Below, piece after piece: positions 1-64,000 of a stretch of 64,000 nucleotides of DNA. This stretch comes from Octopus sinensis (taxonomy: Eukaryota): assembly GCF_006345805.1 (NCBI RefSeq), contig NC_043003.1, positions 96,162,001 to 96,226,000 on the forward strand. Reading direction: 5' to 3'. The notes under the pieces are model-generated. The model did no database searches. It worked only from the letters and a program-made list of their open reading frames with translations, and was not told where the DNA came from. Both the position numbers and the translations under genes were made by a program. Every line of letters begins with the position of its first letter. The stretch's first letter is position 1.

Positions 1-1119
1 GAGGGTATGTGGAGATTAGAAAGAAAGGAAAGTAACGCTAGGCATCGGAGGTATCTATTGTAATATCCAAGAGAAAAGAACGTGATAGTATTGGCTTGTG
101 AAGGAGATGTTAAGTAGAGTGGGAAGGGCTGGCTGATGTCAAAATAATGAGTTTCGTACAGATGTTAATATAATGGAATTGTGACTGAGATCAAGTCAGA
201 TGTGTGATGAAACATTTTGTAAGTTTACAGTATATAATAGGACCCCTTCTGCCATGAATGACAGTTCCCCTCCAAGGCACATGTCTGGGCAAGGTTGTTT
301 TTGGAAGACTAGCAGCTGCCTATGCATGCCAGCCTCCCCTCTCCACACAACTGTGGTATCCAAGGGAAAGGCACAGGCCAATACAGCTTGGCACCAGTGA
401 TGTTGCAACTCACTTGTACAGCAAGTGAACTGGTGCAGTGTAAAATAAAGTATCTTGTTCAAGAACACAACACACAGCCTGCTCAGCTATTAAAAAAGTA
501 TATGTTATGTAAGAGTTTTTGTGTAAATGGGCTAACATAACACTTCTGCAATGTCATTGTTATTTTGTAAATATTACCTTTTAAAACTTGTTTACCATTG
601 AAGTATGACAGTCAAGTATATTTTTAACTTTATTTACAAGAGACCATAAATATGAGTCATACAGTTTTTATGACTACTAAGTCAGAAATTACTGTTGTTG
701 TAAGAAAAGTGGATTCAATGTGTATGTTATAGAGAGCTTTTTGTATTGCCAACAATGCACTGAAGTAGTCACACAAGAAACTTTTGATCAACAAGGTGAC
801 AGATGTACAGAGTTCATAGTTGAGTAAATTAGCTACAAAAGTTCTTGTGCAAGATATTGTTGAAAGGCAACAATTATGTTTTTGCTACAATTGCCAACAA
901 CAGAATGTAGGTTTATCTAGGATTTAAACTATCGTCTTTATCATCACAATATTTGCACAGGTTGGGTGGAATTTGTTGCGGTGGGTTTTTCTATGGCTGG
1001 ATGCTCTTCTTGACACCAACCCTGACATGTTTACAAATAAGGTAACATTATGGACTTGAATTTTCTGAGGCTGTTGAGAGTGGACTAGATGCCACCCAAG
1101 ATATGACACTCTACTTGTA

Positions 1120-1329
1120 CAAGGGGTGCTGAAAAGTTCCTGACTTTGGATAGAAGAAAATACAGGAGGATTGGTTAATTATGATATTTTTCAACGTATT
1201 CCCCTCCCAGATTCACACACTTATTGCAGTGGTCCTTCAGTTTTTCTTAGCCCTGAACTCGGAAGGTTGGGCCTCCAACCAGGCCTTTCACGATATCTTT
1301 AAAGCCAAGAACTTTTCAGAACCTCCTTA
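1120..1329. mobile_element. Tc1/mariner-type MITE
   Basis: TIRs caaggggtgctgaaaagttcctgacttt / aaagccaagaacttttcagaacctcctta, flanked by TA. Confidence 0.75.
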
Positions 1330-1516
1330 TATATTTATAGCTTTTAAATTTTTGATGATTATAATGACACAGCTGTATTTACCTTTACAGGGATTGGCTC
1401 ATTAATAAACTACAATAAAACTATTATGAGATACCCTCTTAACTATGAAGGCTGATACAAAAGTACAATTTAGCAGTGGTATGGTCCTCTGTTACCTCTC
1501 CTCTGAACAGGGCTAT

Positions 1517-1732
1517 TTAACCCTTTAGCATTTAAACCAGCCAAGCATTCTACCTGTTTTATGTTCACACTGGCCAGATCTGATCTCTCAAACTTACTCT
1601 ACAATGTATTTCTAAAAATAAACAATCACACCATCAAAATTCCAAAGCTATGAGTTAATGCAGGATTAATTCAAAACACTGTCAATACATAAGCATTACA
1701 TTCGGCAGAGTCTCTGAATGCTTAAGGGTTAA
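1517..1732. mobile_element. piggyBac-type MITE family A (related copies ~16665-16755, 18247-18450, 34118-34298, 50160-50375)
   Basis: TTAA-CCCTTTAGCATT...AATGCTTAAGGG-TTAA termini, with internal sequence shared among copies. Confidence 0.75.
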
Positions 1733-3913
1733 ATGGTTATCCATTTTGGCAAATGTATGACTTCTGTAGAGAAGGTGTTTACTACACCCTTTATTAACTT
1801 TACAGGGATGATAGGCAAAGTAAAACCTGGCAATAAGCCTTGCACTATTTAAATGTGGGGCTAAAACCTAATCCTATACCCTGTTTTCAGGGATTTAAAC
1901 AAAAACAAGTAATCCAACCCCTCCCAGAATAAGGTGCTGGTTTTGTATATACTTCTTACTTTCAGCAGATATTGAACTCAGATAATACCAATATAATACC
2001 AGTGATAAAGTATGTATCTCCAACCTCTTAGTTAACTGTCTAGTATCCTATGAAGTCTGCCATTTGTGCACTTATTTAAAGATATAAATATTGAAAATAT
2101 GCATTATTGCAGAAATTTAGACATATTCTTAATAGACAAAGGTTACTTAAGTCCACATTCTAGATTTAAATACTATTTTAAAGTTTCCCTAGCTTAGGGC
2201 ATCTAATTGAAAGCATGCAACCCAATCAGCCTGAAGTTGGTGTTGTGTATACATGCATGCATATACACACTCTCACTCATAGACACACATGCACACACAC
2301 TCATGCACACTCTCTCCATCCATCTTTCTCTCTTATTTTCTCTCTATTTTAAGGTTTATTTCTAAACTATTCATCTGTAATGTTATGCAACCAATACTGA
2401 AAGGGAACTAAACTACACTCCAGAATGCAAATGTGTTTGTTAAAAAGAGTTGCTGAGTTCATGAGATCTTTTTTAAAATAAAAAATTTAAGTATGATGTA
2501 CTTATTAAAAAAAAAAAAAAAATCAAGTTGATACAATTTTTAATAGTTTGAAGTATATTTACCAAAATTATCTTCATTCTTCCAACCCTACATTCACTCA
2601 AATATTCTATATGCATATTTTTTTCATATGTAGAAAATTTTGCACTAAAACATTTTTGTGCGCATCATTCATTTAAAAAAAGAAAAAAGAGAACATTGAT
2701 TGTCGCCAGTATAGATTCTTTTCTCAGTAACTTTAACTTAAACATTTTGCAGAAGTTTCATCAATTATTTTTAACCTTTAATTAATTGAATTTATGGCAT
2801 TTTAATTATCATATTTCCTTTAACATATAAGATAAGTTTTGAATTTGTGAAATGAACTTTGAAATTTTATTCAAGAATTCATCATTTCAAATAATTATCT
2901 AACTTACACAATGAAAGCTTTTATAATTTGAATGAACTAATCAATAACCATTCACTGAAATGAAGTCATGCAATTTTGAAAAATTGAAGTATTATGGCGT
3001 GTATTTTCAAATTTCTAAAATTTGTAGAGTTTGGTCAATTCCTTAAGAATATTGGTATTTAATTTTGTATTTTAACATTAGTAGACATTCTTTATGATAT
3101 ATTAGCCAATTTCGTGCATCTGTTACATTTAGTACACAATTTATAGTTCTTATCTCACACGACAGTTGTTTTATCTGGTTGGCCTTTTCCTTTTTTTTAT
3201 TTATTAGATTTTTATCATGAATCATTTTATTAATACTATGTATGAATTTATACTTCAAAAATATGGATCTATCTTTTTTGGTTGCAAAGGAAGATATGGA
3301 GCTCCTTTGAGTTAAGCCTTTACATATGACACTTATGCCATGAAAAAGGGCATGTATGTTTTAACTTAGCATTTTGTGTCTAACAAATCTAAAAACTCCA
3401 ATAAAGAAATTGTAAATCCAAGAAGAATTATTACTTAGATTAAAGGATTTGATATATGTAACTTCAGAAAAGTTGGTCAAACATTAGAAACAGTAGAATG
3501 CAAGACTCAAGTTTTCTTCTTCAACAATCTGAGCTAAAATTTTCATCCACATAATTGAAATCAGCACCAAACATTATGCTGGTATTAACTTAATCATTTC
3601 TACTCCTTTCTTAGAAATATGTGGCTTTGTTCAAGGGTAAAAATTTTAAAAAATCATGTCGAAACTATTATGGTTATGTGTTTAGTGCCATGTGATTTCA
3701 AGTTTGGCTCATTTTATGGTTTTTTGGATGAGTATCTTCTGGTATTATCTCTCAGGTTGACCAGAACTTAGTGGTTTGACAAAAAGAGTAGCAGACATAT
3801 CAGTATATGCTGGGATTGATATGATCAATTAAAATACTCCAAGGTAGTGCCCTAGCATGGCTGCAGGCCAATGACTCAATCCAGTAAAAGAATATATATA
3901 CTTGTGTGCGTAC

Positions 3914-3957
<44 letters not shown>

Positions 3958-5156
3958 ATGCGTGTGTGCGCATGTGTGTGTGATACAAATAAGGAAAACA
4001 AACTCCAAATTTTGCAAAAGAGTAGAAAATCAAAGAAAAAGCATTAAAGGGTTGATAAATCTTTAAATGAATAATGATTGGAAGTGAATGATATTACTTG
4101 TATGACGGTGTTGCTTGTTCACAACTACCACACAATGTCAAGACAAGAATACATACATGCATACTCATGTACACACACATGCACTCCCACTTCTCCCTCC
4201 ACACACACACACTCACACATACACACACATGAGAAAACATGAAAATATGTCAAACCAAGTTAAATCATAGTCATGGCCAGTGCCGGTGTGTTGGTGACAC
4301 TCAAAAGGCAACCATGCTGGTGACATGTAAAAGGCACTCATTCCAGTGACATAAAAGACACCCAGTACACTGTGCAGAGTGGTTGGTGCTAGGAAGGGCC
4401 ACCAGCTGTAGGAACCAAGCCAAAACAGATGATTGGAGCCTAGTGCAGTTCTCTGGCTTACCAGCTTCAGTCAAACCATCTAATTCATGCCAGCGTGGAA
4501 AACGTCTTCCATCTAGTAAAGCCACTTACAAGGCTTTGGTTGACCAAGGACTACAGTGGAAGCAACTTGCTGAGAGTGTACCGAAAAAATTTCCATCTCC
4601 CAACCACATGGTTTTGGAACTGAGCTAGATCTGAAACTACATACATGGGAAGTGAACCTGTTAACCACACAGCGATGCCTGCACCTATGTACTTACAAAA
4701 TTTTAATCTAGGCTACTTTCTATTAGCATCCACTGCCTTTTGTAAATTTTGTACCATGTTTTTATGAAATTCATCCAGTAACCTAAACTGCAAACTGTCG
4801 TAAGGAAATCTGTAACTTATGTTAAATATCATGTTGTTATGGTAACTATGGGAAGGGTTGCATCTAAAAGTAGATTTGAAAAATATTCTCATACTGAACA
4901 ACTTTGGATAATTAAATGAAATGAAATTACTCTGTTTAACAGCAGTACTTTGTGTGGGTGCATGACTGATTGGTCAGCCTGGGAATATAGTTGAAGACAT
5001 TTGTGCAGAGTGTGGGAAGTGAGCTTCTCAACCACAGAGCCATGACTGTGCTTATAATTTCTCTCTCTTTCTCTCTCTCTCACAAACAGAGAGAGAGTAT
5101 TTGTATTGAAATTGAGTTTGTTTAACAATTAGAGATTCAACTGCAATAAAAAAATG

Positions 5157-5375
5157 CATCATCATCATCGATTAACGTCCGTTTTCCATGCTAGCATGGG
5201 TTGGACGGTTTGACCAGGGATCTGGGAAGCCAGAAGGCTGCACCAGGCTCCAGTCTGATCTGGCAGTGTTTCTACAGCTGGATGCCCTTCCTAACACCAA
5301 CCACTCCGTGAGCGTAGTGGGTGCTTTTTACGTGCCACCGGCACAGGTGCCAGGCGAGGCTGGCAACGGCCATGA
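5157..5375 (-). mobile_element. Abundant SINE-like repeat with (GAT)n tail, probably RTE-mobilised (other copies ~4270-4510, 5820-6000, 15345-15505, 26940-27220, 30470-30660, 30793-31070, 52625-53170, 58440-58845, 63440-63690)
   Basis: Recurrent block catcatcatcgtttaacgtcc..ccatgctagcatgggttggacgg..gtttctacagctggatgcccttcctaa in both orientations. The RTE link is inferred from the short-repeat tail. Confidence 0.75.
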
Positions 5376-5432
5376 TATTTTATACAATACGTATTGAGCA
5401 CTCCTCTCTCATTCATCCAACATAAATCACTG

Positions 5433-5468
<36 letters not shown>

Positions 5469-6131
5469 AAGGTGAATGGCCTAGTGGTTTGGGTGTGGCA
5501 TTCATAATTGCAAGATCGTGGTGTCAATTCCCAGATCAACAGTGCATTGTGTTCATGAGCAAAACGTTTCATTTTACATTACTCTAGTCCACCCGGCTGT
5601 AAATGGGTAATTCTACAACAGATTGGCATTCTGTTCAAAATGAATTGTTGGCTTGTCCGCCAAGCCAGAGGAGTGGCATCATTTGAAAGCTACAACAATG
5701 CAAGGAAGTACATTGTGACCAGTGTTATTTAACATCTGATAGTCTAGTCAATACAGTGATACATCCACCTCCTCCTCCTCTAGCTTCTCTGCCTCCCCCA
5801 GCCCCTCCTTCTCCACATCATCATCATTGTCATCATTTAATATTCATTTTCCATGCTGGCATGGGTTGAATGATTTCACAGGAGCTGGCTAGTCGGCAGA
5901 TTGTGCTGAGCTCTGTTGACTGATTTGGCACAGTTTTCTATGGTAGGATGCCCTTCCTAATGCCATACTTTACAGAATGTAATGGGTGCTTTTTTTGTGG
6001 GGTCATTAAGTAATTTACAAGAGAAAGACTAGCTCAACGACTTCTAAGGTGGGTTGGCTAGTAGTGAGGTAAAGCGGGATAGAGATAGGTGTCTTGCTAT
6101 GGAGGAGATACATGGATACTCTAGTTGGAAC

Positions 6132-6136
<5 letters not shown>

Positions 6137-6199
<63 letters not shown>
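6137..6199. repeat. (AG)n microsatellite, ~80 nt upstream of the first coding exon acceptor
   Basis: About 31 perfect AG units. Confidence 0.95.
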
Positions 6200-6201
<2 letters not shown>

Positions 6202-6281
6202 AATATGTATGTATTCATACTCACACAAATCCATATTCATTCCTCATAATTTATATGTTATTTTCTTTTTCTCTTTTGCAG

Positions 6282-6318
6282 ACATTTTCTCAGTATGATA
6301 TAGACAAAGAATTCTGTG
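6282..6318 (+). promoter_or_regulatory. 5' UTR part of the first coding exon, with a two-codon uORF ATG-ATA-TAG (6295-6303)
   Basis: Acceptor ttttgcag ends at 6281 and a second ttttctcag ends at 6293. The uORF is in frame with the main ATG, starting 24 nt upstream. Confidence 0.6.
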
Positions 6319-6384
6319 ATGGAATCTTTCAGACATTTAACTATATTGACATGGAAGAACTTAACTTTACATAAGAGAAATTTA
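6319..6384 (+). CDS. ABCA1: ABCA1-like transporter, first coding exon (MESFRHLTILTWKNLTLHKRNL), phase 0
   Basis: 22 codons matching the ABCA N-terminal motif (human [22 protein letters not shown]). Pyrimidine tract and AG end at 6281, in-frame TAG upstream at 6301, GTAAGT donor at 6385. The exact ABCA paralogue is not resolved. Confidence 0.93.
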
Positions 6385-6470
6385 GTAAGTAAAACTTTCA
6401 GAAGTCATTTGTAATTTTCAATATCATTGATTTTTATTTTTCACTATCTATTGATATACATGAATTGTTG

Positions 6471-6723
6471 TTAACCTTTTCCTTGTCCAAAGCATTTTCA
6501 TAACTTTATTCTAATCATCCATGCTTGTTTTCAGACTTTTAGTTAGACCTTGTTTCATATGTTCTGTGTAATATAAAGCTTTCTTTTCATAAGTCCCAAG
6601 TTACTATAGTTGTTGAAAAAAGTAAAAGAAAAAATTAAGAATGTGTATCGTATATGATGCATGCACACCAGGGAAATATGTCCTACATGTCACATGTGAT
6701 GCACAAGACAAGCAAAGGGTTAA
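6471..6723. mobile_element. piggyBac-type MITE family B (inverted copy at ~48797-49038)
   Basis: ttaaccttttccttgtc...gacaagcaaagggttaa termini. Interior is reverse-complementary to 48797-49038. Confidence 0.7.
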
Positions 6724-7100
6724 GCCACAAACTTATGATCAAATAAGTTCCAGTTATGACCATTCTGTCTTTTTTTTTTTTGAGACATAGGTTTAAAACT
6801 TCACTGTTCAATATGTTGTTCTTTTTTATTTTATGATGATTGCATGCAATTTTAAGAAGTTTTGTCTACTGTTGGTAGCATGTCACTTGTTGGCTAATAA
6901 ATCAGATGAGTGCATATAACTGAGTGAGTAATAAGTAATCTTAAGTACATGGCTGCCTGTCAAGAACATTATCTTTGTAGAAGGCAAAATGTGTGTTGGA
7001 CAAATCTATCGATACTGTCATATCTTTCTTTTATAACATTCTTATTTATATGTGTGTCACTGTTGACTGTACTTAGTGTCTTAGCAGCAATTGAAATATA

Positions 7101-7610
7101 TACAGGGTGCTGTGAATAAACTGTTGTCTAAATTATGCAAAAATGAAAATAACACTGACATCTCATTTTAACAAATATATTTACCAAAATTACATAAAAA
7201 TATCTTGAAATACTAGTGAGTAAATTTATTCAATAAAATTGCCATTGGCTTCAACTATGGCTTCCAGGCAACTTCAGAATCTCCTGCAACTCTTCTGGAT
7301 GGTCTCCTTATTTAAGTTGGTGAATGTTGCCATTATCCTTGCCTTCAGTTCATCTTTGCTGTTGCAAAGAGTTTTGTTGGTCTCTCACCCAACTGCACCC
7401 CACACATAATAATCAAGGCGTGGGGAGTTATGTGGCCAGATGTTAAGGGTGATGTGGTTGCAGAAATTGTCTGACAGCCATGACTGTGTGGCATGTTGCA
7501 GAGTCCTGTTGCCAGATATAGAGTCTTCCAACAGCCACCCTCTTGACCCAGGGCAGCACTACCTCCACCAGGCACTTGATATAGGCCTCCATGTTGAGTC
7601 AGCCTCAGGC
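7101..7610 (-). mobile_element. Tc1/mariner (maT/DD37D-like) transposon 3' fragment with a pseudogenised transposase
   Basis: Minus-strand translation YIWQQDSATCH..WLSDNF..IWPHNSP..LDYYVWG..DELKARI..IVEANGNFIE* with stops. Terminus tacagggtg at 7101. Confidence 0.85.
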
Positions 7611-7724
7611 TGTATAAGAAGATGAATACTTATCTGTCAGAAGCTTTCCTATTTCCGTTTTCTTTCTCTTCTTCAATATTCTTTTCTACTCTAGGCACAA
7701 GGCCCAAAATTCAGGGAGTATCTT

Positions 7725-8115
7725 TTATGCTTTATCTTTTACTTGTTTCAGTCATTAAACTGTGGCCATGCTGGGGCACCACTTGAAGAATTTTAGTAGA
7801 ATCAATCGACCTTAGTACTTATTTTTTAAAGCTTGGTACTTATTCTATCATTGTCTTTTGCCAAACTGCTAAGTTACTTCGATATAAACACACCAACACC
7901 AGTTGTCAAGTGGTGGTGTGGGACAAGCACAAAGACACACACACACATACAGACATACATTCACACATACACACACACACATAGTAGGTTTCTTTCAGTT
8001 TCCTTCTACCAGATTTACTCACAAGGCTTTGGTCAGCCCAAGGCTATAGTAAAAGACGCTTGGCCAAGGTGCCATGCAGTGGGACTAAGCCCAGAACCAT
8101 GTTGTTGGGAAACAG
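7725..8115 (-). mobile_element. tRNA-derived SINE family 1, degraded copy
   Basis: Reverse complement of the family at 24313, with internal (CA)n. Confidence 0.8.
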
Positions 8116-8478
8116 ACTGAGAAAAACAGTTCAAATCAATTTCCTTACTTTCTTTTTTTTTCACTGTGTGGTGGATGGGGTGGATATTAAAGTCAAACCT
8201 GGATGGGGGTCTGAATTTAGAATATTCTTATTTGTTAATGTTTTTGCTAATATTTAACAGAAGCAACAGAGTGACTCAAGGGCCAAGAGTTTCGTGTGTT
8301 AGCACAAAACTCCTGGCCCTTGAGTTACTCTGTTACTTCTGCTCAATATTAATAACACACACACACACAGATATATATATATATAGAGAGAGAGATTCAG
8401 ATGAATATGGTACTTAAGTTAAAGGCACCAGAATTTAGTATGGTATTATCCATATAATTCAAATTGGGGTGATTATAA

Positions 8479-8946
8479 TCAAAATAAGCAACAAGGATAT
8501 CTAGAGGTAATGCAGTACGATCGTTTCATGCAACTTCATTTAATTGAACAATGCAAACATTACATCAATTTAAAATGTAGGGCAATCTTCAGTTGCATAA
8601 AAATATAGAATTTAATTAAATTGGAAGAACTCATTTGTATAATTTTCTTTTTATTCAAAATCACCAAGAGGATAAATAGATAAGACAAAGAACATGTTTT
8701 ATCAACAACATCACAGTTGTAACTGAGATTTTTTCGAAAAAGACACTGCTTATCACTGATTATTTTTGTTATTCAGATTTACTAGTGGTGGTGGGAGAAT
8801 GTTTAGTTTTAATTTATAGACTAGTTTATCAGCTGAAGATTGCTCTACATTTTAAATTGATGTAATGTTTGCATTGTTCAATTAAATGGAGTTGCATGAA
8901 ACGATCATACAGCACTACCTCTGGATATCCTTGTTGCTTATTTTGA
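8479..8946. repeat. Inverted repeat (~122-nt arms, 8479-8601 and 8825-8946), each arm carrying a hammerhead-like fold; Penelope-like remnant
   Basis: Arms are reverse complements with few mismatches. Each contains CTGAAGA...GAAACGATC. Confidence 0.85.
8510..8598 (-). ncRNA. Type I minimal hammerhead ribozyme-like motif with extended stem II
   Basis: Minus strand reads ATGCAA-CTGAAGA-(long hairpin)-GAAA-CGATCG-TA-CTGCAT: intact core, palindromic stem III, GUA triplet, one mismatch at the base of stem I. Confidence 0.65.
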
Positions 8947-8947
8947 A

Positions 8948-9006
<59 letters not shown>

Positions 9007-9027
9007 GCTTTATCTTTTACTTGTTTT

Positions 9028-9393
9028 AGAGATTTATTATTGCTTGTATACACTTTTTCAAGATCAGTGACGAAAAGTCACTGGAAAAAGGATATAAATA
9101 TTTGCATTGGGACCCTTCTATCGAAAACCGGTGATTGTCGTGTGCTGATGACGAGTCAATACCCAGAAACTGCAGTCACTTAGGTTGACGAGGGAAGGAT
9201 GACCTCCCTTTGCAAATACTGATAGGGCACAGAAAGTGTGTCAACAGCCAGCTGGAGGAGATGTTCTCCTGGGGCTACAAGCTACAGTAACATCCACCCT
9301 TAGTGGTTAGCCATATTGAGATGGCAAATATACTTCACATTGTTGTGCAGTTACTGTCTATACCTCGTTCAGAGATTTATTATTGCTTATATA
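9028..9393 (+). mobile_element. Putative non-LTR retrozyme monomer (343-bp period, 23-nt terminal redundancy) with a hammerhead-like motif at 9136-9192
   Basis: agagatttattattgctt(g/a)tata occurs at 9028 and 9371. CTGATGA at 9145-9151, GAAA at 9166-9169, then CTGCAG palindrome and GTC. Confidence 0.55.
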
Positions 9394-9925
9394 TATTTGT
9401 ATGTATATATATATATACACTCCTGTTTTGATTTCTATTTTTCCTATTTGAATCATCAAACCTGTTTTTATCAATTAGATGGAGGTAAAGTTGGTATGTT
9501 TAATGTTCAGCTGGAATGCCTCAGTCTTGGTATCCTTGTTGGGTTGGAGTGACCAAAGAAGCATTTACATTTGGTGGTGTGGAAGGTGGAGCTGAGTAAG
9601 AAAATTCGGAAAGATTTCTTTTGTGTGCATTGTGGACTTGGAAGCAAAATGGGGAGTAAAGGTAGTGAGTTTATTTGTTGAGAGCGACTTTCAGAGATAC
9701 CTTAGTTGAGAAATAGCATAGTAAGGGATTTTGCAGATTAACTGAGAACTTACTAGCAAAGGACCAAAATGCTGGGAGAGTTTGTTCTCTGTACAGTAAC
9801 TGAATCAAATGGATTTTGGGGTTATTTATTTTGATTGAGATTTATAGAGGGTCATACCTAATAGAGTTGTCTGATAAGAGTAATACTGCGTAACATGATT
9901 TTTGTTGTTGTGTAGCAACTGTTAA

Positions 9926-10327
9926 TTCCTATTTGCTTACCCTTAGAAAGTATGAAAAATTGCTAATATTTCCTTCAAACTTTGCTTTTGTTACATTTAT
10001 CCAAATACTAAATTAAAGCCTCTCAATACATGGCTATGAGGCACCCCTCCCAACTCCACTCCTGCTCATGATCAGTGATGCATATATTGTCAGATACTTA
10101 GGGACATGTTCATGTGGTTAAGGTGAAGCAACTGGCAAGCACATCTGTGGTATTGAGCAGAATATTTGCTATAGTGATATTTCTGCTTCAGCAACTCAGT
10201 GCTGAATCTGTCTGAAATGTAATGGAAAATAGGTCAGTCTCAGAACATTGGTGGCAAGGTCACAAAAGCAAAGTTTGAATGGAATAGTAGTCATTTTCTT
10301 TGATTTCTAGATAGAAGTAAATAGGAA
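9926..10327. mobile_element. MITE with ~75-nt degenerate TIRs
   Basis: ttcctatttg..ttccttcaaactttgcttttgttac versus gtcacaaaagcaaagtttgaatggaa..aaataggaa. Confidence 0.65.
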
Positions 10328-10670
10328 ATAACACTTACTGACCAAAGACAAAAAAAAAAAAGAATAAAAATTTGTTACACAGTATAATCAATGTGGAAGA
10401 GTTGAAGTATGAGGGATGACAAAGAAATGTTGTGGGGCAGGTTGCTTTGATTAGTCAGAGATTAGATGGTGTGATGAATGCAAAAACTGATGGTGAGGTG
10501 AATGTTGTCCATTTAGTTACACTAATGTAACTTAAACCAATACTCATATAAGATAAACTCTTGCATAAATAAAAATGGAAATAAAGCTGTCAAAATACTT
10601 TTGCTGCTACAGTTCTATATTTAAGAGATAAGGAATTATGTACATTTACTCTTAACCACTATGCATATGC

Positions 10671-11316
10671 TTATGGCGTAGTGGTTAAGAGCGTGGGCTA
10701 CTAACCCCAAGATTCCAAGTTCGATTCAAAGCAGTGACCTGAACAATAACAATAATAATAATAATAATTAATTCTTTTTATTGGCCACAAGGGCTGATAA
10801 ATATGATTAGAAAACATAAAGGGACAAAACAGGACAAAAGGTTACAAAAGGTTTTGTCTGTTTTTCGAAAGAAAAAAGTCCATGTAAACAAGCTTTACAA
10901 CAACGAAAAAATTCAACAATTTACAATACTCCCAATAGAGGAGACGCTTCAAAAAAAGAAAAGGTCTCACGTGGAAAAACCCATAAAAGCCACGGGAGCC
11001 TGGTCAAAAGTGGGGTTGAGAGCCCCTTTCTTCTTTTATAATACCTTTTTCAATTACAGGTGAAACCTCAGAATTGGTCCATTTACACTGGCCATTCTTG
11101 CACAATTCACCCACCTTTCAGAAAACTTGCTATCAGACAGCACTCTCCTCTTTAACCTCATCTTCCTTTTCAAGTGAAACATTGAAAAATACCTTAGGAA
11201 TGAGAACCCAGGTTTGAAATTTCCACAAGACAACTGAAGAAGGCTGGAGGGTATATCAGCCGGAACGTGTTAACAACAAACAAGATGACGACAAATATCT
11301 GTCAAATGTAAATAAA
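10671..11316 (+). mobile_element. tRNA-derived SINE with a Penelope-like, hammerhead-like tail, interrupted by a LINE fragment
   Basis: A box tggcgtagtgg and B box agttcgattc, then (AAT)n. After the insertion: CTGAAGA-A-GGCTG..CAGCC-GGAACG. Joining the two parts into one element is inference. Confidence 0.55.
10772..11180 (-). mobile_element. 5'-truncated L1/Tx1-like LINE 3' end
   Basis: Minus-strand FHLKRKMRLKRRVLSDSKFSERWVNCARMASVNGPIL resembles a Tx1-clade ORF2 C-terminus, followed by a 3' UTR with AATAAA and a (TTA)n end. Confidence 0.55.
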
Positions 11317-12546
11317 GTAGATAATGTACTTTTGTTGCTGTCATTATAATATTCTTTGTGTATATTCATAGCATTTAATTGATACTATGAGCTCTAGGTA
11401 CACGAAATTTGCAATCTCATCTCAGTTTAATATATTATGAATTGTCTGAGACAAAATTTTCCAACATAGTTATATGAATGCTAGTAATAATCTTTTTATT
11501 TCTCTTCCCCTCACTTATATTAATTATTGAATAAAAACATACACACTGCAGTGAACAGAAGCAGACTAAGCAGACAGATTGCTGCATGTTTTGTTGTTTA
11601 CTGTCTACTTGGTTGACGGTAAATGTAATATATTTTAAAAAGATGATGACCAAATCTTAGAAAAAATATCTTGAAAACTACTTTAATAATTTGCTCAAGA
11701 AGATGTTGCTAATCAATTTAAAATTAAGAACTCTCCTGCAAACTAAATTTGGAATGCCATGATATAGTATTAGCATACCAGGCAAATACAGAAGTAACCT
11801 GATTGTTTAAAATGGTTTGTGTACAATATTTCAGCATAATTTGGGACTCTATTATAATCATTGTTGTCTTCAATATGTAAGATGACTAGAAATCAATTTT
11901 ACTGAAAGAGTAACTAATTTAACACTTATAGTTGACAAGTAAACATAAGAACTAATCTGAAGAAATTAGTGACAGTCTGTATTGAAAAATAAATTATAAA
12001 ATCATTTCTTTGTAGAGAAGTCTGTTCTGGCTTTTGAGTAATTCAGGGAGAGAGAGTCTTTCATCTAGAAAACATTTTGAGCAGAGTCCTTCTTCAAAGA
12101 AATGAGAAATACTTTACAATTCTTTGAAGAAAGACTCTGCTCAAAATGTTTGAACTTGCTCCTCCTCTTGAATTACAATCATGCTTTATTGAACAAATTT
12201 TATATACTAACCATATCCAACATGGTACTTGTTATAATTCATACTGGTCTGGAGAGGTGGAGTGGAAGAAATGATAAGGTCAGACTAAATATCTAAATTC
12301 AAGTCACATTTGTTTCAAGGTTGACTTCGAATCCTTTGAAGTACCAGGCACACACTGTATTAATTTGAGTAAATACATCCTTTTCAAATATATAACCTAA
12401 TGCTGCTGCATTATTCCACTGTTAATGTTTGTAGAGGCTAGAAATAATGAAACACTGGACAAAATGTCAGTGTCACACCTTTGTGTTCTGATTTAAAATC
12501 TAGCAATGGCTGATTTTGATTTTCATTCCTCTATGTTCAATAAAGT

Positions 12547-12955
12547 AGGAGTGGCTGTGTGGTAAGTATCTTGCTTACGAATCACATGGTTCCAGGTTCA
12601 GCCCCACTGCGTGGCACCTTGGGCAAGTGTCTTCTACTATAGTCTCGGGCTGACCAAAGGCTTGTGAGTGGATTTGGTAGATGGAAACTGAAAGAAGCCC
12701 GTCATATATATGTATATATATATATATATGTGTGCGTGTGTATATTTGTGTGTCTGTTTGTCACCCCCAACATTGCTTGACAACCGATGCTGGTGTGTTT
12801 ATGTCCCTGTAACTTAGCAGTTCGGCAAAAGAGACTGATAGAATAAGCACTAAGCTTTCAAAGAATAAGTCCTGGGGTCGGTTTTCTCGAATAAAGGCGG
12901 TGCTCCAGCATGGCTGCAGTCAAATGACTGAAACAAGTAAAAGAGAGAAAAGAGA
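12547..12955 (+). mobile_element. tRNA-derived SINE family 1, full length
   Basis: A box gtggctgtgtgg, B box ggttcagccc, CORE-like ccttgggcaagtg, internal (TA)n/(TG)n, tail gactgaaacaagtaaaagag. Confidence 0.88.
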
Positions 12956-15542
12956 GAATATACATTGTAAATAAACATTTTAAAGGTGATCTGAATTATA
13001 ACTTCCTATTGAAATTTCTTATTAATTTACATTCCAAACATCAGTTTAATATTGATGCAGTTATTTTACTGTATTCTTCATTGTTTTTGAAATTAATTGG
13101 AAGAAAACAGTGAATTTCAAAAGAAATGTGATAACAAAAGTATGTTGTAAGCTAGGTACCATAAAATGGCTCACATATTGTAACCACCAGTATATATGAT
13201 GTACTGGTGGTTACAAGATATGATTCCTTGATCTATTAATATCACAGCTTGTCTGATAAATTATTGACATTAGCCACCGTTTTCCCCCCACAATATATAA
13301 ACAACAATGATACAGTTGGAGGATAAAGGCTGTTGTTTGTAATTGATTAATGCATGAAAATCTTATAATTTCAACTGGATTTGATGACCTATGTTCAGGT
13401 ATGAAAAAGAATGATAAATCCAAGCTTAGGATTAGCAAATAGTAAGAACTGCTTAGGACTGAAGCAATTGCTGACTCGTGGTGGAATATCTGATTTTTTC
13501 TTAATACTTAGAGGCAATAATAATTTATTTTTTGTTTTTGTTAGTAATTGATGTAGACTTCAGTTGTTAAATACTTTCATACATCGTTTTAATGTCCAGT
13601 TTTTCATGCTAGCACGGGTTGGATATGATTTTTTATTGAGGCAGATTTTCTGTGGATGGATGACTATCCTAATGTCAACCCTCACCTGTTTCCAAGTAAA
13701 GTGATATTTCCCCATGGCCAGACATATTCTCATAGAATATTAGAAATGAACGACCCTGCTTCATTTACAAACTATCACATGCTGTCAAGACAAGGAGACA
13801 AAAACATACACTCACAGCCATACACACACACACACACACACACACAGAGCTTGAAATCATGTGACTGGGAAGCAAACTTCTTAACTGTAGCCGTGCTTGT
13901 CTATTATATGTGTGTGTGTATGTTAATAAGATTACAAATTTTTGAACTATTAATTCTGTGGAGAAGAAACATAACTATCATCATCATCATCATTTAGTGT
14001 TTGTTTTCCGTACCGGCATATATGTTAATTTTTTTTTTATCTCTTAAAAATGGATGTTCTGTTAGAACAAACTGTAATGTGGTAGACACCATGAGGGACA
14101 CTCTCACATTAGTTGTTTTTGGTGCAAAATGCACATATGCTTTTATCGCTAGCAAGGAGATAAATCCCTGCTACCTTCACCCCAAAGACCACTAGGTCAC
14201 ATGATTTTGACCTTCTTTAGTCTTATCAATGATAGACACTTGACTGCTAGAGATAGCAGCAACTCATCTCCTTGCCAGCAATTCAGGTGCTGATGTTGCA
14301 ATTAGCCAGTTCATCTGTTAAAAAATATTTATTAGCGACAGAGGCAATATTTAAGTGGGGATAAATATTACCTCTCGGTATTAATACACCTCTGTTGCTA
14401 ATGAATAAGTGTATATAAATATTCATATACACCATCTTCTACTCATTCCTGTGTCTGAGAAATTCACTTTCCTCTTGATTGAATGGTTTGTTCATGTTGA
14501 TGTTGATGAAAAGTCTAATCCTCATGTGAAACAGGCGGGTACAAAGATGGCAAAGAGTTGGCAGTGTGCATTTTGTATTCTTTATGTTTTATACATATCC
14601 ATATATAAAGTGCATATACATACACACACACATATGCATACTTGTATATTTAGTTAGAATTTAATCTAGGTTTGTATTGCTAAAAGTTTTAGAAATACAT
14701 AATTATCTGATCATTTAGACAGATCAGTATTGAGTGGTGAGGCAGTCATGACTTCTAAATAAGGCTGATTGTCTTATTGGCTATCTTGAACCAAATTGTG
14801 GAATTGCTAACATGGTGGTTGCCGGTAAAGGAGTGAGAATTCTATGACATAATAGGTAGAAGTAATTTCCTTTGCTTTTGTTAGAAATTTTGGTGGAATA
14901 AAATTTCTATTAAAATATAATAGCCAGTGACTTAAAATTAGCAAGAAAAAATTTCTTGATAACAGCAAAATAATGCACATACTTACACATGTATACATGT
15001 GCACACACACACACACACACTATGAGAAAGTAAATTTCACATGCATCATATAACATTAAAAAGAATCCAAAAAGGAATATGCATTGATATCTTTATGATG
15101 AAACTTTATAATAAAAATGAAATGTTCATGTAGCCATCATAAAATCCTTTTAATCTTTGCAAATGGTTTCACCTCTTTCATGATAATCATGGCTTTGTAT
15201 TTATTAATGGTTGTATAAATTCACAACTAGAATGTTATTCACATTAACAGGGTTAATGAATGTTGTTAATAGTAATAAATTGTTGTTAATAGTAATAAAT
15301 TAAATATTTAACATTCTTCAATTAATAATAACATATATAACATATATTGGCGTTAGGAAGGGTACACTGGCATTAGGAAGGGCATCCAGCCATAGAAACA
15401 TTGCCAGATCAGACTGGGCCTGGTGCAGCCTCCTGGCTTCCCAGACCCCAGTTGAACCGTCCAACCCATGCCAGCATGGAAAGCGGATGCTAAACGATGA
15501 TGGTGATAAATAGGAATATAGATGTTAATCCATTGATTTATC

Positions 15543-16539
15543 TGTAGTGGACTGTCTCTCTCTCTCTGTTATATATACATGAATACGGACATAGTAGATA
15601 ACAGCTACCCTTCTGCCGCTTGGACCCTGTTCTGTCCACTACTCTGATTGGTTGGTGTTGGCGCAGTTTGTCTCTTGCTCTATTATGCGCCAATGTACAA
15701 CCCAACCAATCGCAGCCTTCTGATAAAGTCATGAGAGACAGTCTCTTCCAAATACTCCGGTGAGCCGATAGTTTGCTATAAAATGCTAGCTTCAACACCA
15801 ACACGAAGTCAGTCAGTTCCAGACCTTTTTAGGTTGAGCCACTGACCACACAGGACACAACCAGTTCCAGCAACAACACCAGCAGCCACAATGGAGACTC
15901 AACACTCGACCAACAGCATACAGCAATCTCCATCTCCGTCGCCTTCATCTTAACATCATTAACATCTCTCTGCGTACACAGCAACATTCGCACAGGTTCA
16001 TCTCAACACTGTTCATGAATTATTTCACCTTGGTTAACAGCAAACACAACCTGCGAGAATCTTCTGTATGAAGTAACCTGGCAGCAGCATTGTAGCCACC
16101 ACTTCATACAACACGTACCGCACAGGCTCTGCTACTTCGCCTCAACTTCTTGTTACAGCACTTCACCATTGTGCACCTTGACTACGAACTGGTATTTATT
16201 CATCCTTGTGTCTAGACATTTTTCTAGCATCCTATTATAGACTCTTTCAATGCTCTGTACTTATCGCACATGCATACATCCATGTTTCTACATACACACT
16301 TTGTATACATGATGGCCTGTATATTGTTATTATTATTATTATGCATATATGACGCACACACAGACACACATATTAATCTATCAATAAAATCTTCTCTTTA
16401 ACATTCTACCAGTTGTGTCTCACACTTTTCCTGCTGGCACTCATACTCATTTATTCTTTTCGTATATATTGTAATCGACCGTGTGATGTATTAAAGGAGC
16501 CACTCATCGTCACCTCTCCTTTGCACGGTTGCTTCTACA
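15543..16539 (+). mobile_element. Probable solo LTR
   Basis: TGTAG...CTACA termini, CCAAT boxes (~15645 and ~15706), TATAAAA at 15777, AATAAA at 16383, higher GC and CpG than the flanks. No clear TSD. Confidence 0.5.
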
Positions 16540-16784
16540 AATTTTTACATACGTAAATGCAGTCAATCTTTTGCATTTCTTTCTGTTGATTGTAGTTTTT
16601 AACTTTTTGCATTGCATATTCTCTTTTAGCATAGATAAAAGAATCCTGCACTCCCTTCATTAATTTAACCCTTTAGTCTTGAAACTGGCTGTATCCGGCC
16701 AAAATATTTTACAAGTTTTATATTCAAATCAGCCAGATCTAGCCTCTCACACCTGCACACATATGGATACATACATGCATGCAT

Positions 16785-16815
<31 letters not shown>

Positions 16816-18904
16816 TACACACACACACGACGGGCTTCTTTCAATTTCCATCTACCAAATCCACTCACAAAGCTTTGGTTGGCCCAAGACTACAGCAGAA
16901 AATACATGTCCAAGGTGCCATGCAGTGGGACTGAACCTGGAGCCATCTGGTTGGGAAGCAAGCTGCTTACCACACAGCCATGCCTGCACCTGAAGCTGAA
17001 TTTCTTTGGTATATCGTGAAATTTTTTTACAAACATTACTCACAATTATATAATAGACATTATAAAATTCTGGCCCCAAAATTTTGCATGTGAATTACCA
17101 TAATGCCTTAGAAAGGAATTAATCATCTAAAGATTAAAATTCACCCTCCTATTTCATGCTTCGTGTTAATTGTCATCAAAATGCTGGAACCATGATGAGA
17201 ACCAACATAGCCCCAACCTATGCAGATTTTGTTTTGGGATATTCGAATCACTACAATATATTAATAATCACTACAAAAATATGGAAATGCTTTCGATTAA
17301 TATATATAAGTATGTTATAATTGTCATATTTACAAATGATGTAGCATATATCATGAAATGATGTATAGCAAGACAGAACTACAAGTCCACACATACATGT
17401 ATACTCTCATGCTTTGCTATTGATGAAGTTCAGTATAAAATCACGTCTAATAGCTATGTATGTGTGCATTCATATGCCCCTATGATATAGATCTATACCC
17501 GGATAGGTGTATATCTGAGGCTCCCATAGCTAACATATGGCTTAGTGTAGAATCATTATTGCCCACTGTGGAAAATAATTATTAAGATTGTAATAGTTAT
17601 GAAGTGGGGAGGGGGCCCAGGGTTTGATCCAGGATTAGACTGAACTAGTTTAAATTAGCCTAAGCTAATCTAATTAAGTGAATTAGAGTATTGAGAAGTC
17701 AAGATGCTGTTGGGTATAGAAGAGGTGAGAAACTCAGTAGAAATCAGTTGCATGAACAGGGATGATATCATAGATATTAAGGGCTTATAGATGTAAGCTT
17801 CAAAGTAATAGTTTCTGAAAGGTTGATAGCGGTGATTTATTGTGGGATTCTTTTTCTATTTGTAGACAGTGGAAACATATTTTGGTGGGAGGTATTGTTG
17901 AGTTTTGATAGCTGAAGGGCCCTAGTATTAGAAGTACTTTGGTTAAGGGTATATGGTAAATTTTCATTGGTGGGAATATAATTTTAGGATCTATGTATGC
18001 TATTAGGCATGTGTAGAGAGTGTATAGCAGCATTTGGAGGTTATAATTTGTTTAAACAGTAACATATCAAATACACAAAAATGTGTTTGGCTAATCATTT
18101 TCCCAATTATACATCAAGGATATTCCCCGTATTAGTTTTTCTACTACTTGTCATATGCTTATATTCACTATCCCATTGTCCCTTAAGATAATTAGGTACT
18201 GCAAATTAGGAGATTTATATCTAACTTTCTTCTATGGTTGTAGAATTAATCCTTCAGCATTCAGATTATTCAGTCAAATGTAATGCTTATTTATTCACAT
18301 TGTTTTCAATTAATAATGCCTTATCTCATAGCTTCGAAATTTCAGTGATGTGATTGTTTATTTTTAGAATGACATAGTAGGGTAGGTGTTGGAGGTGGGA
18401 TATGGCCAAATTGGATATAAAGCAGGTAGTTCAAATGCTAAAGGGTTGATGTTTATTTTCTTATAGGTTTTGCCACATCTTTGAACATGATGAAAGAATT
18501 CCAGTCATGACCATTCTATATCTTTTTTTTTGTGTGTGTTACTGTGCCTTCTGATGTACGTTGTATAATGTGTCCTGTTTTTAAGATGGTGGCATGTTGT
18601 GATGAACATGAAGATTTGATTGCTATTTCTTGCAGGTTGAAGGTACAAGGCTATCTCTGGGTTTTATGAAACTCCTACTTAACAGACTACCTGATATTTT
18701 GTAGTTGCTGTATTCTGTTATATTTTGACTGGAATTTATTTAATAAAGGAAGCACTATTAATATAATGGATTGGATTGTATCAAAATTGGCCCAGTCTCT
18801 TGTTTATACAAATTAAATGACCTTAGCTCATACTAAAGACAACACTTGTAAACTAAAAAGTTGTTCTGCTTATTGCAATAACATGTTTTATTGCTATTTT
18901 CCAG

Positions 18905-19001
18905 TTCCGAGCTGGTGTGGAAATCATCTGGCCGTTATGCCTTTTTCTAATACTTGTTGCTGTCAAGACGCGGCCAGATCTCATTAAACAAAAGGAAGAA
19001 T
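18905..19001 (+). CDS. ABCA1: ABCA1-like coding exon 2 (FRAGVEIIWPLCLFLILVAVKTRPDLIKQKEE+C), TM1
   Basis: ttttccag acceptor, GTAAGT donor at 19002, 97 nt, phase 0 to 1. Matches ABCA1 LLEVAWPLFIFLILISVR...HEC. Confidence 0.95.
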
Positions 19002-19055
19002 GTAAGTAATCCATTCAGTTTTTACATTTTGATGTCATGTAATATTCTAGATTGA

Positions 19056-19288
19056 TTAACCTTTTTGATACCTGCCCACCTGAAATTCCCTCTGGTTCTA
19101 TGATACAAACATCATATGTTAAAGTGGTTTAAATCAAAATCTTCCTTTGAAACTTCACGATGATTTATGGTCCAAACCAAAGATTAATAATGCCAAAATT
19201 ATTTTACTAAATTCTTCATCATTAGTTTCAAGATTAATTAAAACAAAAGTAGTGCATTTCAATAGAAATTTGGTAATAAAAGGATTAA
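19056..19288. mobile_element. piggyBac-type MITE family C (related ~12975-13140, 27340-27567, 55880-56120)
   Basis: ttaacctttttgatacc...ggtaataaaaggattaa termini with shared AT-rich interior. Confidence 0.65.
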
Positions 19289-20042
19289 AAGGAAGAATTC
19301 AATAAAATATACAATGGATAGCTTGAAAACAAACACGACTTTGGCATACTTTGAAATTTAGAGGATTGCCATTTAAGTTTAGAAAAAAAAAAAAAGAATT
19401 TTGATATAATTTAACTTAAACTAGTTAGAATGAAATTTTAAATGAACACAAATATTTTTAATGACATTTCTTTTTATAGTTTAGTCAGGAGGAATGAGCT
19501 GTGCTGCAATCTTATCACAGGCCCTCCTTTACTGGTGCTGCACCAGTAAAGTCTTCAACTTAAACAGCTGCAAGCTGACATGACACTTGCAGATAATAAG
19601 TGAGGAACAGGAAGAACATTTCAGAAGGTTAATATTCTAGGGAGTAACAGTTGTGTGCAATGGTTAATGATTCAGTATGCAGGCACTGTGGAAAATAATT
19701 ACATATTAAAAGATGCTTTCCTTTCATTCATATTTGGTAGCTGTAGCCTTGATGAGGAGAAAGTGATCTCATCAGACAGTGCCCAATGTTCAGTAATGGT
19801 GGTGGTGGTGGTGGTGGGGGGGTTGTTAGATGCTAAATTATAACACTCTCATTATTTTGAATAAGTACTTGAAAATACTGGAGCACAATCCTAGCAAGCT
19901 CTAAGAGCACTGTTCTTTTGAACATTGAAAAGGCATTAAAATCGAGAGAACAAGATCCTTGTTAGCTCCCAAATACTCTACTGGAATGCACACCACCTGA
20001 GATAAGAGGAAGGAAGCTGTAGCTGTTATGTTACGTCTAAAG

Positions 20043-20296
20043 CAGTGGTTCTCAGCCAGGGTCTGTGTGACCCTATGGGGTCCATATAAGATTATGTTGT
20101 TAAAGCATATGAGTAATAAATTGGTTGTACTTCTACAATATACAAATATTTTAGCAATTTTTTTAATACAATTCCTAATGATATATAATTATAAAAATAT
20201 GAAATTTTTTTTTGTAACAGGGTGGGGGTGGCTGTGCAGTAGAATAAAATAGAAATCAAAGGCCTCCATAAGCAAAACAATGGTTGAGAATCTCTG
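20043..20296. mobile_element. hAT (Charlie-like) MITE
   Basis: cagtggttctcagcc / ggttgagaatctctg TIRs. Degenerate 8-bp TSD gtctaaag / atcttaag. Confidence 0.75.
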
Positions 20297-20931
20297 ATCT
20301 TAAGCAACTTGCTTGTCTCTTTTGTGACAATCAGGTTGGCCTCAGACTCTGGTTTACAAAAAAAAAAAAAAAAAAAGAAAAAGAAGAAAAAACAGGCTTA
20401 TATTGAAATGAAGAGGATTATATTGAGAATACAACATTGCATTCCTTACCATACTCCATGTCAGAGTGTGCAGTATGGTCCTCCTCTTGACCGATGCAAA
20501 GCATACCTGGAACAATGAATCCAGTTATTCAACCTAGCCTTTAGGCAGACATAGGTAGTAAGCAGGATATACTTTTAGGTTTAATATCATCACTTATACC
20601 CTTAGTAGAATTCATTTTGGTGCAAGCATGAACAACTGTTTTCTACATGCCCACATTTTCTCTATATATCCAAATGTTGCCTGCAAATGGTTCAGCTGCA
20701 TCAATCTCACCAATCTGTGATGGCCTGCAAAGATTATGGGGCACTACTTGTTCTCCTCTTCTAAAAAACAGCATTAGCATTATGAAATTGAATATCATCA
20801 ATCTCAGTGTTAGGATTTGAGCCTAATGTATCAAATTCTAAATTCCTTAATTTCCCAAATAACATGTATTTATCTTTCGTTTTTGGATTTGGTTTGCAAG
20901 ATTCTTTATATGAGTTCATGTGTTGAAGCAT

Positions 20932-21156
20932 ATTCTGTTGTGTCTGGGGAGAGTCATTCTCTTTTAGTGCCTTATTATTTAACACATTCGCCGGTAAAAT
21001 TTCCACTTATTTCTTATTTTTATTTTCAATTGAAAAGGTTGCAAGACGCAACGAAAATTTTAGAAAATAAAAATAAGAAATAAGTGGAAATTTTACCGGT
21101 GAGTGTTAAATAATAAGGCACTAAAAGAGAATGACTCTCCCCAGACACAACAGAAT
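20932..21156. repeat. Near-perfect ~95-bp hairpin with a 35-nt loop carrying a U3-A8 hammerhead-like motif
   Basis: Arms 20932-21027 and 21063-21156. Loop reads aaTTGAAAAg-gttgc-aagac-gcaac-GAAAatttta. Confidence 0.9.
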
Positions 21157-23234
21157 GTATTTATCTATCTGTTTTAAATGAACTTTGACATCTATGTTGC
21201 TGTTATCGTTTTGTTGGTACTTTTTGTGTTACTTAGTAGTGAACAGAATTAGGTTGCTTTTATTAATGGAACAGTTAATGCTAGTATATTTAATGAACAG
21301 ACCATTAAAATGTTAACTAGAAATAAATATGTGATATTTGGTGAAGAAAAATGTTGTTAGTCAATAATATGTTATTATCATTTTCCCAGTAAGTAAGGAA
21401 AGTACATGTTTCAGTGTTATTCTGACCTCCTTAGTGTTGCATATTGCATATCTTATCCTAGTGTGATATGAAGATAAGAATGACAAATGACAGATGCGGT
21501 CACCATAAAGAGACATCTGTATGCCAGTGAATTACTGTAATAGATGCTTGGACAACATGAGTACCATTGTCTGAGTCTATATGATTAGAATCTAGTGACA
21601 GACCAGTAATCATGTGAAACTGGATTTTGCATGAGAGTGCCCCTCATCTAGAAGGATGCTTGTTTAATGTGGATCCTTGTCCACTTGTATGTTGTTGTCG
21701 GCACTGTAATATTATCACCACTATTATGTTGTGGCAGTATTCCACATCTTATTATCTTTGGCTTGTCTATCTTGCTCTTGCTGATAGCTCCCCAAGAGAA
21801 TGACTTTGAAACATCTACCTTGATGGTAACTCAAACTCGTATGTATCATATAACTGACACTGACTCCAGCTGAGAACTCGTGCAACGACTCTACTACTAC
21901 TGATTTCCTACAATGACTGACTGTCTGACTTTATAGTGGCTTGTTCATATCACTTTGTTATGTGGGAAGGGGTGTACCATTTTCACTACCACAATACTGT
22001 GATGACTGCTAGGAATTTCTCACTCCTTGTTGTTTTTATTTACATGCTACTTAACTCATAGCTGAGACCCTGGTAGGTGCTACTGTTTCAGGTCCGAGTT
22101 GATCTGGGAACAATAGTAGTTAAGAGATAGTCCCACATTCCTCTAAATTCTGGAACTCCCAAACTAGATCCCCACTCATTGATGCAGTTGAAAGTCAAAC
22201 CCAGGACATATGTGCACACTTATATATGACATATATATATGATGAAATTCTCTTTCCAAAAAGATCTATTACTTCATTTCTGAACTTACAACATTGAAAT
22301 AACATGTCTGAAAATTGATTAGGATGTATTGATTTGGTCCTGATTAAACCTGGTGAATAATTGATAATTAAATGACCATAAATGTATCATTTTCAAGAAC
22401 TAATTGTGATTTCACAAATCCTTATCATATCTAACTATCTTAGAACATTGCCAAAACTTTGTGATAGATTATGTTTCAGTGAACAATTTATCTTTGGTGC
22501 TGGCTCAATCATTAAAAATTGGCAGGAATTATTGTAGTTCATGTAAACGACCAATTTATTGTTAATTTGGTAAATCTTCTACACACTAGAGAAGTCCAAC
22601 GATGTTGAAAATAACCGACTAAATTTCACTTTTATCTTAATTATGCATACGCTCTGAGAAAATAGTTTTGCTAATTGATGTAATGTAGTGTGTCTGCATG
22701 AAGTTGATTTAAATATCGTTATTATTATTGCTTCAGTGCTTTATGTTATTTTGAGAATATTTGAATGTTTATTAAGTGAAAGGGAAAGAAATTATATATT
22801 TTTAATTATTATAATGATTACCACACGATAAATGCCTATGATTATTGCAACTTCAATGTTTGTCTTAATTTTGTTTTTAATGACTGAATGATAGTTTAAA
22901 TTGCTGATCTTTAATAGTTTTCTTCTTATGAGAGGTGATGGTGGTGGAAATGTGAGAGCAATGAAATATATGCATCTCAATATTTATATTCACAAGCTGG
23001 ACCCGTGAAAAGTTCACGGAAAACATAAAAAAATGTAAGCATATGTAAATTGTATGCTAGTGCCATGAGAAATGCTTCTATATTTTGACAGTTACAGATT
23101 ATAGAAACTACATAATCCAACCAAAATATCTCAGTTATGCAAATGTAAACAGAATTACTATTTATCCTTAAAATACATCGTACATATTCAAAGAACCTTC
23201 TTGGTTTAGTGGTACAGAACATTCTTCTGGTATT

Positions 23235-23443
23235 CTTTTACTTGTTTCAGTCATTTGATAGTGGCCATGCTGGAGTACCACCCTTTAGTCAAAGAAATCG
23301 GCCCCTGGACTTATTCCCTGTAAGCTTGGTGCTTCTATCAGTCTCTTCTGAACAACTAAGTTACAAGGAAGCAAACACACCAACATCGGTTGTCAAACAA
23401 TGGTGGGGGAGGACAAACACAGACACACACAAACACACATAAA

Positions 23444-23492
<49 letters not shown>

Positions 23493-23567
23493 AGGCTTCC
23501 TTCAGTTTCTGTCTACCAAATTCACTCGCGAGGCTTTGGTTGGCCCAAGGCTATAGTAGAAGACACT
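23235..23567 (-). mobile_element. tRNA-derived SINE family 1, 5'-truncated
   Basis: Reverse complement of the family body and tail, with (TA)n. Confidence 0.8.
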
Positions 23568-24312
23568 CTTTAAAGTATAGAGTTGAATTTTGTGTAGCCA
23601 CCTGTTGGTAACTTTTCTCCCACACCCATTTTGTAGGTTGTATTACCCATTTTTCTAGGCTCTTTTCACAGCTATACTCTGTTCAAAATTTGCATTAGTT
23701 TTTATATGCCAAAAAATCAAAAAACAAAAGGAGAGGGATGTTTCTTTGTAGTTTTAGAGAAAACATTAAACGTACCTGAGAAAAACATGGTCTTTCCCCA
23801 CCTACTAAAAGACATGAAGAACTATAAAAGAAGGCGGATAAATACTGGTGGTGGGGGAAAGAAGAGAGAACTAACAGTCGATTGTTCTAGAACTCTCAGA
23901 ATAAAAATGTAAACACCTGAAAGACTTACCCTCTATTCATTACCAAGTGTCTTTCCCTCTTCTTCATTGTTAAAAGTAAAGAAGCTAGAAAAGATCAATC
24001 ATATTTCAGTCTAATTGTGATTGTAAATGACTGAGGCTTTTTTTTCTCTGTCTCTATTGCTTCACTCCTTTTCTCAATGGTTAAGAGGCTGAAGGTGCGA
24101 GGCTCAGTGGTTAAGGGTATTTGGCCCACGATTATAAAGTCATGAGTACTATTCCCTGCGGCCTGCTGTGTTATTGAGAGAAGTACTCTACTTCATCTTG
24201 CTGCAGTCCACTCAGCTGGCAAAAATGAGTTGCAGCTGTAATTCAAAGGGACCAGCCTTGTTACGTTCTGTGTGAGGCTGAATCTCCCTGAGAACTAACT
24301 TATGGTATGCAT

Positions 24313-24484
24313 AGGTGCAGGAGTGGCTGTGTGGTAAGTAGCTTGCTAACCAACCACATGGTTCCGGGTTCAGTTCCACTGCGTGGCATCTTGGGCAAGT
24401 GTCTTCTGCTATAGCCCCGGGCCAACCAATGCCTTGTGAGTGGATTTGGTAGATGGAAACTGAAAGAAGCCTGTCGTATATATG

Positions 24485-24517
<33 letters not shown>

Positions 24518-24715
24518 TTGTCCCCCTAGCATTGCTTGACAACCGATGCTGGTGTGTTTACGTCCCCGTCACTTAGCGGTTCGGCAAAAGAGACCGATAG
24601 AATAAGTACTGGGCTTACAAAGAATAAATCTCGGGGTCGATTTGCTCAACTAAAGGCGGTGCTCCAGCATGGCCGCAGTCAAATGACTGAAACAAGTAAA
24701 AGAGTAAAAAAGAGT
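24313..24715 (+). mobile_element. tRNA-derived SINE family 1, young copy nested in an older family-2 SINE (~24095-24815)
   Basis: CpG-rich and nearly identical to 40811-41166. The flanks join into the family-2 tail also seen at 25115-25260 and 41251-41440. Confidence 0.88.
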
Positions 24716-25466
24716 ATGTCTGTGTAGTACTCAGCCACTTGCACATTTTATGAGCAGGCTGGTCATTGATCAGATAAACAGGAGCCTCGTCATCATAACT
24801 GATGGAGTGCCATTTTCAAGAAGAGTGAAAGAAAAGGAAATGTTCCATATGTCATGTGTTTATTATAAGCAGTGAAAGCTAAGACAAAATAATTGCTATT
24901 CCGATGTGTAATCGCCCTTGACTCATGCTCAGTTTGATAACAGCCTGTGCATCAGAGTTTATCTGGAGGCAAAGCCTCGAGATCTGTGAGACCTACAAAT
25001 GCCACTGTTAGAACCGGATTAACACCCATAGTGACCCTAGCGACTAAAACGAGTTTCCTGCCCCTATAAAGGATCTATTTTTCATTTTCTTCTGACCACT
25101 TGAAGGTTTATCTTGCTCCAGTCCACTCAGCTGACCAAAATGAGTTGTAGCTGTAATTCTAAGGGACCAGCCTTGTCATACTCTGCGTGAGGCTGATTCT
25201 CCCTGAGAACTACATTAATGATATGCATGTCTGTGGAGTACTCAGCCACTTGCAAGTTAATTTTATCCTTGTGTGGTAATGAAAAGTGAAAGTGACATCC
25301 GATATTTGCTGTGTCTATGTATCAGCTTTTCTTTGGATCTATGTATCTACTGTGTCTCTCACTTTCTCTTGTTCTCTTTCACTTCCTCTGTGTCCCTCCT
25401 TTCTCCCGCTTTTAATTTAATAATGTGTGTATGTATCTATGTACCTACTTTTCTTGCGAGGTAATA

Positions 25467-25740
25467 AACATTTAAAAACACAAAACGCTGTCACCACTCA
25501 CTGTCTCTTTCATGCTCTCTCTCTCTTACTTCCTCTCTGAAACATTTAAAAACACAAAATGAAGGCTGTCACCACTCACTGTCTCTTTCACTCTCTTTCT
25601 CTCTCACTCTCTCGTTCTCTATCTTACTTCCTTTCTGAAACATTTAAAAACATGAAACGAATGCTGTCACAACTCACTGCCTCTTTCACTCTCTCTTTCT
25701 CTCTGTCCTCCTCTCTCTTTGCTTTGTCACTCACTTCTTC
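25467..25740. repeat. Three degenerate tandem copies of a 70-95-nt CT-rich unit
   Basis: aaacatttaaaaaca..ctgtcaccactcactgtctctttca.ctctct repeated at ~25467, 25541 and 25638. Confidence 0.75.
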
Positions 25741-25958
25741 TTTGAAGTAAGTGCGACACCATGACAGGTACATACAAAAAGAACAAATTGGCATATTAAT
25801 ATTATTGATGCTGGTTCTGACTTAACATTCAGCAGAGATTGCCTTTTCCTTTCATATTTATGAGCTCTATAAAATAAGAACCCAACAAGTACTTTTATAG
25901 GGTCAGTTGAGAATATTCTATTCTGCAAATGCATGAGCTTGTATCAGTGTAAATAACC

Positions 25959-26180
25959 TATTTCTTTACTACCCACAAGAGGCTAAACACAGAGAGGACA
26001 AACAAGGACAGACAAACGGATTAAGTTGATTATATCAACCCCAGTGCGTAACTGGTACTTATTTAATCAACCCTGAAAGGATGAAAGGCAAAGTCGACCT
26101 CGGCAGAATTTGAACTCAGAACGTAACGGCTGACGAAATACCACTGAGCATTTTGCCCGGCATGCTAATGATTCTGCCAG
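25959..26180 (-). mobile_element. tRNA-derived SINE with a Meta/Sauria-like central domain (copies ~45565-45770 minus, 56713-56925 plus, 62805-63000 plus)
   Basis: Head ctggcagaatc.ttagca, B box gagttcaaattc, domain ggtcgactttgcctttcatcctttc.gggt.gat.aaataagtaccag. The domain name is from memory. Confidence 0.75.
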
Positions 26181-26945
26181 TGTTATTAAACACGAGGGCA
26201 GATAATCCAACAATCTCATTCATGGATTACCAATGAGATAGTTGGATAATATCCTTAGTCTCAGCTGGTCATGCTTGGGAATCCAACTGAAAAATGTAAT
26301 CACAGTTACTTCTGATAGGACCTCTATGAAAAAGGCACCTGAGGACTTTATACCTCACCCTTCTGAATGGTGGGCAGAGAAAATGGATGGAAGGTTGGAA
26401 CAGAGGGCAGGTAATTGTGTTACTGAGTTGAAATATTCATTGGTTTACAACATTTAATTTGATATCTTCAATGCTTTTCACCTCTGTAGAGTCTGCAAAC
26501 ACTTGTACCAGTAATATACTGAGATAAAAATGGTTAACCGTTTCTTAATTTAAAATCTGGTTTTACAATATAGAGATAAATCAATATTTACTTTACTGTG
26601 TGAATTCTCTTTTACTGTCTCACAGAACTCTTTCACCTAAGAACTATCATTGATCCATATTTCATGCAGTAACCACTGTTACTTATATCTGGTTGCATTT
26701 TCAACTAGCTTGCACTTAATGCAGCTGTTAGGTTCTTGTGAGAGCAATAGATTATTCTCAGCTCATGCATTCCATATATATTTTAATTTTTTGTCTTTGC
26801 TAATGCTATTGGTTGCATGAAATAAGCATCTCTAAAGTTTGATTTCAAACCAATCTCTGGTAGCAAAATTGCAGAGTGTGTAGATTATTGAGTTCGATTT
26901 CACTAAAGGGATTTTATTATATATTTGTTAAGTACACAGCATGTG

Positions 26946-27058
26946 ATGCCATGTAAAAGCACCTGTGCAGTGTTACGTAAAAGTGCCTGTGCAGTGCCAT
27001 GTAAAAGCACCTATGCAGTGTTACGTAAAAGTGCCTGTGCAGTGCCATGTAAAAGCAT
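26946..27058. repeat. Minisatellite of alternating 21-nt units (42-nt higher-order period)
   Basis: tgccatgtaaaagcacctgtgcag alternates with tgttacgtaaaagtgcctgtgcag inside the SINE-like repeat. Confidence 0.85.
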
Positions 27059-29015
27059 CCAGCACACTCTGTCAAGTGGTTGGCATTAGGAAGATCATCC
27101 AGCTGTAGAAACAATGCCAAATCAGACTGGAATCTGGTGCAGCTCCCCGGCTTGCCAGCTCTGATCAAACCGTCCAACCCATGCCAGCTTGGACAATGGA
27201 CATTAAATGATGGTGGTGATGACATGATTCCTATACTCCTTAGTTCATCTTTCTAATGTGGATGTTAATTTGGGATAGATTAGCATCTCTTCCACAGGAA
27301 AGCAATAGTAAGCACTGGTATTAAGGAATCTTTTATGGTTCAACACTTTTGTTACCATATTTTTATTGAAATACATTAATTTTGTTTTATTAATTTTGAA
27401 AATAATGAAGAATTTAGTAAAACTTAGTAGTATTTATTAAGTTCAAGTTTGGAATATAAATTACCATGAACTTTTGATGTAAGGTTTAATTTGGATGACT
27501 TCAAAACTGGAAATTTTTAACATTGAAACTAAGGGTGGTCTCAGGCAGTTTGGTATCAAAAGAGTTAGGAGATATTTATATTTTACCACCTTACTCCAGT
27601 TGGGGTGAGAGTTTGTGTTAGTCTGCCATATGCCTCATAGTCATGGCAGATGAGGAAGTATTTCATGTAGAGGGGAATTGACTGGGACATTGCTTGGAGG
27701 ACCTCCCAGGACAACCTGAGCAGATACTGGAAAATGGTGGATACAGCAACATGCTGCAATGGTGACCTGAACTGATCTAACTCTACCTTGTGTGAACTTC
27801 TACTGTATTTGTTGTCTATTCATTGTTGGACTACATGAGCACTCTGTGGGATGACGTCAGCAGCTGGGTGCGTTGACTGGAAGCTGGGGCATCCGGAAGG
27901 GGAAGCTGTCAGGCGTGTGCAGGCAACGGTCAATTCGATCTTTTCAACGTGGGTCGTCACGGTGTCAAGATGTGTGAAGACGTCGCTAAGGTTTGGGTGA
28001 GCAGCTGCTATCTTTAGTGTTCGGGTTGGGGCTGTGTCGAAGGATTAGTTACCACTGAAGGGTCTCCATCACGAGGAAGAGAAGCTAGGTGCCTTTATAT
28101 TCGAATTGCGCACACACCACACACTCTTCCTAGGTACTGGCAGTCATTTCTCTATTAATAACTTACCTTCAGTTACCTATCTTCAGTTTCCTCTTACAAT
28201 TTATTTATCCTCCAACCCTGTTAGCCAGTTCATCAGTCTTTGATGAAGGATTCTACATGAAATGCTAGTATTTCTATCTTCCTGGTGGTATAAAACTTAA
28301 TCATTCCACTATTTGAAGTCTTTGTATTATCATTTGCTGATACAGAGCATCACTAAGTTTCTTCAGATTTTATTGTTTTACTATTTTCAGTTCAATTGGT
28401 CAAAATAACAGGCTCCTTTAGATTACATGCTGGTCATGTATGTGTGAGTTCCTTTATCTCACGAAGCAATCACTGAACTTGTTTAGACACAGGTCAACTA
28501 TTGCTTTCAGTTGGTAGTCTTCTAGAAATTTCAAGATATGTCTATCAGTAGTTTCCTCAGATTTCAGGTTTTACCTATTTTCAGCAATATTTAAAATCTT
28601 TTCTTTTCAGTTCATATATACTTCCGAAATGTGTAAATGATAATACAGAAGCCTTTTTTTTTAAACCCCCTTATAACCAATATTGTTTTTTGGGGGTAGA
28701 CGTTATATTGATTGACTATTGAACTAGGATCAAGTGAAATGTTGACTATTGAATTACTGTTTTGTAGTAACCTTGCGTTTAAATTTATTGCATATTGTTA
28801 GTTGTGTATTCAAGCAGTATTCTTAATTCTACATGTGTCAGTTTTCTTAGCAATCTGGAATAAGCACTAGATGTCTTGATAATATTACAGTGATAGAATT
28901 GTAATTTATCCTGCAATTTATCTAACATTCCCTTAACCTTTTGAAACCAGCTCAAAACATTTATATGTGTATCATATATATATATATATATATATATATC
29001 TGTCTATCTATCTAT

Positions 29016-29058
<43 letters not shown>

Positions 29059-29220
29059 TATATATGTATGTATCCATCTACCCATCCATCCCTGGCAACT
29101 GATTCAGGCATTATTGTTGGCAAGAACTCAGTATTTCATTTTGCAACTATAGACATTTGTGTGTATGTGTGTGAGAGAGTATGTGTGCGTGTGGTTGTGT
29201 GGGTGGTTGTGTGTGTATAT

Positions 29221-29706
29221 ATTCAATAATGAATTAAAAGCAGCATTAGTGTTGCATACATTATTGATTGCATATAACCAATGTAAGTGTTTTGTTTGTT
29301 CACCAGTTCGTTGCAGTATAGTGCTTGGGGACGACTCCCTCAACATGCTGGGTGTTAAAACACCTGAAAGTCATAGACAAGTGAAATAACTTACCTCCAA
29401 TCAAACTCAGGAATGATGAATACCAATATTTTGCCACCTTTGCGGCTTACCAACATCACTTACCTGAATCAAACTGGGGACGAACTGGATTGCCAGTAGT
29501 CTATGACTATAGACAAATAGTGTAAGAGCCATTTGCTGATGTGCCATGATGATGCACATGCAAGATTAAATTCAATAATGAATTAAAGCAGTGCTAGTGT
29601 TGTAAACATTATCAATTGCACATACTCAGTGTATGTATTTTGTTTGTTTGCTGGATTCACTATGATATAGCATTTAAAGGTGACTCTCTCAACATGCTGG
29701 GTGTTC
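29221..29706 (+). repeat. Partial tandem repeat, ~349-bp period (1.4 units)
   Basis: attcaataatgaattaaa...ctcaacatgctgggtgtt at 29221-29356 and 29570-29705. Confidence 0.8.
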
Positions 29707-29714
29707 TATCTCTT

Positions 29715-30410
29715 ACAATTACTGGTTGTTCCTTTCGTTGGAGGCATTGTTTCCAAAATGGCCAACATAGGAAGGAATTACAACCGTGTTTCGTGGTCTG
29801 CTGCCACAACAGCTCCTTTATAGGATCCAGCTAGCTCAAGACATCATCAGGAGGAACCACGTCCGGTTTCGGCCCCTACTCCTCTACCGTTTTGACGTGG
29901 CGGGGCCCCCTTCCTTTCGGAGGTGTCTTCAGCTCTGGTGTTGAGTGCATGTCTTCTTTCTTCTTCTTTCTTCTGTTCCCTGGCCTCTTCGATGTATCGC
30001 CAGCTAGTGTCACCTGGTGACTGACTGTCTTGTCAAATTTTTCCCTTTAAATACCTGCCGCATAGGCTCCAGCAGGCAGCCCCAGCAAGTTGTCACGTGA
30101 CACTGTCTCACCTTAACTGACTAGTGAAGGCGTGTAGTTTTAGCCCAGGCTTTTTCTAAACGACCGTCACCTGTCAGTAAGCGAAGCTAATTCAGTGTCA
30201 GCTTTTCTCACCTAGTGATGTTATTTCCTGTCGGCGTGTTTATGACTTTCAAGCCATTTTCGGTCTTCCCGCTTCAGCCATATATAGAAGCTGGCTTTTT
30301 CGACTGCCTCCTGTACTCTCCTTATTAGTTTACACAGCTCGGGGCTAGAAAAACAAATCTTCTTTTGAAAAGCGTTGTCATTTTCTTTTCAATGAAGCCT
30401 CTAGCCCCCC
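29715..30410 (-). mobile_element. 5'-truncated HERO/NeSL-like non-LTR retrotransposon (restriction-like endonuclease C-terminus plus 3' UTR)
   Basis: Minus strand GARGFIEKK...RVQEAVEKASFYIWLKREDRKWLE matches the (EVGC)RGF...AEKASxWLWLKR pattern. GC- and CpG-rich relative to the host. Confidence 0.7.
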
Positions 30411-32249
30411 TAACATATTTATTATTAAGCGTTCACTTTTCCTATGTAACTAACATTTTAGGGTAGTCATCATTGTCATCGTTTAATGTCTGCCTTCAAT
30501 GCTGGCGTGAGTTGAATGGTTTGACAGGAGCTGGCCAGGCAGAAGATTGCACCATACTTCTCCGTCAGTTTTGGCATGGTTTTTACAACTGGATGCCCTT
30601 CCAAACACCAACTACTTTATACTGTGACTGGATGCTTTTTAAGTGGCACCTGCAATGGCAGTGTCATAATGTCTATTATCTTGCCTCAGAATAATTAGAA
30701 AATATTATGTTAATATTCATCTTAATCATATCAGTTACATTTACTGTCTGCCTCTTTGTTGAAAATACTTTTATACCCTATTATCAAACTTTCATCATCA
30801 TCATCATCATCATCGTTTAGCATCCGCTTTCCATGCTAGCATGGTTTGGACGGTTCAACTGGTGTCTGGGAAGCCAGAAGGCTGCACCAGGCCCAGTCTG
30901 ATCTGGCAATGTTTCTATGGCTGGATGCCCTTCCTAATGCCAACCACTCCGTGAGTGTAGTGGGTGCTTTTTATGTGCCACCGGCACAGGTGCCAGACGA
31001 GGCTGGCAAACAGCCACGATTGGATGGTGCTTTTTACGTGCCACTGGCACGGGGGCCAGGCGAGGCTGGCTTAAGAATGTATATTGTAATGATGCAGATT
31101 AATCATAATCTTAATGGCTATTTTTCCATGCTAGTATGGGTTAGTTGGACAGAATTTATTGAGGCAATTTTCTACAATCAGACACCATTCTTGATACTAA
31201 CCCTCACCACTTTCCAAATGAGGTGATATTTCCCCATGGCAATGTTAAGACAAGGACATACCCACACCTACACCTATGCACACATATATATACTGATATG
31301 AGGCATTATTTGATATTAATGAGTATGCTTGGAAAAGACTAAATTAGATATCTTGAAATTGTTTTACATCTATATTTGCTATTCTAACATTGCTTAGCTA
31401 ATGAAAGCAGCTAAGAGAGAATTAAATAGATTTGTCTGGCTATGCACTACCTTATTGTTTAAGATTATATTTCATTATGCAATTTCAGCTCTTGATATTT
31501 ACGTATTTAGGCCAGTTGGCTATCATGTTAACTTTAAAACCTCCTATTTTTAAATCTTTCCTAAATATATTTAAAATCAATAATGTCAGAAAGCAGAAGA
31601 CACGTTATTAACCTCAGTTTTAAAAGTGAGAGATTTATGAAAATTTATGGATAAGAAACTTGTGTATTGCATATATATATTTTCCAGAATATTTGGTACC
31701 TGTTGTTTATGTCTTGGTAAATTTAGATGGAAGAATAAAATTCTCAGCTCAAAGGAACAATAAAATATCTGCAGCATATACAAGTATGATATACAATAAA
31801 ATATCTGCAGCATATACAAGATATGATACACAGCATATCAAATGATGACTGTTCTTTGCCCACAGCCCGATTTTTTTTTTTTCCACAGAAAGTCATTTCT
31901 CACTGAATATTTGTTGCATCTTAATGCATCATCAAAAATTGGCCAATTCAACTCTTAAATGGCCCAGATCAGTTTGTGTTATATGTGCAAGACTTATTTC
32001 TAAAATAAATCAACTGCACTGTATTATACGACTGTTCTGTATATTTGCAATATAGAGTTTCAAATCCTAGTTGACAGTGAAAATTTTCACCTGGTTGATG
32101 CTTTAGTTACACTATACAGAGACATTTTACTGTGGGTTACCGTTACATTTCTGTGGGTTACCGTTACAATATTTTACAGAAATATTTTACTATGGGTTAC
32201 CGTTACATTTCTTACTCTTAAATGATTATTATTTTGTTTTCTTTTCCAG

Positions 32250-32391
32250 GTCATTTTGATGGTCGTGCATTGCCTTCAGCTGGACTATTACCTTTTGTTC
32301 AGACATATGTGTGTACAATAAGCAATAATTGCCATAAGAACATTACTTCTGGAGAATTACCTGGTATCATTGACAACTTTAATCAGTCAAC
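32250..32391 (+). CDS. ABCA1: ABCA1-like coding exon 3 (CHFDGRALPSAGLLPFVQTYVCTISNNCHKNITSGELPGIIDNFNQS)
   Basis: cttttccag acceptor, GTAAGC donor, 142 nt, phase 1 to 2. Close match to ABCA1 [28 protein letters not shown]...GEAPGVVGNFNKS. Confidence 0.97.
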
Positions 32392-32444
32392 GTAAGCATG
32401 AAACCTAATTGTTATCTTTATTTCGAAATGAAATATTGTATATG

Positions 32445-32489
32445 GTTTGTGTGTGTGTGTATAGTTATATGCATATATATATGCATATC

Positions 32490-32535
<46 letters not shown>

Positions 32536-32740
32536 TATCTATGTATATATACATAGATACGCATATATATATATGCATATATATGTGTGTGTGTATATCT
32601 ATGTATATTTAATATATATATATATATATGTGCATATCTATGCATATATATGTGTGTGTGTGTATATATATATATATGTGTGTATATATATGTATATGTG
32701 TGTATATATATATATGTGTATGTGTATATATGTCTGCGTG
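32445..32740. repeat. (TA)n/(TG)n compound microsatellite
   Basis: Direct inspection. Confidence 0.95.
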
Positions 32741-32774
32741 TCTGCAGAATGTGAATAGTTTGGTAAGTAACGCA

Positions 32775-33450
32775 TAGCTTCTTAACAGCTCTTACTTTTG
32801 CTTCAAAATGTCTTAGCTGAAAAAGGGTCACACTTGGGTAGGGATGTGATTTCTTATCTTTGAAAATGTTCATAAAAATGGCTACAGTTGAAATTTCTTT
32901 TATATTTACAATATAGATAATAATTAAAAAAATTTTTTTTTTAATTTCATCTATCTGGATATAATAGAGTTGAAAAATTACGTGAATATTAACCCTTTGA
33001 TCCCTGACCTCCTTGGTGCTATGTAATCCTGTACATGGGCTCTTGAGCCATTTGTGCCTGGTTCTGACATTGATTAGAAGCAAGGCTGTCATAATGGGGT
33101 TTTCCCAAAATTTATCATTCAGAAATATATTTACAAACTCACCATTTATGCTGTCTGGAATGTTTTTGGGCCCACAATTTGAAGCATCAACTGGACCTGT
33201 GCTGATGGTGTCTGAATTGTCTTTGCTGGCATTCAATTTTCTAGTGCTATACCCACTTTTCACACCAAGGTTTCGTTAATCTGAATCATTTTTACTATCA
33301 CTCCCTTCACTTACTTCACTATACCTGTCATTGTCAGAAGCAGATTCCAAGTCCCTATCTGGGTAATCCACATCATTTTCAGTGATTAATTACTGAATTT
33401 ATCCAATATGTCAAATGCTTGACTGGCAATTTATAGCTTCTGGCTCTTAC
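32775..33450 (-). mobile_element. Possible piggyBac-like transposase N-terminal remnant
   Basis: An acidic Ser/Asp stretch followed by GPKNIPDSI..FVNIFLNDKFWE resembles PGBD N-termini. No catalytic motif visible. Confidence 0.35.
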
Positions 33451-33937
33451 ATTTTGATCCTCATGACCCAGGCTCATTTTCACACATCAGAGCTTGTTCT
33501 GTTGTCAAATTTCTCCCTATTTTTACAAGAACATGCTGCCAGAACAATTGGACTAGGTACAGATATTTTGTCTTACTTTTGGATATAACAAACGTCTTGA
33601 TTTGTTGATTAAAAGAGAGAGCCAGAACACAAATAATCAAAAGAGAACCAGAACACACTTAATGAAACACATGCTGCACTCAGTGACACCATACTGCTTT
33701 ATTGGTGCTACTGCCTGTGCATGCCTAGTATTGCCATTGATATATCAGTGTTATGAACTCTAAGGATGATAGTTGAAGAATGAGGTTTGAAGGATGTACA
33801 CACATAATACAAATGGGAGTGACATGCACAAAAAATTTTTAAACTAATTGATGACAAAAAATAAAAGAGAGTTTAAGATTATTGTATTTTTTGTTGCTTA
33901 AAGCTTTATTAAAAAGGTTTACTGGTTTTACGGACAG

Positions 33938-34071
33938 GTTAACCAAAATTGTAAAGGATGTGCAAATTATCATAAAAAATTCAAGTTACCAGGAAATGTT
34001 TTTAAGATCACTAGAAACCTACCGAATTCTGGAAGGTTTGTATCATCTTCTTGAAGATGGAAACGTTCAAG
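33938..34071 (+). CDS. ABCA1: ABCA1-like coding exon 4 (TLTKIVKDVQIIIKNSSYQEMFLRSLETYRILEGLYHLLEDGNVQ)
   Basis: Open frame, phase 2 to 1 as needed to join neighbouring exons, AG|GTATGT donor. Acceptor (ttttacggacag) is weak. Weak similarity to ABCA1 VARLFSDARRLL. Confidence 0.8.
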
Positions 34072-34479
34072 GTATGTGATATTGTAATAATAGTACATTA
34101 ACGTCTTTCAACATTGTTGAACCCTGTAGCATTTAGTTCAAACTGACCAAATCTGGCCTCTTATGCCTACCCTACAATGCTATTTTAAACATAAGTAATT
34201 ATGTCATTGAAATATTGAAGCTGCAAGATTATTGATTAATTCAAAATCATGTCAATAAATATGATGTTTGATGAAGCAATCTGAATGCTGCAGGGTTAAA
34301 CAATGTAACGTTTGGTATTTGTTATATTTGTAACATTTTAATGTTATCACCTTGATGTTTTTACACATTGTTAATGAAAATCTCTCTTCCTCTCTCTCTC
34401 TCTCTTTCCCCTCACCCTCTGCATTGAGGCAAATATTCTCACTGTTTGTGGTAAAAGTGACACTGTCTTCATTCCTTGC

Positions 34480-35750
34480 ATACCATTCCAATTTAAGCTG
34501 TTACAGTTTCCTATCCCAATTTCTTTTGCCATGAGCATTAATAAAACTCAGAGCCAAACACTAAAAGTTGCTGGGTTGCAACTTGAAAAACCATGTTTTT
34601 ACATGGCCCACTTTATATAGGAGCATCATGTGTGGAAGCAAAAGCAAATCTTTTTGCTTGTGCACCCCAAAATAAAACAAAAAAAAAAACATTGTTTATA
34701 AAGAAATATTCTCTTTTAATGCAACATGAATACTTCAGTAACTTAATGTGTATGACATTGATCTTTTTTTTCTATTTCAATTATTACGTTTTCTCTTATA
34801 AATTGCACACATACAGGAGGAGTAAATCTAAATCTGTAGGAATAATCTCACCTTGGTTCAGATTCAAAACTGAATCTTTCAATTCTCCTTGGCCATACAG
34901 CCTATTCAAATGTCAAAAGAAACCATGACAAATGGGTGTTCTACTTGACCTGTGGCCTTTTCAGTGCCATCGCACTGCCACCTGCATTCCGTTAAGCTAT
35001 TCTTCTATATGATATAGCTATTTTTCTACCTTCATTCACATTCAAACCGAATCTTTCAATTCTCCTTCTTCAATTATTACATGTTTTTAAGAACCATGCT
35101 TTTCACATGGTCAGCTTTATGTGGGAATATCATGTGTAGGAGCAAAAACAAATCTTTTTTGCTTATGCGCCATGAAATAAAACAAAAAACATTGTTTATA
35201 AAGAAATATTCACTCTTAATACAACATGAATACTTCAATAACTTAATTTGCTATTACTATCATTACATTCAAGAATGACTAAATTGCCTATTTAAATGAA
35301 CTGCATTATATAATTGCCATTACTGTATTGATAAATAAAATGACGCATACAACTCATTTATTATTGTCATATAATAAACAAACAGAAATTCATATATGAA
35401 ATCCATCTTTTTCCTACTTCAATTATTACATGGTTTTCTCTTATAAAATATACAAATACAGGCAGAATAAATCTAAATCTGTAGTGGTAGTCTCACCCTG
35501 ATTCAGACTTGAAACTTTATGTAGGAGCATCACTTGTGGGAGCAAAACCAAATCTTTTTGTTTATGCAACCTGAAATAAAACAAAAAGCATTGTTTATAA
35601 AGAAATATTCACTCTTAATGCAACACGAATACTTCAATAACTTCATTTGCCATTACTATCATTACATTCAAGAATGAAATCGATCTTTTTTCTACTTCAA
35701 TTATAACATATTTTTCTCTTATAAAAATGCACACATACAGGAGGAATAAG
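34480..35750 (+). mobile_element. Helitron helicase C-terminal remnant with three tandem partial copies of the motif VI / 3' segment
   Basis: LQFPIPISFAMSINKTQSQTLKVAGLQLEKPCF/HGPLYIGAS..NLFACAPQNKT..IVYKE at 34500-34710, repeated at ~35090-35240 and ~35515-35660. Confidence 0.8.
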
Positions 35751-35764
35751 TTATATATATAAAA

Positions 35765-37200
35765 CTAGCAGAGATACCTGGCATTGCTCAGGAGTGAAAT
35801 GGCATATTTGTTTATTCTTATCTTTTACTTGTTTAAAACATTTGACTGTGGTGTTACTGGAGCATTGCCTGTAGTCGAATGAATTGACCCCAAGTACTCC
35901 TCGTTGTAAACAATGTTCCTTGTTTTTCCTTGTGGAGTGCATGCAAAGAGGTTTCTTTTGCTTCTCACTCTTGAGCAGCCAACATACAGTTGTCCATATG
36001 AGAAGCAGGGATCTTCCAAGAGAAGATCAGCCATAGAGAGGGTTTGACCTTGAGATTTGTTAATGGACGTGGCAAAACTGACACAAAGGGGAAATTGCAG
36101 TCTTCTGAATGTAAATGGAATTTCTGTTCCTGATGGAGTAAGAAGAATTCTTGGAATTAAGATGTCATCACCTTTTCTACACCCAGAAAGAATGATAGCC
36201 TCGATAACTTGTGACATCATTTTCTTTATCACCAGTTGTGTTCCATTGCAATGTCTTGGTGGTTCCAGGCTGCAGAGTAGCATTACAGGAGTTCCAACTT
36301 TAAGTGCTAATATGTGAGGAGGTAGTCCAGGAGGCTCCAACGAATTGAGAAATTTGGGAGGATAGTTCACCACTTCATTTTTATCTGGAATTGTATCAAC
36401 AGTCTTGTAAGTGTGAATAGTGCCAGGAAGAGAATGCATTAGCTGTTGATTTATTTTTTTAACAGCAATATTTTTTGGAGCTAATATTTCGCTTTCACAC
36501 AGCTAAATGTGATTTTGGTAGTTTTCTGTGAAGTTGGGAAAGACTTTGTGTTTGAGCTCATCCACAGAATTAACAACAGAGGAAAATAGCTATACTTCCA
36601 TTTCTCCTGCAGCATTGAGAAGCACCTTGCCATCACCAAGTGTCAAAACGTCCTGTGCAAACTTTGCAGACATTTGGTCGCCATGTAACTGAGCTCTCAT
36701 GTTGGTGGTAAGACTGAGGGTCATTACATGATGTCACAGGGTAGAGGACTTTAGGCATGCTTGGACCTCATCTGCTTTAGTGCCTTTCGGAATGACAGGA
36801 AGAGTTTGCCTGAAATCACCTGACAACTGAAGCATTACACCTCCCATTGGAGCCTGGCAGTCTCAGATGTCTTTCAGGGCTCTATCTAATGCTTCCAAAG
36901 CTCCCTTGTGAGCCACAGTGCACTCATCCCAGATGATTAGATGACACCTTTTAAGTACCTGCCCCTGATCTAAGCTTTTGCTGATGTTGCATGAAGGCAT
37001 TTTGGATGCTGCTAAATTGAAAGGGAGTTTAAAAGTCAAGTGTGCTGTCCTACCACAAGGTAACAAAGTAGCTGCAAACCCAGAGGAATCCACAGCTACT
37101 GCAATGTCCTGATACTGCGTAACTTCTGCAAAGAGAAGCTTCATAATAAATGTTTTTCCTGTCCCTCCAGGAGCATCCAGGAAGAAGACTCGTCCCTTGC
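35765..37200 (-). mobile_element. Helitron 3' part: pseudogenised PIF1-type helicase, subterminal hairpin and CTAG end
   Basis: Walker A LDAPGGTGKT, GRTAH, IIWDE, GDFRQTLPV, PPGLPPHILALKVG, CNGT, RLQFPL..INKSQGQT, GQLYVGCSRV, with stops and frameshifts. Hairpin at 35777-35792, CTAG at 35765-35768. Confidence 0.92.
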
Positions 37201-37764
37201 GTTGGTGTACACTGTTAAGAATAGTTCTGTAGGCCTGTAGCTGGTCCAGAAGTGCAATGTGTAATGTGTAATGTATGATAGAGTGTAAGCATCCTGAAAA
37301 AAAAGTTGGACATCAAATGTGGTGTTCAAGAGAGATGACTGCACTGGTATGGTCATGTGATGCATATGGATGAGGACAACTGTGTGAAAAAAGTGTCACA
37401 CTCTAATGGTAGAGGGAACCTGTGGAAGAAGTAGACCCAGGAAGACATGAGATTAGGTGGTGAAGCACGATCTTTGAACATTAGGCCTCACAAAGGCAAT
37501 GACAAATGACCAAGACCTTTGGATATATGCTGTGCTTAAGAAGACCGCCCAAGCCAAGTGAGATCATAGTCATGACCGATGCCAGTGTCATGTAACTGGC
37601 CCGTTAAAAGCACCCTTCAATCATTTGCAATATGCTGTGCTTATGAAGACCTGTCAAACCAAGTGAAATCATCATTATTATGCCACTATTAACCTGATTA
37701 TCCTCATTAAAGCCCTAATTCATAGTATCTACTCTTTTACTTGTTTCAGTCTGTTTGATACCAA

Positions 37765-38024
37765 TGTGTGTGTGTGTATATGCTCATGTATATGTATACA
37801 TACATCTGTTTATTTGCATATACATTTATGTATATGTACATATATATATATGTATATGTACATATATATATATGTATATATATATATGTATATATATATA
37901 TATAATATATATATATGTATGTATATATGTATGTATGTATATCTATGTGTGTATATATATGTATGTATGTATGTATATCTATGTGTGTATATATATATGT
38001 ATGTGTATGTATATGTGTCTATAT

Positions 38025-38071
<47 letters not shown>

Positions 38072-38180
38072 GTATGTATGTATATCTATGTGTGTATATA
38101 TATATGTATGTATGTATGTATATCTATGTGTGTATATATATATGTATGTGTATGTATAGTGTCTATATATATATATATAT

Positions 38181-38217
<37 letters not shown>

Positions 38218-38250
38218 CTATATATATTTATACATACATATATATATATA
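37765..38250. repeat. (TA)n/(TATG)n compound microsatellite
   Basis: Direct inspection. Confidence 0.95.
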
Positions 38251-39590
38251 TGATTCAGTTTTGTACTTTCATAAATAATTTAAACAAATGTAACATATTT
38301 GTTGCACCTTCATGTTCAAATATCTATCACCATTTGATTATATAAGTTAATCTGCTTTAAATCCACTTAGTAATTAGGTTGGTGACTACTTAAGAAAATT
38401 CAGTACTATGTGAGTCATACATTGCTTCATTTGATCAAAACCCACAATTGAGTGGGTGCAAATGTTTAGTGACCTGTGAAGTTTTGCTTTAGTTAGAGCT
38501 ATTTTGCAAGATAATAATTACACTTACATGCGTGGTGGACAAGAATATTTATTAGCTTTGCACAATACATTATTTCATTAATTCCTGTTGATATAGATTT
38601 TCCTGTTGTTGCTTACTTCCAGGTTAATGCCGATCAAATAAACCTCTGGTTAAGGTTATTCTAGCCATGACCATCCCTTTGCACATAGTTTCGCAGTTTT
38701 TTTGGTGTAATCGAATATTAGATGTAGGCATGGGTGTGTGCTTGAGTAGTTCAATTTGGAATCTTCTGATTTGGGGTTTGGTCCCACTGTATGGATGCTG
38801 TTGACTTGTGTGTTTCTATTATAGCCAGTACTCTGTGAGTGAAATTGAAGAAGCTTGTTTTGTGTGTATGTCTGTGTGTATGCGTGCACGCACACATGTA
38901 TATGTATGTATCTATCTGAATGGTGTGCATGTATATCTTTATCTTGGTATGGTGAAAGGGTATGGCTTAGTGGTTAGAATATCTGGTTCACAATCGTAAT
39001 GCCATGAGTTCGATTCTCAGTAGTGCCTTGTGTCCTTGAGCATGACACTTTATTTCTCATTGCTCCTGTCTGCTTAGCTGGCAAAAATGTTGTACCTGTA
39101 ATTCAAAAGATCAGCTTTGTCTCTTTTTGTGTTAAACTGAATTCTTCTGAGAACTACATTAAGAGTACACGTCTGTGAAGTGCTCAACCACTTGCATATT
39201 AATTTCATGAGCCAGCTGTCCATTGACTAGATTAACTGGAACCCTCATTGTCGAAACTGACAGAGTGCTTTTTTTTTTTTTTTTTAATATATTGATATGG
39301 CAGAGGGAAACTGAAAGAAGCTCATTTTGTATATGTAGATACAAATATATACGTGTTTGTATGTCCTTGTCTTGACATCATGTTATTGTCATAAATGAGC
39401 ACCATTCATTTCCCTTCTCCAGTAGAAAACATGTCTGGTCATGGGCAACCATTACCTTGCATGGAAACAGATAAAGGTTGATATTGAGGTATTCAATTGT
39501 AATAAAAAAAACTCTACCCCAATGTAGTCATGCAATGATAATGATAAATTAAGAAAAAGATGATGGTAATATATATATATATATGTGTGT

Positions 39591-39871
39591 GGAGGCGCAA
39601 TGGCCCAGTGGTTAGGGCAGTGGACTCGCGGTTTCAATTCCCAGACCGGACGTTGTGAGTGTTTATTGAGCGAAAACACCTAAAGCTCCACGAGGCTCCG
39701 GCAGGGGGTGGTGGCGATCCCTGCTGTACTCTTTCACCAGTTTTCTCTCACTCTTTCTTCTGTTGGCCTGCTCGCTTAGCCAGCGGGGTGGCATCATTTG
39801 AAGGCTAAAACAATGCGAAGCGCATTGTGACCAGCGATGTGTAGCAACATTTGATAGTCTGGTCGGTCACG

Positions 39872-39876
<5 letters not shown>
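39591..39876 (+). mobile_element. tRNA-derived SINE family 2, tail type a (resembles octopus OR-type SINEs)
   Basis: Head ggaggcgcaatggcccagtggttagggcag, B box ggtttcaattccc, inserted in (TA)n. The family name is from memory. Confidence 0.8.
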
Positions 39877-39907
<31 letters not shown>

Positions 39908-40320
39908 TGAGTATCTGTGTGTGTGTGTGTTTCCTTGTCTTTACATCACATGTTAATTACCAACATCGTCTCCTTCAATCCAGAATAAAAAGTTGGCAGA
40001 TCGGCTTATTAGATGTATAGTAATGATATGCTAAAATTAAAACAATCTAGAACAATTATAACTGCCTCTCCTAAAAAAGACTAAAAAAAAATGTCCTTCA
40101 TAGATTGAATGGAAAAAAAAACAGAACTTTAACACTAGGGTGTTTTAAACGAGAAGGTGCATTTATCAGTTAAGGAAGGATATTTTTTATTCAATCCTGT
40201 CAGTGCACCTAGTTTAAGAGCTCTATTAATTAATAATGACTTCATGAAATAATTACCGTAAACATTTGAGGTTAATAATAATAATAATAATCGTAATAGT
40301 AGTAGTAGTAGTAGTAGTAG

Positions 40321-40676
40321 CATACCAAATCACAGAAAGAGTTACTGAGAATGGAAATTTCAAAAATCCTGTGGCATGAACTGATTCAGAATGACCATCA
40401 GATTAAACATAAAAAACTTGACATTATTGTAATGAACAGAAAAGAAAAAAAAATCATGCCTGATAATTGATATGATATGATGAATTGAAGTAGGAAATAT
40501 GCAGGTTGTGGGCAATGAAGAAGGTGGACATCATACCAAAAGTGGTTGGTGCCTTTGGAAGTATCACTGCTCAACTACCAACACGGCTCCAAAAGTTTGG
40601 AACAAATATGAAGATAGAACATCTACAAAATCATCATTGCTTGGAACTGCAAGAGTCCTCCACAAGGTTCTTGATA
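40321..40676 (+). mobile_element. R4/Dong-like non-LTR retrotransposon 3' fragment
   Basis: Degenerate ERVTENGNF/KILW..IQNDHQIKHKKLDII..CLIID..IIP.VVGAFG..LQKSSLLGTARVLHKVL, adjacent to (TAA)n/(TAG)n. Confidence 0.7.
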
Positions 40677-40810
40677 TAAAAATTCTTTTTTGACATTCTC
40701 TTCCAGTTAGATTAGTTTCATCAACTTTCAAAATATATTTGAAGGAATTGAAACAATTTTCCCACTGTTTTAGCTAATTACAGCACAAATTCTCGTATAT
40801 ATATATATAT

Positions 40811-41166
40811 AGGCGCAGGAGTGGCTTTGTGGTAAGTAGCTTGCTAACCAACCACATGGTTCCGAGTTCAGTCCCACTGCGTGGCATCTTGGGCAAGTGT
40901 CTTCTGCTATAGCCCCAGGCCCACCAATGCCTTGTGAGTGGATTTGGTAGACGGAAACTGAAAGAAGCCTGTCGTATATATGTATATATATATGTATGTG
41001 TGTGTTTGTGTGTCTGTGTTTGTCCCCGTCACTTAGCGGTTCGGCAAAAGAGACCGATAGAATAAGTACTGGGCTTACAAAGAATAAGTCCCGGGGTCGA
41101 TTTGCTCGACTAAAGGCGGTGCTCCAGCATGGCCGCAGTCAAATGACTGGAACAAGTAAAAAGAGA
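40811..41166 (+). mobile_element. tRNA-derived SINE family 1, young copy
   Basis: Nearly identical to 24313-24715, with an internal deletion. Confidence 0.88.
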
Positions 41167-41250
41167 ATAGGTAAAGTAAATATAAGAGATACTATGCCTC
41201 TTGCAGAAACTGCAAGAACTACTAAGAGAACTACTATATATACATATATA

Positions 41251-41632
41251 TGGAAGCACTCCGTCGGTTACGACGACGAGGGTTCCGGTTGATCCGAATC
41301 AACGGAACAGCCTGCTCGTGAAATTAGCGTGTAAGTGGCTGAGCACTCCACAGACACGTGTACCCTTAACGTAGTTCTTGGGGATATTCAGCGTGACACA
41401 GAGAGTGACAAGGCCGGCCCTTTGAAATACAGATACAACAGAAGCAAGAAGTAAGAGTGAGAGAAAGTTGTGGTGAAAGAGTACAGCAGGGATCACCACC
41501 ATCCCTGCCGGAGCCTCGTGGAGCTTTAGGTGTTTTCGCTCAATAAACACTAACAACGCCCGGTCTGGGAATCAAAACCGCGATCCTATGACCGCGAGTC
41601 CGCTGCCCTAACCACTGGGCCATTGCGCCTCC
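41251..41632 (-). mobile_element. tRNA-derived SINE family 2, tail type b
   Basis: Head shared with the 39591 copy (inverted) but a different 3' half. CpG-rich. Confidence 0.82.
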
Positions 41633-41738
41633 ACACACACATATATATATATATACACACACACACACATATACTCTCATAGCCTCACACATATAATATT
41701 TATGTGTATTCATATATATATATATATATATATATATA

Positions 41739-42280
41739 CTAGCAGCTAAGCCTGGTTTCACCCAGTTGATTTGGATGATGTGGCTGTAAAACCTGCTCTG
41801 TGTAAGCATTCAACTTGTTTGGGCACACTTACGTTAAAAAACAATTTTAGAATGACTTTTGTCTGTCAAAATGCTAAAAATAACTGACCAACAAAAAAAA
41901 AAACAAACAAGCAAGATTCAACCAAATCAAAAAATAAACCCAAATACTAAGTGAACAAAGATGAACCATCCCACTTCCATTGCACACGCACACCACAAAT
42001 ACACACACTCACACACACACACATTCATATACCTCCCTTTTACATACACACACATATTCACACAGAGTTGAAATGCTCACCCCTTCCTTTCTCATTCGTA
42101 AACTCAAGAGTATTATTATAGTAGATTATCTCGGTAACCATGGGAGCTATGAAAAAATACAAAGCCCAGCTTCAGCACCGGATCATTCTACACATCTGTG
42201 TAATTTTTCACACAATTCCACCCTGCCATTTGACTGTGAATCCCAAGACAAGAAAGAATCGCCCATGTCAAATTTATATG

Positions 42281-42334
<54 letters not shown>

Positions 42335-42638
42335 ATAATATATATATATATATAAATGGACTTAAACGCAGATGTTATTCAAATTCTTTTACTTCCGACA
42401 CATGTTTCAAAGATTATCTCAGTAACCATGGGAGCTATGAAAAAATATGATATTACCCCTTCCTTCCTTATTCATCTATCATCCCTTTCTTTCTTATTCA
42501 TAAACACAAGAGTATTATTATAGTAGATTATCTCGCTAACCATGTGATTTTTTGCTGCCCTGGTAACTGTTTATCTATTTTTTCTGTGTTAATTGTAAAC
42601 AAGGGAAAAATACACGCACCTATTTATATATATATAGA
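41739..42638 (-). mobile_element. Complete non-autonomous Helitron
   Basis: Minus strand A|TCTATATATATATAAA...ctgggtgaaaccagg hairpin...CTAG|T. Three internal copies of agattatctc.gtaaccatg. Confidence 0.75.
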
Positions 42639-42677
42639 TATAGTTATATTTATTTTCTACTCTTTTTCTGAATTTAG

Positions 42678-42817
42678 GTAGTCTTCAGGTCAGTAACTTT
42701 TTAATTGATCCTGGGAAAATACAGCGTACAGTTCGTGAGCAGAGAATTAACATCACTCCTTCAGCTCTTGCAGAGTTACAGAATGCATCCATTAATCTCA
42801 TGGCTTTTGTTAAAATG
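42678..42817 (+). CDS. ABCA1: ABCA1-like coding exon 5 (GSLQVSNFLIDPGKIQRTVREQRINITPSALAELQNASINLMAFVKM)
   Basis: tttttctgaatttag acceptor, GTAAGT donor at 42818, 140 nt, phase 1 to 0. Resembles ABCA1 NLKLQDFLVDNETF...LSLPKSTVDKMLRADV. Confidence 0.9.
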
Positions 42818-45800
42818 GTAAGTTTTGTAAAGTACAAAGTTACTTTAATTCTAATATCTTCTAAGTGTGAATATGTGTTCGTGTTATGGAACCAAGTAAA
42901 AGAAAAACTTTGGGAACTTTAATGATTATGTTAAAAAATACCACAAGGAGTTAAGTGGTGATTATAGAAGATATATTTGTGGCACAATGAATAATATATA
43001 TGTTGTACAATAAATAATATGTTTGTGGTACAATAGATGACATAGGATCAAGTTTCTTGGAATTCTGCATTTATTACAATAGTACAAAGTTTAGAAAATA
43101 AGCAAGCCAGTCAGCTGATTCATTTACCACTCATTTTAGCATGAGGACCTTAACTGATTTTGCACCTATAAGAATCTGATATGGCCTGATGGCTGTAAAT
43201 ACTGAATTCTTACCTGTGGAGGATTATGAGGATTATAATTACGGAACTTGGCATAAATTATGAGAGAATGTAACTCAAATGATTTAAGTTAAAGATGAGA
43301 CAGATTTGGAAGTAAAATATTTTGCTTCCAAATCTGTGTCTGTCTCAAGGAAAGTACAGAAGTTGAAAATGATGCCTGATATGTGATGGAATTTTCTAAC
43401 ATCATAAGGTGATACCTAATTAAATGCTGCTGCTGCTGCTGATGATGATGATGTTCTATCCAATCCAAACAATCATTTTTTTTTTATATTGATATGTATC
43501 TGCAGGGCTATCATTTGATGCATCTCTTCTGAGGTTTGACATTCTTCAGCAAACCATACTCAACTAGATTCATACTTTCTGGCAATAACTTTCACTTACT
43601 TTGAAATTTATGATGATAAAAGAACTAGGGTCCTGCAGATTAAGAAATATCTAATTGGACAATTACAGGCTAATGTAGTTAATTAGGAAAATATGAAAAT
43701 GACATCCAGTCATCTTTTGATACAGAACTTGTATTTTTTTACAATGAAGACTTATTTAATGACGAACTTTATTCTACAAAAATGAGCTAAAAATACTTTG
43801 GAGTCTTTAATGCATTCAAATGATAATAATAGCTTGCATACATTTGATTTTAATAATCATATTTCTGTAGACATGTGTTTTTGACAACTGTTATTTAACT
43901 CATGAAAACAGAAACGTCTAAAATTACTTTATTCACATCAAATCATATTATTAAAACCCCTTTGATCCTAATGAAGCATAGGCCATCGATGACTTTTCTC
44001 CACTCTTCTTGATTTTGGGTTGTAAGGCCTTCTTCTTTCAGTTCTTAATGGTTTGAATGTCATTGGTGCCTCTGAAAATTTTTTTTTCTTGCTAGGTAGG
44101 AGGTGTTGGCCCTACTCCTACACAAACCCATTTTTACCCCTGGAAAGAAGTGGTCCATATTAATCTGGCCTCTATCCTTTGACCTGTCTGATATAAGAGA
44201 CCCTATCAAAAGCTTGTGCTGAACCTTGAAATGGACATCAAACCATATAATGGTTCAAATTTATGCTGCATTTCATTCGGGGAAATGAATTTATGCAATT
44301 AACCGAAAGTGATGTTATTTGCATATTAACTGATCAATTTTATATAGATTTGATGCTAAATGGTTTGTTGTTTAAAATTATGCAGTTAACCAAATCATGC
44401 AGGTATCTAGTTTGCAACTGAGCAGAAATGGCCGTACTTAATACAATCAAAGATTTCAATGATAATTTACCAAATTTTAGAGTCATCAGATTCATCATCA
44501 CCATTGCCTTCCACCACAACTTCATTTCCAACTATTTAAAATTTTCTCTTTTAACTAAAGTAACTGTTATAATTTTATTATTACAAACAACTTAATTCTA
44601 GTGTAAATGGTTATTGACTTAAAATAGAATGGTAGTATTTATTTCTAGGTTCTACAGAATTGCCAATTATTGAAATAGCTTTTACTCACCTCTTGTTAAC
44701 TCAAGTTTATATGAAAGAACATTAGTTTGAAAGAAGAAAAAAAGAAGAAAAAGAATAAAGCTTACTTTTTCTGTTTCATTTTAAGTCAAACTAATGTTAA
44801 ATCATTAGTATTTCAATGTAGACCTCATACATTTAGTTCAATAGATTTTCTCAATTGATTTCCCTTAAACTTGATAAATAAACATTTGGTAAATGTAGAA
44901 AACAAATCAAAAGGATTCTAGCAGAGTATTGAATTTCTCATTCCTTACCCATAAGAACCGAAAAGATTACTAAGGAGCTATTTTATTGATTTTTTTTTAG
45001 TGGGTTGAGGATACTTAAGCAGTTTTATAGAACCTCTTGTCTTGTTAGTTATTGGACTGCTTAAGCTGGCAGAAAACACTGATATTTTTCCTATGGCTCA
45101 AGTTACTTCCTGTCAAAAGTAGTCAATAAGATCCCTGTTAAAGCCATAGATTTTGCAAATAAGATTAAGACGTGTCAAGTTCAATACATTGAAGACCATA
45201 TGGTGGCTTTCCCCCTTTTATGTGAAATCATGAAAACTTTCCATTTAACATGAAAACTAATCTTCTTTTCACATTTGTATCAATAAATGCTGATACTTTC
45301 TTCATAAATTTGATGAAAACGAATGTCATATATCACTTAGTTTATGAAGTGATATCAACAGTAATAATTATGTTTTCTTCATATATATGATTAAAACAAA
45401 TGTTTTATATCACAGAACTTATTAAAATATGTTTTATATGACTGTGCATATGTAATAATATCAAGAATAAATATGCTTTCTTCATATATTCTGATTAAAA
45501 CAAGTGTTGTACACAGATATCTCAAAAGTGAGTGGCCACTTTATTTTTTATTTTATAGGGTTTATTAGTTTCAAATTTGGCACAAGGCCAGCAGTTTTGG
45601 GGAGGAACCAAATTGATCCCAGTGCTCAACTGGTACTTATTTTGTTGACCCCGATAGGATGAAAAGCAAAGTCAACCTCAGTGGAATTTGAACCCAGAAT
45701 ATAAGGACAAATGGAATTCTGCTTAGCATTTCACCCAGCATGCTAACAATTCAGCCAGCTCACCACCTAATTTAAAGATTTATATTGAGAAGCAATAATG

Positions 45801-48288
45801 ACATTTGATGCATTTAAATACCTAATGTAGTATTTAGTAGACATATCTTGTGCTGTTTTCAATGGCATCGTTTGGGCATTCTACTAATGAATAGTGTCCA
45901 AAAAGGTGAAAACATTATAATGAGAGGTGTCTATTTACTTTTGAGGTGTCTTTATATCACTGAGCTTATGAAATATGTATTAAAACATAGTTTGCATCAC
46001 TGAGCTTGTGAAATATCAACAACAATTATATTTTTGCCATATATCTGCTTAGAACATGTTTTATATCACTGTGCATATATGAAATAATATCAACAATAAT
46101 TATTTGGATCAATAAAAGATCAGTGTTATTTTTTTCCTTTTGTAATTCCAAATTGATAAAAAAGAAACTATTAAAACAAATGTTTTCATAAACTAAAGCT
46201 GAAATTAAAACTTATCTTAGAATTCAGTGAAGACTGGTGTTCAAATATGAATCAATGAATAGTTCTAGTTTTGTTTGATTTTAGATTTCAGTTGTAATAT
46301 TTATTTAGTCTTTTCTTTCTGTTTTCAAACTTACCAATTTATAATTTCCAAAGTAACTGATAAAAAAAAGACTAAAATTTCTCACCTCATGAAATTTAAA
46401 TTTTCAAGAACGTTAGACAATATTTAGGAAAGACAAGCTATTGCATATTTTTTGCTGAAATAGTCTTATTAGCAAAATAACATGTATCTATAACGATATA
46501 ACTGAATAATAACAGTATTCTTTCCAATGTACAAGGAATAATAAATGTTTCTTATTATGGAGTTGGGAGTAATTAACTTTTCAGAATAAGAATAGCAAGA
46601 TAAAAGCTATAATTAAAGTATTGCAGTTTAATTATTATCATTGCAATTAGTATGCTCATAAAACATAATGTTTGTATGTGGAAAATATTAATAGAGTTAT
46701 GAAAAAGAAATATTGTAAAAAAAAAAAAAAATCTCAGCTTTCAAGTTCATTAATGCAATACTGAAGATAATTGCACACAGAGGATAGTGGATCAATTCAG
46801 ACTGTGGCAAAGTGAGCCTAAAATGAGCATAATTCAATGGAATAAAACTGAACATTACTTATGATATGGAGCCAATTATCTGTGGTGATGCTTATATTTT
46901 GGCAAATGGAATCAGAAACTCAGTTTTATTTGTCTGTTAGTATCTGCTTATTGCACTGATTCCCACTGGAACAGCATTAATGTTACATTTTATAGTTTAT
47001 AATAAAGCAACACAAAGCAATTGTATTTTCCCAAAAGTAAGTTTTCAGATTTGGTGCATGAAGTTAAAAGTTGTTTAGTGGAAAAAAAAAAGAAAAAGTA
47101 TAGAATAAAATAGATAAATGATAATAAATAGTGAAAGCTTCACCAACATGAAACAGTGACTAATCCAATTGCAAAAGTTATCTTCTCTTGTAACTCTAAG
47201 ACTTAATTTCTAATGTAGGGTCAGTATTGGTTATACATCTGCATATGATGTGTAGGCCTGTGTAAGATTTTTTGAGGAAGATAAGTAGTTGCCAATGCAT
47301 GCAAGTCTCCCCTCTCCACATCACCCATGTTTATTCATAAGAAAGGCCACCAACTTGGACCAATATAGTTTGGCACCAGAGTCATTGAAGGTGTTGCAGT
47401 CAGAATGCAAAGAACTGGAGCAGATACTGACGAGCATCTCACCTGACCCTTTAACAGTTCTGTCAATTTGCCACTGTAGATTGATAGTATTATTTCTTTT
47501 ATTGAGCCTGAAAAGATGAAAGGCATAGTTGATCTTGACAAGATTTGAACTCAAGATGCAGTGAATTAGAACAAGTGCCACACATGTTCTTCCAATACCA
47601 TAAAACTCTGCATGTTTGCTGCCTTCAATTTCTACTAAAGACAATGTTTGTTAATTACTTCATAACCAGAAAGTGTGCCAAGAACTGTAGAGAGAAGTAA
47701 ACTCCTAGCAAGTTAAGTCTCACTGAAATTTGATTCCCAGTAGTAACTATGTTAGTAATATCACTGAGAAAGGCATAACAGTGCCTTATTCTTCACAAAT
47801 TTAAGACCTTTACCTGAATGTACATCTATCCATCCTCTCCATCCACTATTCTTGGGAGGGTTGTGGGAGTAGAGTCCTCAAGCTCTTCGTCCATAGGGTT
47901 CTATGAGAAGCAACCATCAGTAGACTTTCTGGTTGAATTTTCAAGCATGACTAACTGAGACTGGTTATTATCCAACACCTTGTTCTTAGTCTACTCCTAG
48001 GTCTCCTTCCAGTTGTGATTCTAACCCAAAGTTTCCATCATAAAAATAAAATCCAGTTGTCTAGTTAATAAATTAAGAATTGTTCAACAATTTAACATAT
48101 AAGACAAGAAATAAAAGTGCAAGTGAAAGGTTTAAGGAAAAATTCCACTACAAATGATCAGAAATTATTTAATGAATTACTGAGCCATCTATGAATGTGC
48201 ATACCTGCAGAAACTTGACTCTAGAATGCTGTATGTTTTTAAAGAGGACCAAATAAGTATTTTTTTGTTTTTTTTTCTTTGCTTGCAG

Positions 48289-48567
48289 ATTTCTGACAGA
48301 GAAGATATTGGAACAGTTAAATGGATGAATGATGTCCAGAATGTTTTGACCCAAAGGGCCGGCATTCTACAAAATCCAAGCAATGTCCAGATGATTTATA
48401 ATTCCATTTGTAATGGAAGCATGTTAACAAACATATTAACTTTTCAAGATCCTTCAGCTGCAATTCAAGTTCAGAAAGAGTTATGTCAGAACCTTACTCA
48501 AAAGCAGGCATTAATGTTAGTTAAAGATTTTCAAGATAATTTCAGCTGGATATCTTTTATTGAAGAA
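48289..48567 (+). CDS. ABCA1: ABCA1-like coding exon 6 (ISDREDIG...SICNGSMLTNIL...QKELCQNLT...FSWISFIEE)
   Basis: Long T tract plus gcag acceptor, GTAAGT donor, 279 nt, phase 0 to 0. Keeps the CNGS and ELC cysteine pair of ABCA1 ECD1. Confidence 0.93.
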
Positions 48568-49311
48568 GTAAGTAAATTAAAATTAAGCCAGAAGAATTTC
48601 ATTTTCTTTTATTCATGGGGGAGAGGAAGGTCTGTGTTGATGCATGAGATTATGAGGAAAATTCAGGTGATCTTAAAATAGAATTCATAAAATGTCTAAA
48701 AACCTATGCAGTAGTAATATTATGATTAGCGTGTGCAGACTCTTGATTTCCTTTCCCTATTTTCACACAACATGATACTGATGCAAGTGAATTCCTTTAA
48801 CCCATTACTTGTCCCGAGTATCCCATGGGATATACAAGACATATTTCTCTGGTGTTCATGCATCATACATGATACACATTCCTAAATTTTTCTTTAATAA
48901 CCAGAGTAACTTGGGACTTTTGAAAAGAAAGCCTTATATTACACAGAATGTGCGAAACAAAGGCTAAGTAAAAATTGGAAAATTACATAAACATTTAAGA
49001 CAAACTTACAAAAATATTTTACATTGGCAAATGATTAAGTCACTTTCTGATATTTATCCAAAATTGCATGTTTGGAAGCTGAAGAGATATCTCTGCAAGT
49101 TAAATGGTGCGTCTTACCCATGTTACAAAAGGGCCATCAAGTACCGAATAAATTGAATGTTTGTGACAATACTTTATTTCTCTAGCATGATGCAAATAGG
49201 AACTTGATTGGTATTCTGATGCATGTACATGATTGATTTTGTATCTGTGTAAGTAATTGACGATGTGTTTGCAGTAGTGAAAAAGAAGTTTAAGTAGGAT
49301 ATCATGAAAGT

Positions 49312-50623
49312 GAATCATTCAAGAATATATTGGTTTGAGCATTAATTAGTCCAAGACTGGAATTGCTGTAGATCAAAATTTATCCATATCTCATTCTTGA
49401 AATAAAGAAAAGAAGGTCTCTGAAGAAAAATTATGAATGAAGTAGAGATGAGAATTCTGAATTGAAAAGTCTTGCAAATGAGATGTCGGTTTCTACTGAA
49501 ACTCATCTTGACATATAATTTGATGCCTATAGAATGAGCAGTACTGGGAAGCAATCCTAGAATGAAGATCCTGGTTGAAGATAATAAACCAACATAAAAA
49601 TCTAAGGACTCTGTATAATTTTGAAAGCTGAGAAAACCTTCAGATCTAAACATTATTTATTGTTCTGTTGCTATTTATGCCAGCTTGGAAAATGGATTTT
49701 CAAAAGGTGGTTTTCTCATATTTGTTGGAGACAGTAAGAACTAGATAGCTCTGATGTTTTGATCATAAAAATAGATAATGTAACAAGGGTTCATTATTAG
49801 TGACTCTTACATTCAGTGAAAAAGCTGAAGTTGGTGTCGTAGTAGCAGCTTTGGTACTGGTGATGTTGCATTTGTATACCTGAAGTACTCTGCAAATGTA
49901 ACAATTCATCATTCTTTGATATATTAAATTCATTGAACCATGTTAGTGATTGTTGATTAAAAGTTTATGTGGTTAGAATAAAAGAAATGAGTATCAACAA
50001 AGAAAGTTCACAAAATAGATCACAGTTTGTTTAACTGAAGCAGCAGCTTCCTCTGAGATTCTGAAAAACACACTACTAATTACTACTGTTAGTATTTATT
50101 CTGTTTTTAGCATCACTTTGAACAACAGTTTTGGGGACAGTGTTCGTTAGTGTTTAACTTTTAACATTCAGATTACTCTGTCCAGTGCAATGCTTATTTA
50201 TTCTCATTGTTTTGAATTTATCATGCATTATCTTATAGCTTTGAAATTTTAATGATATGATTTTGATTTTTGAAATTACACTGTAGGGTAGGTGTGAGAC
50301 ACTGGATCTGACCAGTTTGAACATAAAACAATTAGAATATATGAACCAGATATAGACAATTTAAAAATAATTAAGGATTTTAAGACTTCCCAGTACTGCT
50401 CATTCTATAGGCATCAAATTATATGTCAAGATGAGTTTCAGTAGAAATCAACATCTCATTTGCAAGACTTTTTAATTCAGAATTCTCATCTCTACTTCAT
50501 TCATAATTTTTCTTCAGAGACCTTCTTTTCTTTATTTCAAGAATGAGATATGGATAAATTTTGATCTACAGCAATTCCAGTCTTGGACTAATTAATGCTC
50601 AAACCTATATTCTTGAATGATTC
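49312..50623. repeat. ~240-bp highly identical inverted duplication (49312-49551 / 50386-50623), 834-nt spacer
   Basis: Arms are reverse complements with only a handful of differences. Confidence 0.93.
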
Positions 50624-51441
50624 CCTTTTCTGTACCTTTTACATTGAACTGTACACTGTAATATGATGCATTGCTGGAACCAAAAGATAGAACTGAAAAA
50701 CTCAGAAGAGGACACCAGCAATGCTGAAGTGTGATTTATCTCCATTTTGTTCTCACATAAGGAATGTTTAAACCAATGGCTAGAAATCTTGAAGGTATTT
50801 TATGATGACTAAGCACTGTGATGTGCCTGACCAGAAAAAGCTTCACACAAATGGTATTTAAATATCACATAGAAATGGCATATTATATACACACTTGCAT
50901 ATATATATATATATATATATATAGACATGGGTATTGCATAAAACTGCATTTTGTGGTGAGGCTCCAGTATGGGAGTTCTGGAGTTGTGCTCAGCACTGAG
51001 TCACCACTTCATTACTATTCCTCCTAGGTCTGTTGTGACTTGGAATGGTTGTACCTGTTAAACTCTCTTATATATGTTAAATAGATTTCCCTAGGGTAGA
51101 AGGAGCTCCTGTTATTTTTGACAAAGCTATGGGAAAGGCAACTCTTCTAAGAGAAAGATGCTCTGACAAAACTTGCTGTCGAAATAGTACCAGTTGTCTT
51201 GCAATGCTTGTCACTGGATTCTATTATGGCGACTGAGACACTGGCAAAAGTGTTGTACTAGTTTTCATCACTTAAATCCAATGACATAAAAATGTCCCGC
51301 TATCATTTCATTTCTTGATCTGTTTTGTATTCTATAAAGTTCTATGGTGTGAAAAGTTATATCCATGCACGAGAAAGTAAATCTGATCAAACAGGCTGAA
51401 TGTGAGATGGATATCATCTGACAAGACGAGACAGTCATCAT

Positions 51442-51498
<57 letters not shown>

Positions 51499-51741
51499 AT
51501 GTATGTATGTATGTATGTTACGTTATGATACTTCAGTCATGTAACCACATGTGCTTTTCTTGGACTATTTTTTCCTTCTCCGGGCCTTTCCTCTTTCCTC
51601 TCTCTGACAAAAAGCCATTCTTGAAACATTATACACCCACTTTTTTTCCCATCTTATACTATGTGTGAAGCTAATACATTCCATGTGTACATCCTTTTCA
51701 CTTTTGTTGTTTTGTTATTTGTTACTTTGAATTTTCGATTT

Positions 51742-52228
51742 GTATATATGTATGTGTATATATGTATGTGTATATGTGTATGTGTATATATGTATGTGTA
51801 TATATGTGTGTGTATATATGTATGTGTATATATGTATGTGTATATATGTGTGTATATATGTATGTGTATATATGTATGTGTATATATGTATGTGTATATG
51901 TGTGTGTATATATGTATGTGTATATATGTATGTGTATATATGTATGTATATATATGTATGTGTATATGTGTGTATATATGTGTGTGTGTATATATGTATG
52001 TGTATATATGTATGTGTATATATGTATGTGTATATATGTATGTGTATATATGTATGTGTATATATGTATGTGTATATATGTGTGTGTATATATGTGTGTG
52101 TATATATGTATGTGTATATATGTATGTGTATATATGTGTGTGTATATATGTGTGTGTATATATGTATGTGTATATATGTATGTGTATATATGTATGGTAT
52201 ATATGTATGTGTATATATGTGTGTGTGT
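51742..52228. repeat. TA/TG minisatellite with a 12/18-nt period
   Basis: Repeats of tatatatgtatgtg variants. Confidence 0.95.
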
Positions 52229-52350
52229 AAGTGTGTCTCTTTTTCTTCTGTGCTCTACCATCTTTAAAAATCATTATGTTTACAACAGTTTCTGTTTATT
52301 TGCTTATGAACATGATTATGTTGAATATGGTGCACAATTTTGTATTTCAG

Positions 52351-52434
52351 TTTGAGAAATATGCAAAGCAAAATACTCATCAGACCTTAGACTTGAAAGG
52401 TTTGGTGCGGAATTTGGTCCTAATTGAAGATTTT
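52351..52434 (+). CDS. ABCA1: ABCA1-like coding exon 7 (FEKYAKQNTHQTLDLKGLVRNLVLIEDF)
   Basis: tgtatttcag acceptor, GTAAGT donor at 52435, 84 nt, phase 0 to 0. Position matches a small ABCA1 exon, but sequence similarity is weak. Confidence 0.78.
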
Positions 52435-53725
52435 GTAAGTTGAATTTATCACTATTCAGCATATAAAAAAATGTTCTTTTTCTTTATTTATAATGAATTT
52501 ACATTTACATTAATTATAATTTTCCATAATATATATTTTACATTCTTAATTATTAGAATAAACTTCAGTATAACATCTTAGTACTGTATCTGAGAAACCA
52601 GATTTTATTATTCATTCCTTTCTCCCATCATCATTCATTCATTTAACGTCCACTTTCCATGCTGGCATGGGTTGGACGATTTGAGTGAGAACTGACAAAC
52701 CTAATGGCTACGCCAGTCTCCAATCTGATCTGGCAGAGTTTCTACAGCTGGATGCCCTTTCTAATGCCAACCACTCCGATAGTGTAGTGGGTGCTTTTAC
52801 GTGTCACTGACCCGAGGGCCAGTCTGGTAGTACTGGCAATGGTCATGCTCGAAATGGTGTTTTTTACGTGCCACCTGCATAGGAGTCAGTCTAGCAGTCA
52901 GTCTGGCAATGACCTCGCTCGAATGTTTTGTTCACGTGCCAGTAAGGTGATGCTGGTAATGATCATGCTCAAATGGTGCGCAGAAGCCAGACAGCTGCTC
53001 TGGCAGTGTTACCGCTCGGATGGAGCTGTTAGTGATCCACTGGCACGGGTGCCAGCCATCAAATTTGGTTCAATTTTGATTTCACTTGCCCCAGCAGGTC
53101 TTCGTAAGCAGAGTTTAGTGTCCAATGAAGGGAGGTTGGCATGGGTGCCAGTCACCGAATTTGGTTCGATACACAGCAAATAAATATTTAGAAAATTAGA
53201 AGAAAAAAGTACAAATTAAATTTCTGTTTTTATTATCTTTAAACATCTGAATGCTGCAGTTGGCTAAGTTAATTTGACAATGAACAACCATCTGGTAGGT
53301 CTATATTTTGTAGATGTGCCGACCCCATAACCAGAATATGTAACATATACCTGGTCTAGTTCAATGCCGGACCATTGTAAATCTGATAATTGTTCTTTTT
53401 AATTTCCAGTAGTGAGTTCATAGTTTCCACTGGATTCTATTTGGAGAGCTGTGAGTTTTACTCTGCTGAATAGACAGTTTTCCTTTCTTTAATCCAAAAT
53501 GCTTGGGGAAACAGAAATGCATGCGCACGCGCACACACTACCTTTATATGTTTATGAGTAAATAAAAGTATGATAATGGTATGAGTGAGTTTAAAGTTAC
53601 TGTTGTGTCCCTGTTATCTATTACTATTTTACATATTCTTAATTTTAAATTCTTTGAGATAAACCATTTCATTTCAGATGAAATAAAGTTTAATTGCATC
53701 ATATCATTCTATTTTTCTTTCTCAG

Positions 53726-53999
53726 TGGAAGAGTATTCAGAAGATGGAATATTTAGGAAAAGTTTTTACCAATTGGAATGACATAAGTGATCAAATGAGG
53801 AATTTTAATCCACAGTCTTTTACAAATGGTTCTGTTAATTCTACTGCTATTCTTAACAGCATTAGTAACATATTCTGTGGTCGAAATACTTCTGTAGAGT
53901 TTTCTGGCTACCAGCAGTCAAAAATAGCACAAAGGTTGCAGGATTACAGGAGCCGGCCATCTGTGGAAAAGAATTTAGATGAACTGGATGATACAGTAT
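53726..53999 (+). CDS. ABCA1: ABCA1-like coding exon 8 (WKSIQKMEYLGKVFTNWNDI...STAILNSISNIFCGR...LDELDDTV)
   Basis: tttctttctcag acceptor, GTAAGT donor at 54000, 274 nt, phase 0 to 1. Matches ABCA1 SWSDM...STQIYQAVSRIVCG. Confidence 0.92.
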
Positions 54000-55218
54000 G
54001 TAAGTAAAGTAACATTACTTTGCTATGACATTCTTATTAGAGAAATATATTTACTTTTTAGGGTTTTTTTCTCTTGTCGTGTTTCATTAATTTTTTAATA
54101 GAAATGTTGATTAAATAGGAAAGGATTCATAGAAACAATAGAATAATTGGGCATAGTTGCTTCACATTATGTAGTCTTGTCCTACATATATTCAATTTTG
54201 TTGAGCATATTTCATCATCATTATTATTATTTAGCATCCTTATTCCATTCTGATTTGGGTGGGGCCAATATTTAGATTTTTACATCCGTTCTGAAATCAA
54301 ATCTCTTACCAAGGTTGTTTTTACTCTTGATCCATTTTAATGCTATAAGTTGCAAAGTGGAATCGGTTCAGTCCATTGCAAATAAAGGTTTTCGCTTTCA
54401 GTTTGTTGAAAAAAATCATTATTGACTCAAAATCTTTTGCATTATCATGGATTTCAAATAATATCTTACCTATAAAAATATGAAATATAAATTATACTGG
54501 AGGAAAAGCAATATATGCATGCACACACACACACACACACATACTTTTACTTATGCATATTGATTTATTAAATCTAATCTGTTTTAAAACATGTAATAAT
54601 TACTTGTGAAAATATTCTTTTATCTTTCAAGACTTTTTTCAAAATTGAAGTAAACAAAAGAATTGTTACTCATTTTAATTTGCTGTTATAATTTACGGTT
54701 TTGTATTGTGCAAACTATAAGAAACATTTCTGATATTGCAAAAGAGAAGTCATGAAGATAGTGAAAAGAATATAATTATAGAATAGATGTTTTTATTGTA
54801 TTTTGTTTGATATTCAGATTAAATACTATAAAGCATTATATTTTTCACCATTTTGACCTCTTACATGTTCATAATTACAATTAATCATTCTGAAATTAAA
54901 TCTATGCAGAGAAGAACTTTCTCTCCTTATGTCCAAGACTTGAATCAAATCTGTTGTGAGTTAGTCATGGCCTGGGCCAATAATGGCCAAAACCAATCTA
55001 AATTATCTAAGTTATACTCTCTCTCCTTTAAAACTTTGACTAATAATAATTTTATTTGACTATACTTAGCAACAGAAATAATTATTACAAACAAGAGACT
55101 TTTATTGGTTATAAGTACAAATCTAGAGAAATTTCAAAATTTTCTCTAAAATATGTCTTAATTAGTTGAAAATTTATTTGATTTGAAAATGTTATCTCAA
55201 TGTATAATTCTATTTCAG

Positions 55219-55361
55219 CTGATTTCTATAAAGATGTTATGAAATCTCTTGAGGATAATCCCTTAGCTCGCTTTTTATGGAAAAATGTGATAAAATCTGT
55301 CATGTTAGGGGTAATACCCTATGCTCCTGATGCTCCCATTGTCAAGAAGATTATAAAGAAG
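55219..55361 (+). CDS. ABCA1: ABCA1-like coding exon 9 (SDFYKDVMKSLEDNPLARFLWKNVIKSVMLGVIPYAPDAPIVKKIIKK), probable GC donor; gene continues beyond the window
   Basis: tatttcag acceptor, phase 1 to 0. Matches ABCA1 [47 protein letters not shown]. Ends at AAG|GCAAGT. Confidence 0.92.
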
Positions 55362-57672
55362 GCAAGTATTATCTTTTGGGTTTCTAAATATGAAAGAGCT
55401 AGTGAATTTTCCTTTTAATTTTTTAAATAAATAGTTGTTTGTGAATTTATCACATTTACGATTTCCTGGAAATCAATCAAACAGTCCTGAGAGAATGACC
55501 TATAGTTTAAGGCCTAAATGTCAATAAAGCAACAATTAATGTGTTTACTAATAACAAAAACCACATCATAATGGAAGAATCGTGCATGTAATGGTACCCA
55601 AAATATACTGTGAGACCTCTAGAAGATTAACAACGAATCCAGATTTGCAATGTACTGGATGTGACTATTCCATGTTGTTGGCACCATTATTGTCTTTATG
55701 TCCTGCAATCTTTATTTGATTCTTTACAAAGGTTTCACTTTTTTCTACATGTCTCTTCAGATTCTTCATTTGAAATATTAGAATGTTGTGTGACATGTGT
55801 ATTTTCAGTAAAAACAGAGATTGAAAATAAATCCAATTATTATTAAGTTAACATAATCCTTTCCTTCAGAAGATTCTTCTTAACCGTTTTTGTACTATAT
55901 TTCTGCTAAAATACAATGTCTGTTTTTTTTTGTTTGTTTGTTTTTTTGTTAATTTTGAAAATAATGAAGAATTTAATAAAATAACTTTATCATTTCTAAA
56001 ATGTTGTTTGAAATTTAAATTAACAGGAAGTATCAATGAAATTTTTAATTTCGACCACTTTAACTAGTAAGTTTGTATCTTAACATCAGAGATAGTTTCA
56101 GATGGATTGGTATCAAAGTGAAACAAATCAATATAATTAAAACTTTATGACTCTCATAACATTGTGAAAATTTATAAACATTTTGATTAATGCTAACAGG
56201 AAAGACACGTTTTTTTTTTTTTTTTTTTATTTTTTTTTATTTTTGAATAGAATATTTCTCTTCTTAATTTGGTCAAAAAGAAAGAAAATCTCTGAATATA
56301 TATGTATAATTATTTGAGAAGTGGACTTTTGACATAAAGTGTAACATAAATATTTTCTAAGAAATATATTTATCAACCTTAACTATGTGTTGATTTAAGA
56401 AATTTAGATAAGAAAATTGAAAAATGTTTATATAGATAAGTTTGTACATCTGATAAGTTTGTATGGCTGATTTTCTTTTACATTCATTAATAGTAAACTG
56501 AGCAAAAAATGAAACAGTGTGTTTTTTAGAGTATAGAAAGTTCAAGAAAAATAATGTTATATTTTTGTCTATGCAAGGTTATACTAGATGTCTGAAATGC
56601 TCTCAATGGGATTGAACCTAGAACCACATGATTGTGAAACAAACTTTACCAAATGGCCATGATTTCAGCCATGTTACATACAAGTCATATGTAATATATA
56701 TTGAATATGTAAAGTGGTGAGCTGGCAGAACTGTTAGCACACCAGGCAAAATGCTTAGCAGCATTTCGTCTACCCATATGCTCTGCGTTCAAATTCCACC
56801 AAGGTTGATTTTGCCTTCTATTCTTTCATGGTCAATAAAATAAGTACCAGTTGGGCACTGGGATTAATGTAATTGACTCACCTATTCCCTCAAAATTGTT
56901 AGCCTTGTGCCAAAATTTGAACCAATATATGTAGCATGTCTGTCATCTTTACAGGAGATGTGGTTCATGTTCCACAAACAGCCTTTGACTTTTTCTCTCC
57001 ACAAAGGTTTCTTAACCCATCATTTACATTCTATTGTTTAGAGCTTTATCTGCTTCAAGTTTCACTGTTCCTAAAAGAATTATTTCACATCTCTCAAAAT
57101 TTATAAGTTCTTATGATGTAAACAATGAATGACCATGAGATTGCACCTAGAAAGTTCTCCACCAAGATACAAGTCTAGGCAAGGTTGTTTATGGAAGGCC
57201 AGAACTCACCCATGCATACCAGCCTCTTCTTTCCATGCCAATGATGTTATCCAAAGGAAAGGCAAAGGCCGATATAGTTTGGCACCAGTGATGCTGCAAC
57301 TTATTTCTACAGCTGAGTGAACTGGAGCAATGTGAAATAAAGTGTCTTGCTCAAGAACACAACTTATAGCCTGGTCCAGAAATTGAATTCACTACCTCAT
57401 GATTGTGAGCCCAACACTCTAACCACTCTGCCATACACCTTTACATGTGTTTGTTTGTGTGTGTCTGTAATAATAATTTGTCACATGGAATCAGTTGTCT
57501 GGCTAATGAGAAGAATGAGAGATAAAAGTGGGATATTCAATCTTTATTGTCCATATGCCTTTGACTGATAATAGAATTTTTGCAAAGTAAAAGGAACAGA
57601 GCTACAAATTAAATCTGAGTATTTGATTTTCTGCGAACTAATTTACTGACATGATTTAGAAATATATCAAAA

Positions 57673-58052
57673 GGTGTGGCTGTGTGGTAAGAAGTTTGCT
57701 TCTCAACCACATGTTTCCAGATTCAGTCCACTGTGTGACACCTTGGGCAAGTGTCTTCTACTATAGCCTCAGGCCAACCAAAGTCTTGTGAGTGGATTTG
57801 GTAGACGGAAACTGAAAGAAACCCATCATATATCTGTATGTGTATCTTTGTGTCCGTGTTTTTTCCCCGCTGGTGTTGGTGTGTCTAAGTCCCTATAACC
57901 AAGCAGTTCAGCAAAAGATACCAATAGAATAGGTACCAGTCTTAAAACGAGATTTAGTACTGGGATTAATTAACTCAATTAAAATTCTACAAGGTGGTGC
58001 CCTACCATGGCTGCAGTCTAATGACTGAAACCAGTAAAAGATAAAGATAAAG
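57673..58052 (+). mobile_element. tRNA-derived SINE family 1, older copy
   Basis: Same head, body and tail with CpG decay. Confidence 0.8.
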
Positions 58053-59140
58053 ATATTAGGTGGTTGGCTACAGTACAAGATATAAACCGGTATAATCAAA
58101 AATCATTTTCAAAATATACATTTTGTTCCAATTATATCAAAATTTTTAGTGCATAAAATTGTAAAATATTTTAAAAGAATAAATGATCTATAAACTTTCA
58201 GGCAAGTGAAGGCTTTGAGAATATAAGAAACATTTTCAGTGAACTGGTTGAAATTGCAAATAATCCTGATAATATTATTAAGAATTTGCGGAACCTCAGT
58301 AAGATACTGGTAAGTGGATTTTACAATAAGCATGTATAAGTTTATGATTTATTTTATAATGTCAACATATAAGGCAATACTAGCTGAATAAAAATGTATT
58401 CTAAGTTAATAGTGGAAAGTGCCCATTGTAGAAATCATCATTATCATCATAACCATCATCATCATCATCATCGTTTAACATATGCTTTCCATGCTGGCAA
58501 GGGTTGAACGGTTTGACTGAGGATTGGCGAGCCAGATGGCTGCACCAGATTCCAATCTGATCTGGCAGAGTTTCTACAGCTGGATGCCCTTCCAATGCCA
58601 ACCACTCCAAGAGTGTAGTGGGTGCTTTTACGCGCCACCAGCACAAGGGCCAGTCAGGCAGTACTGGCAGTGGCCATGCTCAAATGGTGATTTTACATGC
58701 CACCTGCACAGGAGCCAGTCCAGCGGCACTGGCAATGATCTCTCTCAAATGTTGTTTTTCATGTGCCACTGGCACAAGTGCCAGTAAAGCGACACTGGTA
58801 ACGATCACGCTCAAATGGTGCTTTTTATGTGCCACCGGAACGGGAAATCAAGAGAAGACAAAGAAGGATATAAGGATGTGTAGCCTCAGAGATGAGATGC
58901 TATACTTTTGAGATGAATGAAAATGTATCGTATTGCAGATGACCTGGCCTAACTCGTGTCTGCATAATCAAAAGCACTATCTAAACATTACTGAAGATGA
59001 CACATGCTTAGAGAATCAAACTGAGTGATTGTATCTATCTACCTGTCTACCTATCTATCTATCTATGTGTATATATATATATATATATATATAGATCAAT
59101 AAATGGTGAGGTTGTGTTGACCGCACGTGGAGAAATGATA

Positions 59141-59511
59141 AGCAATGAAAAATTGTATAAATGCAGAATGCTCGACTGAAAGAAAATTCTAATGAATTGA
59201 GAAAATGAAAAAATATAGAAATATACACAACGAACTCACAATGTATCGGAGTACTTATTTCTTAATTTTGATACATATTACTACTATTAATTTTTATACA
59301 TATTTACTACTATTATTCTTTTGCAAAAAACAATGCAACTTTTTTTCCCCTTTCTCATTTTAAAAAAACCTTTTCACCTAACTATTCTTGATAAGCCAAA
59401 CTATGACGAAAACCGGTTTGAATAAATATATATTCTATATTTTTTCATTTTCTCAATTCATTAGAATTTTCTTTCAGTCAAGCTTCTGCATTTATACAAT
59501 TTTTCATTGCT
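59141..59511. repeat. Inverted repeat (~85-nt arms, 59141-59225 and 59428-59511) enclosing a hammerhead-like motif
   Basis: agcaatgaaaaattgtataaatgcagaa.. versus ..ttctgcatttatacaatttttcattgct. Confidence 0.88.
59383..59424 (+). ncRNA. Type I minimal hammerhead ribozyme-like motif, U3-A8 core variant
   Basis: TATTC-TTGATAA-GCCA-aacta-TGAC-GAAA-ACCGGT-TT-GAATA: 5-bp stem I, 4-bp stem II with one mismatch, palindromic stem III. Confidence 0.62.
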
Positions 59512-59527
59512 ATATATATTATATATA

Positions 59528-59566
<39 letters not shown>

Positions 59567-59611
59567 ATATATATGTATAATATATATAATGTATATATAT
59601 ATAGATATAGT

Positions 59612-59660
<49 letters not shown>

Positions 59661-60358
59661 GTATATATAATATATATATATGTATATGTATATATATGTA
59701 TATATATAGATATATGTATATATATATATATGTATATATGTATATATATATATATGTATATATGTATATATATATATATGTATATATAGCATGTCTATAT
59801 ATATATATATGTATAGATATATAGATATATATATATAATATATTATGTATGAGATATATATATATATGTATATATATATTATAGTATATATATATTATGT
59901 ATATATATATATATGTAATATATATATTGTATATATATATATATGTATATTATATATGGATATATATATATGTTATATATATATATGTTATATATATATA
60001 TATGTATATAATATATATGTATATAATATATATATGTATATATATAGATATGTATATTATGTATATATATATATATATGTATATATATATGTATATATAT
60101 ATATGTATATATATATGTATATATATATATATGTGTATATATAATGTATGTATATATATATGTATATATGTAATATGTATATGTATATATATATATATGT
60201 ATATATGTATATGTATATATATTATATGTATATATATATGTATATATATATGTATATATATTATGGATATATATATGTATATATGTATATATATATGTAT
60301 ATATGTATATATATATGTATATATGTATATCTATATGTATATATGTATATATATATAA

Positions 60359-60391
<33 letters not shown>

Positions 60392-60677
60392 ATATATATA
60401 TATATGTATATATGTATATATGTATATATGTATATATATCTATATGTATAATATATATATGTATATATATTATATATATATATGTATATATGTATATATA
60501 TATATATGTAATATATGTATATATGTTATATATATATATGTATATATGTATATATATATATAGTATATATATATATGTATATATATATGTATATTATATT
60601 ATTATGTATATATGTCTATATATATGTATATAATATGTTATATATATGTATATAGTATATATATATATATATTATGA

Positions 60678-60716
<39 letters not shown>
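59512..60716. repeat. ~1.2-kb degenerate (TA)n tract
   Basis: Direct inspection. A further (TA)n tract lies at 60812-60940. Confidence 0.97.
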
Positions 60717-60718
<2 letters not shown>

Positions 60719-60837
60719 CAACAATTGAGGGTAAAATTAATTAATTATTAATCAATTTCACCAAGTATTCAGTATGTAAAGGGACCATTATAGGCGAATT
60801 CAAATATTACATTATATATAATAATATATATTATATA

Positions 60838-60925
<88 letters not shown>

Positions 60926-61070
60926 AGTATATATATATGTGTATAGGTGCAGGAAGTGGCTGTGTGGTAAGTAGCTTGCTTACTAACCACATGGTTCCGG
61001 GTTCAGTCCCACTTCGTGGCACCTTGGGCAATATATTTTTAAAAAGTATAAAAAGGAATGATAAATATAT

Positions 61071-61302
61071 AAGTAAAAAAACAATGTACGTTTCATGGCT
61101 ATAATTAAATTCGAATTACAATTAAATTTAAATTTAATTGAAATGAATTCAATTTAAAATTATAGTCAATCTTCAGGTTAAGAATAATAGTTAAATAAAT
61201 AAGCAAATGGAGTTTTAAATTGAATTCATTTCAATTAAATTTAAATTTAATTGTAATTTGAATTTAATTATAGTCATGAAACATACGTAGTTTTTTTACT
61301 TA
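61071..61302. repeat. Inverted repeat (~89-nt arms, 61071-61159 and 61213-61302) overlapping a hammerhead-like motif
   Basis: Arms are reverse complements. Confidence 0.88.
61080..61179 (-). ncRNA. Type I hammerhead ribozyme-like motif with long AT-rich stem II
   Basis: Minus strand AAC-CTGAAGA-TTGACTATAATT...AATTATAGCCAT-GAAA-CGTACA-TT-GTT. The other arm reads GAAA-CATACG-TA-GTT. Confidence 0.6.
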
Positions 61303-61496
61303 TTGATTATTCAAAAATGTATTTTATTTGTTATTTATGATTTGGTTTACGTCTATCATTGTTTGAATTGCATAATAGTGGTTTTATCTCTAATTTATAT
61401 TTTATATATTTATATTGTGAAATTTGATTTAATACTAAATTAAATTTTCCCCTGTAAGTTTGGAGATATACTCCCTAACATATATATATGTATATA

Positions 61497-61532
<36 letters not shown>

Positions 61533-61626
61533 TGTATGCATGCATGCATAACCTCCATCAAAAATCTTGTCATAACATGCCTGACTTTTTAAACATTCAG
61601 GTGAAACAGAATAACAAGGGACTGAC

Positions 61627-61657
<31 letters not shown>

Positions 61658-64000
61658 GTTGTAAGGAGACCATATATAACTAAAAATGCCTTCCATTTCG
61701 TAAAAAATTGGCAAGTTAATTAATTCTGGAAGAAATACTTCAGTAAGAAATAACTTCCAGAAGACAAACAATTTAGAGAAGAAGGATGGCATATGTAAAA
61801 TCAGTGTTATTTCTAGAGTAATACAATACCCCTTTAGGGAGTGGTGTTTGAGAATGAGTTCTATAAAAACCCATGTTATTAAAAGAAAAAAGACTATTGT
61901 AATATTAACAATATTAAAAGCAACATAAATTATTATGCAAAATAAATCAAGCAAAAACAGTACAGCACTAACAAAATACATTATAGTATTTTGTCTTTGA
62001 CCTTGATTCCAATTTTATCCAAGTTTGTCCTTTGTATTTTTGTCCTTGATAAAATAAGTATCAGTAATATATTAAAGGAGATGGATGTGATGCAGTCATT
62101 ATTCTCACCAAATTCAATGATTTGCTTTGTGTCTAACTAAAAAAATCAATAATTACACAAAAGGAATCATTAATAAGAGAAAATTCAGAGAAGTCAGGAC
62201 ATGATATTGAGGGCAATGAGTATATATCAATGAGAACAATATCTCTTTGAAGTAAAGGGCATCTTTTAGTATGTCAGCGTGCTGTAACATATATGGAAAC
62301 AGTATTTTTTATAGAGCTTTCATTGGTGGCTTGTTTATAGCTAGTCCTGGGGGTATGACTTCAAACTGCATCCAGTAGTGGTGCCCTGGTTTGGAAGTTT
62401 CTGGGTTTTGTGGAGTGTGGAACCACCTCTTAGCCATGATTGTTCCCAGGTCTACTCTGATCCAGAGAAGTAGCCCCTGTCTGGGTCCCAGCTTTAGGTT
62501 AATTAACATGTAGTAGCAAGTGGGTGGGTGAGAGGCTAGTCTCTTCAGTTTGGTACAACAACTTACCTGAGAAAAAGACGTTGATGTAAAAACCTATGAC
62601 CTGAGGACCTCACTGTCACAGTCCCAGCTCTCTTGGCCATGGCAATTGAACTCTGAATGTAAGAGATAGGACAGTAGTGCACACTCTGCACTCCACCGAA
62701 AATTCCCATTGCTCTGGCCTGAGAATGTGTCCACGTCCAGAGCCTCCCTCCTCTCCTTCTCAAGTCCTGTCCCATAATTACTTAAGGTTAATATTTCAAG
62801 TGGGGCTAAGGCAGTGAGCTGGCGAATCATTACCGCACCAGAAAAAATGCTTAGTGGCATTTCTTCTGACTTTATGGGGTCAGCTTTGCCTTTCATCTTT
62901 TCTGAATCAATAGAATAAGTACCAGTTGTACACTGGGGTTGATGTAATCAATTTATCTCCTCCCCTCAAATTGCTGGCTTTGTGCCAAAATTTGAAACCT
63001 ATATTTCAACTTGAGCTGAAGAAGAATTTGAGTTATTGAAATGTAATTTTGATCACGTGATAACCTATGCAGAAATATTATTGATGTGAGAAGTCTTTAC
63101 GATATACATAAGAATTTAAGTAACTTGAAGTGGAAGTTATGAAAAGTGCTGGATGTTATAATTTTCATGTTGCTTGAAATATGTAAAAAATTTGTGGTTT
63201 GCTTTTGTTAAATGCCACCAGATTAGATCCACTCTCCACCAGTTATATGATATTAGACTTAGACATAAATCTGTCACAAAATCTAGGACTTATAAAACCA
63301 GAGCCTGACCTGGTTTCTGTGGCATATACGACACTGCATGGTTAACTTCTCAACTGTTGATGAAACTCATTAATATCTGAATGAACTTGAGCATTGTGAA
63401 ATGAATTGTTTTACTCAAGAATACAATGCACTATCCTGTCATCATTATCATCATCATCATCATCATTTAACATCTGTTTTTGATGCTGGCATGGATTTGA
63501 CAGTTTGACAGGAGCTGGACAGCTGAAGAGCTGATCAGGCTCCATGTTTGTTTTGGCATGGTTTCTATGGCTAGATGCCCTTCTTAATACCAACCACTTT
63601 ACAGAGTGTACTGAGAGCTTTTACATAACGCCAGCATGAGTGCTTGTATGTAACACTGGCATAGGTGCTTTTTATGTGGCACTAGCATCCTTGAACCCAC
63701 AAGATTAGGATTGTTCAGCTGAAGAGAGAAATCAAAACCATAATCTAACAATCATTAGTACAATACCCTAACCAGTAGGCTACATACCTTTGTGATATGA
63801 TTTGATGCAAATTCTTGATAAGTTCCTAAATAGATGAAGTAGAGGACTGCATTGAATTTCTTACATAAGCAGAACCCTAATATTAGGCAGGAAAAGAAAT
63901 GAGATTGTGAAATGTTCATGCCTTTCTTAAGTAGCATAAGTGATATCACTTCACTACAACTAAAAGTTGAGATCTGGTCTTGGAATTAGCTTGCTAGATG

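Follow-up and report, generated by a model that had tools for sequence, protein, structure and literature searches.

Between the two arms of an inverted repeat, the 64,000-nucleotide stretch of Octopus sinensis DNA analysed here (the window) carries a short motif that can be read as a hammerhead ribozyme with U and A at positions 3 and 8 of its core. The locus raises the questions of what brought the motif and the inverted repeat together, and whether an RNA copied from it could cut itself. The parts of the motif, in standard hammerhead numbering, are as follows.

59383-59387, plus strand: stem I, 5' strand TATTC, read directly and supported by covariation
59388-59394, plus strand: core box TTGATAA, that is U3 U4 G5 A6 U7 A8 A9, from direct reading and copy counts
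59395-59407, plus strand: stem-loop II, with GCCA (59395-59398), loop AACTA (59399-59403) and TGAC (59404-59407), read directly
59408-59411, plus strand: core box GAAA, that is G12 A13 A14 A15.1, read directly
59411-59418, plus strand: palindrome AACCGGTT, replacing helix III and predicted to pair RNA with RNA, from direct reading, covariation and dimer folds
59419, plus strand: position 17 (U), with cleavage predicted 3' of this U, from hammerhead numbering
59420-59424, plus strand: stem I, 3' strand GAATA, read directly and supported by covariation

The topology is that of a type-I hammerhead, with U16.1 and U17, and 11 of the 13 canonical core positions hold the canonical base, the exceptions being positions 3 and 8, where U and A can form an isosteric pair. 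Helix II comprises 4-5 bp, with G10.1 placed directly after A9 without an unpaired base between them; G59395 and C59407 make up the G10.1-C11.1 pair, and C59396 produces the one C.A mismatch in stem II of this copy. Since helix III is present solely as a palindrome, it would have to be intermolecular. A preliminary description, made from the letters of the DNA, had placed the stems, the core boxes, the palindrome and the single stem II mismatch at these same coordinates, and had predicted a cut after 59419; our direct reading agrees throughout, and the predicted site is consistent with standard numbering, in which position 17 falls at 59419.

We wrote a descriptor that calls for 5 bp in stem I, either C3-G8 or U3-A8 in the core, 4-6 bp in stem II with no more than one mismatch, the GAAA box, helix III as a palindrome, and H17. 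It matched once in the 64-kb window (both strands) and not at all in 100 dinucleotide shuffles; as the descriptor was composed after the motif had been seen, these counts show only that composition alone does not predict the motif. No second hammerhead candidate in the 64-kb window matches the descriptor or any Rfam hammerhead model. The motif itself also goes unmatched by the Rfam hammerhead families in the window, both at the gathering score and at E <= 10 (651-base search).

The motif lies in the 201-nt spacer between two 85-nt arms (59141-59225 and 59427-59511) that are about 97% complementary with one gap. This arrangement had been recognized in the preliminary description, where the arms were taken to enclose the ribozyme and the motif to be part of a pre-mRNA. 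We used the 371 nt from 59141 to 59511 as a query against the 2.7-Gb genome, obtaining at least 1,095 first-look candidates, of which 40 were scored, giving 91 matches. The scored genomic copies other than the window's match no more of the query than positions 80-371, some of them only a shorter stretch at the 3' end, and every one of them, among the 40 scored candidates, reaches the same 3' end. Many copies are paired in inverted orientation, at distances of 0.5-4.7 kb and with outward-facing ends, and the arms of these pairs range from 85 to about 295 nt around open reading frames (ORFs) with reverse transcriptase (RT) and GIY-YIG parts.

At two such loci, L031 and L033, the open frames between the paired tails carry YLDD (reverse transcriptase) and GIY-YIG motifs and match the Pfam families RVT_1 (4.2e-8) and GIY-YIG (5.7e-5). 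Using the endonuclease part as a genome query, we obtained 23,271 first-look candidates and, from these, 132 scored matches that share 69-100% identity with it; the longest open frames among these 132 reach 782-796 aa. At L122-L124 a motif-bearing tail lies downstream of a 782-aa frame and shares its strand; from the stop codon to the motif is about 640 nt, and the element's 3' end comes 92 nt after the motif. At L123 a second tail stands upstream in direct orientation, 4,613 nt away, and in some full units direct-orientation tails flank the ORF on both sides. We assign the family to the Penelope-like elements (PLEs) because its members together display an ORF that joins RT to a GIY-YIG domain at the C terminus, pseudo-LTRs in direct or inverted orientation, and extensive 5' truncation. 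The copy in the window lacks an ORF, and it is from the structure of these relatives that the window can be read as holding two pieces of one insertion, a 292-nt tail and an inverted 85-nt piece, arranged as follows.

59070-59093, unstranded: (TA)n microsatellite to the left of the composite insertion and its probable target, read directly
59094-59140, minus strand: 47-nt "tail extension", on the inverted arm only, from comparison with full-length units
59141-59225, minus strand: left arm, the final 85 nt of the PLE tail in inverted copy
59220-59511, plus strand: 5'-truncated PLE 3' tail (part of the pseudo-LTR), 292 nt, from matches to query 80-371
59262-59304, plus strand: internal tandem duplication of 25-26 nt, present in only some A-type copies
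59427-59511, plus strand: right arm, the last 85 nt of the tail
59512-59900, unstranded: long (TA)n-rich microsatellite to the right of the insertion (end approximate)

In full-length units the sequence of the 47-nt extension is the 5' start of the unit and stands directly after the upstream tail. It matches at 96-98% after tails at L031, L123 and L124, and it is limited to one arm in all four inverted pairs examined (the window, L031, L033 and L124). No target-site duplication is discernible in the flanking (TA)n. In run X8, the summed contig depth over 59100-59140, within the extension, rises to about 5,700, far above that of the tail, contig depth being a poor measure.

The sections of Craig et al. 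(2021; PMC8557442) drawn on here describe PLEs with an adjoining inverted 5'-truncated copy and with microsatellite targets, a 30-40-bp extension that is often found at one end only, and hammerheads located within the pseudo-LTRs. To the extent of those sections, the octopus family is alike in its 5' truncation, in the partial tandems that form pseudo-LTRs, in the adjacent inverted 5'-truncated copy, in the short extension at a single end and in its (TA)n targets, and unlike in the length of the extension, which is 47 nt here. On these comparisons the inverted repeat is best read as the scar of an insertion, the usual inverted 5'-truncated PLE copy, and not as a device that encloses a ribozyme; the PLE tail had gone unnoticed in the preliminary description.

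Arms of such complementarity might equally be expected of a miniature inverted-repeat DNA transposon, or of a regulatory inverted repeat around a host intronic ribozyme, an explanation to which we attach next to no probability. The relatives share one end only, their variable arms enclose RT/GIY-YIG ORFs, one arm bears the additional 47 nt, the (TA)n flanks reveal no duplicated target, and we found no host exon nearby. A MITE or TIR transposon was rejected as a candidate because the copies have just their 3' end in common and the second arm is a variable inverted copy. Examination of the ORFs of at least 90 aa in the window, which are mostly microsatellite frames and nine of which were run against Pfam, revealed no host gene on the plus strand, so that the proposed placement in a host pre-mRNA finds no support on that strand; the Pfam matches among the nine were confined to two PIF1 helicase pieces, both on the minus strand and 22 kb away. 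These are two open frames at 35825-37312 (minus strand), with a PIF1-like helicase (3.6e-33) and a Pif1 2B domain (1.9e-11), and probably represent a Helitron or PIF1 remnant.

To place the motif within its family, we compared it with other copies. Within subfamily A, to which the window copy belongs, 29 of 32 distinct copies have TTGATAA, and the 5' strand of stem II reads GTCA in 30 copies, GCCA in the window copy and is affected by a deletion in one. The T-to-C change at 59396 is thus private to the window copy, and the T that its relatives have at this position gives a perfect 4-bp stem II. Three contigs of assembled public runs, whose RNA label is a guess, show C>T at 59396. Four of the 24 such runs were compared with the window and yielded short pieces of contig, with no joints and no starts or ends of molecules, results that bear on neither expression nor cleavage. 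Because copies of subfamily A are 84-96% identical, conservation inside it is uninformative. Tails were also fetched downstream of 20 divergent endonuclease matches, two of these tails were used for genome searches, and this yielded four tail subfamilies, with tails 68-86% identical to that of the window.

Subfamily A (window type): stem I UAUUC/GAAUA; core UUGAUAA; stem-loop II GUCA-AACUA-UGAC; after GAAA, ACCGGU-UU
Subfamily B: stem I UAUUC/GAAUA; core UUGACAA; stem-loop II GUCAU-ACA-AUGAC; after GAAA, ACCGGU-U (one U fewer)
Subfamily C: stem I AAUUC/GAAUU; core UUGAAAA; stem-loop II GUCA-CAUUA-UGAC; after GAAA, ACCGGU-UU
Subfamily D: stem I AAAUC/GAUUU; core UUGAAAA; stem-loop II UUUGC-CUU-GCAAU; after GAAA, (A/G)CCGGU-UU

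From 119 distinct copies collected, three were dropped before counting (one spurious match, one truncated inside the motif and one without the GAAA part), and the remaining 116 were aligned (84 distinct rows). Paired cells make up 87.1% of this alignment, compared with 24-52% when the partners are slid, although such cell counts overstate the support, since the events behind them are few: some five double changes, spread over two or three branches. None of 500 shuffles reached the observed pairing or covariation score. Both-sided changes occur at six pairs, of which two belong to stem I (UA to AU at both positions), three to stem II (CG to UA, AU to GC and a CG that was gained) and the sixth to helix III; the helix III cells, which belong to a palindrome, are 90.4% paired. 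The core positions are all at least 90% conserved in the 116 copies, and N7 varies among U, C and A. When a natural copy of subfamily A is set against one of subfamily D, 12 of 20 stem bases differ, compared with 0 of 18 in the core and helix III, and N7 differs as well (Fisher 5e-5). Positions 10.1-11.1 are G-C in 45 of the 84 distinct rows and unpaired in 36, mostly through the U.U of subfamily D. At the level of sequence, this pattern of variation is the one predicted by a hammerhead.

Two smaller features vary among the subfamilies. AATAAA (59421-59426) lies directly 3' of the predicted cut in subfamilies A and B; it is probably no conserved signal, given that C has AATTAA and D has ATTTAT there. 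Older copies of subfamily D (L063-L091) frequently have CCGT, CCAG or CTGG in place of CCGG at the middle of the palindrome, as CpG decay predicts.

Short AU-rich stems and uninformative conservation within subfamily A would come as no surprise in a motif that resembled a hammerhead by chance and was passively carried by a young family of AT-rich repeats. The same holds for the lack of an Rfam hammerhead match at E <= 10 for a representative copy of each subfamily (A-D); scans of these representatives and of the window returned only microsatellite-driven miRNA look-alikes. We nevertheless regard chance as highly improbable, in view of the compensatory changes and the invariant core across subfamilies with tails of just 68-76% identity, the lack of descriptor matches in the shuffles, and the position of the motif, which is the known place of PLE hammerheads in the portions of Cervera and de la Pena (2014; PMC4209133) used here.

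The U3-A8 state of the core could be followed across the genome. Exact whole-genome pattern counts, in which positions 3, 7 and 8 were left free, gave 683 copies, of which 666 have U3 with A8 and none has C3 with G8, and the reversed-pattern controls gave no matches. The combination noted at this one locus in the preliminary description therefore prevails in the genome, rather than C3-G8 or unpaired combinations, and U3/A8 is the fixed state of the family, not random decay. The same description had argued against decay from the compensatory nature of the two changes; the conclusion stands on the counts, although there is no covariation at 3-8 inside this PLE lineage, and the "compensatory" argument therefore rests on comparison with the canonical core. 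Its term "rare" for U3-A8 also needs qualifying, as the core covariation to U3-A8 is reported, in the portions of PMC4209133 used, for Cercyon elements of Schistosoma mansoni, with about 1,300 hits. That paper is the only one we found in the full-text literature to pair hammerheads with U3-A8.

As far as those portions go, minimal hammerheads occur in the flanking repeats of PLEs across metazoans, with helix III reduced to a palindrome such that two motifs must pair; solo motifs derive from truncated PLEs, motif pairs on opposite strands are found 100-700 bp apart, and single motifs are without detectable cleavage, dimers cleaving at a low level. The need for a partner, also anticipated in the preliminary description, is thus what this source leads one to expect, and minimal hammerheads in PLE repeats, including those with U3-A8 cores, are on its account already known since 2014. 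Against this published class, the octopus motif is alike in its type-I topology, in its location in a PLE terminal repeat and on the ORF strand, in its 5-bp helix I, in having no stable helix III and a palindrome at 15.2-16.2, in U3-A8 for C3-G8, in G10.1-C11.1, which three of the four subfamilies (A-C) retain, and in its many solo copies from truncated elements and opposite-strand pairs. It is unlike, again within the portions used, in its helix II of 4-5 bp (6-8 bp published), in lacking the published unpaired base between positions 9 and 10.1, in its palindrome of 8-10 nt, in its host genome and PLE family, and in the G at 17 of one subfamily and the U.U at 10.1-11.1 of another. The finding can accordingly be placed in a known class, the minimal hammerheads of PLE repeats, with the inverted repeat accounted for as an insertion scar.

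The same genome also contains canonical type-I hammerheads. A search with RF00163 placed seven loci above the cut-off among 74 candidates scored (L035-L041, in tandem repeats of about 431 nt). These copies are like the window motif in strand order, in the GAAA box, in a short palindromic helix III and in U at 16.1, but they have CUGAAGA with C3-G8, a GC-rich 5-bp helix II and a 6-bp helix I, and score 34-48 bits, whereas the window motif and its relatives fall below the reporting limit of E <= 10. The canonical C3-G8 motifs, at L035, L038, L039 and L040/L041 (G000 C16, about 25.146 Mb), belong to a different repeat family; two of them lie 431 nt apart in tandem in L040/L041, and L038 has inverted copies. 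As relatives of this PLE the canonical loci were rejected, tblastn with the RT and endonuclease parts having given no match within 1.5 kb of any of them; they resemble non-LTR retrozymes.

Whether the octopus PLE motif could cut was approached through predicted folds and through position 17. Single copies are predicted to fold weakly, at -2.5 to -4.5 kcal/mol, without forming the full hammerhead. Predicted dimers reach -14.1 to -19.5 kcal/mol and are held by AAACCGGUUU; those of the subfamily A-D copies combine the AAACCGGUUU helix with stem II (-16.7 to -19.5 kcal/mol), stem II is not kept in the predicted fold of the window-copy dimer, and stem I is absent from all predicted minimum-energy dimers. 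The insertion in the window holds no partner motif, since the 85-nt arm stops short of it. With neither an ORF nor a second motif, and with its stem II interrupted by a C.A mismatch, this copy is predicted to be inert, and would likely cut itself poorly or not at all.

The window copy and subfamilies A, C and D have U at position 17. Subfamily B, which has one U fewer and so only two U after CCGG, has G at this position in the standard register. Canonical hammerheads are not known to cleave after G. Subfamily B is the most numerous, with 471 exact copies that have UU compared with 199 that have UUU, and of the 23 tails adjoining the longest open frames 20 are B-type and two are C-type, the last being a stretch without a tail. 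Subfamily B tails, for example at L122-L124 and L127-L142, carry ACCGGTTGAAT (two T) and adjoin intact 782-aa frames; a few B-type copies with three T exist. Every integrated copy extends 92 nt past the predicted cut, which suggests that the template RNA was uncut there or religated.

Taken together, we put a probability of roughly 0.8 on the reading that the feature is a 5'-truncated PLE 3' tail standing head-to-head with an inverted 85-base piece, and that the motif is the family's minimal type-I U3-A8 hammerhead, predicted to cleave weakly and only when two copies pair. Under the published PLE model, transcripts running through two tails would bring two motifs together, which would pair through AACCGGUU to form helix III; the paired motifs would cut after U17 and release a unit-length RNA; and the structure seen in the window would result from target-primed reverse transcription into (TA)n, accompanied by 5' truncation and by a further arm in inverted orientation.

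A different reading of the same motif is that its hammerhead-shaped fold is conserved but does not cut, the activity having been lost or never present, and that it serves in RNA dimerisation through AACCGGUU or in recognition by the reverse transcriptase. The G at 17 in subfamily B, which is yet the most numerous subfamily and contributes 20 of the 23 tails adjoining the longest open frames, speaks for this reading, as do the palindrome and core, which are invariant across subfamilies, the predicted dimers held by the palindrome, and the continuation of all copies through the cut site. So does published work, as far as the sections used here extend: PLE minimal hammerheads cut poorly in vitro (PMC4209133), and catalytic mutants of another PLE's hammerhead, cleavage by which required the element's protein, left in vitro insertion unaffected (PMC11167929). 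We nonetheless consider a non-cutting fold unlikely, as the conservation follows exactly the pattern of a catalytic core, with every core base fixed, N7 alone free and an isosteric U3-A8 pair, whereas this would not be required of a site for dimerisation or binding alone, and as U17 is kept in three of the four subfamilies.

On the preferred reading of a weakly cleaving PLE hammerhead, the family offers a clean natural series, in which the same U3-A8 core is found in four stem contexts and an abundant subfamily has G17. This series bears on the purpose of PLE hammerheads, which PMC8557442 and PMC11167929 leave open in the sections drawn on here, the former describing the role of hammerheads in endonuclease-bearing PLEs as still unclear. 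The point of note is that the fold is retained through compensatory changes and that, in the subfamily with the greatest success, the cleavage position is occupied by G. It is tempting to go further and to propose that a U3-A8 fold kept by compensatory evolution in at least four subfamilies, with G17 in the intact-frame subfamily that has multiplied most, is retained for a role other than cleavage, such as RNA pairing via AACCGGUU or docking of the RT, but we hold this proposal to be doubtful.

The coding part of the family shows one further feature. At L124 (G000 C15, 612.5-621.5 kb), the 782-aa RT/endonuclease frame has another open frame, of 499 aa, immediately upstream and overlapping it, which may represent an ORF1, or else an N-terminal extension set apart by a frameshift.
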